From: Gemmatimonadota bacterium
GTDB taxonomy: Bacteria > Gemmatimonadota > Gemmatimonadetes > Palauibacterales > KS3-K002
DNA: 60,940 bases
Assembly: GCA_039586795.1 (NCBI GenBank)
Contig: JBDHJS010000019.1
Location: 1-60,940, forward strand
Reading direction: 5' to 3'
Shown: positions 1 through 60,940 of the stretch, piece after piece
Numbering within the stretch: position 1 is the stretch's first letter
Layout of the letters: each line of letters starts with the position of its first letter
Made by a program: the position numbers and the translations under genes
The notes under the pieces: generated by a model
Seen by the model: only the letters and a program-made list of their open reading frames with translations
What the model was told of the DNA's origin: nothing
Database searches by the model: none

Positions 1-1404
1 GAGACGGGTCCACGCCTGTTCCGATTCAACATTGAGCCTCAGCCCGGCGAGCTGGTGACGGAGAACAATTCCCAGGAAGCACTGATCGTCGTGGAGGATA
101 CCCGCCAGAAGATCCTCTACTTCGAAGGGGAGCCGCGCTACGAGTTGAAGTTCCTCCGCCGGGCGGTGGAGGACGACGAGAACCTCTGGGTCGTCGCGCT
201 ACAGCGGACGGCAGATGACAAGTTCCTAAGGCTCGGCGTAGAGGACCCGGACGAACTGGCCGCTGGCTTCCCACGAACACGCGAGGAGATGTTCCAGTAT
301 CGAGGCCTGATCCTCGGAAGTGTGGAAGCGAGCTTCTTCACGCACGATCAGCTCCGCATGATCGAAGAGTTCGTCGGTCAGCGGGGCGGTGGCCTTTTGG
401 TACTCGGTGGGCGCCGCGCCCTGGACCGCGGTGGTTATCAGGGTACACCGCTCGCCGATGTGCTGCCGGTTGTTCTTCCCGACATCGGCGAGACGCCGGA
501 GTCGTTCCTGGTCGAGCTGGACGTTGAGCCGACGCGACTCGGGCGAACACACGCGGCAATCCAGATCGCGGGCGACATGGAAGCGTCGGCCGAGCGCTGG
601 AGCGAACTGCCGCCGATCACCAGCGTGAACGGGATCTCAGAGGTCAAGCCCGGCGCCAGCACCTTGCTTCTCGGTCAGGCTCCCGAGCTCGAGGATCCGA
701 TGATCGTCCTGGCGCACCATCGGTACGGGCGGGGCAGAGCGTTGGCGATGCCGATCCAGGACTCCTGGCTCTGGCAGATGCACGCGGATATTTCCCTCGA
801 GGATATGACGCACGAGACGCTCTGGCGCCAACTACTTCGCTGGCTGGTCAGTTACGTGCCGGACCCCGTCAGCGTCACGGCCTCTAGCGATCGGGTGAAC
901 CCGGAAGATCCGGTGACGATTCGCGCCGAAGTGCAGGACGAGACCTACCTGAACGTGAATAACGCCGAGGTCGTCGCTTACGTGACGACGCCGTCAGGCA
1001 TGGAGATGGAAGTCCCCCTCGACTGGGAAGTGGATTCCGACGGCACATACAGTGCGCCATTCGTGCCGATCGAGAGCGGTCTTCACCGCGTGAGCGTCTC
1101 CGCATCGAAGAGCGGCGACTATCTCGGCGAACACACCACCTACGTCGAGGCCGCGGATCTTGCGACCGAATACTTCGATGCTGAGATGCGCGAACCGCTA
1201 CTCCGTGAGATCGCCGACGAAACTGGCGGACGGTTCTATACGCCGGAGACCATCGCGACTCTGCCGGAGGACGTGAGCTTCACGGAGAGCGGCACGACCA
1301 TCGTCGAGGAACGAGACCTCTGGGACATGCCAGTCATTTTCCTGCTGCTGCTGATGCTCATCGCGATTGAGTGGGGCTACCGGAAGCGCGGAGGGCTGGT
1401 ATGA
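1..1404 (+). CDS. Membrane-anchored protein with class I glutamine amidotransferase-like (DUF1355-type) domain, 5'-partial
   Basis: Frame is open from base 1. EGEPRYELKFLRR, FVGQRGGGLLVLGG and YGRGR...W.W motifs; Ig-like segment; C-terminal TM helix ending IEWGYRKRGGLV. Confidence 0.75.
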   Translation, partial: ETGPRLFRFNIEPQPGELVTENNSQEALIVVEDTRQKILYFEGEPRYELKFLRRAVEDDENLWVVALQRTADDKFLRLGVEDPDELAAGFPRTREEMFQYRGLILGSVEASFFTHDQLRMIEEFVGQRGGGLLVLGGRRALDRGGYQGTPLADVLPVVLPDIGETPESFLVELDVEPTRLGRTHAAIQIAGDMEASAERWSELPPITSVNGISEVKPGASTLLLGQAPELEDPMIVLAHHRYGRGRALAMPIQDSWLWQMHADISLEDMTHETLWRQLLRWLVSYVPDPVSVTASSDRVNPEDPVTIRAEVQDETYLNVNNAEVVAYVTTPSGMEMEVPLDWEVDSDGTYSAPFVPIESGLHRVSVSASKSGDYLGEHTTYVEAADLATEYFDAEMREPLLREIADETGGRFYTPETIATLPEDVSFTESGTTIVEERDLWDMPVIFLLLLMLIAIEWGYRKRGGLV

Positions 1405-2402
1405 GCCTGGCTACCCTTATTGCGACTGGCTGGTTGCTCACCTTGCCTCAGGCATCTGAACAGGTGCATCTCGTCGTCGTGTCGGGCCTAAGCGGCGAGC
1501 CGAGATATGCGGAGAGGTTCCATGAGTGGTCGACAACGCTCTGCGAAGCGGCTAAGCAGCGTTGGGGAGTGCCGGCGGCAAACATCGCCTACCTGGCCGA
1601 GCAGACCGACCGCGATCCGGCTCGTATCTCCGACCGCTCGACCTGGGAGAACATCCAGCGCACGCTGGGCGATATCGCTGGCCGTGCCGGACCGGACGAC
1701 CAGGTCTATATCGTGCTCATCGGGCACGGTTCGGTTCGCGATGGAGCGGCCAAATTCAGCCTTCCAGGCCCGGACCCGACCGCATCCGATTTTGCCGACC
1801 TACTGCAGCTGTTTCCGACGCAGACGCTCGTCTTCGTGAACGCGGCGAGCGCCAGCGGTGACTTCATCGCCGCGCTGTCCGCAGAGGGTAGGGCGGTCAT
1901 CACGGCGACGCGGAGTGGGCGCGAGCGTACGGAGACCCTGTTCGCGCGCTTCTTGGTCGAGGCCTACGCCACGGACGGCGCGGACGTCGACAAAGACGAG
2001 CGGGTATCGGTACTCGAGGCCTTCAACTACGCGCGTCGTGAAGTCGCGCGTGTATACGAATCGGAGAACCGACTGCTTTCAGAGCACGCACTTCTCGACG
2101 ATGACGGTGACGGTCAGGGCACCGGCGAGCCCGGCTTGGGAGCTGAAGATGGTCAGCTGGCCGCAACGCTCTTCCTGTCAGGCAGCGCGGAGCCAGGCGT
2201 CCTCACGGGCGAGATCAGCGACCCGCGGCTGGCTCAGATGTATGCGGAGAAGCGAGCGCTGGAGGAGCAGGTCGCCGCGCTCCGTCAGCGTAAGGAAGAG
2301 ATGGATACCGCGACGTACGAGCAGGAACTGGAGCGTTTACTCCTCGCGCTTGCGCTGAAGAATCGAGAGATCAGAGAACTCGAAGGGGAGGGCCCGCGAT
2401 GA
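1401..2402 (+). CDS. Secreted caspase/legumain (C13/C14)-fold protein with C-terminal coiled coil
   Basis: ATG 1401 overlaps the upstream stop (ATGA). Signal peptide; VLIGHG motif; FVNAASASG at the nucleophile position; VITAT; DxDxD motifs. Confidence 0.65.
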   Translation: MSLATLIATGWLLTLPQASEQVHLVVVSGLSGEPRYAERFHEWSTTLCEAAKQRWGVPAANIAYLAEQTDRDPARISDRSTWENIQRTLGDIAGRAGPDDQVYIVLIGHGSVRDGAAKFSLPGPDPTASDFADLLQLFPTQTLVFVNAASASGDFIAALSAEGRAVITATRSGRERTETLFARFLVEAYATDGADVDKDERVSVLEAFNYARREVARVYESENRLLSEHALLDDDGDGQGTGEPGLGAEDGQLAATLFLSGSAEPGVLTGEISDPRLAQMYAEKRALEEQVAALRQRKEEMDTATYEQELERLLLALALKNREIRELEGEGPR

Positions 2403-5050
2403 ACCTCACGCGAGCCCTGTCCGCCTTGGTAGCGATGGTGTTGGCATTCGGAGCGCTCGCTTCGCCGACGTCGGCGCAGCAGATAGACGAAGCGCGAGTT
2501 GCCTTCCGTACAGGTCGATACGAGGAAGCGATCGACATGTTCGAGAGGCTGACTCGGCGTGATCGGTCGTCGGTCGCTGCCTCCCGGGGATTTTCTCGAG
2601 CGCTCTTCGATGTCGGACGGTATGAAGACGCCGCAGACGCGGCACGCCGCTTCTCTAGAGACAACGAGGATTCACCCGAGCTTCAGAACTCTCTCGGCAA
2701 AGCCCTGTACGCGAAGGGCGACTTGGAGGAGGCGGAAGCCGCTTTTGAGCGAGCCGTGCAGGGTGGCGCCAGCGATGCGCCGCTCGCGCGTTTGAATCTG
2801 GCGGTTCTCAGTTATGAGCGTGGCGAGCGAGAAACCGCCATGGAGGAGTTCGGCAGGTTCATCGACGTCTACAATGTAGGTCGTGATTTCACGTCGGAAG
2901 AGCTTACCGCGGTGGGCACCGCTATACGGTATCTGCGGAGCGACGATTGGCAGTACGCCCGGGACGCCTTGCGCATATACGACGAAGCGATCGCCGCTGA
3001 TCCAGCGAACCTGGACCCTCGCGTTGAGGTGGGTGAGCTGTTCCTGGAAGCGTACGCCGGCGGCGAAGCCGCGGAAGCGTTCGAGGATGTACTGCAGGTG
3101 AATCCGTCGGAACCGCGCGCTCTGGTCGGCAAGGCGCGTCACTTGCGATTTGCAGGGTCGCCCGGTGCGATGGAAACGGTGCAACGAAGCCTGGAGGTGA
3201 ACCCGAACCTCGTGCCGGCGCGGGTCTTCCTGGCCGAGCTGCTCTTGGAGCTCGAGGAATACAAGGCGGCGGCACAGCAGATCGAACGCGCCCTGGAGGT
3301 CAATCCGGTTTCGCTCGAGGCGCTGTCGGTGATGGCGGCGACGCGGTTCCTGCAGGGCGACGAGGCCGAAAGCGAAGCGCTGCGTGCCAGAGTTCTCGAG
3401 CTGAACCCGCGATATGCCGATCTCTACGTACGACTCGCCGAAACGAGCGCACGAAACCGGTTATACACGAAAGCGGTAGAGTTCGCTCAGCGGGCGGTCG
3501 AGTTGGATGAGCGATCCTGGCGTGGCTATGCCGTCTTGGGCGTGAACGAGTTGAGAGTCGGCGCCATAGATGAGGGGAAGGGCCATCTCGAGCTCGCGTT
3601 CGAGAATGATCCGTTCGACATCTGGACCAAGAATACCCTCGATATGCTCGACACCTTCGAGGATTACACGGAAGAACGGAACGACCTGTTCATCTTTGTG
3701 ATCGATGGTAAGGAGTCCGAACTGCTATCGCTCTATCTGGCAGACCTTGCGGAAGAGGCCTACGAGCGGCTAGCGGAGAAGTATCAGTACAGAGCGCCCA
3801 CGCCGATTCGTGTCGAGGTGTTTCGCAGCCACGCCGACTTCTCGGTTCGGACGATCGGGCTCATCGGGTTGGGTGCGCTGGGTGTAAGCTTCGGACCGGT
3901 GATCGCCATGGACTCCCCGTCGGCGCGGGAAGCCAGTGAGTTCAACTGGGGATCGACGTTTTGGCATGAATTAGCGCACACTTTCCATCTCGGGCTCAGT
4001 GATCACCGAGTACCGAGGTGGTTCTCGGAAGGGCTAGCCGTGCACGAGGAGCGAGCGGCCAGGCCGGGCTGGGGTGATGATGTGAGCCCGAGTTTCCTGT
4101 TCGCCCATCTGCATGAACAGCTGCTGCCAATAGGAGAATTGAACAACGGCTTTGCCCGGCCGACGTATCCCGAGCAGGTCATTCACTCCTACTACCAGGC
4201 CTCGCTGGTCTTCGATTTGATCGAGCGGGACTACGGCGGGCAGGCGATCGTGGCGATGCTCGAGGGTTATCGCGACGGGTTGTCCAACGAACAGGTGTTC
4301 GAGCAGGTGCTCGCAACAAGCGTTGACGAGTTCAACGACGTCTTCTTCGACTATCTGGAGGAGCGGTTCGATGGACCGCTCAGCGCGTTGCGGCCAAACC
4401 TGGACTTGCCTCCCGAGACGTTCCGTGAGGGTTTCCAGCGCGGAGCCGAGTTGACGGATGACCCCAACAACTTCCTCTCCCAGTTGGGCTACGGTCACTC
4501 TTATGTCGAACAGGGTAGCTACGACGAGGCGATTCCACACCTTCAGCGGGCGAAGGAGCTGTTTCCCGAGTTTGCGGGCTCGGGGAGCCCCTACTGGTAT
4601 CTCGCGCTCATCCACAAAGAGCAGGGGAACCTCGAGCGGGCGGCGGCTGAACTGGCGGCGCTCACGGCCATCAACGAACGCGACTACCAGGCCAACCTCC
4701 AGTTGGCCGAGATAAGGGAGGGCCTCGGAGACGCTGCGGGAGCCGCGGAAGCTCTGAAGCGAACGGCATACATCTATCCCTTTGACATGAGACTGCATGT
4801 CCGGCTCGCCGAGCTGCTATCGCAGTCCGGTGACTTGCAGGGCGTGATACGCGAACGCAGAGCAGTACTCGCCCTCGACCCAGTGGACAGAGCCGAGGCG
4901 ATGTACCAGCTGGCACGAGCATACTACGAGGCAGGTGAGCTCAGTAGCGCGCGGCGCGCCATTCTAAGGGTGCTGGAAGACGCCCCGTCGTACGAGGAGG
5001 CGCAGGAACTTCTACTGGAGATTCATGCCCGAGGAGGTGGTACGCGATGA
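2399..5050 (+). CDS. TPR-repeat protein with central peptidase MA-like (gluzincin) domain
   Basis: Signal peptide, many TPR-like helical repeats, HELAH (3965-3979) followed by WFSEGLA. Confidence 0.85.
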   Translation: MNLTRALSALVAMVLAFGALASPTSAQQIDEARVAFRTGRYEEAIDMFERLTRRDRSSVAASRGFSRALFDVGRYEDAADAARRFSRDNEDSPELQNSLGKALYAKGDLEEAEAAFERAVQGGASDAPLARLNLAVLSYERGERETAMEEFGRFIDVYNVGRDFTSEELTAVGTAIRYLRSDDWQYARDALRIYDEAIAADPANLDPRVEVGELFLEAYAGGEAAEAFEDVLQVNPSEPRALVGKARHLRFAGSPGAMETVQRSLEVNPNLVPARVFLAELLLELEEYKAAAQQIERALEVNPVSLEALSVMAATRFLQGDEAESEALRARVLELNPRYADLYVRLAETSARNRLYTKAVEFAQRAVELDERSWRGYAVLGVNELRVGAIDEGKGHLELAFENDPFDIWTKNTLDMLDTFEDYTEERNDLFIFVIDGKESELLSLYLADLAEEAYERLAEKYQYRAPTPIRVEVFRSHADFSVRTIGLIGLGALGVSFGPVIAMDSPSAREASEFNWGSTFWHELAHTFHLGLSDHRVPRWFSEGLAVHEERAARPGWGDDVSPSFLFAHLHEQLLPIGELNNGFARPTYPEQVIHSYYQASLVFDLIERDYGGQAIVAMLEGYRDGLSNEQVFEQVLATSVDEFNDVFFDYLEERFDGPLSALRPNLDLPPETFREGFQRGAELTDDPNNFLSQLGYGHSYVEQGSYDEAIPHLQRAKELFPEFAGSGSPYWYLALIHKEQGNLERAAAELAALTAINERDYQANLQLAEIREGLGDAAGAAEALKRTAYIYPFDMRLHVRLAELLSQSGDLQGVIRERRAVLALDPVDRAEAMYQLARAYYEAGELSSARRAILRVLEDAPSYEEAQELLLEIHARGGGTR

Positions 5051-5826
5051 AGCGAGCGCTCAGTTACGCATTGGTAATCGGGATGGCGCTTTGTATCGTG
5101 TCGCCCCTCGCGGCCCAGTCCCGGCGATTTCGCGGCGAGAACTACCAGCGACCCGATTACGACGAGTTCAACGTTCAGTACGATGGCCGTTTCACCTTCG
5201 TTCGCATTCGTTACACGCCTCTGAGCGATAGTTGGGGTCGCCCGGGTGATCTCAAGTGGGACCACGACTATCCACGCGCCGAACGTCACCTGGTGAAGAT
5301 TCTGGATGAGATCACAGATGTCAGCCCCGTGTTGAGTGGGAGCAACATCCTGTCGCTCGACGACCCGGAGCTATTCAAGTACCCGGTCGCGTATCTCTCG
5401 GAGCCCGGCTACTGGACGCTGAGCGAAGAGGAAACGGAAGGCCTTCGCAACTACTTGTTGAAGGGCGGCTTTCTGATTCTCGATGATTTCGTGGGAAGCC
5501 AGTGGTACAACTTCGAAGCCATGATGCGGGAAGTGCTCCCTGATAGTCGGTTGGTCGAGCTCGATGTCTCGCACCCCGTCTTTCACTCGTTCTTCGACAT
5601 CGATGCGCTGGACCACATACACCCGTATTACCGGGGCTATATATCCGCTTTCTACGGCATATTCGAGGACAACGACCCCAACAAACGATTGTTGGTGATC
5701 GCCAACTACAACAACGACATCGGGGAATCGTGGGAGTGGTCGGATACGGGGTTCCTGCCGATAGAGCTGTCAAACGAAGCGTACAAGTTGGGTGTCAACT
5801 ATATCGTCTATGCGATGACGCACTGA
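5047..5826 (+). CDS. DUF4159 domain protein
   Basis: Signal peptide; F.F.RIRY, W.HDYP.A, LRNYLLKGGFLILDDF, HPVFHSFF, NNDIG..W, LGVNYIVYAMTH. Confidence 0.85.
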   Translation: MKRALSYALVIGMALCIVSPLAAQSRRFRGENYQRPDYDEFNVQYDGRFTFVRIRYTPLSDSWGRPGDLKWDHDYPRAERHLVKILDEITDVSPVLSGSNILSLDDPELFKYPVAYLSEPGYWTLSEEETEGLRNYLLKGGFLILDDFVGSQWYNFEAMMREVLPDSRLVELDVSHPVFHSFFDIDALDHIHPYYRGYISAFYGIFEDNDPNKRLLVIANYNNDIGESWEWSDTGFLPIELSNEAYKLGVNYIVYAMTH

Positions 5827-5907
5827 ACTGCGGTAGGTGGAAGTAGGTATGGGTGAAGTGAATGGATTATAGATCCACTCGGTGACTAGCTAGAGGGCAG
5901 AGGAGAA

Positions 5908-6939
5908 ATGACAACGGAATCGAAAGTCGCGCTCGAGGCGAAGGACGACATCGCCCTCGCGGAAAAGATGAGCCAGGCCACGGAGCGTATCCTGGAAGAG
6001 CTGAGGAAGCTTATCGTGGGGCAGGATGAGGTGATCGAGCAGGTCCTGCTGTCACTGTTCGTCGGTGGCAACAGCCTGATCGTCGGGGTGCCAGGGTTGG
6101 CGAAGACGCTGCTCATCCACAGTATCGCCCAGGTCCTCGATCTCAAATTCTCGAGAATCCAGTTCACGCCGGACCTGATGCCGTCTGACATAACGGGTAC
6201 GGACCTGATTCAGGAGGATCCCGACACCGGTCAGCGGCGAATGGTCTTTGCCCCAGGGCCGGTCTTCGCGAACATGGTGCTGGCGGACGAGATCAACCGT
6301 ACACCGCCCAAAACTCAAGCGGCACTGCTCGAAGCGATGCAGGAGCATCGCGTGACGGTTCAGGGTCGGACCTACGAACTCGAGGAGCCGTTCCACGTGT
6401 TCGCGACCCAGAACCCCATCGAGTTGGAGGGGACCTATCCGCTTCCCGAGGCTCAGCTAGATCGCTTCATGTTCAAGATCGTCATGGATCACCTTCCCGC
6501 TGACGAAGAACTGGAAGTGGTTCGCAGCACGACGGCGGTGCAGGACTACAAGTTCGAGAACGTAGTGACCGGCGCCGACATCGTCGCCTACCAGCAGCTC
6601 GTGCGAAAGGTCCCCGTCTCCGATCCGGTGCTGCGCTACACGCTGGACCTGGTGCGGACGACGCGACCGAGCGGCAACGGCGCGCTGGACTTCGTACAGA
6701 AGTGGGTGTCGTACGGCGCCAGCGTTCGAGCGGCGCAATACCTCGTGTTGGGCTCCAAGGCGCGGGCGCTGGTGCGTGGTCGCTATCACGTGAGCTTCGA
6801 GGACATCCAGGCGCTGGCGGCGCCGGTTCTCAGGCACCGGATCCTCACCAACTTCCATGCCGAGTCGGAACAGGTGACCAGCGATCAGTTGATCGAGCAG
6901 CTGATCGATGCCGTTCCCAAACCGAGGTCCGGTTTGTGA
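5908..6939 (+). CDS. moxR: MoxR family AAA+ ATPase
   Basis: GVPGLAKT (Walker A), RIQFTPDLMPSD, LADEINRTPPKTQAALLEAM, ATQNPIELEGTYPLPEAQLDRF; SD GAGGAG upstream. Confidence 0.95.
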   Translation: MTTESKVALEAKDDIALAEKMSQATERILEELRKLIVGQDEVIEQVLLSLFVGGNSLIVGVPGLAKTLLIHSIAQVLDLKFSRIQFTPDLMPSDITGTDLIQEDPDTGQRRMVFAPGPVFANMVLADEINRTPPKTQAALLEAMQEHRVTVQGRTYELEEPFHVFATQNPIELEGTYPLPEAQLDRFMFKIVMDHLPADEELEVVRSTTAVQDYKFENVVTGADIVAYQQLVRKVPVSDPVLRYTLDLVRTTRPSGNGALDFVQKWVSYGASVRAAQYLVLGSKARALVRGRYHVSFEDIQALAAPVLRHRILTNFHAESEQVTSDQLIEQLIDAVPKPRSGL

Positions 6940-7829
6940 CGATTTCCAGTTTCCTCGACCCGAAGGTCCTGGCCCGGATCGATAATCTCGAGCTGTTGGC
7001 GAAGACCGTCGTGGACGGCTTCATCAACGGGCTGCATCGCTCGCCGTACCTCGGATTGTCGATCGACTTCGCCGAGCATCGCCCTTACATGCCCGGCGAC
7101 GACATCCGACGGATCGACTGGCGAGTGTTCGGTAGGACCGATCGTTTCTACGTGAAGGAGTTCGAAGCGGATACCAACGCGAACTTCGTGGTCATCTTGG
7201 ACATCTCGCGCTCGATGGACTACGCCAGCCAGGGCATCACAAAGCTGGACTACGCTCGCTATCTGGCGGCCTGCCTTAGCTATTTCTCTCGTCAGCAGCG
7301 CGACCGCGTCGGCCTGATCACCATTGCCGATGATCTCGTCGATTTCGTCCCGCCCTCCGCCAAACATCTCGATGTCGTGCTCCACACCATCGATCGAATT
7401 AGACCGGCAGGGCAGGGCAGCCTGGCCGGCCCGCTGATGAAGATCGCCGAGGCGACAAAGCGCCGCAGCATCCTGGCGCTCGTCTCCGATCTTTACGACG
7501 AGCCGGAGGCGGTCGTTCGGGCTGCGAACGTGCTCAAGAACAAGGGGAACGATGTCATCGTCTTCCAGATCCTGGACCCCGCCGAGCTGAACTTCCCGTT
7601 CGATGAAGCCAGCCACTTTCTCGATCTTGAAAGTGGAGATCGGATTCCCGTCGTCCCGGAACAACAGCGGGAGCAATACCTCGAGCTGATGAACGGCCAT
7701 CTTGCCGAGATGTCACGACTTCTTATCGAGAGCCAGATCGATTACTTCCTTTTCGATACGTCGCAGCCCCTGGATCACGCGCTGTTCAAGTATCTGTCGC
7801 GACGTGAACGGTTGAGCAGGGTGCGCTGA
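6936..7829 (+). CDS. DUF58 / VWA-domain protein
   Basis: GTG start overlapping the moxR stop; G.H.S...G.S.DFAEHRPY.PGDDIRRIDW; MIDAS-like DISRSM; VSDL. Confidence 0.9.
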   Translation: MTISSFLDPKVLARIDNLELLAKTVVDGFINGLHRSPYLGLSIDFAEHRPYMPGDDIRRIDWRVFGRTDRFYVKEFEADTNANFVVILDISRSMDYASQGITKLDYARYLAACLSYFSRQQRDRVGLITIADDLVDFVPPSAKHLDVVLHTIDRIRPAGQGSLAGPLMKIAEATKRRSILALVSDLYDEPEAVVRAANVLKNKGNDVIVFQILDPAELNFPFDEASHFLDLESGDRIPVVPEQQREQYLELMNGHLAEMSRLLIESQIDYFLFDTSQPLDHALFKYLSRRERLSRVR

Positions 7830-9907
7830 TGAGCTTTTCGTTTCTCGCTCCGCTCTTTCTCGCGGGCCTCGCTGCTATCGCGATTCCGATCCTGATTCAC
7901 CTCACACATCGGGAGCGCAAAGAGGCGGTCCCGTTCCCCTCGTTGATGTTCGTGAGGAGAGTCCCATACCGCACGGTACGAAGGCAGCGGATTCGTCACT
8001 GGCTGCTGTTCCTGATGAGGGTGGCCGCGATCGCACTGGTTGCCCTGGCGTTTGCCCGGCCCTGGCTGGAGAGCTCCACCGAAGCGGTGGCGTCTTTCGC
8101 CCGGAGCCGCGAGATCGTCGTGCTGCTCGACCGGTCGTACAGTATGGCGTATGCGGATCGGTGGAGCCGCGCGATTGAGGCCGCTCGCGGTGTCGTTGGG
8201 AATATGGGCCCTGATGACCGGGCCACGCTGGTCACCTTCTCCGAGCGCGCCGAAGCGGCGACCCAGCCGACGGGCGATGCGGCGGTCCTGTTGGCCGCGC
8301 TGAATTCGGTCGACGTTGGCGCGGGGGTCACCCGCTATGGGCCGGCGTTTCAGCTGGCGCACGAGATCGTCGAGCGATCGGATCTGCCGAGCGCCGAGGT
8401 CCTTCTGATTAGTGATCTACAGAAATCGGGCTGGGATCCGCGCAGTGCGGTCCGCCTACCGCCAAATACTCGACTCAACATCGTCGATCTTTCTGACGAC
8501 GACGCGGCGAATGTATCAGTACCGGCGGCCTCTATTACAAGGAGCCGACGAGGTGGCCGGGAGGAGATCATCGTCACCGCCAGCATCGCCAACCATGGAC
8601 CTGATCAACTGTCCGACGTGTCGGTCGCGTTGATCATCGATGGGGAACGCGTCGAGAGTCAGGACGTGAACCTCGAACCGGGACAGGCCACCGTTACACG
8701 CTTTGGGAGCGTCGCACTGCCTGGGCGACCGGTCCGCGGCATCGTTCGCGCCGGCGACGACCCGCTGCCCGGTGACAACGCTTTCCATTTCGTCGTCGCG
8801 CCGGAAGATCCGGTATCGGTCCTTATCGTCGAACCGCGTGCCGCTTCAGCAAACCACAACTTCTTCTTGACCGGTGCGTTGGCTATCGGTGATCGTCCTG
8901 GCTTCAACATCGACACGCGCCGCGTCACACGCCTGGCGACTTCGGACCTGGATGGACGCTCCGTCGTGATCTTCAATGACGCGCCAATCCCCGGAGGTGA
9001 CTTTGGCCGTCGCCTGACGGACCTGGTTGAAGACGGTCTCGGCGTGCTGGTCATCCTCGGAAGACGCAGTCCGCCAGGCGCCTGGCCTAGCGATGCGCCA
9101 GACCTCTTGCCCGGATCGTTCGGCGGCCCGGTGGACCGTGCGGCGGCCGGTGGCGGAACCCTGGGGTATCTGGACTATGACCACCCGGCGTTCGAGATCT
9201 TCCGGGCGCCGCGTAGCGGTGATTTCTCGGCTGCCCGCTTCTATCGGTACCGCCGGTTAGAGGTGGCGGAAGGCTCGCGGACGCTCGCACGCTTTGACGA
9301 CGGATCCAGCGCCCTACTGCAGCGCCAATACGGGGATGGCGGAGTGATGATGTGGGCGACGGGCGTCGAGAACTTCTGGAACGATCTGGCCATTCAGCCC
9401 GTGTTTCTGCCGTTCACGCACCAGGTTGTGAAGCACCTGGCTGGTTACCGCGAAGCGGATACCTGGTTCAGAGTCGGGCAAGTTGTCGATCTTTCTCAGA
9501 ACTCAGGGCTTGCGGAAGGCGTTGTAGATGGAGAGGTCGAGCTGATCATCGAGAGCCCGTACGGCCGAGACCGCGTCGTACGACCGGCTCGGGATACTTG
9601 GCTGGTGCGGCTCGACGAGCCGGGCTTCTTCGAAGTCAGATCCGTTGGCGACGAGAACGATATCCGCACGATGGCGGCGAATCTGGATCCGTCGGAGTCG
9701 GATCTCGCGACGGCGGATCTGGAGGAGATGGCCGGCGCCCTGATCGCTGAGAGCGATGGGGGGAGCATCGCGGCGGAGGCTACTATGCTCTCAGCCGAAG
9801 AGCGAGAGCGTCACCAGGGCTTGTGGTGGTACCTGCTAGCGGCAGCTATCACCCTGCTGCTGGCGGAGACGCTGCTGTCGAATCGTGTTGCGCGTGTAGC
9901 AACGTAG
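7829..9907 (+). CDS. BatA-type N-terminal double-TM + VWA domain protein
   Basis: MSFSFLAPLFL..IPILIHL, LAFARP, MIDAS DRSYSM, ISDLQ, CARDB-like and GATase-like segments, C-terminal TM. Confidence 0.85.
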   Translation: MSFSFLAPLFLAGLAAIAIPILIHLTHRERKEAVPFPSLMFVRRVPYRTVRRQRIRHWLLFLMRVAAIALVALAFARPWLESSTEAVASFARSREIVVLLDRSYSMAYADRWSRAIEAARGVVGNMGPDDRATLVTFSERAEAATQPTGDAAVLLAALNSVDVGAGVTRYGPAFQLAHEIVERSDLPSAEVLLISDLQKSGWDPRSAVRLPPNTRLNIVDLSDDDAANVSVPAASITRSRRGGREEIIVTASIANHGPDQLSDVSVALIIDGERVESQDVNLEPGQATVTRFGSVALPGRPVRGIVRAGDDPLPGDNAFHFVVAPEDPVSVLIVEPRAASANHNFFLTGALAIGDRPGFNIDTRRVTRLATSDLDGRSVVIFNDAPIPGGDFGRRLTDLVEDGLGVLVILGRRSPPGAWPSDAPDLLPGSFGGPVDRAAAGGGTLGYLDYDHPAFEIFRAPRSGDFSAARFYRYRRLEVAEGSRTLARFDDGSSALLQRQYGDGGVMMWATGVENFWNDLAIQPVFLPFTHQVVKHLAGYREADTWFRVGQVVDLSQNSGLAEGVVDGEVELIIESPYGRDRVVRPARDTWLVRLDEPGFFEVRSVGDENDIRTMAANLDPSESDLATADLEEMAGALIAESDGGSIAAEATMLSAEERERHQGLWWYLLAAAITLLLAETLLSNRVARVAT

Positions 9908-9924
9908 AACAACAGAGTGAGGGC

Positions 9925-12900
9925 ATGAGCATGCGTTCAGCTTCAGGTCGCGAAGAGCTCATCCGGGTCATTAGATCCGTCCGAAGACGCTGGCGTCTCA
10001 AGATAGTCATGCGGGGTATCGGGGTAGTGATCGGCGCCGGACTCGCGGTCTTTCTGATTTCCGCTTTCGGAATGGATCGGCTGCGTTTCACGCCCGAGGC
10101 CGTTGTTGCGTTCCGCGTGCTGGCCTACTCTGGGATCGGAATACTCGTCTTCGTGTTTCTCGTTTGGCCGCTAAGACGTCGGTTGAGCGATGAGCGGATC
10201 GCCCTGTACCTCGAGGAGCATGAACCCTCTCTCGAGATGCGCCTGTCCAGTGCGGTGGAGTTCAGCGAGGCCGAAGGAGCAGCGGATGACGGGTTCTCGC
10301 CGACGTTTGTGCGGAAGCTGATCGAAAATGCCGCCGAACGTTGCATCGCTATCGACCACGGTCGCCGAGTCGAGCGTGGGCAGCTCGCCCGTTCCTCCAG
10401 TTTGCTCGCCGGTACTACCCTTGCCGCGCTGGTGGTCTTCATCCTCTCGCCCTCGTTCGTCCGCCACAGCACGCCCTTCCTCATTCCTTTTGGCTCGGCC
10501 AGCCTCGACAACCCGTACAGCATTGAAGTATTTCCGGGTGATTCGAAAGTCGCGCGAGGATCCGAGCTCAAGGTCGGTGCCCGATTGGTCAACTTCGAAT
10601 CCGAGGATGTCGAGATCGCCGTGCAGCGCGGTACAACAGGCGAGTGGGAACGCTTCCCAATGGGCCTGGACGACGAGACCGGTGACTTCATGTTCTTCCT
10701 GTTCGACCTGGAAGAGGAAACGGAGTACTTCGTCGAGGCGGCTGGTGTGCGGTCGCCCCTCTTCAGGATAGAGGTTGCTGAACTGCCGTATGTGCAGATT
10801 CTGGCACTGGAGTACCACTTTCCGGCCTACACCGGGTTGCGCCCACTGCTGCAAGAGGACGGCGGTGATATCGCGGCGCTGAAAGGTACTGAAGTCCGCA
10901 TGTGGGTCACGCCCACGGTCCCGGTCTCCGGCGGATCGATCGTAATTGATGAAGTTGACTCGCTATCGCTGACCATAGACCCCGACGGCAGGCTCAGCGG
11001 CAGCCTACAGGTGACCGAGAACGGTCTGTATAGGATCGTGTTCGATACCCCGGACGGCGACAAGGTAGTTGGCTCGCCTGACTATCTGATTGATGTGCTT
11101 ACCGATCAGCCACCATCCGTCAGCTTCACAAAGCCGGGTCGTGACATCAAGGTCACGAACATCGAGGAAGTATACGTCGAGGCCGAGGCACAAGATGATT
11201 ACGGGATCCGGTTCTTGCAGTTGATCTACTCGGTCAATGGAGGCCCGGAAGACACCCTGTCCTTGTATGAGGGTAGGCGAAAAGACCTGTCAGCGGGACA
11301 CACATATTACCTCGAAGAACTCGAGCTCGTCCCCGGTGATTTCATCTCCTACTACGCTCGAGTAGGTGACGACAATCGGTTCAGCGGACGGCAAACCGCG
11401 GTCACCGATATCTACTTCATGGAGGTTCGCCCCTTCGATCAGCGCTACCGGCAGTCGGAACAGGCGGCGATGCCGGGCGGTGGCGGAGGATTCGAGAGCT
11501 CTCTGGCACGACAACAGCGAGATATCATCGCTGCGACCTTCAACCTGATTCGGGATCGCGAGCGCTACACGGACGATGAGTTCGAGGAGAACATGGCCAC
11601 CCTCGCCCTGGCTCAGGGCCGGCTTCGGGGTGAGGTCGAGGTGCTGGTATCTCGTATCGAGTCTCGGGGCATAGTGCAGATGGACTCGAGCTTTCAAATG
11701 ATCGCTCAGGCGCTTCCCATCGCGGCGGAAGCGATGCGCGAGGCGGAAGAGCGGTTGGGTGAGAATGACGCGGAGGACGCACTACCCCCGGAGCAGAGGG
11801 CCCTCCAGCAATTACAGCGCGCCGAGGCGGCGTTCCGCGAAGTACAGGTCGGGCAGAACCAGCAGCAGGGTGGAGGCGGTGGCAGCATGCCCGACGCGGA
11901 AGAGCTGGCCGAGCTGTTCGAATTAGAGTTAGACAAACAGCGGAACCAGTACGAGCAGGTGCAGCGCGACCGGCAGCAGCAGGTGAACGAAGAGATCGAC
12001 GAGACGTTGCAGAAGCTCCAAGAGCTGGCACGCCGTCAGCAGCAGGAGAACGAGCGGCTGCGCGCACAGGCGGGGCAATCGCAGGGTCAATCGAGCGGTG
12101 GCGCATCACAGAGACAGCTTGCGCAGGAGGCGGAGGAGTTGGCGCGCAAGCTGGAGCGTCTGGCGCGAGAGGAGCGAAGGCCGGAGCTCGAGCAAACAGC
12201 CAGAGAACTGCGCGATGCGGTCGAGGATATGCGGCGCGCCGCGGCGAACACTCGAAACGGCGGGGCGGCACAAGGCCAGGCCGCGCTCGAGCGGCTCAGG
12301 GAAGCTCGCCGGCTTCTCGAAGAGAATCGTTCGGCCAGCCTACAGAGGGATGTCGAGGACGCCTTAAGTCGGGCCGAGCGGCTCGCGGAGCAACAGCGCG
12401 ACGTGGCCCGCGACGTCGAACGGTTGGGCGAAGCCGGGCGATACGGGTCGGAGAGGCTCAACCGTGTGATGGAGCGCAAAGAAGAGATGGCGAGCGAGGT
12501 GGCGGATCTGGAGGCGCAGCTCGATCGCCTGGCCCGAGAGTCGCGAAGCGATCAGCGAGACGCCTCTCGTCGGCTGCAGGAAGCCGCGAACTCGATTCGC
12601 GACGACAAGCTCGAAGAGAAGATCCTCTATTCGCGCGGCGTGGTGCAACAGCGATCACAGGAGTATGCGCGGAACTTCGAAGAGCAGATAGCCAGAGACA
12701 TCGACCGTTTGCAGCAACAGATCGAGCAGGCTCGTGACGCGATAGGAGAATCCGAGGAACAGCGACTCGCGCGTAGCCTCGACCGGGCGCGGGATTTGAC
12801 CCGCTCTCTCGAGTCGCTTGAAGAGCGGACGCGCCAGGACGCGGAGGGGCGCGGCCAGCAGCAGGGTACACCCACAGAAGGGCAGCCACGCGCGGAAGGG

Positions 12901-13296
12901 GATCCTTCGAATTTCGATACACAGGACGGTTTTCCCGGCTTCACCCCGGGCGATGTCCGGCAATTCCGGCGCGAGTTCGGCGAGCAGCGCGGCGAGGCCG
13001 AGCGGTTACGCCAGGAGCTCCAGCGAGAGGGAATCGACGCCTCGGAGCTGGGCGCCATCATAGATCGGATGCGACGACTCGAAAGCGATCGGCCGTATTC
13101 GGATCCGCGGGGTCTTGCCGAGTTGCAGGCGCAGATCATTCGCGACCTCAAGGAGTTCGAGTACATGCTGCGCCGCGAGCTAATTGGGAACGAGGCCCGA
13201 GAGCTGCTCCTGTCGGGTTCCGATGAAGTGCCTCCGGGCTACCGGGAACTGGTTGAAGAGTACTACCGGTCCTTGGCAGAAGAACGCCGCAACTAG
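9925..13296 (+). CDS. DUF4175-like membrane protein with Ig-like domains and long Gln/Glu-rich coiled coil
   Basis: Three N-terminal TMs; FPAYTGL, DQPPSV, A.DDYGI motifs; long coiled coil; terminal VPPGYRELVEEYYRSL. Start chosen at ATG 9925. Confidence 0.75.
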   Translation: MSMRSASGREELIRVIRSVRRRWRLKIVMRGIGVVIGAGLAVFLISAFGMDRLRFTPEAVVAFRVLAYSGIGILVFVFLVWPLRRRLSDERIALYLEEHEPSLEMRLSSAVEFSEAEGAADDGFSPTFVRKLIENAAERCIAIDHGRRVERGQLARSSSLLAGTTLAALVVFILSPSFVRHSTPFLIPFGSASLDNPYSIEVFPGDSKVARGSELKVGARLVNFESEDVEIAVQRGTTGEWERFPMGLDDETGDFMFFLFDLEEETEYFVEAAGVRSPLFRIEVAELPYVQILALEYHFPAYTGLRPLLQEDGGDIAALKGTEVRMWVTPTVPVSGGSIVIDEVDSLSLTIDPDGRLSGSLQVTENGLYRIVFDTPDGDKVVGSPDYLIDVLTDQPPSVSFTKPGRDIKVTNIEEVYVEAEAQDDYGIRFLQLIYSVNGGPEDTLSLYEGRRKDLSAGHTYYLEELELVPGDFISYYARVGDDNRFSGRQTAVTDIYFMEVRPFDQRYRQSEQAAMPGGGGGFESSLARQQRDIIAATFNLIRDRERYTDDEFEENMATLALAQGRLRGEVEVLVSRIESRGIVQMDSSFQMIAQALPIAAEAMREAEERLGENDAEDALPPEQRALQQLQRAEAAFREVQVGQNQQQGGGGGSMPDAEELAELFELELDKQRNQYEQVQRDRQQQVNEEIDETLQKLQELARRQQQENERLRAQAGQSQGQSSGGASQRQLAQEAEELARKLERLAREERRPELEQTARELRDAVEDMRRAAANTRNGGAAQGQAALERLREARRLLEENRSASLQRDVEDALSRAERLAEQQRDVARDVERLGEAGRYGSERLNRVMERKEEMASEVADLEAQLDRLARESRSDQRDASRRLQEAANSIRDDKLEEKILYSRGVVQQRSQEYARNFEEQIARDIDRLQQQIEQARDAIGESEEQRLARSLDRARDLTRSLESLEERTRQDAEGRGQQQGTPTEGQPRAEGDPSNFDTQDGFPGFTPGDVRQFRREFGEQRGEAERLRQELQREGIDASELGAIIDRMRRLESDRPYSDPRGLAELQAQIIRDLKEFEYMLRRELIGNEARELLLSGSDEVPPGYRELVEEYYRSLAEERRN

Positions 13297-13404
13297 TATC
13301 ACCAAGTAGACAACAACCTTGCGGTCGCAACCGGGGCTTGATTAGCTTCGGGGCGACTCGCCACGCTGGTCCCCTGCCCATGTTCTTAGTCGAACAGGAG
13401 AAGC

Positions 13405-14715
13405 ATGCTCGTGAGGTTGCGTGTGCCGGCGCTACTCGGAATCGCGGCGGTACTGGGTTGCAGTGACAGCACTGAGCCCGGCAGCGTTCCGGCCGAGGTT
13501 CACGCCGTGTCCGGCGATGCGCAGGTCGGCACTGTCGGGATGCAGCTAGAGGATCCCCTCGAAGTGCGAGTGCTCGATTCTCGAGGGCGCGCGCTAGCGG
13601 GCGTTGTCGTCGTCTTTTCTGCATCGCAGGGTGACCTGGCTGGCGGCCCAGTAAGCTACTTCCCGGCCGTCGATGCGACTCTGGGGCTTTCGATGGCTCC
13701 GGCTATTCAAGAGACGAGCGACGCCGCCGGTTGGGCCCGGGCCGTCTGGACTCTGGGAACGGTGGCTGGTGAGCAGTCGGTGACGGTCGAGGTCGACGGC
13801 GTCGACCCGGTCACCTTTTCGGCGACGGCCAGTCCGGGAGCGCCGGCGGCGGTCGCCGTCGCTGGCGGCGACGGTCAGATAGACCAACCTGGAGCGGTGT
13901 TGGCTGCGTCCCTCGCGGCAAGCGTTGTGGACCAATTCGGAAACCCGAGAGCCGGCGAGACGGTTGATTGGGCTATCATAGCTGGTGGTGGAGATCTTTC
14001 GAGCTTGACAGGCCTGACGGATAGCAGCGGTGTAGCGAGCACGCTTTTGACCCTCGGCGGCGCTATCGGTTTCAACACTGTACAAGCTTCGAGCGACGGA
14101 TTGAGTTCGGCGCGTTTTCACACGCTGGCGCTGGCGATGGCCTGGGACGATGCCGTAGCTGACACGTTCTCCGGTGGCCTGTCCGGTAACAGGGTGTTAG
14201 CAGATCTTGCTCAGGTCGGCTACGCTTGGGACGCGGACACGCTGATCATCGGCCTTGCGTTCGTCGATTCCGTGGTCTCTACGCTGGTAGGTGGCGCGAA
14301 CGCGATGGGCGGTGTGCTCGATTTCGATATCGATCTGGATTCGCTCACGGGAATCGAGTCGCTGGCGGATCGGTATAGACCAGGCTCGGGTTCGACCGGC
14401 ATGGGCGTCGACATCGTCCTGGACATGTTCGCCGACGCGTCCGGGGAGTTCCTGATCTTCAACGATCGCATGCAGACGCTGGGCTCGACGACGCCGGACT
14501 TTCGAGGGCGGTTGCTTACGATGCGCGTCCCGGCTGCGTTCATTGGAACCGGTCCGCTGGCGATCGCGGTGACGGCCGGTACTCCCGCAGAGCCGACCGA
14601 CATCGCGCCTAATGATAGCAGCTACCTGGTGGCCGCAGGAGGTACGCCGACCCGACCGGAGGCGAAGGCTCCGGCAGGAGCGGCTGTCAACTATATAAGA
14701 GAGAGTTGGCAGTGA
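13405..14715 (+). CDS. Lipoprotein with two bacterial Ig-like (Big_1-type) domains
   Basis: SD AGGAG; lipobox VLGC; repeated (S/G)GD.Q.G.....L...L.V.V.D..G motif. Confidence 0.75.
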   Translation: MLVRLRVPALLGIAAVLGCSDSTEPGSVPAEVHAVSGDAQVGTVGMQLEDPLEVRVLDSRGRALAGVVVVFSASQGDLAGGPVSYFPAVDATLGLSMAPAIQETSDAAGWARAVWTLGTVAGEQSVTVEVDGVDPVTFSATASPGAPAAVAVAGGDGQIDQPGAVLAASLAASVVDQFGNPRAGETVDWAIIAGGGDLSSLTGLTDSSGVASTLLTLGGAIGFNTVQASSDGLSSARFHTLALAMAWDDAVADTFSGGLSGNRVLADLAQVGYAWDADTLIIGLAFVDSVVSTLVGGANAMGGVLDFDIDLDSLTGIESLADRYRPGSGSTGMGVDIVLDMFADASGEFLIFNDRMQTLGSTTPDFRGRLLTMRVPAAFIGTGPLAIAVTAGTPAEPTDIAPNDSSYLVAAGGTPTRPEAKAPAGAAVNYIRESWQ

Positions 14716-14720
14716 TTCAC

Positions 14721-15755
14721 ATGCAAAACCGAGTGCTTAATAAGATGATAAGAATACTGTCGTTTGTTTTCGGAGCGATGCTTGTTGTTTCCTGCGCCCC
14801 GGGGGGTGACGATGCGTCCACGGTCTTGGCGACGGTGGACGGGGAATCCATTACGATGGCCGACCTGGACACGCTTGTCGGTGACCGCCTGGCGCTCATG
14901 GAATACGAGTACAAGCAGGAGCGTTACAGTCTGGTCGAGTTGGCTCTCCAGAGGTCGATCCGGAACAGGCTCTTGGAAATGGCCGCCGTGGAGCGTGGAA
15001 TCACGATGGAGCAGTACATGGCGCAGTTGACTGCTGGGGTCCAGGTGACCGAACAAGAGATAGTGAGCGTGTATGAGCGCAACGCTCCCGCGCTGGGAGG
15101 CCGCTCCCTGGATGATGTGTATGAGCAGATAGAGGACTACATCCACAACCTGAAATACCAACAAGCCCTCGATCAGGCGTCGGAACAGCTGGCCGAGATG
15201 CACGCGGTGGACATCCTCCTCGAGCCGGTGCGGATCGAGCTGGATAATGAAGGGTCGCCCTCGTTCGGGCCAAGCGACGCTCCCGTTACCCTGACCGAGT
15301 TCTCCGATTTCGAGTGTCCCTATTGCGCCAGGTTCTTCGCCACGGTCAACCAGCTGAAGCAGGCATACGCCGGTCAGCTGCGCATCGTCTACAGGCAATA
15401 TCCTCTGGATATCCACCCCAACGCGTTCAAGGCAGCCGAAGCTTCGTTGTGCGCTGAAGAGCAGGGGATGTTCTGGGAGATGCATGATCTGCTCTTCATG
15501 GGTCAGGATTCGCTTGGCGTGGACGCTCTCAAAGAGAAGGCGAGCCGCCTGGGCCTGGATCGAGCGGAGTTCGATGCCTGCCTGGAGTCAGGTCGTCACG
15601 TAGAGCAGATCGAGCGCGATATGCGTGAAGGTAGCCGCCTTGGCCTGGAGGGGACGCCGTACGTTTTTGTGAACGGTGTGAAGGTTCCGGGTGGCGCTGC
15701 CCCGTACGATGTGATCGCGAAGATGATCGATCAGGAGCTTGCTCGAGGGCGCTGA
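14721..15755 (+). CDS. DsbA family thioredoxin-fold protein with SurA-like N-terminal region
   Basis: Lipobox VVSC; EFSDFECPYC active site; QYPL, GTP cis-Pro loop, FVNG. Confidence 0.9.
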   Translation: MQNRVLNKMIRILSFVFGAMLVVSCAPGGDDASTVLATVDGESITMADLDTLVGDRLALMEYEYKQERYSLVELALQRSIRNRLLEMAAVERGITMEQYMAQLTAGVQVTEQEIVSVYERNAPALGGRSLDDVYEQIEDYIHNLKYQQALDQASEQLAEMHAVDILLEPVRIELDNEGSPSFGPSDAPVTLTEFSDFECPYCARFFATVNQLKQAYAGQLRIVYRQYPLDIHPNAFKAAEASLCAEEQGMFWEMHDLLFMGQDSLGVDALKEKASRLGLDRAEFDACLESGRHVEQIERDMREGSRLGLEGTPYVFVNGVKVPGGAAPYDVIAKMIDQELARGR

Positions 15756-15800
15756 GCGCAGGGCCCGGTCGGGGTAGTCAAAGATATCCTGGATGAAACG

Positions 15801-15832
15801 GCGGGGTCGCCCGGATGAGCGGCCCCGCTTCT
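15801..15832. terminator. Probable bidirectional intrinsic terminator
   Basis: Stem GCGGGGTCGC (15801-15810) / GCGGCCCCGC (15819-15828) between convergent genes; only short T tracts. Confidence 0.6.
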
Positions 15833-15854
15833 ATGCTAGTCCAGCGAAATTGTT

Positions 15855-17510
15855 CTACAGATTGTCGTCGTCGGTCGCCAGCGAATTGGCGTAATAGGCA
15901 GCTTCGGTATCGTTCAGGGCCTCGTTGTAGACCCCGAAGTAGAATACGGTCCCTTGCATCGGTAGCTGCCAGATCAAGAATGGATAGTTGATCACCTGCA
16001 GCGCCAGATCATTCAGATTCCAGCGCAGCTCCTCTCCAAGGCCCGGCCAGTTGCCTGCGATCAGCTCTCCCACACCCTGGTCAACGCCGTCGATGTACAT
16101 CCGGATGCGCTTGTTGGCGGTGGGGTGGCTCGACTCGTAAACGATATGGTACACGCGCCGTACGTTGTCCCCCAGGTTCATCGGCCAACGCACCTGGAGG
16201 TTGTTGCTGTTGCGCGTTCGGAACTGGGCGATCGGTCGACCGTTCGTGTCCGCCAGCATCACGGCAGCTCGCCGCGAAATCCGCCGGTCCGTCTGAAACC
16301 CACCGATCGTCGCCGTATAGATCGTCGGCTGCACGTACGCGACAACGATTTCCAGCGTGAGCTCTGGAGAGAAGTGCAGTACTTCGTATTTGTTGCCGAG
16401 TGCCGGTCCGCCGGCGATCCCGCCATGGCCGAATGAACTCGAGTTGAGTCCCCGGTGCCCACCGAGCTCCGTCCACTGGAGTTCATTGACATACGTGATG
16501 GATAGGTGAACCGGATTCGGCGTGTCATCGAGGACCTGTGGTGGCGCCTGTCCCGATATTGCTTCGTTGAACCAGTAACGACCGAGCGGTTGCGGCGGCG
16601 CCCGATACATGGCCGTCAGGCCGCCCATCGGCCAGACATCTGCTCCAAACGAACCGATACGGGTCACGCTACCGGTCGCGGTGTCGATCTCGGCCAGCAT
16701 CGCTTCCCACGGCAACGATGCGTAGAGCTTTCCATCCGGCCCAAAGGCCAGATCGGAGATGGTCAGTGAATCTGTCATCACGGGATCGTTGAGGTAGAGC
16801 GTCCCGGTGATGTTTCCGGTGAGGGGGTCTACAGTATTGATCTGCGCGCGCGTGATGCTGTTCCCGCGTGACCCCCAGAGCACGCCGTTGGCGTCGAAAG
16901 CCAGGCCGTTGATATGGGCCCGTCGTCCACGCCAGTCGTCATAGCCGAGGGGCGTCGGGTGAACCTCGAGAACCGTTGCCGTCGTCTTATCCACCCGCAT
17001 GATCTTGCCCTGCGGGGTGCCGCCATACCAACCGCTGGCATACAACGTCCCGTCCGCGGCGAATGCGATACCCGAGGAGCCGCCAGGGCAGTTCGGTCCC
17101 GGCGTACCATCGAACCAACCGCCCATCAGCGTGTCGACCAGTGTCGCGGCGCCAGTAAGCGGATCGAGAGTGACCAGCAAAGCGCCGTAGCACGGGCCTC
17201 CCTTGATTCCGTACAGGATTCCAGTCGTTGGATCGAAATCGATAGCGCTGATGCGCTCGTTACCTTCGGCAAGGCCGTTGTGTCCGATGTAGGTAGCCAG
17301 GCCTGAGGTCTCCTCTATCGTGAACAGGCTGGCCGGATTGACGGTTGCGGCGCTGGTCGAGCCCCAGAGAACGGACATCGTCTGCGGTGCCGGAACACCC
17401 TGGACTCTCCAAGCGTCGGGTGAATCTGTTGCCGTAGGTTCGTCACACGCCGCCAGGACTAGCTGAGAGCCCACGACTGCGAACGCGACTAGAAAGGACT
17501 TCGTTCTCAT
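15855..17510 (-). CDS. Lipoprotein with beta-propeller repeats and C-terminal LamG/ConA-like domain
   Basis: SD AGGTGAG before ATG 17510; lipobox LAAC; repeats ISAIDFDP/SGIAFAADG/NGLAFDANG/SDLAFGPDG; YHIVY...RMYIDG...YNEAL. Confidence 0.7.
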   Translation of the reverse strand: MRTKSFLVAFAVVGSQLVLAACDEPTATDSPDAWRVQGVPAPQTMSVLWGSTSAATVNPASLFTIEETSGLATYIGHNGLAEGNERISAIDFDPTTGILYGIKGGPCYGALLVTLDPLTGAATLVDTLMGGWFDGTPGPNCPGGSSGIAFAADGTLYASGWYGGTPQGKIMRVDKTTATVLEVHPTPLGYDDWRGRRAHINGLAFDANGVLWGSRGNSITRAQINTVDPLTGNITGTLYLNDPVMTDSLTISDLAFGPDGKLYASLPWEAMLAEIDTATGSVTRIGSFGADVWPMGGLTAMYRAPPQPLGRYWFNEAISGQAPPQVLDDTPNPVHLSITYVNELQWTELGGHRGLNSSSFGHGGIAGGPALGNKYEVLHFSPELTLEIVVAYVQPTIYTATIGGFQTDRRISRRAAVMLADTNGRPIAQFRTRNSNNLQVRWPMNLGDNVRRVYHIVYESSHPTANKRIRMYIDGVDQGVGELIAGNWPGLGEELRWNLNDLALQVINYPFLIWQLPMQGTVFYFGVYNEALNDTEAAYYANSLATDDDNL

Positions 17511-17786
17511 ACTCACCTGCCGGTGTGCTATGCTCCCGCGTGCTGGCTCCAAAGCATCAGGCGCGGTCGTGCGAGACGGGATCGGGAACGCTCGGGCAGG
17601 ACATTGGACGGAGGCTAAGGGGAGTAGCTACTATAACTTAGCGATCGTGGGCTCCTATTACAAGATTGCGGACCCCGGGTGGCCCGTATCCCGCTGTCAT
17701 TCATGGAAATGCGCGGGAGGACGGTCTTGTGCGATGGAACCCGAGTATCTGATGACGAGTTCTAGTGACTCCAAGAAAGGGACTCA

Positions 17787-18416
17787 ATGAAGCTCGCTAT
17801 CATCGGAACCGGAAACGTTGGCGGCACCCTCGGCCGACTATGGGCGGAACTCGGTCATGACATCGTCTATGGCGTACGCGACCCGAGCGCCGCCAAAGTG
17901 CAGAGCTTGCTGGGGGAGTCTGGCCCCCGCGCCCAGGCCATGCCGATTGAGGAGGCCGTTGCTGCAGGTCAGGTTGTCGTCCTCGCCGTGCCGTGGACCG
18001 TAGCTGAAGGGGTCGTGCGCCGTGCCGGTTCGTGGAGTAACAAGATCCTCGTCGATGCGACCAACCCCATCGTGCCGGGACTCGAGTTGGCCGTCGGGCA
18101 CACGACATCCGCGGCTGAAGAGATCGCCGCCTGGAGTGTAGACGCCCGCGTTGTAAAAGCGTTCAATACGCTGGGATACGAGCACCTGTCAAACCCCATG
18201 TTTGGAGAACACACTCTAAACATGTTCGTGTGCGGCGATGATGAAGAGGCGAAGTTCGTCGTGGCGGGATTAGCCCAGGAACTCGGTTTCGAAGTCGTCG
18301 ACGCCGGGCCGTTAGGCGCGGCTCGGCTGCTGGAGCCGCTGGCGATGCTATGGATCCGGCTTGCCATGGTGGAAGGTGAGGGGAGAGAGATAGCGTTCAA
18401 GCTTCTCCACCGCTGA
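17787..18416 (+). CDS. NADPH-dependent F420 reductase / NADP oxidoreductase family protein
   Basis: IIGTGNVG Rossmann motif, VLAVPW, DATNP, VVKAFNT, GDDEEAK, DAGPL..AR.LEP. Confidence 0.9.
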   Translation: MKLAIIGTGNVGGTLGRLWAELGHDIVYGVRDPSAAKVQSLLGESGPRAQAMPIEEAVAAGQVVVLAVPWTVAEGVVRRAGSWSNKILVDATNPIVPGLELAVGHTTSAAEEIAAWSVDARVVKAFNTLGYEHLSNPMFGEHTLNMFVCGDDEEAKFVVAGLAQELGFEVVDAGPLGAARLLEPLAMLWIRLAMVEGEGREIAFKLLHR

Positions 18417-18429
18417 TCGAGCGAGCAGC

Positions 18430-19290
18430 ATGTCGTCTGAAACAGTCACGACGATCGACTTCCACATCACTGCGGAGTGCAGTCAGGAGTGCCCGTACTG
18501 CTGGGGTCCGCGAGACTTCGAATGCCCCGTCGATACCGACATAGCCCTGGCGATCGTTTCCAAGGTCAAGGACGTCGGTGCCCGGCGAATCGTGTTCACG
18601 GGTGGCGATCCGCTCAAACGGCCTGATGTCGCTACGCTCATCCGACACGCCAAGAAGGTCGGCCTCCAGGTGGCGCTCTCTACAACGGGGGATGAGCTCT
18701 CCCTTGAATTCCTCGACAGCGTCGGTACCTGTATCGACCTCATATCGATCCCGCTCGATGGTTCATCGGAGGCTGTGAATTCGCGGACGAAGGAATCCGG
18801 CCATTTTGACGCCGTGCAGTTGGCACTGAGCAGATTGCGCAGCTACCCGGAGATCGACGTGAAGATCTGTACGCCGGTCACCCGCAGGAACATCGACGAT
18901 GTGCCCAACATTGTGGCGTTAGCAGAGCGCTACGCGGCGACGACGGACGCGCGAGTGTTCTACAACATCTTTCAGACTTACCCGCGCGCGATGTTCGATG
19001 CCGAGTGGGCTGATCTCGTTGTGAGCGATGATGAATTCAGGACACTGGAAGAGAGGGTCGCGGGGACGACAACGCTCCGAGTGAATTGTTTGAGTCATCA
19101 AACGCTAGATCGACTCTATGCCATGATCTTCCCCGATGGCAGCCTGGTCGTGCCGTCGGGAAGGAAGTACTCGAGCTATGGTCAATTCCTCGATGTGACC
19201 GACCTTGCCGCAACACTGGCGTCTAGCGAGTTCGACTCTGCAAAACACCTTCTCCACTCCAAAGGTTGGGAGAAGCTGCCGCCCACTTAG
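18430..19290 (+). CDS. Radical SAM protein, viperin (RSAD2)-like
   Basis: FHITAECSQECPYC (CxxxCxxC), FTGGDP, KICTPV, IFQ, VSDDEF, YAMIFPDG, C-terminal FLDV...SEFD. Radical SAM call is firm; the viperin relationship comes from a by-eye comparison. Confidence 0.85.
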   Translation: MSSETVTTIDFHITAECSQECPYCWGPRDFECPVDTDIALAIVSKVKDVGARRIVFTGGDPLKRPDVATLIRHAKKVGLQVALSTTGDELSLEFLDSVGTCIDLISIPLDGSSEAVNSRTKESGHFDAVQLALSRLRSYPEIDVKICTPVTRRNIDDVPNIVALAERYAATTDARVFYNIFQTYPRAMFDAEWADLVVSDDEFRTLEERVAGTTTLRVNCLSHQTLDRLYAMIFPDGSLVVPSGRKYSSYGQFLDVTDLAATLASSEFDSAKHLLHSKGWEKLPPT

Positions 19291-19375
19291 CGGACGCCAC
19301 AGCTGCTCGAGGCTGGGTCTCGCCCATGAAGCTGATACCTGCTAACGTGTTCTCAAATCACGACCGGAGGGCAAG

Positions 19376-20308
19376 TTGAGGGCACTATTCGCAGGACTGA
19401 TCGTGGTTCTGTTCGTTGGCTGCGCGGGAGATGCGGCGCGCGAGCCCATCCAGCCGCTGGTGGACGCGGCCTGGCTCAGTTCTCACTTAGGTGACGTTGC
19501 GATTCTCGACGTCAGATATGGCGCCCCGGAGGGCGCGGACCGGGCGGCCTTCGAATCTGGACACATACCGGGCGCCGTTTTCGCCGGATATAGAGCGTAT
19601 CCGTGGGTCGTGGAGCGCGATAGCGTGCCGATGATGATGCCTCCAATCGAGGACCTGGAGCAGCTGATCGGCGGTTTCGGCGTCTCAAACGACGACCACG
19701 TGGTGATCGTCACCAACGGCACATCCGCCGGCAACATGGGGTCCGCTGCGCGTATTTACTGGCAGTTAACGGTTTTGGGCCACGATCGGGTTTCGATTCT
19801 GAACGGTGGATTCGCCAGCTGGGAAGAGGGCGGATACCCGGTGGAGACGGGCTGGATCGACCCTGAGCCTAAAGACTTTGAAGCGCAGTACCGCCCAGAA
19901 CTCGTCGCCGCGACGAGCGACGTCGTCGAGGCACAGGCCGCTGGGACACCGCTGATCGATGCAAGGTCGCCAACCTACTTCAGCGGAGAGCGTAAGTCCG
20001 GAATCGCAGCACGTCACGGTACGATTATGGGCGCCGAAAACTTGCCGGCGCAGATATGTACAGTCGAAGACGGCGGGACTTTCATCGACGCCACGCTCGC
20101 CGCCGAGTCGTGGCGAGCGGCCTCGGTTCCGGTTGAGGGTGAGCAGATCATGTTCTGCAACGGGGGCTACCTGGCCGCAGTGACATGGTTCACCGCCTAC
20201 GCCATCCTCGGGAACAAGGAAGCTCGTCTTTATGATGCCTCCTTAGCGGAGTGGTCGGCGGATCCTGAACTGCCGATGACAGCTGAGCTGGAGCCGGCCG
20301 TCAACTAG
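19376..20308 (+). CDS. Tandem-domain rhodanese/sulfurtransferase, lipoprotein
   Basis: SD GGAGG + TTG; lipobox FVGC; GHIPGA, LNGG..W, IDAR, active-site FCNGG, YDASLAEW. Confidence 0.9.
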   Translation: MRALFAGLIVVLFVGCAGDAAREPIQPLVDAAWLSSHLGDVAILDVRYGAPEGADRAAFESGHIPGAVFAGYRAYPWVVERDSVPMMMPPIEDLEQLIGGFGVSNDDHVVIVTNGTSAGNMGSAARIYWQLTVLGHDRVSILNGGFASWEEGGYPVETGWIDPEPKDFEAQYRPELVAATSDVVEAQAAGTPLIDARSPTYFSGERKSGIAARHGTIMGAENLPAQICTVEDGGTFIDATLAAESWRAASVPVEGEQIMFCNGGYLAAVTWFTAYAILGNKEARLYDASLAEWSADPELPMTAELEPAVN

Positions 20309-20484
20309 CCGAACAGCGCACCGCTCCCGAGGCCAAGCTGTACGTATGTCGCGCGCTCCGCGCCCGCCCGGATACTGAGAATCCCGGAACAGCACCGGCG
20401 TAGGAGGAGTTTTGCACCTGAACGAGGATCTCCAGAGGGTCCGCTGCAGGCGTCTACTGCCTTGAACCACCCGTGAGGATAGTG

Positions 20485-23397
20485 ATGACTGATCGTATTA
20501 CTGCCGACTCGAGGGCCCGAGCAGTGGCCGAGCTATATCAAGATTTCGCGAGAGACCCGAACTCGGTTGAGGCGGCGTGGCAGGAGCTGTTTGGGCGGCT
20601 TGATGACGAGGCGAAGAGCTGGCTCGAGTCGTTCAACGGAGCTGTCGGGTCGAGGCCGCCTGTTGTCGAGCCGGTGGTTCCGTCCTCCGATGATTCGAAG
20701 GCGGCCGCGTTTGACTCGGTGCGGGCGCTGATGTTGATCCGCTCCTATCGCGTGCGTGGCCATCTCGAGGCCGATCTTGATCCGTTGGGCCTCCTTCCCA
20801 AGGAGCCGCACCCGGAGCTTGACCCGCGCAGCTACGGGTTCACGGAGGCGGATCTGGATCGCCCGATATACCTGCACGGAGTACTCGGTCTAGACACGGC
20901 AACGCTGCGCGAAATTGTCGATGTACTTCGCAGAGACTATTGCGGCACGATCGGGCTGGAGTTCATGCACCTCCAGGATCCCCACGAGAAGGCCTGGATC
21001 CAGATGAGGATGGAAGGGGTCATGCATCGGACTCGAATGAAGGACGATGCTCGGCTCCAGGTGCTAGATCGTCTGAACGCCGCTGAGGCGTTCGAAAAGT
21101 TCTTGGATCGAAAGTACACGGGCACCAAACGATTTGGCTTGGAAGGCGCGGAAGCGACGATACCGGCGCTCGAGACGATCCTACAACGCGGTGTCGAGTT
21201 GGATCTCCGCGAAGTTGTGATCGGCATGGCTCACCGTGGCCGCCTGAACGTGCTCGCCAACGTCATGCAGAAGCCGCTTCGCGCGATATTCCACGAGTTC
21301 CAGGGTGGCGCCTCGGTGCCGGAAGAGATCGGTGGTTCAGGCGACGTCAAGTACCACCTTGGTACGTCAACAGATCGCGAGATTCTCGGCCGGCAACTGC
21401 ATCTGTCTTTGGTGCCGAACCCGTCGCACCTCGAGGCCGTAGATCCTGTCGTCATCGGGAAAGTCCGATCGAGTCAGGATCAGCGTGCGGATGTGAATCG
21501 CTGTCACGTCATGGGGCTGCTCCTGCATGGCGACGCCGCTTTTGCGGCGCAGGGTGTGGTGGCGGAATCGCTACAGCTGGGCGAGTTGGAAGGGTATACG
21601 ACGGGCGGAGTCATCCATTTCATCATCAACAATCAGATCGGCTTTACGACAAGCCCGATGGCCGCACGGTCCAGCCCTTATCCTTCTGACCTGGCGAAGG
21701 GCATTCAGTCCCCCATCGTCCACGTGAACGGCGATGACCCTGATGCCGTCGTTCAGGCGGCCCTCTGTGCCATCGACTTCCGCCAGGTGTTCAAGCGCGA
21801 TATCGTGATCGACATGTTTTGCTACCGCCGCCACGGTCATAACGAAGGCGACGAGCCAGCATTCACGCAGCCACTGATGTACAAGAAGATTAAGTCCCAC
21901 CCCACGGTAAGGGAGATATACACCGCGCGACTGGTGAGCGAAGGGATCATCGAGGAGACACAAGCCAAGGAGTTAGCTGCGCAACGAGACAAGAATCTGA
22001 ACGACGAGATGGAGGCTGCCAGCTCGTACAAACCGGAGAAGGCCGATTGGCTGGAAGGGGCGTGGCTAGGCCTCGAGGCAGCAGACGGCGCGGATGCTCA
22101 GCCCTGCCGAACCGGCGTCGAGGTCGAGATGCTGCAAGACGTGGGGCGTGCCATAACATCGGTGCCCGAGGGATTCAACATCAATCGCAAGATCGTTCGC
22201 CAGCTCAACGCCAAGAAGAAGATGCTCGACACCGGCGAGGGTATCGACTGGGCGACAGCCGAGGCGCTGGCGCTCGGTTCGCTTCTTGCCGAGGGACACC
22301 CGGTACGTCTTTCCGGAGAAGACACGAATCGCGGGACCTTTTCCCAGCGGCACGCCTCGTGGATCGACCAGGAAGACGAAGCCCGCTACGTGCCGCTCGA
22401 TCACATCCAGGAGAAGCAGGCACGCTTCGAGTTGATCGACAGCCCGTTGAGCGAGTACGCGGTGCTTGGATTCGAATACGGCTATGCCATGGACGAGCCC
22501 GGTGCCCTAGTTCTCTGGGAGGCCCAGTTCGGCGACTTCGCCAACGGTGCACAGGTCATCATCGATCAGTTCATCGCCGCCGGCGAAAAGAAATGGCTGC
22601 GCATGTGCGGTCTCGTGATGCTGCTACCCCATGGTTATGAGGGTCAGGGACCCGAGCACTCCTCGGCCAAGCCGGAGCGCTTCCTTCAGCTTTCGGCGGA
22701 GAACAACATCCAGGTCGTGAACCCGACGACTCCGGCCAACTACTTCCATGTGCTGCGCCGACAAATCCACCGCGAGTTCCGCAAGCCGCTCGCCGTGATG
22801 ACTCCGAAGTCTCTCCTGCGTCACAAGCGAGTCGTGTCGAAGCTAGCCGAGCTGATCCCGGGAACTTGCTTCGAGCCTGTGAAGGCGAGCGAGCTTGTGC
22901 CGAGTGGACCCGATGACGCGAAGCAGGTCGTTCTTTGCAGTGGAAAGGTGTACTACGATCTGTTGGAGGAGCGAGACAAACGCGGTATCAAGAACGTTCA
23001 CCTCCTACGCCTTGAGCAGCTCTATCCGTTCCCCGACGGAGAGTTGGCTGAGGCGCTAAAAGCTTATCGGCATTGTCGGCTGGTCTGGTGCCAGGAAGAG
23101 CCGCACAACATGGGTGCCTGGACCTTCGTCGTCTATCGCATCATGCGGGTTGCGGAGGAGGTCGGATTCGAAGACCCGGTGCCGCGCTACGCAGGTAGAG
23201 CGGCGGCGGCGGCACCAGCGACGGGCCTTCGCAAACGTCACGACGAGGAGCAATCACGGCTGATCGACGAGGCACTGACGGTCGAATCATCGACCGAAAC
23301 AGCGAGTCGAAAGAAGTCCTCACAGAAACAGGCGAAGAAACCTGACGGTAGAAAGAAGCGATCGAAGAAGAGCCGTAGCAGCCGCGGCGCTCGGTGA
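20485..23397 (+). CDS. sucA: 2-oxoglutarate dehydrogenase E1
   Basis: [37 protein letters not shown] motif, [15 protein letters not shown]. Confidence 0.97.
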
Positions 23398-23432
23398 GCC
23401 GTCGCGTACAAGGGATCAATATCGAGGTAGAC

Positions 23433-24767
23433 ATGATTGACATAGTTGTTCCTAGCCTCGGCGAATCGATTACCGAAGCAACGGTTGCGAGTTGGTTGAA
23501 GCAACCGGGCGACCCGGTTGCGGCCGACGAAACATTGCTCGAACTGGAGACCGACAAGGCCACCCTCGAGGTTCCGGCTCCAGCCGCAGGTGTTCTGCGC
23601 GAAATCCTCGTTCAGGAAGGTGAAGACGTGGGAATAGGCGCCATCCTCGGGCGTATCGAGGAGGGCGTCGTCGCCGCCGCCGAGCCGCAGCTGGCCACGG
23701 AAGCGACCGAAGCCGAGCCCGTCGCGGCCGCTTCCCCGCAACCGGAATCTTCGCAAGGCGCGGCGCCGGACGGCCTGGATCCGTCGAGAATTACAGGTAG
23801 TGGACCGAACGGTGCCGTGACCGTGGAGGATCTGCGCTCGTTCTTCGCGGAGTCCACTCGCGAGGTGGTTGAGAAGTCCGGCCCCGCGGTTCGAAAGCTG
23901 ATTGCCGATCGTGGTCTGGATGCCAGCCAGATTCCGGCTACCGGTCGCGATGGTCGAATCACGAAAGAGGATGTGCTCGCCTTTCTGTCCAGACCGGCGG
24001 AATCTGGGTCAGCGGCGCCAAACGCTGCGCCCGTTCCGGCACCAACGCCCAGCGCAGAGCCGGGAGAGCGAAGGGAAGAACGCGTCCGGATGAGCCGGCT
24101 GCGACGGACGGTGGCGAGACGGCTCAAGGAAGCTCAGAACACGGCGGCGATGCTCACCACGTTCAACGAAGTCGACATGAGCGCGGTAATCGAACTGCGC
24201 CGACGCTTCCGCGACGAGTTCGAGGCGAAACATGGTATTCGGTTGGGTTTCATGTCGTTCTTCGTCAAGGCTGCGGTGGGTGCGCTCAAGGAGATGCCGG
24301 ATGTCAACGCCTCGATCGACGGCGATGAGATCCTCTACAAGTACTACTACGACATCGGGATCGCGGTGAGCACCGACGCCGGGTTGAAGGTCCCCGTGGT
24401 TCGCGATTGCGAGCACAAGTCCTTCGCCCAAATCGAAGCCGACATCGCGGCGCTCGCGGGCAAGGCGCGTGATGGGAGCCTGGGACTGGAGGAGATGGAA
24501 GGCGGGACCTTCACTATCAGCAATGGTGGGGTCTTCGGATCGTTGCTGTCCACTCCCATCCTCAACCCGCCACAGTCGGCCATTCTCGGACTGCACAAGA
24601 TCGACGACCGGCCAGTCGTCGTCGACGGCGAAGTCGTTGTGCGGCCGATGATGTTTCTTGCCATGTCCTACGATCATCGCCTGATCGATGGTCGTGAATC
24701 GGTGACCTTCCTTGTCAAGATCAAGGAACTCATCGAGGACCCTGAACGGCTGATGCTTGACGTCTGA
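23433..24767 (+). CDS. sucB: Dihydrolipoyllysine-residue succinyltransferase E2
   Basis: Lipoyl domain [31 protein letters not shown] before ATG 23433. Confidence 0.97.
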
Positions 24768-24779
24768 GGGCGAAGGCTC

Positions 24780-26189
24780 ATGGCTGACAAACAATACGAT
24801 CTGGTGATCATTGGCGGCGGCCCCGGAGGCTACGTGGCCGCTATCCGTGCGGCTCAGCTCGGCATGAATGTGGCCTGCGTAGAGAAACGCGACGCGTTGG
24901 GCGGTACGTGCCTGAACGTCGGATGCATTCCCTCGAAGGCGCTGCTCCACTCCTCGGAGCGATACGCTGAGGCAAAGCACGGCTTTGAAGAGCAGGGAAT
25001 CAAGGTTGGCCAGGTCTCCCTCGACATCCAACGGATGATGGCCCGCAAGGACAAGGTGGTTCAGGATCTCACGAAGGGTGTCGAGTTTCTGTTCAAGAAG
25101 AACAAAGTGGCTTGGATAAGGGGGACGGGTCGGGTTCAGAAGCCCGGCGAAGTGGCGGTATCCCTGGCGGAGGGTGGCAATGAGACCCTGCTGACTCAAG
25201 ATATCATCATAGCGACCGGTTCCGAGTCGATCCCGCTGTCCGGCGTCGAGGTGGACGAGGAGAGGATAGTTACATCGACAGGTGCGCTCTCGCTGGAAGC
25301 TGTTCCCGAGCGGCTCGTTGTCATCGGCGCTGGCGTGATCGGACTGGAGCTGGGCTCTGTCTGGTCTCGACTGGGCGCGCAGGTGACCTTCGTCGAATTC
25401 CTCGATCACATTCTTCCAGGTATGGACCGTGAGATCAGCAAGCAGGCTCAGCGCGTGTTCAAGAAACAGGGCCTCGATTTCAATCTCTCATCGAAGGTGA
25501 CGGGCGCTGAGAAGACGAAGTCGTCGGTCAATTTAACGGTCGAGGCGGCATCGGGCGGAGAAGGGAAGACGATAGAGACTGATGTCGTACTCGTCTGTAT
25601 CGGGCGGCGGCCTTATACAGCAGATCTGGGGCTCGAGGAACTAGGGGTCGAAATCGCGCCCGGAGGAATGCTCGTTGTTGATGATCGTTTCCAGACGACC
25701 GTGGCCGGGATCTATGCGATCGGCGACTGCGTGCCGGGGCCGATGCTGGCGCACAAGGCGGAAGAGGACGGTGTCGCGTGTGTCGAGATGTTGGCGGGTC
25801 AGTCGGGGAATGTGGATTACAACCTCGTCCCGGGCGTCGTCTATACGTGGCCTGAGATTGCGGCTGTGGGTAGGACAGAGGAAGAACTGAAGGCCGCTGA
25901 CATCGATTACAAGGTCGGCAAGTTCCCGTTCCAGGCGAACAGCCGGGCCAGAACCACCGGCGATACGGATGGGCTGGTGAAGATACTCGCTAGCGCGCAG
26001 ACGGATCGAGTACTCGGCATTCATATTCTCGGGCCGCTAGCGGGCGATTTGATCATGGAGGCGGTAGTTGCCATGGAATTCGGGGCGGCGGCCGAGGACA
26101 TCGCGCGTACCGTACACCATCACCCAGGCGTTGGTGAGGCGGTAAAGGAAGCGGCGCTCGCCGTGGACGGGCGAGCGATTCATATCTGA
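24780..26189 (+). CDS. lpdA: Dihydrolipoyl dehydrogenase E3
   Basis: GGGPGGY, GGTCLNVGCIPSK, GAGVIGLE, MLAHKA, HHHPGVGE. Confidence 0.97.
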   Translation: MADKQYDLVIIGGGPGGYVAAIRAAQLGMNVACVEKRDALGGTCLNVGCIPSKALLHSSERYAEAKHGFEEQGIKVGQVSLDIQRMMARKDKVVQDLTKGVEFLFKKNKVAWIRGTGRVQKPGEVAVSLAEGGNETLLTQDIIIATGSESIPLSGVEVDEERIVTSTGALSLEAVPERLVVIGAGVIGLELGSVWSRLGAQVTFVEFLDHILPGMDREISKQAQRVFKKQGLDFNLSSKVTGAEKTKSSVNLTVEAASGGEGKTIETDVVLVCIGRRPYTADLGLEELGVEIAPGGMLVVDDRFQTTVAGIYAIGDCVPGPMLAHKAEEDGVACVEMLAGQSGNVDYNLVPGVVYTWPEIAAVGRTEEELKAADIDYKVGKFPFQANSRARTTGDTDGLVKILASAQTDRVLGIHILGPLAGDLIMEAVVAMEFGAAAEDIARTVHHHPGVGEAVKEAALAVDGRAIHI

Positions 26190-26218
26190 CCCATCGACGA
26201 AACACCGGGAGAGAGTCC

Positions 26219-27553
26219 ATGAGTCGGTCGGGACATAACCGCGAGCCCCAGGGGATCTTTCAACGTTTCGTGCACTCCGAGGTGTCAGGGAGCATCCTGC
26301 TTCTGGCTTGCACGATCATCGCACTTGCCTGGGCCAACTCTCCCTGGGCCCAGGGCTACTTCGATCTCGCTCACAAGTACATCTCGATCTCGTGGGGCGA
26401 CGCGAGCTTCAAGCTATCGCTGCGGCACTGGATCAACGACTTCCTGATGGCGGTGTTCTTTTTCGTCGTCGGGCTCGAGATCAGGCGCGAGATCGTCGTC
26501 GGGCAATTATCCTCCGTCAAGAAGTCGATTCTACCGGTAAGCGCGGCCATCGGCGGTATGGTCGTCCCGGCGATCATCTATGCCGCGCTAAACGTTGGCG
26601 GGGAAGGGAGTCGGGGCTGGGGGATCCCGATGGCCACCGACATCGCTTTTGCGTTGGGGATTCTGGCGTTGTTTGGGAGGCGCGCTCCGCTGGGCATGAA
26701 GGTGTTCCTCACCGCGTTGGCGATTGCGGACGACATGGGAGCTGTCCTGGTCATCGCCGTCTTCTACACGGACGCCATCAATCTCGCCGCCCTGGTCGTG
26801 GCGGCCATATGCCTTTTGCTGATCTTTGTTGCGAACCGCACCGGCGTGAAACGGTCCAGCGTTTACATTCTGCTGGCGATAGGAGTATTGGTGGCTGTGT
26901 TCGCTTCAGGCGTCCACGCAACGGTGGCCGGTATCCTGGTGGCGATGCTGGTGCCGGTGAGGTCGGATATCGAGGCAACGGAATTCTTGACTCGCTCCCG
27001 GGCCCGGTTGGAGGAGCTCGAGGCGGCAGAGCTCACCCGGGACAGCATGTTGCACGATCGCGCGCAACTAGAAGCGCTGGGCGATATGTATTTGGCGTCA
27101 AGCGCCATGTTGCCGACCGGCATCGTCCTGGAGGAGCGGCTTCACCCATTAGTATCATTCATTATCCTGCCGCTGTTCGCTCTTTTCAACGCGGGTGTCG
27201 CACTAAACGCTCGAATTGTAGAGGTGCTGCCGGAACCGGTCACCTTGGGGGTCATCCTGGGCCTGTTTTTCGGCAAGCAGATCGGCATCACGGCGTTTAG
27301 CTGGCTAGCCATCAAGAGCGGTCGGGCTAGCATGCCGGAAGGAACGAATTGGGGGATGATCTACGGCGCCAGCCTGCTGGCGGGTGTGGGCTTCACGATG
27401 TCCTTATTCGTCAGCGATCTGGCATTCAACTCGGAGCTGCTCTTGAACGAAGCGAAGATCGGCATTCTCGTCGGATCCTTGCTCTCCGGTATCGCTGGCT
27501 ATGTCGTGCTGCAGAAGTCGCTGCCGCGTGCCGTGGGTCCGTCAGAGCATTGA
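26219..27553 (+). CDS. nhaA: Na+/H+ antiporter NhaA
   Basis: WINDFLMAVFF, GWGIPMATDIAF, LAIADD, GVHAT, GVGFTMSLF. Confidence 0.95.
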   Translation: MSRSGHNREPQGIFQRFVHSEVSGSILLLACTIIALAWANSPWAQGYFDLAHKYISISWGDASFKLSLRHWINDFLMAVFFFVVGLEIRREIVVGQLSSVKKSILPVSAAIGGMVVPAIIYAALNVGGEGSRGWGIPMATDIAFALGILALFGRRAPLGMKVFLTALAIADDMGAVLVIAVFYTDAINLAALVVAAICLLLIFVANRTGVKRSSVYILLAIGVLVAVFASGVHATVAGILVAMLVPVRSDIEATEFLTRSRARLEELEAAELTRDSMLHDRAQLEALGDMYLASSAMLPTGIVLEERLHPLVSFIILPLFALFNAGVALNARIVEVLPEPVTLGVILGLFFGKQIGITAFSWLAIKSGRASMPEGTNWGMIYGASLLAGVGFTMSLFVSDLAFNSELLLNEAKIGILVGSLLSGIAGYVVLQKSLPRAVGPSEH

Positions 27554-27566
27554 TTTGGACTACCCG

Positions 27567-30104
27567 CTAACCCCGAAGCCAGGCTGCCGGCACAACCTGC
27601 CGTTCGATACCAGGGCCATCGACATCTAGCCCCAGCGCTACTCCGCCAGCTCGCTGGAAGAACAACAGCTCGATGGCGTGCGCCCCCGCTTCGAGCGCCA
27701 CGTAGCCGGAGCGCTCCACCGCCCCGTGTATCCCGTCATTGTCGACGACCTCCAAGCCGTTGATCAAGAGCTTGCTCCCGTCGTCTGAAGTTAGGTGGAA
27801 CCCATAGACGCCGGTCTCGGGCACGACGATGTGGCCATGGTACCGAAGTGCAAAGTACTCATCGCGCCTGCCACCCCTCCAGTCGATAGCGTCCGACGTC
27901 GAGACAGAGACTGGAGTTAACTCTGAAAGATCGGGGAGCCGCTCCCATTCGTCCTCGGTCTCGTAGTACTCTACTGATAGACCGACGAGCAGATCCTGGC
28001 TCGGCTGAGCTTGTGCTGGCGTTACGCTCTCGTATGTGTAGCTGCTGACGCGACTGGCTGTACCATCCGGCCAAACAGCCCGGGCGCGCACGGTTGTGGT
28101 CTCGTTAATCACGATCGGCTTTGCGTAAGTTGCCGACTCGACCGTCGGCTCGCTGCCGTCGGTAGAGTAATGAATGCGAGCGCCGGGTTTCGATGCGTTG
28201 AGCACAACTTCCGTGCGGTCGATGAAGATCGGAGCCCGGCGCTCGACCCTCGGCGCGAAGAAACCGCGCTGGGCGAGGGCGACCGTTTCAGGCGCTAGCT
28301 TGGCGACCTCACGGTCGTAGGTCATCAGTCCGTTATTCTCGGTCTCGATGTCGGTGGTCTGTGTGTAGACCGCTGCGCTGAGGCCGCTGTCGCTTGCCGC
28401 TTGTCGAATGACCTGAAACAGGTCCTCAAAGCGCTGCGCCAGGCTCTCGCGGTCCGGGAATAGGGCGTACCCCCATCCCTCCTTGGTCCACATGTGCCCG
28501 GACACATTGAATCCAAGGCCCCCAAACTCGCCCTGGACGGCGGCGCGCGTCGCCGAGGGCGTCGGCGGCCGCGGGTCGGGATAATGATGATGATCTATCA
28601 CATCGCCGGTGCCCCGGTCATACCAGCCGCTGGCGTGATTGACCAGGCGGCTGGGATCTACCGCCCGGATCAGATCGACGACTCGTTCCGAGTCGTGCTG
28701 CCCCCATCCTTCGTTGAACGGGACCCACATGACAATGCTTGGATGGTTCATGTGAGTTTGCACCAGCCGGACAAGCTCCGACTCGAATTGTGCGGTGGCT
28801 TGTGGGTCGGTGGGTCGATCGGAGTCGCGAGCTTCGAGCGGCACGTTCGCGTTTGGCATGTCCTGCCATACGAGAATACCAAGTCGATCACACCAGGTGT
28901 AGAAGGTTCGCGGCTCGACCTTGACATGCTTGCGCAGCATGTTGAAGCCCATCGCCTTCGTCATCTCCAGATCGTAGACCATGGCCGCTTCCGTCGGTGC
29001 CGTGTACAGCCCGTCCGGCCAGTAGCCCTGGTCCAGCGGCCCGCTTTGAAAGACGAAACGACCGTTGAGCAGAATTCGCAGCACGCCGTCATCATCCGGA
29101 CCGATCGATACCTCGCGCATTCCGAAATAGCCATCGACTTCGTCCAGTTCGGCGCCGTCGCGTAGCAGGCGGATTCGCAAGTCGTAGAGATAGGGATCGT
29201 CGGGATGCCAGAGGCGCGGTTCGGGGACAGGAACTTCGAGCGGCCGATTCGCAGGGCCCTCGTTGTCTGAGACGATTCCGCCGTTCGCCAGGACCGACAC
29301 TTCTAATCGGTCTCCCGCCGCCATGTCAGGAGCCACCACGCTCACGATGACCGAGGCTCCATCGATGTCAGCTGCGGCGACATAGTCGGCGATCGCCGTC
29401 TCGGGTACCGGCTCGAGCCAGACTGTCCCCCACAAACCGGTAACCGAAGTGTAGAAGATGCCTCTGGGATGCCGCACCTGTTTGCCCCGCGGCTGGGTCC
29501 CCTCGTCGGTCGGATCCCACACCGCGACAACCAGCTCGTGTGTTAGCGAGTCAGACAAGTGTTCCGTAATATCGAAGCTGAACGGATCGTAGCCGCCTCG
29601 ATGGAGACCGACGTTGCTACCGTCGACCCAGACCTCGGTCTCCCAATCGGACGCCTCGAAGTGAAGCAGGACCCGACTGTCCAGCCAGGACTCGGGCACC
29701 AAGAAGTCCCTCGTGTACCAAAGGCGGCGATTCGGGCCCACAGTGTCCGCAACGCCGGAAAGCGCCGATTCAATAGGGAAGGGTACGAGGATCTTGCCGT
29801 GATAACCCAATGGCTCACCGCTACGTCTTGTGATTGCGTAGTCCCAAAGTCCGTTCAGATTCAGCCACTCGCTGCGCCGCATGATCGGTCGCGGGTACTC
29901 AGGGCGAGCGTTCAGTGGCGTGACATCGTCCGTCCAGCGAGTTGCCATGCGCAGGTTGGCTGGCTTCCATCTTGGCTCACCACAGGCGGCAACCAGAAGC
30001 GTCACCAGGCACAGAACGGGAATGATTGCGGCCGCGGCGCCTGCGACCTCGCGAAATCCGCGAATGCAGTGGTTCTCGAACTTCCACCCACGATTCAGCA
30101 ACAT
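27567..30104 (-). CDS. Glycoside hydrolase family 2 with Fn3-associated and PA14 domains (probable lipoprotein)
   Basis: EYPRP, NLNGLW, GFNMLRKH, NHPSIVMWVPFNEGWG, GEFGG; HYSTDGSEP; SDDGS..DNDG.H (PA14). Confidence 0.9.
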   Translation of the reverse strand: MLLNRGWKFENHCIRGFREVAGAAAAIIPVLCLVTLLVAACGEPRWKPANLRMATRWTDDVTPLNARPEYPRPIMRRSEWLNLNGLWDYAITRRSGEPLGYHGKILVPFPIESALSGVADTVGPNRRLWYTRDFLVPESWLDSRVLLHFEASDWETEVWVDGSNVGLHRGGYDPFSFDITEHLSDSLTHELVVAVWDPTDEGTQPRGKQVRHPRGIFYTSVTGLWGTVWLEPVPETAIADYVAAADIDGASVIVSVVAPDMAAGDRLEVSVLANGGIVSDNEGPANRPLEVPVPEPRLWHPDDPYLYDLRIRLLRDGAELDEVDGYFGMREVSIGPDDDGVLRILLNGRFVFQSGPLDQGYWPDGLYTAPTEAAMVYDLEMTKAMGFNMLRKHVKVEPRTFYTWCDRLGILVWQDMPNANVPLEARDSDRPTDPQATAQFESELVRLVQTHMNHPSIVMWVPFNEGWGQHDSERVVDLIRAVDPSRLVNHASGWYDRGTGDVIDHHHYPDPRPPTPSATRAAVQGEFGGLGFNVSGHMWTKEGWGYALFPDRESLAQRFEDLFQVIRQAASDSGLSAAVYTQTTDIETENNGLMTYDREVAKLAPETVALAQRGFFAPRVERRAPIFIDRTEVVLNASKPGARIHYSTDGSEPTVESATYAKPIVINETTTVRARAVWPDGTASRVSSYTYESVTPAQAQPSQDLLVGLSVEYYETEDEWERLPDLSELTPVSVSTSDAIDWRGGRRDEYFALRYHGHIVVPETGVYGFHLTSDDGSKLLINGLEVVDNDGIHGAVERSGYVALEAGAHAIELLFFQRAGGVALGLDVDGPGIERQVVPAAWLRG

Positions 30105-30119
30105 CCCATCTCCCCGTTG

Positions 30120-31361
30120 TTAACGCACCGCAAACTCGTATATCGTCGTCGATGTATAGCGCTCCCCGGGCCGTAAGACCGCCGTCGGGAACGTCGGTTG
30201 GTTAGGAGAATCCGGGAAGTGCTGAGTTTCCAGACAGAACCCCGCTCGGTGCTGGTAGGCTGTTCCTCCTTTGCCCACATCACTGCCATCCAGAAAGTTC
30301 CCGGAGTAGAATTGAATGCCCGGCTCGGTCGTCAGTACCCTCATGACACGCCCGCTGGAGGGTTCGTATACGCTTGCCGCTGTGCTTAACGTGCCATCGT
30401 AGTCATCGAGCACGAAGTTATGATCGTAACCTTCGCCGTAGCGCAACTGCTCGTTCTCCATATCGATACGTGAACCGATCGTCTTGGCTCTTCTGAAGTC
30501 GAACGGCGACCCTTCCACCGGCGATAGCGCACCCGTAGGTATGAGGCCTTCATCGACAGGCGTGAATCGGCTGGCGTTCATTATCAGTTCGTGATCCAGG
30601 ACATCACCGGAGTTGTGACCAGCCAGGTTGAAATAGCTGTGGTGAGTCAGATTGATCACCGTCGGGGCGTCGGTTTCCGCCTCATAATCGATCCGCAGTT
30701 GATCGGATTTCGTAAGGGCATAGGTGACGCTGACGCTGAGCCGGCCCGGGTAACCCTCCTCACCCGCGGCGCTCACGTACTTGAATTCGACTCCGGCCTC
30801 CTGGTCGTTCGCGTACGGTTGGGCCGCCCATACGACTTTGTCGAAGCCAATGAGACCCCCGTGAAGGTGATTGGCGCCGTTGTTCGTGGCGAGCGAGTAC
30901 TCGTTGCCGTCTAAAACGAAGCGGCCACGAGCGATGCGGTTCCCGTAGCGACCTACGATGGCGCCGAAGTACGGGTGGCCGGCAAGGTAGGCGGACAACG
31001 AATCGTGCCCGAGAACGATGTCGTCGAGGTTGCCATTTCGGTCCGGGACGTGAAGCTGGGTGACAATCCCACCGTAGTCAGTGACAGCGACCCGGAGACC
31101 GTTCGGATTGCTCAGCCAGTACAGACTTATCTGTCGTCCGTCATCCAACTGCCCGAACGGCTGAACATCGTATGAAGCCATATCCGTAGCACCTTCTGTT
31201 CCTCTTGAGCTACCGTCGCCTCCGCAACCGAGAATCATCGCAAGAATGACGAGGCCTGATGGGCAGAGCCATCGACATCCATGTCGTGATACGCGGCTAA
31301 CCGGGATTCCACTCGCTGATCGAGCGACTTTGAGAGGTCGGGCCAGATTGAAAGCCTGCAT
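30120..31361 (-). CDS. galM: Aldose 1-epimerase (galactose mutarotase), with lipoprotein-like signal
   Basis: GRYGNRI, HLHGG, NLTHHSYFNL, YDHNF, FCLETQHFPD; ILGC lipobox. Start uncertain. Confidence 0.92.
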   Translation of the reverse strand: MQAFNLARPLKVARSASGIPVSRVSRHGCRWLCPSGLVILAMILGCGGDGSSRGTEGATDMASYDVQPFGQLDDGRQISLYWLSNPNGLRVAVTDYGGIVTQLHVPDRNGNLDDIVLGHDSLSAYLAGHPYFGAIVGRYGNRIARGRFVLDGNEYSLATNNGANHLHGGLIGFDKVVWAAQPYANDQEAGVEFKYVSAAGEEGYPGRLSVSVTYALTKSDQLRIDYEAETDAPTVINLTHHSYFNLAGHNSGDVLDHELIMNASRFTPVDEGLIPTGALSPVEGSPFDFRRAKTIGSRIDMENEQLRYGEGYDHNFVLDDYDGTLSTAASVYEPSSGRVMRVLTTEPGIQFYSGNFLDGSDVGKGGTAYQHRAGFCLETQHFPDSPNQPTFPTAVLRPGERYTSTTIYEFAVR

Positions 31362-31491
31362 ATGAGTCCTGACGTGCGTGGGCGCTGGCCGAGGGTGCTG
31401 AACACTGGGAATAGGTCACGTTCCCGTCAAGGGAGACCGGTAGCCTTTTAACGAATTCCGTCCTCAAGTTGTCAACCTATAGAGAGCAGGA

Positions 31492-32070
31492 ATGTCGGTA
31501 TATGCTATCGGAGAGATGATGAACAATAGACTTGCCCCAACCATCGTTCTGATGATCGGCCTCGTGACTGTCGTGGCGCTTGGAAGCCTGGCCATCGGCG
31601 ACCAAACGGCCCCAGCAAGACGCGCATCCGTTTTTGCCGCAACAGGCTCGTCTGGTAATGCCTCCCAGGTCCTCGATCGAGTCGACCACTATCCCAGAGT
31701 CCAGCGGAACGACGTCGAGGCGGCTCTACGAGCAGCAAACGGGTATGCCGACCCGATTCTCGACGACATCGAGAAGGCCGGGGGCCCTGCGTTAACAAGG
31801 CGAATCGATGCCTATCGCCAGGCGATAATCGATGTGAGCCCGGCCCTTAAGTCGCTGAAAGCCCGGCAGGAGGATTCGCGGCATTCCGCTCTGGCCGCGT
31901 CTGCGCTTGCGGTTTGGCATGAGATGCTGCTCGTGTACTACGAGGCGGCGCCTTCGCCAACGCACCGCCGGCAACTTGAAGCCCGGTACCCGGCCGTGAC
32001 TGAAGCGGCCTGTCAGGCTCGAGATCGGGATCCTTCCACAAACTCCCGCGTCGCCGCTGCACGGTACTAG
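31492..32070 (+). CDS. Hypothetical secreted/membrane-anchored protein
   Basis: 192-aa ORF with an N-terminal hydrophobic helix and helical-looking body; no motif recognised. Alternative start 31516. Confidence 0.55.
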   Translation: MSVYAIGEMMNNRLAPTIVLMIGLVTVVALGSLAIGDQTAPARRASVFAATGSSGNASQVLDRVDHYPRVQRNDVEAALRAANGYADPILDDIEKAGGPALTRRIDAYRQAIIDVSPALKSLKARQEDSRHSALAASALAVWHEMLLVYYEAAPSPTHRRQLEARYPAVTEAACQARDRDPSTNSRVAAARY

Positions 32071-32199
32071 AGCCTACAGAATCGACCCTTCGGGCCCTGC
32101 AGGATTGGTCTGGCGGAACGGGTCGCTTTGGGCGATAATTCCACCGGTACAGGCCGATTTGGCCTGCTACTGAGACCTTGTGCGGAGATAGCCCTGACG

Positions 32200-33381
32200 A
32201 TGACGCATGCCCCTAAGAAGGGCGAGCCGTCCCACGACTCGCCCGGCCGCCCGACGGCCCTCGCGACAAAACGGGCGGAAGAACACCTCAAGAGCGAGAG
32301 CGACTTCATATCCGCCGTGCTCGACACGGTCGGCGCCCTGGTCGTGGTTCTTGATCGCAAGGGCAGGATAGTACTGTTCAACCAGGCCTGCGGGCAGGCT
32401 ACGGGCTACACGTTCGATGAGGTGGAGGGGCGCCCGTTCTGGGAGCTCTTTCTGATCCCTGCCGAGGTCGAACCGGTAAAGGGCGTGTTCGCCGAGCTCG
32501 CGGCAGGGAACTTTCCGAACAAGTACGTCAACTACTGGCTCACCAAGGCGGGCGAGCGCCGGCTGATCTCCTGGTCCAACACGGCCATTCTGGGTGATGA
32601 TGGCGAGGTCGAGTTCGTCATTGGTACTGGCATCGACATCACCGAGCATACGCAGCTCGAGCGCCAACTTCATCAGGCCCAGAAGATGGAAGCCGTTGGC
32701 CGCTTGGCCGGCGGTGTAGCTCATGACTTCGGTAGCGTGCTTACCGCGATCAATGGCTACGCGGAGCGCGCTCGTCGCCACCTGGACGAGGACAGCGCGG
32801 GTCGAACCGACCTGGACGGTGTGGCGAAGGCCTGCGAGCGAGGGACGGCCCTGATTCGGCAACTGCTCGTCATCGGCCGTCCACGCGAAGTCGAGCGAAC
32901 CAAGCTCGATCTCAACGCCGTGGTGGACGAAACGAGCGCGATGCTTCGCCGAGTCGTGGGAGACGATGTGGAACTCGCCTTGGGCCTGCGCGCCAGGGAT
33001 GCAACGGTGCTTGCAGATCGCAGTCAGGTAGAGCAGGTCCTTCTCAACCTTGCCGTAAACGCTCGGGATGCTATGCCGCAGGGCGGAGTGCTCAGCATCG
33101 AGACGGCGAACGTAGATCTGAGTGAGAAAGCTGCACAGTCGCACGGTGGAGTGAGTCCCGGGCGCTATACCATGCTAGGGATTGGCGATACCGGGGAGGG
33201 AATGGACCGCGAGACGTTGCAGCACGTGTTCGAGCCGTTCTTCACAACGAAGGAAGAGGGCACAGGGCTGGGCTTGTCGACCGTCTACGGAATCGTGAAG
33301 GGGTTTGGCGGGTATGTCACGGCCGAAAGCGAGCCCCGACACGGAACCAGCGTCAAAGTATACCTACCCACCGCTAGCTAG
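32200..33381 (+). CDS. PAS/PAC sensor histidine kinase (no receiver domain)
   Basis: PAS/PAC, QAQKMEAVGRLAGGVAHDF, NLAVNARDAM, DTGEGM, FEPFFTTK, GTGLGL. Confidence 0.9.
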   Translation: MTHAPKKGEPSHDSPGRPTALATKRAEEHLKSESDFISAVLDTVGALVVVLDRKGRIVLFNQACGQATGYTFDEVEGRPFWELFLIPAEVEPVKGVFAELAAGNFPNKYVNYWLTKAGERRLISWSNTAILGDDGEVEFVIGTGIDITEHTQLERQLHQAQKMEAVGRLAGGVAHDFGSVLTAINGYAERARRHLDEDSAGRTDLDGVAKACERGTALIRQLLVIGRPREVERTKLDLNAVVDETSAMLRRVVGDDVELALGLRARDATVLADRSQVEQVLLNLAVNARDAMPQGGVLSIETANVDLSEKAAQSHGGVSPGRYTMLGIGDTGEGMDRETLQHVFEPFFTTKEEGTGLGLSTVYGIVKGFGGYVTAESEPRHGTSVKVYLPTAS

Positions 33382-33565
33382 CGCAGGGGAAACTCTAGCG
33401 CAGCCCGCCGTTCCCATTCCATCTTTGCCCTTCCGTACGACCGGTACTCCAATTGTCTTCCAAAGCAGCGGCAGGCCTGCGATACCTGGCCGGCAGGCCG
33501 GTTGCGTTGCAGCGGGCGCGAATTACAATACCGTGCACCGCCCAACGAAGACGAGTATAGAACGC

Positions 33566-33858
33566 TTGCAGAGTATCCCAGCTAAGCTGCTGACGGCCGT
33601 TCGTTTGCCGATCGCCGTTTGTCTCGCCGCCATATCTTCCACCATGGCTTGTGACTTCCAACAGCCCGAGTGGGAGATCGATCTCATCCTCCCGTTCAAC
33701 AGCGACACCATCACGTTTCAGGATCTGTTGCCACCCGGCGTTCTCGTGGACACGATACTGGTGTAAAGGTCGTCTATTTCGATATCAGTGCTGCTCGTCA
33801 GGCCGTCGCGGCAGGAGACGAGCTTGTGGTGGCCGCCTCGATCTCAATCTGGCCTTAG
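33566..33858 (+). pseudogene. Probable remnant of a lipoprotein gene
   Basis: Signal-like stretch ending STMAC, then DFQQPEWEIDLILPF...LLPPGV, stop at 33766. A protein-like continuation (GVKVVYFDIS...) lies in another frame. Confidence 0.4.
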
Positions 33859-33937
33859 GCGATGTGGGTCGCTGTGTCACTGTGACAGAGTCCAGCCCGA
33901 AGCACGCCCTGCAGGATGTGTTAAGAAGGGAGTCCGT

Positions 33938-35401
33938 TCAGCAGCAGCTGGACGGGATCGCGTATCCACGCTCGACATCGGTCAGCGGCGCTGGGTAGTT
34001 ACCTGTAAAGCACGCGTCGCAGAACGGCCCCGCGTTCTTCACTGCCTCGATCATCCCTTCCAGCGACAGATATCCGATGGAGTCAACTCCAAGGTACTCG
34101 CGTATCTCTTCCACGCTGCGTTTCGAGGCGAGCAGTTCTTCTCGAGTGGGCATGTCGATCCCGTAGTAACACGGGAAGCGAATGGGTGGTGAGGAGATTC
34201 GAACGTGGATCTCCTTCGCCCCGGCCTCGCGGATCATCGAGACGAGCCCGCGGCTGGTGGTGCCTCGGACCAGCGAGTCGTCAACCATGACCAGCCGCTT
34301 GCCGTCGACGATCTCGCGGACCGGGTTGTATTTCACCCGGACCTTGAAATCTCGGTCCGTCTGCACCGGCTGGATGAACGTTCGGCCGATGTAGTGATTG
34401 CGGATCAAAGCCAGCTCGAGGGGTAGACCAGAGCCCTCGGCGTAGCCGAGGGCCGCCGAGTTGGATGAGTCGGGAACGGAGAAGACGCTATCCGCATCGG
34501 CCGGGTGCTCGAGCGCCAACTGGCGGCCGAAGGCGCGGCGCGCCGCGTCAACCGATTGACCCCAGATTTGCGAGTCGGGCCTCGCAAAGTAGATCAACTC
34601 GAAGATGCAGGATGCCGGCACCGTCGGCGTGAGGCGAGGTAGCTCTTCGATCGAGCCATTACGGATCTTCAGCACCTCGCCGGGCTCGATATCCCGTATG
34701 TATTCCGCCTCGATCAGATCCAGTGCGCAGGTCTCCGAGGCCACGATGATGGCCGAACCCAGCCGACCCAGCACGAGGGGCCGGAAGCCCCGGGGATCGC
34801 GCGCCGCGTAAACGCAGTCGTTGACCAGGATGGCCAGCGAAAAAGCGCCCTCGACCTGGCCGAGCGCCTCGAGAACATGCTCGTCCGGGTTGGAGAGCTG
34901 AGAGCGCGCGATCAGGTGAACGATTGTCTCCGAGTCCATCGTCGATTGGAAGATCGCCCCTTCGGCGACCAGGCGGTTCCGAAGCTCGGCGGCGTTTGTG
35001 AGGTTGCCGTTGTGGGCGAGGGCAAGGGTACCGTCGCGGTAGTTGACCAGCGCTGGCTGAGCATTGCGGAGTTCCGATTCTCCGGCTGTGGAGTAGCGTG
35101 CGTGGCCAATCGCTACTTGTCCCTGCAGCTCGCGGATATCTTCGTTCTTTATCGCCTCGGCGACGAGGCCCATCCCCTTATGAATACGGGTCGTTCCGTC
35201 ATCGTCGACCGCAACGATGCCCGCGGACTCCTGGCCGCGATGCTGTAAGGCGTACAGCCCTAGGAACGTGAGCTCGGCCGCCGCTTCGTGGCCGGACACC
35301 GCGAACACGCCGCACTCCTCGCGAAGCGACTTCTCCACCACGTGGAGACGCCTCTTCACAGATGATCCCTTGGTTTCCTCAGCCACGTCTCTCAACGTCA
35401 T
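33938..35401 (-). CDS. purF: Amidophosphoribosyltransferase
   Basis: Propeptide then EECGVF, LQHRGQE, AHNGNL, VDDSLVRGTT; Fe-S cysteines CIFE, PCYYG, CDAC. Confidence 0.97.
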   Translation of the reverse strand: MTLRDVAEETKGSSVKRRLHVVEKSLREECGVFAVSGHEAAAELTFLGLYALQHRGQESAGIVAVDDDGTTRIHKGMGLVAEAIKNEDIRELQGQVAIGHARYSTAGESELRNAQPALVNYRDGTLALAHNGNLTNAAELRNRLVAEGAIFQSTMDSETIVHLIARSQLSNPDEHVLEALGQVEGAFSLAILVNDCVYAARDPRGFRPLVLGRLGSAIIVASETCALDLIEAEYIRDIEPGEVLKIRNGSIEELPRLTPTVPASCIFELIYFARPDSQIWGQSVDAARRAFGRQLALEHPADADSVFSVPDSSNSAALGYAEGSGLPLELALIRNHYIGRTFIQPVQTDRDFKVRVKYNPVREIVDGKRLVMVDDSLVRGTTSRGLVSMIREAGAKEIHVRISSPPIRFPCYYGIDMPTREELLASKRSVEEIREYLGVDSIGYLSLEGMIEAVKNAGPFCDACFTGNYPAPLTDVERGYAIPSSCC

Positions 35402-35550
35402 CCTCACCCCGGTCTTTGGAAATCGTCCCAGCGAAGCTGGAATGATAATAGGCCGCCGACGGTTCATCCAGACTGAACCGCCGCGGCCTTGTGGTATCCG
35501 AAAGCTATCGAACGGGCAGGGGGATCGCCGGTTCTGTTCAACCGCTCGCT

Positions 35551-36273
35551 TCAGCCTCCGCTAGACGTCGTATCGGCCACCGCGCCGCCCGCGAACGCGT
35601 CGACGCACGTCGAGCCCGCCGCCTGGACTCTAGAGTCCATGGAAAGCGCGCTCGGATCGGTCTTCAGCGCCTCGGTAATCGAGGCAATCGTCGCTCCATC
35701 CACTCCGGCTGCTTGTGCCTCGTTCGACGTGCACTCACAGACCTTCAACGAGGCGTCCGGAGTCAGCATCTGGTTGTCAACGAATGATGTCACACAAATC
35801 GGAATAAAGGCGCTGAACTCCGTCCCTCCCGTTGCCGAGGGCGGTGGAGGTGGCGGCTGATCCTCGCGTGGCTGAGCCGCTGGCTGTTGAGTCGTGCGTA
35901 CTTCGACCGCCTCCACGCGAGCCGGCACCTCGAGGTACATACCACCCGGTGTGGGGCTCGGTACCGTTCCCATCGGTGACGAACTCTCACCCGTGTACTG
36001 GCGCCAGGACGATCGTAAGACGGCGTCAACCACCTCGCCGCCGTCGAAGAACACGATGTCGGCCGTTCCGTATTCCTCCTCCACGCCGTTCTGATAGAAG
36101 AAGAACGTGTACGCCTCGTAAGATCGGATGGCGGCCGGCTCGCCGAAGATCCCTGTAACCTCTTCCATCGACATTCCGGGGCTGATCGTTTGCACACCCT
36201 GAGCTGTTGCCGATCCTGCCACGAGAACTGTGGCGGCCAGTGCCATTGTCCAGCGTGCCGCTCTGCTTGCCAT
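35551..36273 (-). CDS. Secreted protein: BamE/SmpA-like N-domain, Pro-rich linker, Cys-containing C-domain
   Basis: Signal peptide (ATA-Q), PGMSMEEV..IFGEP motif, PPPPPP linker, four Cys in C-terminal domain; SD GGGGAG. Confidence 0.65.
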   Translation of the reverse strand: MASRAARWTMALAATVLVAGSATAQGVQTISPGMSMEEVTGIFGEPAAIRSYEAYTFFFYQNGVEEEYGTADIVFFDGGEVVDAVLRSSWRQYTGESSSPMGTVPSPTPGGMYLEVPARVEAVEVRTTQQPAAQPREDQPPPPPPSATGGTEFSAFIPICVTSFVDNQMLTPDASLKVCECTSNEAQAAGVDGATIASITEALKTDPSALSMDSRVQAAGSTCVDAFAGGAVADTTSSGG

Positions 36274-36433
36274 GTCGCTCCCCCTGTGTCGCAATACTGC
36301 CATCAAGCGGCCTACGTACGGGGATCACCGGCGGGCGTCCCCTCCAACATGTGAAATATAGCAAATTTCGCCGGTTCAACCGGCTTCGAGGTGAGCCGGG
36401 CTATATCTAGCTCCGGCTTGGAGTTTCCTCCTC

Positions 36434-37309
36434 TTACTCGGCCTCTTCTGGCCCCGCATCGGATCTGCCGCGGCTCGACCAGTGTGGCCGAATATCTTCG
36501 TACTCCAGATCCCGGGTTTCTGTTTCATCGGCTTCCAGCTCTTCCTCCAGAGGATCGCGGTCCGGGATACGGTCCAGCAGACCCAGGGCGGCCGAGCGAA
36601 CGACGCCGACGGTGATGTAGGCCAGTCCGACAGGGAAGACGACCAACTGGGGATTCCAGATGAGCGACGCCACGCAGGACAGCACGAGAATGATGCCAAC
36701 GCGCCCACTGGTGGTGCGGAGACTGAGCCGGGGGATCGCCGGATAGATCGCGTGGCTGAGCATCAGCCCCGCCAGAACAATCATATACACGCCGATCATT
36801 CTCGTCCACGGCAAGGCGGCTAGGTACTCGGCGAAGAAGGCTGTCTGGCTGAACGGATAGAACGAAGAGATCGCCACGCCGGCGGCGGGCGAGGGCAGAC
36901 CGTGAAAGTGAATCTTTGCCTGCCCGCCCTGTTCGATGTTGAATCGGGCCAGCCGAACGGCGACGGAAGCGACGTAGATGAAGCTGAGTGTCCATCCCCA
37001 GTCACCGGACTGCAGGTAGAGCACGAAGAAGAGGACCCCTGGCGCGACTCCAAAACTGACAAGGTCGACTAGCGAGTCGAGTTCCGTCCCGAAAGGCGAT
37101 CCCGTTCTTGAGAAACGTGCGATGCGCCCGTCGAGGGCGTCGGCGACAGCGGCCATGAAGATCAGCCAGGCCGCTGTACTGTAGTCCCCGCGGATCGCGG
37201 AGATGATGGCCCAGAACCCAAAAAACAGATTGCCCAACGTGAAGGCGTTGGGCAGAATGACGATCGCCCGTCGGCGCCGAGCGCCGGCCGGCCTGCTTCT
37301 TCTGTTCAT
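36434..37309 (-). CDS. pssA: CDP-diacylglycerol--serine O-phosphatidyltransferase
   Basis: PNAFTLGN, DALDGRIAR...G..LDSL.D CDP-alcohol motif, RLARFN, F.GLPSP. Confidence 0.95.
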   Translation of the reverse strand: MNRRSRPAGARRRRAIVILPNAFTLGNLFFGFWAIISAIRGDYSTAAWLIFMAAVADALDGRIARFSRTGSPFGTELDSLVDLVSFGVAPGVLFFVLYLQSGDWGWTLSFIYVASVAVRLARFNIEQGGQAKIHFHGLPSPAAGVAISSFYPFSQTAFFAEYLAALPWTRMIGVYMIVLAGLMLSHAIYPAIPRLSLRTTSGRVGIILVLSCVASLIWNPQLVVFPVGLAYITVGVVRSAALGLLDRIPDRDPLEEELEADETETRDLEYEDIRPHWSSRGRSDAGPEEAE

Positions 37310-37977
37310 TGCGCGTTCTCGGATTCCTGCAGCTGTGCCAGAACGGTCATTCCGCCGGTCGCGCGCTCTCCGACCTGGACATTCAGGGTCACGTCGGGTG
37401 GCATGTAGATATCGACTCGCGAGCCGAACCGGATGAGTCCCATCCGCTCACCCTGTTCCACCTGGTCTCCCAACTCCGCGTAGCTGACGATTCGCTTGGC
37501 GGCCAGTCCCGCTATCTGGTTCACCAGCAGCGCACCGCCGCCAAATTCGATCCCCGTCGACGAGCGTTCGTTCGAGTGGCTGGCCGAGCTTCGCCAGGCA
37601 GGCTCGAAGTTGCCAGCATCGTAGGATCGATGCCCAACGCTGCCCGAGACGGGATAGCGGTTGATGTGAACGTCAAACAGAGAAAGGAAAATCGAGAGAC
37701 GCACGGCTTTGCCGTGAAGGTATGAAGGCTCCTCGACGTCGGTGATTTCGATGATTTTGCCATCGGCCGGCGAGAGGATCAGATCGCGGCCCTTAGGTCC
37801 GACACGCTCGGGGTCGCGGAAGAAGGCGATCACGCCCAGAGCGAGGATACTTATAGTCACTGCGAAGGTCCAGAGAACCGGCCCCCCTTTTATGACCGCG
37901 GCATCGAGCAGTACGATCGCAGGGATCGCTGTGCTGAGGATGAATGGGTAGCCTTCCCGAGCCAGAGGTATGCGCAT
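37306..37977 (-). CDS. psd: Phosphatidylserine decarboxylase proenzyme
   Basis: FFRDPER, SPADG, DVHINR, QIAG, FGSRVD self-cleavage motif. Confidence 0.95.
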   Translation of the reverse strand: MRIPLAREGYPFILSTAIPAIVLLDAAVIKGGPVLWTFAVTISILALGVIAFFRDPERVGPKGRDLILSPADGKIIEITDVEEPSYLHGKAVRLSIFLSLFDVHINRYPVSGSVGHRSYDAGNFEPAWRSSASHSNERSSTGIEFGGGALLVNQIAGLAAKRIVSYAELGDQVEQGERMGLIRFGSRVDIYMPPDVTLNVQVGERATGGMTVLAQLQESENAQ

Positions 37978-37983
37978 CTGCTG

Positions 37984-38946
37984 CTAGCTCGCTTGTTCGA
38001 GTGACTCGCCGGTTACTAGCTCGTACGCTTTCAAATACCTCTTAGACGTGCTTTCCACAACCTCGTCTGCCAGCTTCGGCGGCGGCGGTTGCTTGTCCCA
38101 TTCGCCCTTCATCACCATGAGGTCGAGATAGTCTCGAACCGGCTGCTTGTCGAACGACTGCTGGCTTTGACCCGGCTTGTACTGGTCGACGAGCCAGAAT
38201 CGAGATGAGTCGGGGGTCAGCACCTCGTCGATCAACAGGATCTCGCCGTCCGCGCTGACGCCAAACTCGAACTTCGTGTCGGCGAGGATGACGCCGCCCT
38301 CGTACGCTATGTCCCGGGCGCGCTCGTACAGATTGAGGCTGATGTCGCGAAGCGTGTTGGCGACAGCCATGCCAACGATCCCACAGACACGACTGAACGT
38401 GATGTTCTCGTCGTGACCCTCGGTCGCCTTCGTCGCCGGCGAAAACATTGGCGGGTCGAGACGCTGGGCTTCGACCAATCCCTCCGGCAGCCGTTCGCCG
38501 GCCAGGGTTCCGGAGTCACGATACTCCTTCCAAGCTGACCCCGTGATGTAACCTCTAACGACGCACTCGACGGGAAAGGGATCGGTCCGCCTTACCAGCA
38601 TAGATCTGCCGTCCCAGCGCGCTCGCGAATCAGCCAGCTTGGGGTCGCGCTCGATGATCTCCTCGGCGTCGGTGCTGATCATATGGTTGACCACGATGTC
38701 GCTCACACGATCAAACCACCATTTCGACAACTGGGTGAGCACCGTCCCTTTGTAGGGTATCGGCTCATCCATGACCACGTCGAAGGCGCTTAACCGATCG
38801 GTGGCAACGATCAGTAGATCGTCTCCCAACTCGTACACCTCTCGTACTTTCCCTTCGCGCAGGAGGGGAAGGTCGAGCTTCACACTGCTAAGCGTATTTT
38901 CTATCACGGGATATCGCGGGTAGTTGGTTGTCAGCCTTGTGTTCAC
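37984..38946 (-). CDS. purC: SAICAR synthetase
   Basis: GKVREVY, TDRLSAFD, ECVVRGY, DTKFEFG, DEVLTPDSSRFW, DKQ. Start either GTG 38946 (GTGA overlap) or 38907. Confidence 0.95.
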   Translation of the reverse strand: MNTRLTTNYPRYPVIENTLSSVKLDLPLLREGKVREVYELGDDLLIVATDRLSAFDVVMDEPIPYKGTVLTQLSKWWFDRVSDIVVNHMISTDAEEIIERDPKLADSRARWDGRSMLVRRTDPFPVECVVRGYITGSAWKEYRDSGTLAGERLPEGLVEAQRLDPPMFSPATKATEGHDENITFSRVCGIVGMAVANTLRDISLNLYERARDIAYEGGVILADTKFEFGVSADGEILLIDEVLTPDSSRFWLVDQYKPGQSQQSFDKQPVRDYLDLMVMKGEWDKQPPPPKLADEVVESTSKRYLKAYELVTGESLEQAS

Positions 38947-40376
38947 ACCGAGAGCTTGGGGCTCGCCTTTTCTACTTCGCCGCCGTACCGCTCCAGAATC
39001 GGGTCCACCCATTGCTCGACGAATCGGTCGACTTGCTCCGGGGCTCGGCCCACCATTGCTTCCGGGCTGATCATATGCTCGATCTGCTCCCGTGCAATGC
39101 CTATTTCCGAGTCCCCGGCCAATCGCTCGACCATGTCGTTAGACTTGCCTTGGCGCACCCGATCGGCAGCGGCGATAGAGTGCCGCCGGATGCGTTCGTG
39201 CAATTCCTGGCGGTCTCCGCCCCTGGCCGATGCATAAAGCAGAAACGGCTCCGCCGCCAGATACGGGAGCTGCTCGGCTAGGCGGCGCGAGCAGACCTCA
39301 GGGAACACCTCCAGTCCAGCCACCACGTTGTGAGCCAGCAGCAGAATCGCGTCCGTCGCCAGATAGGCCTCCGGTACAGCGATTCGCTTGTTCGCCGAGT
39401 CATCCAGGCTGCGTTCCAGCCACTGGGTTGCCGCCGTAACGGCTGGGTTTTGCGCCAGGGCGATGACGTAACGGCCCAGAGCATCGATGCGCTCCGACCG
39501 CATCGGGTTCCGCTTGTGCGCCATAGCGCTCGAGCCGATCTGCGACTTGCCAAACGGCTCTGCGACTTCGCCGAAGTTCTGGAGCAATCGAATGTCGTTG
39601 CCGAACTTCGAAAGCGATTGCGCGATCTCGGAAAGAGCGCCCAGCAACGAGGCGTCGACCTTGCGCGGGTAAGTCTGAGAAGAGACCCCGTACAGTTGCT
39701 CGAAGTCCAGCTTGGCGGCCACCAGCTCGTTCAGACGGTCGACCTTTCGCGAGTCGCCGTCGAACAGGATCAGGAATGAGGCTTCGGTTCCCGTTGCGCC
39801 GCGGGCGCCCCGGAATCGGAGCTTCTGCAAACGAAACTCGACCGTCTCGAGGTCCAGGACCAGGTCCTGAAGCCACAGCGTCATCCGCTTGCCCATGGTC
39901 GTCGGCTGCGCGGGCTGCAGATGAGTGTATCCGACGCAGGCGACGGCACGGTTCTCGATCGCCCGGTCACGCAGCGTTGAGATCAGGCTCAGAAGTCGAG
40001 TGCGGATCAGCTGCAGCGCTTCGCGGTGCTGAATGAGGTCGGCATTGTCCATCACGAAAGCTGACGTCGCGCCGAGATGGATCACGCCTCTTGCCTCGGG
40101 CGCTACCTCGCCGAACTGGCGTATGTGTGCCATGACTTCGTGGCGCACTTCGGATTCGATCTCGGCGATGCGCGCCAAATCGATCTCATCGATATGGGCC
40201 CGCATCGACTCGATGGCTTCCTGGCTGACCTCCAACCCCAGTTCGCGCTCCGACTCAGCTAGCGCGATCCATAGCTGGCGCCAGATACGCGCCCGATGAG
40301 CCGACCCGAAGATCGCCCCCATCTCCGGAGACGAGTAGCGCGTGATCAACGGGTTCTGATACTGGTCGTTTGTCAC
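38943..40376 (-). CDS. purB: Adenylosuccinate lyase
   Basis: RHEVMAH, IHLGATS, THLQPAQ, GSSAMAHKRNP. Confidence 0.96.
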   Translation of the reverse strand: MTNDQYQNPLITRYSSPEMGAIFGSAHRARIWRQLWIALAESERELGLEVSQEAIESMRAHIDEIDLARIAEIESEVRHEVMAHIRQFGEVAPEARGVIHLGATSAFVMDNADLIQHREALQLIRTRLLSLISTLRDRAIENRAVACVGYTHLQPAQPTTMGKRMTLWLQDLVLDLETVEFRLQKLRFRGARGATGTEASFLILFDGDSRKVDRLNELVAAKLDFEQLYGVSSQTYPRKVDASLLGALSEIAQSLSKFGNDIRLLQNFGEVAEPFGKSQIGSSAMAHKRNPMRSERIDALGRYVIALAQNPAVTAATQWLERSLDDSANKRIAVPEAYLATDAILLLAHNVVAGLEVFPEVCSRRLAEQLPYLAAEPFLLYASARGGDRQELHERIRRHSIAAADRVRQGKSNDMVERLAGDSEIGIAREQIEHMISPEAMVGRAPEQVDRFVEQWVDPILERYGGEVEKASPKLSV

Positions 40377-40380
40377 TGAA

Positions 40381-41907
40381 TCAGTCCTCGACGATGCGGA
40401 ACGTAGTGAAGTAGACCACCTGGTCCCGCTCGTAGTAGAGTCTAATCGCTCCGCGCCCTGCGAGATATCCCAGTAGCTCGGCCACCTCGTCAGCGCTTGC
40501 CACGCGCTGTCGGTTGACCCCTACGATCAGGTCTCCGCGTCGCAGTCCGGTTACGCCCGTCACCTCATCCGACACGTCCGAGATCAGCGCGCCCTCCTGG
40601 TTGCGCAGGCCGCGTTCTCCGCGTATCGCCGGCGTGAGCGTGATCAGCTCCAGGCCTTCCAGCACCTCGACCCGGTCCGCCTGTACGGAGGGCAATTCTT
40701 CTACCCTCACCGTCACCCGCCGCTCCGCTCCATCTTCGTCTCTGATCGTCAGGCTCAGCCGCTCTCCGGGCACGACGTTGAACAGCTCAGCTTCCCAGTC
40801 GAGGGGCGACTTCACTGGCCGATCCTGCACGGCTATGACCTCGGTTCCCACCACCAGATCGGCACGCTCGGCGGGCGAGTCCGGTGCGATTCGTGTGATG
40901 GTTGCGCCGCGACGGCGCCCCGCCCGATCTCTCTCGGTTGGTCCAACATCGATGCCAACCCACGGTCGATGCACCTGGCCGTCGGTGCGTATCTGCTCGG
41001 CAATGCGCAGCGCGCGGTTGATAGGAATCGCGAAGCCAAGCCCCTGAGAACCACCGGAGCGCGAGAAGATTGCCGAGTTGACTCCGATGACCTCGCCCTC
41101 GGCATTCACCAGCGGTCCACCCGAGTTCCCAGGATTGATCGACGCGTCCGTTTGGATCATGTCGGCATAGATCGTCTGGCCCTGTTCACCCGAGTTGGAG
41201 ATCGTGCCGGGCAGGATATGACGACCGGTACCCGAGATCACGCCGCTGGTAACCGTGGGCTCGACGTTGGATAGGAGGTAGCCGAACGGATTGCCTATCG
41301 CGATGGCGGGTTCGCCAATGAAGATGTCATCCGAGTCGCCGAATTCCGGAAGGGGTATATCTGCTTCTACCTTGACGAGCGCCAGATCGGACAAAGCATC
41401 GGATCCAACAAGCTCGGCGGGATGATCGTTACCGTCGACGGTGGCCACCACGATCTCGGTGGCGCCTTCAACGACATGTGCGTTGGTGAGTACGTAGCCG
41501 CCTTCCGCGATCGCCAGACCCGAGCCAAGCCCCGCCACCTCCCGCTCATGGCCGAACGGGACGAACCACTCTTGCCAGAAAGAGCGCGGCCCGACGCGCT
41601 GGCGCCGGATCACGTTCACGCTCACAACGGAGGGAGTTACTCGTCGGGCAGCGTAGACGATCGGGGTGAGCCGGCTGGGGACCGACTCGTCGGGGTCCTG
41701 TAGCCTTCTTTCGCTAGCCGGTTCGGCCGGTTCCGGCTCGACGCGTGCCCCGTGCTCGACGGCCACCGTCCGGGCCGAACCGTCAGCGCCATCAGTCGGT
41801 GAACCAGGTCTGAAGAGAGCCACTGCGGCGACTACGGCAGCTACGCCCAAAAGCCAGCCGATCGTTGCGAGCGGACGCCCGCCCCGAGCTTCCGTCGGAC
41901 TGCTTAT
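40381..41907 (-). CDS. HtrA/DegP-type trypsin-like serine protease with PDZ domains
   Basis: [28 protein letters not shown], two PDZ domains. Start either TTG 41850 or non-canonical ATA 41907. Confidence 0.92.
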
Positions 41908-42584
41908 GCCTTGGCCCCCTCTCGCATCGGCAGTTCGATGCTCGCTTTCTCGGCGTCCCGAAGGAAAGCCTCCAACCCGCGGTCGGTAAGCGGGTGCTTG
42001 AGTAGCTTCCAGATTACGGCTGGGGGCACCGTGGCAACATCGGCACCGAGCAGCGCCGACTCCACGAAGTGGAGCGGATGGCGGATCGAGGCGACGAGAA
42101 TCTCCGTGTCGTAACCGTAGTTGTCGTACATCTCTCGGATCTGGGCGATCAGCTCCATACCTTCGTGGGAGATATCGTCCAGGCGACCCACAAAAGGCGA
42201 GATGAAAGAAGCTCCGGCCTTCGCTGCAAGCAGCGCCTGCGAGGCCGAGAAGCAGAGCGTCACATTGACGCCGATCCCTTCGTCACGAAGGCGGCGCGTC
42301 GCTACAAGCCCGTCTTCGGTCAGCGGGACCTTGATCACCACATTGCTGCCCAGTGTCGCAAGTTCGCGACCCTGATCAAACATGGAATCCGCGTCGGTCG
42401 CCAGCACCTCGAGGCTGACGGGGCCGTCCACGGCCTCCGCGATCTCCTGCATATAGTCGGCGACGTTCCGGTCACCCAGGACCTGAGAAAGCAGCGACGG
42501 GTTGGTCGTCACGCCGTCGATCAAGCCCGCGCGCGCGGCGCGGCGGATTTCCTCGATGTCGGCCGTGTCAATGAAGATCTTCAT
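41904..42584 (-). CDS. fsa: Transaldolase / fructose-6-phosphate aldolase family
   Basis: [44 protein letters not shown]. Confidence 0.93.
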
Positions 42585-43443
42585 TCGCCTCTCCTGAGCT
42601 ACGCTGTCGACTGTTGTCTGTGTGCTCTCTACTATACTCCACCCGGGTCAAAAACAAACCCTTGGCCGGGGCAGGGGGCGACGCGACGAGCCCCTGCTGC
42701 CCTGAAAGCAGCCCCTCCATGTCCCCGAGGGGTCGGGTCGTCAGGCCGATGTCCACCAGAGTCCCAACCAGATAGCGGACCATGCGGTGCAGGTAGCGGT
42801 CCGCCTCAATCTCGAATTCTCTCACGCCATTTGTTTCCGGGGAGTCGCGCCATAACGCTCTGTGCACCTCACAGTGAACGCCACGCTCCGGTTGACCCGA
42901 CTTGGCAAAGGCGCTGAAATCGTGCCTTCCCACCAGGACCGCGGTGGCGGAATCGGTTAGATCCCAGTCCAGTTCCCGGCCCAATGGCCAGCACCACGGC
43001 GCGCTGAACGGAGAAAGCGTTTCCGGCGTGACACCCAGCCGATAGACGTAGGTCCGTGACGTCGCGTCGTAGCGCGCATGGAACGAGTCGTCCACACGTT
43101 CCGCCGAGGCGATCCACAGATCGGTTGGCGCCAACGCGTTCAATGCCCGCAGCAGTTCCTCTTCGTCAAAACGGTCCGGCACCATGGCGCTGGCAACCTG
43201 GCCGGTCGCGTGGACCCCCTGGTCGGTTCGACCGGCCCCCGTCAGCATCGGGACTTCGCCGCCGAACAACTGGCCCAACAAAGCCGAAAGCTCCCCCTGC
43301 ACGGTGCGCCGGTCCGGCTGGATTTGCCAGCCATAGAAATCCCGGCCTTCGTAGTGCAAGACGAGCTTCACTCGCCACTTGCCCGTTCTATCTTCTGGGC
43401 TCGTCACGGGCGGCAAACTACCCGACCAACCTCCCCCCGGCAA
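42568..43443 (-). CDS. truA: tRNA pseudouridine(38-40) synthase
   Basis: [42 protein letters not shown]. Confidence 0.95.
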
Positions 43444-43458
43444 CTGCCCTCCCGCGTC

Positions 43459-43521
43459 CTGCCCCTGCTCGCGCTCGTGATCGTGCTCCTGCTCGTAATC
43501 GTGCTCCTAATCGTGATCCTG
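43459..43521. repeat. Degenerate hexamer tandem repeat (about 10 x STRMTC)
   Basis: ctgccc ctgctc gcgctc gtgatc gtgctc ctgctc gtaatc gtgctc ctaatc gtgatc. Confidence 0.85.
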
Positions 43522-43564
43522 AAAAAGACAATCGCCGCCCTCTCCGTTCGGAGCAAGGCGGCGA
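43522..43564 (-). terminator. Intrinsic terminator downstream of lexA
   Basis: Stem TCGCCGCC (43532-43539) / GGCGGCGA (43557-43564) with inner CTCC-GTTC-GGAG; followed by TTGTCTTTTT on the minus strand. Confidence 0.65.
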
Positions 43565-43595
43565 CCAAAAACACCGTTCGTACAGGCGCCTGGGC

Positions 43596-44207
43596 TCAGT
43601 ACTTCCGTATCACCCCGATGACAACTCCGCGCACCTGCACTTCCTCTTCCCCGTAGATCTGCGGCGCGTGACTCTCGTTCGCCGGCTGCAAACGAATACG
43701 ACCGCCAGACTCTCGGTAATACCGCTTCACCGTCGCCGAATCCCCGCTGACCAGCGCAATCACCATCTCCCCGTTGTCCGCCGTCTCGCGCCCATCGACA
43801 ACGACGCAGTCGCCGTCTCGGATCTGGTCGTCTATCATCGAGTCGCCCCGGACCCTCAACACGTAGTGCGGGCCCCGACCGGTCAACATATCCTCGGGCA
43901 CGGCGACCGTTTCGTCGTGTTCGATCGCCTCGATCGGCGCTCCGGCGGCGACCAGGCCGAACAACGGTAGGCTCGATGCCACCGCTCGCGGCCGCGCCGC
44001 CTCCAGCGGCTCTACGGACCGGCTCTCGTTGTAGTTGCGCCGGATATACCCCTTCCTCTCGAGATTCGAGAGGTGCTCGTGCACCGTCGCCAAAGACCGG
44101 TAGCCGAAGAACTCGGCAATCTCTTCAAAGCTCGGCGAGTAGCCTGAGCTCTGAATGAAGGACTCGATGAAATCGAGAATCTCTCTCTGGCGCTTGGTGA
44201 GAGCCAT
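43596..44207 (-). CDS. lexA: SOS repressor LexA
   Basis: MALTKRQREIL, PSFEEIA, HL..LERKGYI wHTH; VAAG.P cleavage site; GDSM (Ser); ATVK (Lys); SD GGAGG before ATG 44207. Confidence 0.96.
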   Translation of the reverse strand: MALTKRQREILDFIESFIQSSGYSPSFEEIAEFFGYRSLATVHEHLSNLERKGYIRRNYNESRSVEPLEAARPRAVASSLPLFGLVAAGAPIEAIEHDETVAVPEDMLTGRGPHYVLRVRGDSMIDDQIRDGDCVVVDGRETADNGEMVIALVSGDSATVKRYYRESGGRIRLQPANESHAPQIYGEEEVQVRGVVIGVIRKY

Positions 44208-44255
44208 CACCCCTCCCATCTGCGGATTCCGGATTTGGGTACCTGGCGGAGGAGA

Positions 44256-44297
44256 CCGAACAGGAACCGAAATAATGATACCCGAAAGTCTACCGAA
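44256..44297 (-). promoter_or_regulatory. Candidate LexA operators: two TTCGG-N6-TTCGG direct repeats
   Basis: Plus-strand CCGAA at 44256, 44267, 44282, 44293 (two pairs with 11-bp period). One pair fills the -35/-10 spacer; the other covers the expected start site. Confidence 0.65.
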
Positions 44298-44303
44298 TCG
44301 CAA
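44275..44303 (-). promoter_or_regulatory. sigma70-type lexA promoter
   Basis: Minus strand TTGCGA (44303-44298) - 17 nt - TATCAT (44280-44275). Confidence 0.75.
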
Positions 44304-44659
44304 GGCCCGGTCGCCTATCCGCAAGCAGGTGACGAATTTGGCCAAATCGCCTATATTGATGTGTCGGTAGCCGGTCCGGACCGAGTCCCCCTGCCAGGTC
44401 CCGTACCGCGGTCGCCGAGCGAATCGGCGTGTCTTACGGATCTTGTACAACACTACTGGTTTACAGGGCTGCTTAGGAGCCGAGTCGCACGTGTGCCCCG
44501 TCGCGCAAGCGATCGCACATCCGAGCGCCTACGGGGTAACACTGGGAGCCGGGAGTTCGGGCCCACCCCCGAGTCATTGAGATCTGGATTGCCGCCTGCA
44601 CTTGGGTGTGCGGGGGGGAGGGGATACGGCGTGAGACGGCGCTCTAGAGGGATGCGGTG

Positions 44660-46423
44660 ATGGACGAAGACGTCCTCAGTGGGTTTCCTGATTTCGGAGA
44701 TCTGGACAAAGAGTTAGACGGCGGACCGGTCCCACGCGAAGGCGCGGATGACGAGACCGGTCTCGATGTTGATATCCGCGCCTTCTTCACGGCATTCGTG
44801 AAGACGGCGCGGGCGGCCCAGCTCTACGTGCAGGGGAATCCACTTCTTCATCAATTCATCGATGACTTGCATTCCCGTCTTCAGGAAATCTGGAGTGCTA
44901 TTCCCAGCCTCACTTTCACCATTCACGAGAATGAAATACGCTGGCTCGACAATACGGTCTATAAGGGGAAGGAAACCGCCCACGACAACATCGCCTTCCA
45001 GCTCTACAAGGACGGCATACGGCGGGTCGAGTTTCAACCCGGGGTAGAGGAAGCTGAGCTCCAGCAGTTTCTAGATGTGCTGCGCTTGGGCAAGTCGCTG
45101 AAAGAAGATGAGGACGATCTTCTCACGCTGATCTGGAATTGCGACTTCCAACATATCCGCTACGAGTACGTCGACATACTTGGTGACGAACCTCCCAAGG
45201 CAATCCAGACGATAACTGAGGACGCCGGAACCGAGCTTCCAATGCTGCCGCAGCTCGAGCTGTCGCCCGAGTTGCAGACGCCGAAGCTGCGAGAGGATTT
45301 CGAGCCGTCGCTGTACTTCCTCGATGAGCAGGATGTAGCCCATCTGCAGCAGGAGTTGCGCCGTGAATGGGAGCGGCCGATCAAGCACGACGTCGTCAGT
45401 GCAGTCCTCGACCAGTACGAAGTCGGTGAGGATGAGCGACGCGGCGAGGTCTTGGATGTACTAAAACAGATGCTACCACGCGTGCTCGCCGAGGGAGACT
45501 TCGCACACGCGGCGTACATGGTTCGCGAAATAGAGGCAATCGCGAAGAAGCGGCAGCAGCAGGATATCATCGAAGAGGTCGACAATGTCGTCGCCGAGCT
45601 GAGTCAACCGATCGTCGTAGAACAGCTAGTGCGCGTTCTCGAGGATGGCTCCATCGACCCGAACAGCGAGGATCTCGCCACGCTTCTCGGCGTCCTCAGG
45701 GCTGAGGCCGTTTCCACGTTGATGAAAGCGATTCCGCTGGTTCTGCAGCGTGACGCGAAAGAGCAGCTTATGGCCACGCTCGATCGTCTCGCGGCGGCGA
45801 ACCCGAAACTGATGGCCTCGATGATTGGGGATGACGATCCCCGTGTCGCCGCCGAAGCGGCCAAGCTGGCGGGTCGGCTGAAGATGGCCGGGACTGCCGA
45901 GGCCATCGCTGGCCTGTTGAAACGTACCGAACCGGAAGTCCGACTTGCCGGCGTTCAGGCGCTGGTCGAACTGCGTACATCCGTCGCCGGAAAGCCCCTG
46001 CTGCTGGCGTTGCACGACGATCAGCGCGACGTGCGCGTCGCCGCCGCTCGCGGGCTGGCCGATCTGCGCTACAGCCCCGCCGCCGAGGAGCTGGAGGGGC
46101 ACATCACGAACAAGGATTTGCTCAAGCGGGATCTGACGGAGCAGTTGGCGTTCTTCGAGGCTTTCGCGCGCGCCGCCGGCAACGGCGGGGTGAAGCTGCT
46201 CGCCAAGCTTCTCAATGGCCGCCGCTTTCTCTGGTTGAGGCACCCGAGCTCGTTGAGGGCGTGCGCTGCTCGGGCGCTGGGCATCATAGGCGGAGCCGAG
46301 GCCAACCGCGAACTGAACACGGCGGAGATGGACAGAGACACGATGGTGCTGAGCGCCGTACACAAAGCGCGGACGATGCCGGTGGAGGAGATCGAAGCGG
46401 AGATGCAGGATGCACGCGCCTGA
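44660..46423 (+). CDS. HEAT-repeat protein with uncharacterised N-terminal domain
   Basis: C-terminal HEAT/PBS-like repeats (D.DPRVAAEAA, EPEVRLAGVQAL, D..RDVRVAAARGL, LRACAARALG). Confidence 0.8.
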   Translation: MDEDVLSGFPDFGDLDKELDGGPVPREGADDETGLDVDIRAFFTAFVKTARAAQLYVQGNPLLHQFIDDLHSRLQEIWSAIPSLTFTIHENEIRWLDNTVYKGKETAHDNIAFQLYKDGIRRVEFQPGVEEAELQQFLDVLRLGKSLKEDEDDLLTLIWNCDFQHIRYEYVDILGDEPPKAIQTITEDAGTELPMLPQLELSPELQTPKLREDFEPSLYFLDEQDVAHLQQELRREWERPIKHDVVSAVLDQYEVGEDERRGEVLDVLKQMLPRVLAEGDFAHAAYMVREIEAIAKKRQQQDIIEEVDNVVAELSQPIVVEQLVRVLEDGSIDPNSEDLATLLGVLRAEAVSTLMKAIPLVLQRDAKEQLMATLDRLAAANPKLMASMIGDDDPRVAAEAAKLAGRLKMAGTAEAIAGLLKRTEPEVRLAGVQALVELRTSVAGKPLLLALHDDQRDVRVAAARGLADLRYSPAAEELEGHITNKDLLKRDLTEQLAFFEAFARAAGNGGVKLLAKLLNGRRFLWLRHPSSLRACAARALGIIGGAEANRELNTAEMDRDTMVLSAVHKARTMPVEEIEAEMQDARA

Positions 46424-47861
46424 CGATGATATCCTAAGGGATACTAGCGCGCAGCTCAGTGCGGAGGGCCGGAAGATTCTGTCGGCGCTTTACGCTACGA
46501 TGCGCTCTTTGCGCTTGTACCCACTAGAGAATCAGGTTGTACAGCGTGCCCTCGCCGAGGTTGACGCCGCCGCCGGCAGCGTCCTGAAGCGCGAGCGACG
46601 CATGCAGTTCCGCCTCGCCGGTGATTTCATCTTCTTCAACGATGTGCGGGTGCGCCTCGACCTGGGCAACTACGCCAGCTTCGTCTTCGTTCGAAAAGTG
46701 CTTGAAGGTCACGGTATCGGCGACATCGACATCAACCCGGGCGTCGATATTCGTGAATGGACGTCCTTCCTATCGTTGCTCGTGACGGAGCCGGCGGAAC
46801 TCAGTCAAGCTCTCGACCTCTTCAGGCAGCGCATGCAGCAGGCCGGTATCGAAAGCATGACGGTCGGTCCGGCCGCTGCTCTGGTGGAAGCGCTGAGTCT
46901 CACAGAGGAGGCCAAGGAAGCGGCGCGTCGGACGTATGCCCGATCGGTCTCGGTTGTGAAGGACGTCATGACCAATGTCCGACTGGGCAAGGCGTGGAGC
47001 GGCCGCCGCGTGAAACGCGTCGTGCTCGGCATCGTCGACCAGGTACTGCACGAAGAAGCGGCGATGCTGGGAATGACGACGCTGCGCGACTACGACGAGT
47101 ACACGTTTACTCATTCGGTCAACGTTTGCATCCTGTCCGTGGCGTTGGGACAAAAGCTTGGCTTTAGCAAGCTACAGTTGTTCGAGTTGGGCCTGGGCGC
47201 CCTGTTCCACGATGTGGGCAAGTCGCGCGTGCCGCTCTCCGTGCTCAACAAGGACGGACGGCTGGACAAGGAAGAATGGCGAATCATGAGCCAGCATCCC
47301 GAGTTCGGGCTCATCCTGCTGTTCGACCTGCACGGCTTCGAGGAGCCTCCGTACCGGGCCATGCTTCAGGCTTACGAGCACCACATGCGTACGGACTTCA
47401 CCGGCTACCCGAAAGTGATCCGCGATCGATGGTTTGGTTTCTTCTCGCGCATCGTCGCCGTGGCCGACGCCTTCGACGCCGCAACTTCGAAGCGCAGCTA
47501 CCAGTACATCCCGTTCCCACCCGACGAAGTCCTGCGTGAGATGCGTGACAATCCCGCACGCGGTTTCGATCCGACGATCGTAAAAGCGTTCGTCAACATG
47601 ATGGGCATCTACCCCGTCGGTACCGTCTGCATTCTTGATACCGGTGAGTTGTCCGTCGTCGTAGCCCCGAGCCCGAACCCGGAGGAACTGCACCGGCCTC
47701 TCGTCAGAATTATCTCCGATGCTAGCGGCAGGAAGCTGCCCGAGCCTACCCTCGTCGATCTCTCGGATACCGACTCGACCACCGGCCGACCCGCAAAGAC
47801 CATCGTCAAGACGACGGACCCGGAGAAGTACAACATCGTTGTCGGCGACTACGTGGCCTGA
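46410..47861 (+). CDS. HD-GYP domain phosphohydrolase
   Basis: YTFTHSVNV, FHDVGK, ..HP..G, HH.R.D.TGYP, VADAFDA...RSY, FDP; overlaps the upstream gene by 14 nt. Confidence 0.9.
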   Translation: MHAPDDDILRDTSAQLSAEGRKILSALYATMRSLRLYPLENQVVQRALAEVDAAAGSVLKRERRMQFRLAGDFIFFNDVRVRLDLGNYASFVFVRKVLEGHGIGDIDINPGVDIREWTSFLSLLVTEPAELSQALDLFRQRMQQAGIESMTVGPAAALVEALSLTEEAKEAARRTYARSVSVVKDVMTNVRLGKAWSGRRVKRVVLGIVDQVLHEEAAMLGMTTLRDYDEYTFTHSVNVCILSVALGQKLGFSKLQLFELGLGALFHDVGKSRVPLSVLNKDGRLDKEEWRIMSQHPEFGLILLFDLHGFEEPPYRAMLQAYEHHMRTDFTGYPKVIRDRWFGFFSRIVAVADAFDAATSKRSYQYIPFPPDEVLREMRDNPARGFDPTIVKAFVNMMGIYPVGTVCILDTGELSVVVAPSPNPEELHRPLVRIISDASGRKLPEPTLVDLSDTDSTTGRPAKTIVKTTDPEKYNIVVGDYVA

Positions 47862-47988
47862 GGAAATTCTGGGGTTCGGGGATTCGGTGTTTACGAACTT
47901 CGGGGAGTGGACTGCTACCTCCAAATACCGCCACGCACGGCCGCCCCACCAACCGCCGAATCTCGTAATTCCAGAATCTGAGAATTCC
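47862..47988. repeat. Long imperfect inverted repeat built from degenerate 8-nt units
   Basis: ATTCTGGGGTTCGGGGATTCGGTG (47866-47889) pairs, with G-U wobbles, to CGCCGAATCTCGTAATTCCAGAAT (47954-47977). Confidence 0.6.
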
Positions 47989-48071
47989 ATCCCTCTTGCC
48001 TCAACCGCGCTCCCGGCAATAGTCTTCATATTCAACCGCCTACAGGAGCGAGAAGACCAGTAGCTTACGTC

Positions 48072-51000
48072 GTGAGACCCTACATCCCTAGAAGGACCCT
48101 AACCTGGACGCTTGTGGCGGCCGGGGCGGCCTTTCTCATCATCCTCCCCGCGCAGTGGACTGGTGCGCCCGGAATCCGCGGCCAGCAACCGTCAACGCTC
48201 ACACTCGAGCTTGCCCGGGCGCTCGATCGGGCGGGAGCGGCAGAGCGTGTTCCGGTGCTCATCGAGGTGCCACGCGTCGTCGTGCCCGAACCGCTGGCGC
48301 CTGATCGCTTGCGTCGCGCCGCGGAGCACGCCGGAAACCTAGCCACCGCCTACGCGTCCGTCGCCGAAGACCTCCGACGCTCATTGCCGATGGGGGCGTC
48401 CCTGGATCCATGGCCATCCTCGCTGCTCTGGATCGGCGGAGCTGTGAAGGCTGAGCTCACTCCCGATCAGATACGTTCGCTTCAAAGCTCGGCTCGCGTT
48501 CGGCGGATCTACTACGATGGATTGGTGGAGGTCCAGCTGTCGGCGCCGTCGCACGCGCCGATCCGCGTCTGGTCGCCCGGGCTTCCGCTGCAGGATCCGG
48601 CTGGCGGTCTCCCATGGGGGCTTCAGGTCATCGGTGCACCTGAGATGTGGAGCGCAGGCGCGACCGGCGAGGGCACGGTGATCGCGTCGATCGACAGCGG
48701 AGTCGACGGGGCTCATCCACTGTTGTGGCGCAAATGGAGAGGCCTGAGCATCGCACCTGAGCTTGCCTGGTTTGACCCCTGGGGCATCTCAGAAGTGCCG
48801 GTGGATGATGAAGGCCTTGCCGGGGTAGGGCACGGAACGTTCGTGATGTATACGGCGCTTGGGAGCCTGGAGCCCGGCGACACGTTGGTGACGCTCGCCG
48901 GCCCGCAGATCGTGCAGGAAGAGCTGGAAGTAGTGACCGGCGTTGCGCCGGACGCCGAGTGGGTGGCGGTGAACGGGTTCGAGGGGTTCGGCGGTGGGGA
49001 ATACACGAGGCTGTCTGTGCTGCTCCAGGCCATGCAGTGGGTTGTCGATCCCGATCACGATCCCTCCACATCGACCGATATCCCCGACGTCCTGAACAAC
49101 TCTTGGGGCTTCCGCTCGGACGGCTGCAACGGAGTTTTCGATCGAGCGATTGACGCTTTGGAGCTGGCGGGCGTACCGGTCGTCTTCTCCTCGGGTAATC
49201 GATCCGCCGGGTTGGACACGGTCGCCGCGCCCGGACAACGCGCCGATCTGCTGCTGAACGCGTTTTCGGTCGGCGCCGTCGAGATGCGCGACGGGGAGAT
49301 CGTCGTATCCCAGAACAGCCTCGGTGGTCCGTCACCCTGCGGGCCCAACGCGATCAAGCCCGAAGTCGTCGCCCCCGGTGAAGTGCCGGTGCTTTGGAAT
49401 CGTGGAGCCCGCACCGCAGAAGTCAGAGGGAGAAGCGGGGTCTTCACCTCTTGGGCTGCGCCTCACGTGAGCGGCTCGCTGGCTCTACTGGCCGGACTCA
49501 ACCCCGGTGCCAGCGCCGACGAGTTGAAGGACGCGCTCTACTCGACCGCCGACGACCTTCCGCCAAACGGACCCGATAACCGCAGCGGTAACGGGTTGAT
49601 CAACCTCGTTGCGGCCGCGAATCGGATCGGCGGACTGGGCGGCGTGCAAATCGCCGTGGCCGGTTGGGCGTGGCGGGAAGCGGGGAGTCAGCTGTCGATC
49701 AAGCTGTTGAATCAGGGGACCGAGCCATTCCTCGGCGGAACAGCCGAGCTGATCGCCGCGTCGGATGAATCGAGACTGGCAGCAGCTATAGCTCCAGCTA
49801 TCGGCCCGCGGGCCCGCGGCGAGATCGTCTTCGCGGAGCTGCCCGACTCGACCGCGGGCGCCAGGTTACGGCTTCGTCTAGAGAGCCAGGGAGCCAGCCT
49901 CAGTATCGCTATCCGCCTCACCGCACCTTCAGCGACGGGTATCGTACTCACCGACGGCTCGGTCGCCTTCGCGGTCGATGGGAATGGTCGCCTCGGTGGC
50001 GTCGCCTCGACGCCCGGTTTCGAATTTCTTGGTGACGACTGGCTCGCGGGAGGAGCGTACCTCTTCGAATCCGGGGCCAGAGTGTCTGACGCCGCTTACG
50101 TCGATGTGCTTCAGCAGCCGATGCTCAAGCGAGACGTCGTCGGTTCGGACACAGATTGGAGAAACGACACGGTTGATCGGCAATCGCCCGGCCGCATGTC
50201 GATGTCCTTCTTCGACGGCTATGCGTTGTACCCGCTCGGCGCCGACGTCGCCCAAGCCGCTGCCCTGGTCAGCCTCGGTGACACCGCAGCATTCGCGCTC
50301 CTCAGTTCCGTCGCCGCGTTCCAGAGCGCCAGTAACCCCTTGACCGGATTGCTGCTCGACTGGGATTTCGCCGGCCGCGACAGCGTCGGATGGGATGACG
50401 GCCTGGGCGCTTCCGTCGCCACTGCCGCGGACTCGAGCGGCCCGTGGATGGCCCTGACGGCGCTCCCGGCGCCTGCCACCCACGCTGCGCTCCCCTTGGG
50501 GACGCCGGACGGCCAGTTTTACGAAGCCGGTAGCGGCATCCTCTCTGCCCTGGAGGGCTTCACCGACTCCGAGAAATCTCGCTTCATGCGTCTGGGAGGA
50601 TTGCAGAGTTCGTTCGGCGGCGTCTCGGACTGGGCTCAGCTCGTCACCGTTGGCCCGGTGACCAACGGTGCATCCACGGTCTTCGTGATTGCCGCTGGTC
50701 GCTCTCGTCGTGCGCTGCGATTCGCCCTCGACAGCGCTAGAGTCGTTGCGCAGCAGGCTCCGCCCCAGCCGCCAATCGAGCCCGCGACCGCGGCCCTGAA
50801 CGCCAATCTGGTGCTACAACCAGCCTACCCGAATCCGTTCGACCCGTTCGATGTCGACGCCATTCGCATCCCGTTCCTGGTCGCTCGTGGATCAGATCCG
50901 GTGCGTGCAACCCTGCGCGTTTACACGGTCACCGGGACGATGATTTATGAAGAGCGGCGACAGCTTAGGCCCGAAAGCCCGCTGGAGCCCTTCGAATGGA

Positions 51001-51104
51001 ACGGCCGACTGTCCAACGGCGAGTTGGCGGCGTCCGGAGTGTACGGCTATGTGATCCGGGTGGGCGATGAGCGGAAATGGGGTAAGTTCCTCCTTCTGAA
51101 GTAA
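48072..51104 (+). CDS. S8 (subtilisin) family serine peptidase with C-terminal FlgD/T9SS-like domain
   Basis: IDSG (Asp), GHGT (His), NNSWG, SSGN, TSWAAPHV (Ser); C-terminal AYPNPF...WNG....G..AASGVY. Confidence 0.88.
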   Translation: MRPYIPRRTLTWTLVAAGAAFLIILPAQWTGAPGIRGQQPSTLTLELARALDRAGAAERVPVLIEVPRVVVPEPLAPDRLRRAAEHAGNLATAYASVAEDLRRSLPMGASLDPWPSSLLWIGGAVKAELTPDQIRSLQSSARVRRIYYDGLVEVQLSAPSHAPIRVWSPGLPLQDPAGGLPWGLQVIGAPEMWSAGATGEGTVIASIDSGVDGAHPLLWRKWRGLSIAPELAWFDPWGISEVPVDDEGLAGVGHGTFVMYTALGSLEPGDTLVTLAGPQIVQEELEVVTGVAPDAEWVAVNGFEGFGGGEYTRLSVLLQAMQWVVDPDHDPSTSTDIPDVLNNSWGFRSDGCNGVFDRAIDALELAGVPVVFSSGNRSAGLDTVAAPGQRADLLLNAFSVGAVEMRDGEIVVSQNSLGGPSPCGPNAIKPEVVAPGEVPVLWNRGARTAEVRGRSGVFTSWAAPHVSGSLALLAGLNPGASADELKDALYSTADDLPPNGPDNRSGNGLINLVAAANRIGGLGGVQIAVAGWAWREAGSQLSIKLLNQGTEPFLGGTAELIAASDESRLAAAIAPAIGPRARGEIVFAELPDSTAGARLRLRLESQGASLSIAIRLTAPSATGIVLTDGSVAFAVDGNGRLGGVASTPGFEFLGDDWLAGGAYLFESGARVSDAAYVDVLQQPMLKRDVVGSDTDWRNDTVDRQSPGRMSMSFFDGYALYPLGADVAQAAALVSLGDTAAFALLSSVAAFQSASNPLTGLLLDWDFAGRDSVGWDDGLGASVATAADSSGPWMALTALPAPATHAALPLGTPDGQFYEAGSGILSALEGFTDSEKSRFMRLGGLQSSFGGVSDWAQLVTVGPVTNGASTVFVIAAGRSRRALRFALDSARVVAQQAPPQPPIEPATAALNANLVLQPAYPNPFDPFDVDAIRIPFLVARGSDPVRATLRVYTVTGTMIYEERRQLRPESPLEPFEWNGRLSNGELAASGVYGYVIRVGDERKWGKFLLLK

Positions 51105-51117
51105 TTCCAGGCGCCGT

Positions 51118-51146
51118 TTGACACCGTTTGTGGGGCCGCCTAGCTT
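51118..51146 (+). promoter_or_regulatory. sigma70-type promoter of panBCD
   Basis: TTGACA (51118-51123) - 17 nt - TAGCTT (51141-51146). Confidence 0.7.
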
Positions 51147-51151
51147 GCATG

Positions 51152-51217
51152 CTCGTGCTGTCAAACCCCTGAAACAGAGAGAGTTGAGCGGTTTCCCGCT
51201 GACATTGACCCATCGAG
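51152..51217 (+). promoter_or_regulatory. Structured 5' leader of panB, possibly pan RNA motif-like
   Basis: Hairpin AACCCCTG-AAA-CAGAGAGAGTT with bulged As; second hairpin AGCGG-TTTC-CCGCT; enclosing GTCA/TGAC. Confidence 0.45.
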
Positions 51218-52045
51218 ATGTCTTCGAAGACAGATAAGCCGCAACGTCGGATAACGACCCTCCAGTTCATCGCTATGAAGGAACGCGGTGAACGGATCGC
51301 TGTGCTCACCGCCTACGACTATCTGATGGCCGGGTTGGTGGAGGATGCAGGCGTCGATTGTGTTCTCGTCGGGGACTCCCTCGGTCAAGTTGTTGCGGGC
51401 GAGGCTTCAACGCTGCCGGTCACGCTCGAGCAGATGATCTACCACGCTAAGGCCGTGGGTCGCGCATTGAAGAACGCGCTGCTCGTCGTGGATATGCCGT
51501 TCCTCACGTATCAGGTGTCGCCGGAAGAGGCGATTCGGAACTGCGGCAGGGTCCTTCAGGAGACCGGTGCGCAAGCGGTCAAGCTGGAAGGCGGCCACGA
51601 GATGATGGCGTCAACGATTCGCCGCGTCGTCGATGCCGGTATACCCGTGATGGGGCACCTGGGTCTTACACCGCAATCGGTTCACAAGTTGGGAGGCTAT
51701 CGGTTGGTCGGTCGCGCAGAGACCGAGCGCGAGCTGGCACTGGGAGATGCACAGAGGCTGGTGGACGCCGGCTGCTTCAGCATGGTCCTCGAGATGCTAC
51801 CCCGGGGGCTGGCGGGGGAAATCACCGCCGCGGTTCCGATCCCGACCATCGGCATCGGCGCGGGCCCCGACTGCGACGGCCAGGTGCTTGTTTTGCCTGA
51901 TATGTTGGGTCTCAATGAGGGGTTCAGCCCCGGCTTCCTCAAGCGTTATGCCGACCTCTCCGGCGTGGTACGAGGCGCGGTGGGGGATTACGTGCGTGAT
52001 GTGAAGGATGGGAAGTACCCGGGGCCCGAGCATTCCTACGAGTGA
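51218..52045 (+). CDS. panB: 3-methyl-2-oxobutanoate hydroxymethyltransferase
   Basis: LTAYD, LVGDSLG, DMPF, VKLEGG, GHLGLTPQ, IGIGAG, DGQVLV. Confidence 0.97.
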   Translation: MSSKTDKPQRRITTLQFIAMKERGERIAVLTAYDYLMAGLVEDAGVDCVLVGDSLGQVVAGEASTLPVTLEQMIYHAKAVGRALKNALLVVDMPFLTYQVSPEEAIRNCGRVLQETGAQAVKLEGGHEMMASTIRRVVDAGIPVMGHLGLTPQSVHKLGGYRLVGRAETERELALGDAQRLVDAGCFSMVLEMLPRGLAGEITAAVPIPTIGIGAGPDCDGQVLVLPDMLGLNEGFSPGFLKRYADLSGVVRGAVGDYVRDVKDGKYPGPEHSYE

Positions 52046-52064
52046 ATACCACGAACGCCCTGCC

Positions 52065-52934
52065 GTGAAGCTGGTTCATTCGATACCCGATGTAAGGACC
52101 GAGGTGGCTGCGGCGCGCCGTCGCGGCCGGCGCGTCGGTCTCGTCCCCACCATGGGTTTCTTGCACGAAGGACACCTCAGCCTCGTGGATCGCTGTCGCC
52201 AGCGCACCGATTACGTGGTGATGTCCATCTACGTCAACCCGCTCCAATTCGGCCCCCAGGAAGACCTGGACGCCTATCCCCGCAATTTGGAGCGTGATCT
52301 TTCCCTGGCAGAGGCTAGGGGCGTCGACATGGTTTTCGCTCCCGCCGATCGAGATCTGTATCCCGGTCCGCTCACGGCAACTGTGACACCGCAACGCCTC
52401 GCAGACCGACTCTGCGGTCTCCGTCGCCCGGGACACTTCGAGGGTGTGCTCACGGTGGTGGCCAAGCTGTTCGGCATAGTGCAGCCCGATGTGTCCGTCT
52501 TCGGCCAGAAGGACTTTCAACAAGCCGTTCTGATCGCTCGCATGGTCGACGACCTGAACATGCCGGTCGAGATCGACGTGGCGCCGACCGTACGCGAGCC
52601 GGACGGCCTCGCGATGAGCTCCCGAAACGAGTACCTGTCGGACGACGAGCGTGAACGGGCGCTCAGCCTGTCCCGTGGATTGGCCGCGGCCGTGGCGGCC
52701 TACCGTTCGGGGCAGCGGGATGCGGACAGCCTGAGAGCGGCGATCCGGAACAAGATGGAATTGGCCGGTCTGGACGTGGAGTACGTGGAAATCGTGGCAG
52801 CGGGCGACCTCGAGCCCGTGGAATCAGCAGCAGTTGACTGCGTCGCCCTCGTCGCGGCTCGCGTGGGTGCCACGCGGCTCATCGATAACGGCTATCTGGC
52901 GCGGCCCGATCCCGGCCTCGAAGGACTCATTTGA
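52065..52934 (+). CDS. panC: Pantoate--beta-alanine ligase
   Basis: VPTMGFLHEGH, VNPLQF, RPGHF.GV, FGQKD.QQ, GLAMSSRN, RLIDN. Confidence 0.97.
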   Translation: MKLVHSIPDVRTEVAAARRRGRRVGLVPTMGFLHEGHLSLVDRCRQRTDYVVMSIYVNPLQFGPQEDLDAYPRNLERDLSLAEARGVDMVFAPADRDLYPGPLTATVTPQRLADRLCGLRRPGHFEGVLTVVAKLFGIVQPDVSVFGQKDFQQAVLIARMVDDLNMPVEIDVAPTVREPDGLAMSSRNEYLSDDERERALSLSRGLAAAVAAYRSGQRDADSLRAAIRNKMELAGLDVEYVEIVAAGDLEPVESAAVDCVALVAARVGATRLIDNGYLARPDPGLEGLI

Positions 52935-53024
52935 AACCTAAGACGTCTCTTATAGCTTTATAGGTCTAGGAGGCCCGAAAGCAGCCTATAGGCCCTGCGG
53001 GGCAATCATAATAGAGAACAGAGC

Positions 53025-53396
53025 ATGCGACGAGAACTCTGCAAATCGAAGATCCACGGTGCCACGGTGACGGAGGCGAACCTCTACTACGAGGGGTCGC
53101 TGACCCTCGATATGGATCTCGCCGACGCCGTCGATCTGGTACCATACGAGCGTGTTCAGGTTGTGAACATCAACAACGGCTCACGGCTAGAGACCTACAT
53201 TCTTCCTGGCGAGCGTGGATCGGGTGTCGTGGCGCTGAACGGCGCTGCCGCCCGCCTCGGGACGGCTGGCGATCAGGTGATCCTCATCAGCTATGCTCAC
53301 TACGATGAGGCGGATGTCGTCGGGCACGAGCCGCGCGTCGTATTCGTAGACGAAGAGAATCGCATCCTTGACCGTGGACTCCGAGCCGCGCCCTGA
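53025..53396 (+). CDS. panD: Aspartate 1-decarboxylase
   Basis: KSKIH.ATVT, YEGS cleavage site, NG.RLETY, NGAAAR. Confidence 0.97.
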   Translation: MRRELCKSKIHGATVTEANLYYEGSLTLDMDLADAVDLVPYERVQVVNINNGSRLETYILPGERGSGVVALNGAAARLGTAGDQVILISYAHYDEADVVGHEPRVVFVDEENRILDRGLRAAP

Positions 53397-53444
53397 AGCC
53401 CGCCTGAACCCTCTTCGAGCCGCGGAACAGCGAACGGGCTCCGC

Positions 53445-54056
53445 ATGAACAAGCGAGCCTCGAGCGAAGCGCCGCTATTCATGACCGCTACGGAACTGCA
53501 TCCCGTCATCGCCGCCGCGGCCCGCGGTGAGTTGCCCGATTGGGCTCAGGTGAGTCCGGACCGCGTGCCGCACCTGCAACGCGTCGCCGCGCTGATGGAG
53601 CACTGGGCTACCTCTCTATTGCTCGATCCACGCGATCGCGCGCGTTGGGCGGCCGCCGCCTGGCTGCACGATGCCCTGCGCGACGCCGATCCCAGCTCCC
53701 TGGTCGATGTCGCCGGTGAGTATCCTAAGAAGGTACGTCACGGCCCGGCTGCGGCCGCCTGGCTGCGCGAGCTCGGCGTGAACGACGAGGAGCTGTTGCA
53801 GGCGATCGCCTATCACACCATCGGCCATACCGGGCTGGGCAGACTGGGCCGCTTCCTCTTCATGGCCGACTATCTTGAACCGGGACGCGAGTTCGAGAAC
53901 AGCGACAGGGAAGCGTTGAGGAATCGCCTCCCGGACGACGAGGCGGACGTGCTTCGCGAGGTTTGCGCGCGACGAATCATCTGGCGGCTTCGCGATAGGA
54001 AAGACCTTCTACGCGAGACCGTAGAGTTTTGGAACCAGTTGGTGGCTGACCGATGA
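53445..54056 (+). CDS. HD-domain hydrolase, YqeK-like
   Basis: R..H..RV, AAWLHD, HG...A, AIAYHT.G, FMADYLEPGR. Alternative start 53481. Confidence 0.85.
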   Translation: MNKRASSEAPLFMTATELHPVIAAAARGELPDWAQVSPDRVPHLQRVAALMEHWATSLLLDPRDRARWAAAAWLHDALRDADPSSLVDVAGEYPKKVRHGPAAAAWLRELGVNDEELLQAIAYHTIGHTGLGRLGRFLFMADYLEPGREFENSDREALRNRLPDDEADVLREVCARRIIWRLRDRKDLLRETVEFWNQLVADR

Positions 54057-54553
54057 GCGGATGGCTGAGAGGCGCGATCATCGCCGTTGTGTTCACCGTT
54101 GTGGGCGCGTTCGCCGCTTCACTTTGGCTCGAGATCCAGCGTGAGTCGGTGGAGTCTGACGATTCAGTGCCTGGCGTCTGGGAGGGGCGACGGATCCGCG
54201 TCGAAGTGCTCAACGGAGGCGGAGTCGCGGGTGCGGCGAACCAGGCGACCGAGCGGCTGCGGGGGCTCGCTTTTGACGTCGTTCACTACGGGAACCTCGA
54301 TCAGTTCGAAACTGACAACTCATACGTGATTGCGCGCATCGATGAAGTAGAGCCGGCGCTGCGAGCGGCGGACGCCCTGGGTATCCTCGAGATCGTCAGA
54401 GAGCCGGATCTCAGCCTCTCCCTCGATGTCACGGTCGTCTTGGGGGAGGATTGGTCGCCCCCCGTCGATTCGGTAGCGTACGACGACGTCGGCCCTATCG
54501 CTCTGTGGATGGATCGCTTCCGGCGCGCCGCGGGCAGACTGTGGCCCGGGTGA
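54053..54553 (+). CDS. LytR C-terminal domain protein
   Basis: N-terminal TM; VEVLNG.G..GAA......L...F....GN; DVTVVLG.D. Confidence 0.85.
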   Translation: MSGWLRGAIIAVVFTVVGAFAASLWLEIQRESVESDDSVPGVWEGRRIRVEVLNGGGVAGAANQATERLRGLAFDVVHYGNLDQFETDNSYVIARIDEVEPALRAADALGILEIVREPDLSLSLDVTVVLGEDWSPPVDSVAYDDVGPIALWMDRFRRAAGRLWPG

Positions 54554-54642
54554 TCGGATTGATGGGTCATGGGGGGCTGGTTAGCTTTCATCATTGGATT
54601 CGACGCAATCGTTGAGTTCACTGGGTTTTCACGGGATGACCG

Positions 54643-55164
54643 ATGCGAGATACCGGGTTTCAGAACGGGGCGTCTACCGCCCCTGGAGGGGCGAGCGCCC
54701 TCCGCCTGAGCGATATGCTGGCGGCGGAACGCGTGCATTTGCCGCTCGCTGGCCTGGACAAGGAGGCCATCCTTCGCGAGCTGGTGGATCTCGTCGTCGA
54801 CTCGATGGGTCTGGCAGGGGAGCGCGAGGCCGTCTACGAGGCGGTGGTCGAGCGAGAGAACGTCTTGAGCACCGGGATTGGCGATGGTGTGGCTCTGCCG
54901 CACGCAAAATACGGGGGGCTGAGCGACCTGGTCATCGCGGCGGGTGTCAGCGTCGAGCCGGTGGATTTTGGAGCTCTCGATGGCCGGCCGGCCAACCTGT
55001 TCTTCTTGATCCTGGGTCCCGACTCAGCGACTGCGTCTCATGTCCGCGTTCTGGCCCGGCTGGGCCGACTCTTGAGAGACGTCTCTCTCCACGAGCGGCT
55101 AGTCTCGGCCGAGAACGTGGAAGCATTCCTTCATACGCTCGCAGCTGCGGAACACGCGAGCTGA
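54643..55164 (+). CDS. PTS EIIA (PtsN/Fru-type) domain protein
   Basis: ERE..STGIG.GVALPH (phospho-His), DFGALDG.P, H...LA.L.RLL. Confidence 0.9.
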   Translation: MRDTGFQNGASTAPGGASALRLSDMLAAERVHLPLAGLDKEAILRELVDLVVDSMGLAGEREAVYEAVVERENVLSTGIGDGVALPHAKYGGLSDLVIAAGVSVEPVDFGALDGRPANLFFLILGPDSATASHVRVLARLGRLLRDVSLHERLVSAENVEAFLHTLAAAEHAS

Positions 55165-55180
55165 GAACTCATCCAACCGC

Positions 55181-56986
55181 ATGACGGATTCTCTATACAG
55201 CACATCCTATCGAACTCACATGGCGGGTGAGTTGCGCCGCGAGCACACCGGTCAAACCGTTCGGCTCGCCGGCTGGGTCCACCGCCGACGAGACCTGGGC
55301 GGCCTGGTCTTTATCGACCTGCGCGACCGCGCCGGCATCGTCCAGATATCTTGCGATCCTGATGTCCTTTCCGATGAGATCATGGAGCGGGCGCGTCGCT
55401 TGGGACCGGAGGTCGTGGTGGGCGTCGAAGGAGAAGTCGCCCCTCGACCTGGCGACGCCCTGAATCCTGATATGGCGACGGGTGAGGTCGAGGTTAAGGC
55501 GAGCGTCGTTGAACTACTGGCGCCTTCCGAAACGCCGCCAATCTACGTCGCTTACGGCGCCGACGATGAGCTGGCTTCAGAAGAACTGCGACTGCGTTAC
55601 CGTTTCCTCGACCTGCGTCGGCCGGAAATGCTGCGCAACTTCGAGCTCCGGCACCGGGTCTTTCAAACGATCCGACGCTCGCTGGATGAACTGAATTTCG
55701 TTGACGTCGAGACGCCGATGTTGACGCGGCCGACGCCTGAAGGCGCCAGGGATTACATCGTCCCAAGCCGCGTGAACCCGGGAGAGTTCTATGCTCTGCC
55801 CCAGTCGCCGCAGCTCTACAAGCAGATACTCATGGTTTCCGGGTTCGACCGGTACTTCCAAATCGCGCGCTGCCTACGAGACGAAGATCTGCGCGCCGAT
55901 CGTCAGCCTGAGTTCACTCAGCTCGATCTCGAGATGTCGTTCGTTGGCGAAGAAGATGTCTGGTCGACCATCGAAGTGGTGATGGCGGCCGTCTGGAGCG
56001 ATGTCGCGCGACGCACGGTCGACCGACCGTTCGCGCGCATGACGTACCGCGACGCCCTCGAGAAGTACGGAACCGACAAGCCCGACCTGAGAATCCCCTG
56101 GGAACTGGACGACCTGAGTGATGATTTGCGGGCCACGGAATTCCGAATCTTCCGTGGCACGATCGATGACGGCGGCAGGGTCCGCGGCTTCCGCGTGCCG
56201 GGGGGTGCCGGGCTGAGCCGCAAAGCGTTAGACCAACTGGATGCTCTGGCCCAGGGCGCCCGTGCGGCAGGCGCTTTGTGGACCAAGATCACGGAGGACG
56301 GCGCCCAAGGCGGTTTCGGCAGCAAGATCTCCCGATCGGAGCTGGACGCGCTAAAGGCGCGCCTCGATGCAGGCGCGGGCGACTTGATTGTCGCTGTGGC
56401 CGGCGTCGATCGCGTGACGAGCCCGGCTCTCGACATCTTGCGGCGTCATCTGGGGTCTGTCATGCAGGTCATTGAGGAGGGTGATCGTTTCCTTTGGGTC
56501 ACCGAGTTCCCGCTCTTCGAGCCCGATCCCGAGAGCGGCGAGCCGATGCCGAGTCACCACCCGTTCACCGGTCTGCACCCGGACGACCTTGACCTGTTGG
56601 AGACGGATCCGCTGAACATCCGATCTCGAGCCTACGATCTGGTTTATAACGGCTCGGAGTTCGGAAGTGGGAGCATCCGAATCAACCAGCCGGACCTTCA
56701 ACAACGCGTCCTCGCGGTATTGGGCATCGATGCCGAGGAGGCGAAGCGGAAGTTCGGATTCCTACTCGAGGCGTTCAAGTACGGCGCGCCGCCCCACGGA
56801 GGCTTCGCCATCGGCCTCGACCGCGTCGTCATGCACCTCGCCGGTGGCTCGTCGTTGCGCGAGGTTATCGCCTTTCCAAAAACCACAGCGGCGCGAGCGC
56901 TGATGGAAGGCGCGCCATCGCCCTTGGCGACAGGCGATCTGGAGGGGTTGGGTATCGAGTTGGCGGAAGAAGAAACTGATGGCTAA
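55181..56986 (+). CDS. aspS: Aspartate--tRNA ligase
   Basis: GWVHRRRDLGG, TPEGARDY, LPQSPQLYKQ, RDEDLRADRQPEFTQLD, GAPPHGG.A.G.DR, FPKT. Confidence 0.97.
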   Translation: MTDSLYSTSYRTHMAGELRREHTGQTVRLAGWVHRRRDLGGLVFIDLRDRAGIVQISCDPDVLSDEIMERARRLGPEVVVGVEGEVAPRPGDALNPDMATGEVEVKASVVELLAPSETPPIYVAYGADDELASEELRLRYRFLDLRRPEMLRNFELRHRVFQTIRRSLDELNFVDVETPMLTRPTPEGARDYIVPSRVNPGEFYALPQSPQLYKQILMVSGFDRYFQIARCLRDEDLRADRQPEFTQLDLEMSFVGEEDVWSTIEVVMAAVWSDVARRTVDRPFARMTYRDALEKYGTDKPDLRIPWELDDLSDDLRATEFRIFRGTIDDGGRVRGFRVPGGAGLSRKALDQLDALAQGARAAGALWTKITEDGAQGGFGSKISRSELDALKARLDAGAGDLIVAVAGVDRVTSPALDILRRHLGSVMQVIEEGDRFLWVTEFPLFEPDPESGEPMPSHHPFTGLHPDDLDLLETDPLNIRSRAYDLVYNGSEFGSGSIRINQPDLQQRVLAVLGIDAEEAKRKFGFLLEAFKYGAPPHGGFAIGLDRVVMHLAGGSSLREVIAFPKTTAARALMEGAPSPLATGDLEGLGIELAEEETDG

Positions 56987-57980
56987 TCGCACGACAAACG
57001 CCTCGGCTGTCGTCCAGCACCGTATTCCGGCGGAGGGCGCGGATCAGTTGATCCTCGCGGGCGTGAACGATGCGAACTTGCAGGAGTTGGCACGGCTCTG
57101 CGGCTGTCGCGTGGTGCTCAGAGACGACCACGTCGTGTTGTCCGGAACGCTGGCCGAAGTGGAACGCTGCGTTCCCGTGGCCCAGCGGATGGTCGACCAG
57201 GCGTTGATGGAGAAACCGTTCTCGGTTGCGGACATCAAGCGGTTTGCCGAAGAGGCGGCTGAGAGCAATGGCCTCGCGCCTACCGAGCTCGACCAGGCCA
57301 AGATCCTGCTACCGGGTACGCGCAAGATCATCACACCCAAATCGGCGGGTCAAAAACAATACGTCGAAGAGATCGCCGGCAAAGAAATTGTTATCGGCAT
57401 AGGCCCGGCAGGGACGGGCAAGACGTACCTTGCCGTCGCGATGGCCGTCGATGCTCTACACAAGAAGCGGCTTCGCCGAATCGTGCTGGTGCGTCCCGTC
57501 GTCGAGGCCGGCGAGCAGCTCGGCTTCCTCCCCGGCACGCTGGAAGAGAAAGTCGATCCCTATTTGCGGCCGCTCTACGACGCACTGGGCGACATGATGC
57601 CGCCCGATCAGATGCGCCGACTGCTGGAGAACCGGACGCTCGAAATCGCGCCCCTCGCCTACATGCGTGGACGTACGCTCTCCGATGCTTTTGTGATTCT
57701 CGACGAAGCGCAGAACACGACGACCGCCCAGATGAAGATGTTCCTGACGCGGTTGGGCGTGAACTCGAAAGCCGTGATTACCGGTGACAAGACACAAATC
57801 GACCTGCCGCGGCGCGAGGATTCGGGACTACTGGACGTCGAGCGAATCCTCAAAGGGATCGATGGCATCTCGTTCGTGTATCTCACCGAGATCGATGTTG
57901 TCCGCCATCGCCTTGTGAAGGATATCATCAAGGCGTACGCACGCGGGCAGAACGATACGGCCGACCGGGAGGCCGAATGA
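56979..57980 (+). CDS. phoH: PhoH-like ATPase (YbeZ type)
   Basis: GPAGTGKT, RP.VEAGE.LGFLPG, AYMRGRTL, DEAQN, VRH.LV. Confidence 0.95.
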   Translation: MANRTTNASAVVQHRIPAEGADQLILAGVNDANLQELARLCGCRVVLRDDHVVLSGTLAEVERCVPVAQRMVDQALMEKPFSVADIKRFAEEAAESNGLAPTELDQAKILLPGTRKIITPKSAGQKQYVEEIAGKEIVIGIGPAGTGKTYLAVAMAVDALHKKRLRRIVLVRPVVEAGEQLGFLPGTLEEKVDPYLRPLYDALGDMMPPDQMRRLLENRTLEIAPLAYMRGRTLSDAFVILDEAQNTTTAQMKMFLTRLGVNSKAVITGDKTQIDLPRREDSGLLDVERILKGIDGISFVYLTEIDVVRHRLVKDIIKAYARGQNDTADREAE

Positions 57981-60211
57981 ACGAAAAGCGAAAACCGCGG
58001 CGTGGCGCCAGGGTCCGCTATTTACTCAAGCAGATTCCAAAGACTGGCGATACGACTCGTAACAAGGAGCTCTATCGCTTCCTGCTCCTGATCCTCGCTG
58101 CCGTCGCAATCGATTTCGCCTTTCCCGTCAGCCCCGTCACCGAGATCGCACACTACGAGGAGGGTGTTGTGGCCGATCAGGACGTGATCGCGCCAATCTC
58201 GTTCCCCGTCTACAAATCCGAGGAGGAATTGTCCCGCGAGCGCAATGCGGCGGCCAGCTCTGCTGAGCCAATCTTCGATCATAAGCCTGAATTCACCGAC
58301 AGCGCCATCGCCTCGGCCGCCGCTTTCTTTGCCGCCGTCGACTCGGTCGCCGCTACCGTGGAGCAGGACAGCTTCCGAACCCTCCGCACGTTTCTCGAGG
58401 AAGGGAATATCCCCGCTCCCGGGGCCGCCGCGTCGGTGCTCGTCTCGGAAGAAACGCGCCGCTCGCTGCAAGCAGCCGTCAGCGATGCGTTCGACGTCGA
58501 ATTGAGAGGCGGCGTCGCATCTAGTGGCGACTTGGGAATCGTGACCGCAAGATCGGTCATCGTGCGTCGCGATACGACGGAGCAACGCGCAGCGCGCGAC
58601 TCGCTACGTACCTTGCAGCAGTTCTATCAAGACGTGGCCGCCCGGCTACCCGCTGATATCGATGGCGAGGAACGACGGATCTTCAACACCATGGTGATTC
58701 GGTTCGCCCAGCCGACGATTCGCTTGAACCGCGAAGCGACTGACGTCGCCCAGGAACAAGCCCGGCGCGCCATAGATCCGGTGCAGTACAGTGTGCTGGA
58801 AGGCGAGATCATCGTACGCGAACATGAACGCGTCGGTCCGGAAGATGTCGAGCGCCTTCAGGCGCTGGAGGCCGAACTCGGCGGCGGCGAGCAGCGACAG
58901 GACATTCCCGCCCGCGTTGGTGGGTTCTTCTACAATCTGTTGCTGATTCTCGTCTTCGGCATCGTTCTCAAGTACTACCGGCCGCAAGTCTACCTATCCA
59001 ACCGTTCGGTCACCCTCGTCTGGATTCTGCTGCTCGCCGTGGCTGCCGCCGCGGCGCTGATTTCGCGCGCCGGCTGGCCGCCGCAGCTAATTCCTATCGC
59101 CTTCGCTGCCCTCGTCATCGCGACCCTGTACGACGGGATGCTCGCCCTACTGGCGGTGTTCGTCATAGTAGCGCTCGTCGTGGCGCGCCCTCCCATCTAC
59201 CTGGTCGTGCTCTTCCCGACGGTCATCGGAGGCGCCGCGGCCGCACTTAGCGGCAGGGTTGTGCGACGCAGAGCCTATACCTGGGCTTCCGCCGCCATCA
59301 TCGCGCTCGCCTATGTTGCCGCCGCCATCTGTCTGGCGCTGATCACGCGCCAGGGGCTGCTCTGGACGCTGGAGAGCTCGTTCTGGGGCATGCTCAACGC
59401 GTTCGGTTGCGTGGTCTTGGCGGCCGGGATCATGCCGCTCGCCGAGCAGCTCACGCGAATCACAACCGATCAGTCACTGCTCGAGCTCGCCGATCTCAAC
59501 CGGCCGCTTCTGCGACGACTGTCGTTAGAGGCGCCGGGCACTTACGCCCACTCGATCAACGTGGCCAACCTGGCCGAAGCGGCCGCCCGCGAGATCGGCG
59601 CCGACAGCCTGCTCACGCGTGTTGGCGTCTACTATCATGACATCGGTAAAGTCAAGAAACCTCAGTTCTACGTCGAAAACCAGCCGCGCGGTCGGAATCC
59701 GCACGACAAGATGAAGCCGGCGACCAGCGCTAACATCGTTCGCGAACACGTGAAGGACGGCATCGACATGGCCGACGAAGCCGGCGTACCCGATTCCGTC
59801 AAGGTCTTCATACGCGAGCATCACGGTACGCAGAGAATCGGTTTCTTCTGGGAACAGGCGCAGGAACAGGATCCCGACAGCGAGATCGACGAAAAGGACT
59901 TCCGCTACCCCGGGCCGAAGCCGGCAAGCAAAGAGACCGCCCTCGTGTTGCTGGCCGACTCCGTGGAGTCGGCGGCGCGCGTCCTCCAGGACCCCACGCC
60001 TGAGAGCATCGCGGATCTGGTTGATCTGATCGTCAATCACAAGATGGAAGAGGGTCAACTGGATGAGGCCCCGTTGACGCTCGGCGAGATCACAACCGCG
60101 AAGCAGCAATTCGTGAAGGTGTTGAGCGGGATGTACCACCACCGCCTCGACTATCCGCTCACGAACCGTAATGCAAAGCCGGAAGAGCCGGCGGCACAGA
60201 GCGCGCAGTGA
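57977..60211 (+). CDS. 7TM-HD (HDIG) membrane phosphohydrolase, PgpH-like
   Basis: Extracellular 7TMR-HDED-like region, multiple TMs, EAPGTY.HS, YYHDIGK, ENQ, EHHGT, YPGPKP, LADSVE. Confidence 0.92.
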   Translation: MNEKRKPRRGARVRYLLKQIPKTGDTTRNKELYRFLLLILAAVAIDFAFPVSPVTEIAHYEEGVVADQDVIAPISFPVYKSEEELSRERNAAASSAEPIFDHKPEFTDSAIASAAAFFAAVDSVAATVEQDSFRTLRTFLEEGNIPAPGAAASVLVSEETRRSLQAAVSDAFDVELRGGVASSGDLGIVTARSVIVRRDTTEQRAARDSLRTLQQFYQDVAARLPADIDGEERRIFNTMVIRFAQPTIRLNREATDVAQEQARRAIDPVQYSVLEGEIIVREHERVGPEDVERLQALEAELGGGEQRQDIPARVGGFFYNLLLILVFGIVLKYYRPQVYLSNRSVTLVWILLLAVAAAAALISRAGWPPQLIPIAFAALVIATLYDGMLALLAVFVIVALVVARPPIYLVVLFPTVIGGAAAALSGRVVRRRAYTWASAAIIALAYVAAAICLALITRQGLLWTLESSFWGMLNAFGCVVLAAGIMPLAEQLTRITTDQSLLELADLNRPLLRRLSLEAPGTYAHSINVANLAEAAAREIGADSLLTRVGVYYHDIGKVKKPQFYVENQPRGRNPHDKMKPATSANIVREHVKDGIDMADEAGVPDSVKVFIREHHGTQRIGFFWEQAQEQDPDSEIDEKDFRYPGPKPASKETALVLLADSVESAARVLQDPTPESIADLVDLIVNHKMEEGQLDEAPLTLGEITTAKQQFVKVLSGMYHHRLDYPLTNRNAKPEEPAAQSAQ

Positions 60212-60651
60212 CCGATTCCGGTCTCACCGTTTACGTCAATCAGCTCGAGATCGCCGAGGAGGTTTCCCAGGAAGATGTCGAGCGGGCCGTGGCTGCGACC
60301 GCGAAGCGAGAGGGTCTACGCCAGGGCGAGTTCTCAGTGACCTTCGTCGATGCGTCGACGATTGCCAACCTCAACGAATCACACCTCCGTCGCCAGGGTC
60401 CTACCGACGTCATCGCTTTCCAACTCGGCGAGCCGGACCGGCCCCTTGGCGATGTCTACATCTGCCCTGAAGTCGCCCGTGAGTCGGCGGTAGAGTACGA
60501 TGTCGAGCCGCGTTCCGAGCTGCTGCGGTTGGTTGTGCACGGGATGCTCCATGTCCTGGGTTACGATCACCCCGAAGGCACTGACCGGGCCGACAGCGAG
60601 ATGTTCCGGCGCCAGGAGGAGATCCTGGTGGCTCTGACGCGCCCTTCCTGA
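60208..60651 (+). CDS. ybeY: rRNA maturation RNase YbeY
   Basis: PTDVIAF, LGDVYI, HGMLHVLGYDH zinc motif. Confidence 0.95.
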   Translation: MTDSGLTVYVNQLEIAEEVSQEDVERAVAATAKREGLRQGEFSVTFVDASTIANLNESHLRRQGPTDVIAFQLGEPDRPLGDVYICPEVARESAVEYDVEPRSELLRLVVHGMLHVLGYDHPEGTDRADSEMFRRQEEILVALTRPS

Positions 60652-60657
60652 TTCAAA

Positions 60658-60760
60658 TACGAGTACAATCACCAGTACGATCATGGGTAGGAGTACGAGT
60701 ACGACGATCGGTTCGTACTCGTACTCCTACTGGTTATCGTACTGGTTGATCGAACTCGTA
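60658..60760. repeat. About 100-nt inverted repeat made of GAGTAC-type hexamers
   Basis: Perfect 18-bp core GTAGGAGTACGAGTACGA (60687-60704) / TCGTACTCGTACTCCTAC (60713-60730), extended by CCAGTACGAT/ATCGTACTGG and an outer imperfect stem. Confidence 0.9.
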
Positions 60761-60823
60761 CTCGACACCGTGCGGTGGACTTAGTGCAGCTCTTCTAGTA
60801 AGGTTAGGCCGGGTGAAAGAGCT

Positions 60824-60940
60824 ATGAGCAAAGACAGAAGCAACTGGGCGCTACTCAGGCGCTACTTCCTGACCGGCATCGTCGTGATCGCGCCGATCGG
60901 CGTGACCCTGTTCGTCCTCTGGTGGATCTTCGCACGCCTT
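60824..60940 (+). CDS. DUF502 family membrane protein, 3'-partial
   Basis: MSKDRSNWALLRRYFLTGIVVIAPIGVTLFVLWWIF..., open to the window end. Confidence 0.75.
   Translation, partial: MSKDRSNWALLRRYFLTGIVVIAPIGVTLFVLWWIFARL

Follow-up and report, generated by a model that had tools for sequence, protein, structure and literature searches.

Viperins, eukaryotic and prokaryotic alike, dehydrate nucleoside triphosphates (NTPs) to 3′-deoxy-3′,4′-didehydro-NTPs (ddhNTPs) as an antiviral defence. Among bacteria they occur in 0.5% according to the available part of the Shomar preprint (10.1101/2023.09.13.557418), and the viperin trees in the available parts of this preprint and of PMC10732462 are rooted directly on MoaA, so that the space between viperin and MoaA is unexplored. 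Here, we describe a tight, single-gene family that we place in that space; in its sharply defined pocket, viperin's likely ribose-contacting residues are kept and the rest is rebuilt. No description of this family was found in the full-text literature within reach, which left out most subscription papers; the supplements of the Shomar preprint could list borderline sequences. The gene lies in a window of 60,940 nt, the whole stretch of Gemmatimonadota DNA that was analysed, whose content is of the housekeeping type (a vWA/DUF58/DUF4175 cluster, sucAB-lpd, nhaA, pur genes, panBCD, lexA and aspS). The gene, its cluster motif and its two neighbours are:

17787..18416, plus strand: NADP oxidoreductase (F420_oxidored), ending 13 nt upstream of the radical SAM gene
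18430..19290, plus strand: viperin-like radical SAM gene, 286 aa (ORF scan; Pfam PF04055; NF038283, 79.1 bits)
18478..18501, plus strand: CxxxCxxC cluster motif, C17/C21/C24, all three Cys in 183/183 family rows
19376..20308, plus strand: rhodanese-type sulfurtransferase, downstream neighbour of the radical SAM gene

The reading frame starts with ATG and its translation is intact, with no stop inside; we predict with near certainty that the product is an active radical SAM enzyme. Four RNA-labelled runs had 5–10% of words in common, and in three of them short contigs at least 99% alike covered part of the gene at a depth of 2–4.5, although in both results DNA carry-over may be involved. A homologue search retained 980 homologues out of 3,570 candidates; the best 120 of them are 60–100% identical, mostly 281–330 aa long and generically named where named, and the named records related to the gene are from Gemmatimonadota. 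When 1.84 billion representatives were searched, just 49 proteins scored below 1e-30, and beyond those 49 came relatives of about 280 aa aligned end to end with the query. Scanning of 95 of the 150 listed relatives revealed 92 outside the family that match pVip profiles at 63–179 bits, and 12 proteins of this radiation compared with NCBIfam were all below the NF038283 cut-off. Since close homologues are few and are followed by pVip-matching relatives of about 280 aa, the gene represents one tight family within a large unnamed viperin-like radiation. ESM Atlas matches were unnamed radical SAM clusters only.

How far does the likeness to viperin extend? The preliminary description of this DNA had proposed that the protein follows the viperin motif order along its full length. 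Indeed, the family profile aligned with six annotated pVips over 258 columns (99.8%), all the quoted motifs are present (residues 9–17, 53–61, 144–150, 177–182, 197–203 and 229–237) together with the parts of the C-terminal motif (residues 244–246, 253–256, 266–269 and 280), and the viperin counterparts given there match fungal viperin sequences. The likeness over the whole length exceeds what chance would produce. One match has to be given up in part: GRK...FLDV is present in the translation, but the family as a whole does not share GRK (R245 in 34/183 rows; Glu or Asp at 246 in 142/183), and judged on the alignment its agreement with viperin is coincidental. The top NCBIfam match was NF038283 (viperin_w_prok; E 3e-22, residues 8–273 on profile positions 3–276 of 281), for which the 79.1 bits fall below the cut-off of 180 bits; four family homologues scored 70–88 bits and three true pVips 270–305 bits. 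Among the 25 NCBIfam matches listed, viperin alone spans the protein, the other 24 ending by residue 215 and most at about 175. The PADLOC pVip profiles gave 97 bits (residues 8–273) and 83.5 bits.

The C-terminal part was compared separately:

18952..19275, plus strand: viperin-type C-terminal region, residues 175–282 (hhalign, 94.8% to viperins)

It contains Tyr230, Pro242, Phe/Tyr247, His273, His276 and Trp280 and lacks the auxiliary-cluster Cys. Its hhalign match to viperins (E 5e-8) compares with 1.9% for PqqE/MftC/SPASM and 0.1% for a MoaA profile of two sequences. The family rows carry a single CxxxCxxC and no auxiliary cluster, as viperins do: Cys after residue 150 number zero in 130 of the 183 rows and never more than two, and a Pfam search of the gene product found no SPASM domain. 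The viperin C-terminal extension, whose presence had been named as a check, is there at the sequence level; with residues 175–282 matching viperins and late Cys so few, its loss is ruled out at that level. C-terminal homology and the lack of conserved C-terminal Cys thus bear out the earlier assignment to a viperin-scaffold radical SAM enzyme and not to MoaA, PqqE or SPASM proteins.

The position of the family was analysed in trees in which viperins were represented by six plasmid genes, by homologues of these and by viral-contig copies, cellular eukaryotic viperins not being included. Five of the six plasmid genes carry a viperin annotation, and the sixth, which adjoins a kinase, is annotated as a moaA/nifB/pqqE protein. 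After redundancy filtering, the 87-row trees held 48 distant relatives (drawn from 90 as the 22 best and 26 random), 20 viperins, 8 family rows and 11 outgroups, and a careful tree of 50 rows held 23, 12, 7 and 8, respectively, without P0125. Viperins formed one clade in every tree (100, 95, 100/100), with the family outside each time. In the careful tree the family (100/100), which is tight internally and sits on a long branch (1.27), was nested among viperin-like proteins at 89/96, the split between the viperin-like whole and the MoaA/PqqE/SPASM outgroup reaching only 87/84. Five unnamed proteins joined the viperin clade in this tree at 100/99. These proteins (P0155, P0168, P0203, P0213 and P0268) score 150–171 bits, just below the viperin cut-off, and retain the basic residues, the first-strand Asn and His being mostly absent; by sequence they are better candidates for the true viperin sister group. 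Given these closer relatives and the family's place elsewhere, the idea that the gene represents a sister clade of viperins is unsupported. AU tests on a quick LG+G4 tree could reject neither that position (p 0.523) nor one beside the outgroup (p 0.678), but they are uninformative because the tree search was unconverged and constrained trees outscored the free tree. In sum, the family is not a viperin and, by these trees, probably not the immediate sister of viperins; that the protein is built on the viperin scaffold while standing outside viperins is, from its sequence, highly probable.

Several members of the wider radiation deserve mention. Distant viperin-like domains occur in fusions or a giant protein (P0209, P0190, P0196, P0263 and P0163), the partners being PRTase-CE plus receiver, cytidylyltransferase-like, cupin and HTH domains, and one lying within a 6,030-aa protein. 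Viperin-clade genes were also present on viral contigs (L119–L122 and L128), three of which are labelled giant-virus bins. P0125 and P0127, considered as basal family members, turned out to be a rapidly evolving side branch within the Chloroflexota copies; in P0125, P0127 and L215 the residues after the cluster motif are altered and Asp occupies position 179, so that activity may have changed or been lost.

Ten pocket positions that are invariant or near-invariant in viperins were compared between 183 family rows and 20 viperins. Most of them lie in four strands:

18457..18465, plus strand: first barrel strand, Asp10 in 182/183 (viperins N 20/20) and His12 in 183/183 (viperins H 20/20)
18586..18612, plus strand: second strand, Arg53, Val55 and the GGDP Asp, each 183/183
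18862..18870, plus strand: fifth strand, Lys145 in 183/183 (viperins K 20/20) and C/A/G/S at 147 (viperins N 20/20)
18958..18987, plus strand: sixth strand, Phe177 in 182/183, Asn179 in 183/183 and Arg186 in 183/183

The second-strand counterparts in viperins are R/K (20/20), N (19/20) and the GGEP Glu (20/20), and those of Phe177 and Asn179 are R/K (20/20) and K (20/20). Four of the ten positions are retained, namely His12, Arg53, Lys145 and Tyr230 (each 183/183), and six are replaced, namely Asp10, Val55, residue 147, Phe177, Asn179 and His276, the last aligning in all 183 rows with a final invariant viperin Arg that the preliminary description did not mention. What it had reported from one protein, retention of the His, Lys and Tyr positions with replacement of the Asn residues and of the R-W-K basic residues, therefore extends to the family. 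The replacements are themselves mostly family-invariant and amount to three basic residues gone and Asp10 plus two His gained; Arg186, His125, Trp193 and His273 are further family-invariant residues. His12 and Met232 are common to viperins (20/20 and 19/20); neither is among the three commonest residues at its column in 48 other viperin-like proteins. In viperin, the pocket His and Tyr presumably touch the ribose hydroxyls, and we take the triphosphate to be bound by five basic residues and the first Asn. On these roles, the ribose side would be kept, and the phosphate side would have lost three positive charges and gained one negative. A further change, also new here, concerns the base-binding position 12 residues past the conserved Tyr, which is Pro242 in 182/183 rows and Asn (16/18) or Arg (2/18) in viperins, the pattern having missed 2 of the 20. 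The loop types given in the available part of the Shomar preprint (10.1101/2023.09.13.557418) carry Cys/Lys, Arg, Asn or Asp, and the Pro242 loop fits none of its pocket types. With most viperin pocket residues swapped across the family, the product likely modifies another nucleotide-type molecule, and of the two options first offered, a different substrate or a new antiviral variant, the former is the better reading.

We favour, with a probability of roughly 0.4, an enzyme, partner-free and outside defence, whose radical chemistry would target the ribose in a common nucleotide-type metabolite with one or two phosphates. As to its parts, the retained residues incline us towards a ribonucleotide-type substrate, the altered pocket makes a substrate other than free NTP rather probable, and a role outside defence seems the better bet; the chemistry is probably viperin-like without viperin membership. 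In this model, the SAM-derived radical would take a hydrogen from the ribose of the metabolite, which His12 and Tyr230 would grip as in viperin. Abstraction at C4′ followed by dehydration would yield a 3′-deoxy-3′,4′-didehydro or related product. The loss of three basic residues and the presence of Asp10 would disfavour a free triphosphate and point to a mono- or diphosphate, whose remaining phosphate may be held by Arg53, Lys145 and Arg186, and a new base site may be formed by Pro242 and Phe/Tyr247.

One rival to this model is a role in defence. An antiviral ddhNTP synthase could still bind a metal-bridged triphosphate if Asp10, His273 and His276 (and Asn179) held a divalent metal and Arg186 replaced a lost basic residue. 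The four residues retained in 183/183 rows, the full-length match found with viperin only and the survival of the sister position in the AU test would all suit such an enzyme, and the replacement of six of ten pocket positions and of the base-binding Asn speaks against it. Genomic distribution cuts both ways. The gene was found in 24/31 genomes of the window's bacterial family (10/12 high-quality genomes, 9/12 genera), with strong matches in 2/30 genomes of the sister bacterial family and presence in 6/201, 1/151 and 18/151 genomes of three other orders, each of these three counts including one centre genome picked as positive. Within one bacterial family it thus approaches fixation, at a housekeeping locus, which argues against defence; in other phyla it is patchy and in other orders rare, a distribution that defence genes typically show as well. 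Phyla are interleaved in the gene tree, which suggests transfer. The gene resembles its neighbours in GC3 (0.711 versus 0.706–0.726), and its identity to syntenic relatives is similar to that of sucA, sucB and lpd. None of the 301 genomes of the phylum has a viperin above cut-off, and the family gene was absent from viral contigs and, at full length, from phage records. Some copies have been degraded. In genus g8, the copies at the suc genes (G009, G022 and G024; L213, L214 and L216 in G024:C5, G009:C34 and G022:C274) have diverged at this ancestral locus, losing Asp10, Asn179 and His276, and one is frameshifted; in G009 and G024 there is, in addition, a copy of full length at another place. 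This suggests that the family residues are selected in the working copy only. Other copies contain stops or are split (G020, G029, G750 and G794), so the gene is dispensable.

Defence genes were also looked for around the gene. PADLOC matched 7 of 98 selected family-neighbour proteins, two of them radical SAM cross-hits, compared with 5 of the 9 proteins next to true pVips, the 98 having been chosen mostly for lacking a Pfam match and including some false ORFs. Among the 45 window ORFs, four others matched PADLOC, each through common domains. No defence island was seen near the gene, and a profile of three pVip kinases found no kinase in 155 loci and the window; this profile is weak, since in 13 control loci the only sequences it detected were the three from which it had been built. 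The absence of a kinase says little, because a kinase lies beside no more than 12% of bacterial viperins in the available part of the Shomar preprint (10.1101/2023.09.13.557418), and most viperins would thus lack this partner as well. Between positions 13405 and 18416 of the window, Ig-like, DsbA-like, DUF6923 and NADP-oxidoreductase genes separate DUF4175 from the radical SAM gene; the two are directly adjacent in several relatives, and the interval has the look of a site where non-defence genes are inserted. Overall, the housekeeping context and near-fixed distribution disfavour the new antiviral variant first suggested; it retains residual weight as a rival that we consider unlikely, and the product probably does not act as a standard antiviral enzyme.

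Does the neighbourhood indicate another pathway? The 156 loci compared (75 from genomes, 80 from metagenomes and the window, near-duplicates included) yielded a called radical SAM gene in 153. Across these 153 loci there was no conserved partner gene, the commonest gene within three positions being purF (18/153). An operon with the upstream oxidoreductase was discarded as local (within three genes in just 5/153 loci), as was one with the downstream rhodanese (3/153). A DNA-repair link through a radical SAM-HhH gene (TIGR03916-like, below cut-off) was likewise set aside as lineage synteny, this neighbour occurring in 7 loci, all of Chloroflexota and often 280–560 nt apart. A link to F420, evoked by the NADP oxidoreductase, a PNPOx-like fusion and one luciferase-like neighbour, was rejected in the absence of cofD from a genome 97.8% complete. 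The gene had no promoter or terminator match, and the window contained no Rfam element or tRNA. No shared upstream motif emerged, the best spaced palindrome being found in 5 loci and the best 8-mer in 8, with loci whose first motif was unmatched skipped.

Domain fusions are few, and the three kinds observed are unrelated. A PNPOx-like flavin-binding domain is joined to the enzyme in P0121 and L051 (L051:5931-7262), the latter within a heterodisulfide-reductase/FlpD-type cluster, and is possibly a built-in electron donor. A MoaD/ThiS-like N-terminal domain occurs in P0391 and P0392 (L029:7710-8849; L177; L179), which are 72% identical, the di-glycine at the junction being retained in one of the two. 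P0402 (L030, L237) has a SnoaL-like C-terminal domain. The MoaD/ThiS-like and PNPOx-like fusions, together with the rhodanese adjoining the gene in 3 loci, might indicate a small-molecule substrate other than a nucleotide, for instance a sugar, an amino sugar or the precursor of a cofactor, perhaps tied to sulfur transfer, and Asp10 would fit an amine in a pocket of lowered phosphate-binding charge. However, the scarcity and diversity of the fusions, the failure of pathway genes to co-occur in 153 loci and the presence in the genome of a separate MoaA-like gene and no cofD make this reading doubtful.

Modification of a macromolecular ribose, for example in a tRNA or RNA end or in a nucleotidylated protein, would account for a partner-free gene that stands alone and evolves slowly, at housekeeping-like rates, and for a pocket in which ribose-side residues are retained and the triphosphate side lost. 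Such a target is distinctly improbable, since no RNA-binding domain or fusion was found, the distribution is narrow, and the barrel, closed by the C-terminal region in viperin according to the available part of the Shomar preprint (10.1101/2023.09.13.557418), would suit small molecules. Finally, a MoaA-, PqqE- or SPASM-type enzyme with superficial viperin likeness is very improbable: the N-terminal core alone (residues 6–160) fits SPASM-type proteins and viperins with similar strength (E 2e-31 and 2e-26, respectively), the outgroup split and AU test leave room for it, a single-sequence PDB search puts PqqE on top and ESM features of the C-terminal part cluster with SPASM at 0.92 with only 117 features in common, but the C-terminus fits viperins only and is nearly free of Cys, the scores are far under the cut-offs (MoaA 41.5 of 284, PqqE 68.2 of 381), and a PDB search with a profile of 76 family members places nine viperin entries first among 18 matches, above PqqE.

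Returning to ribose chemistry outside defence, a broader and tentative proposal is that the family puts the viperin scaffold to a non-immune use: a vertically kept enzyme would convert a nucleoside mono- or diphosphate, or else a nucleotide cofactor, into an undescribed metabolite, and viperins would be a single specialised offshoot of a far larger radiation that modifies nucleotides. Knowing what the family does could bring to light a radical SAM reaction or a nucleotide analogue not seen before, and could tell whether the chemistry of viperin occurs outside immunity. If the family does make ddhNTPs, a widespread antiviral family with a new triphosphate-binding mode would have been missed by current HMM cut-offs.

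Among known systems, prokaryotic viperins (pVip; NF038283, PADLOC PDLC02903/02904) and eukaryotic viperin/RSAD2 are the closest, with the same length, single cluster motif and motif order, a homologous C-terminal region, and His12, Arg/Lys53, Lys145, Tyr230 and Met232 in both. The family differs from them in Asn to Asp10, Asn to Val55, Asn to Cys/Ala147, Arg/Lys to Phe177, Lys to Asn179, Arg to His276, the base-binding Asn to Pro242 and GGEP to GGDP, and in being near-fixed in one bacterial family and outside the viperin clade, whereas viperin is rare in genomes. The viperin-like radiation of about 280 aa (P0136–P0270) contains its nearest relatives in 1.84 billion representatives and shows the opposite on two points, the sixth-strand Lys being mostly kept (40/48) and His12 absent. 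MoaA (GTP 3′,8-cyclase) shares the radical SAM core and the Lys at 145, but its Arg positions are Asp10, Val55 and Asn179 in the family, which lacks the C-terminal cluster cysteines, and its score and C-terminal match are low (41.5 bits; 0.1%). PqqE/SPASM maturases have a Cys-rich SPASM domain that the family lacks. BlsE (cytosylglucuronate decarboxylase) likewise uses radical SAM chemistry, on a nucleoside sugar; its core matches weakly (34.6 bits of a 400 cut-off, residues 41–154 only), and the motif of three Cys in its C-terminal part, a proposed site for a second cluster in the available part of PMC3715490, is absent from the 183 family rows.
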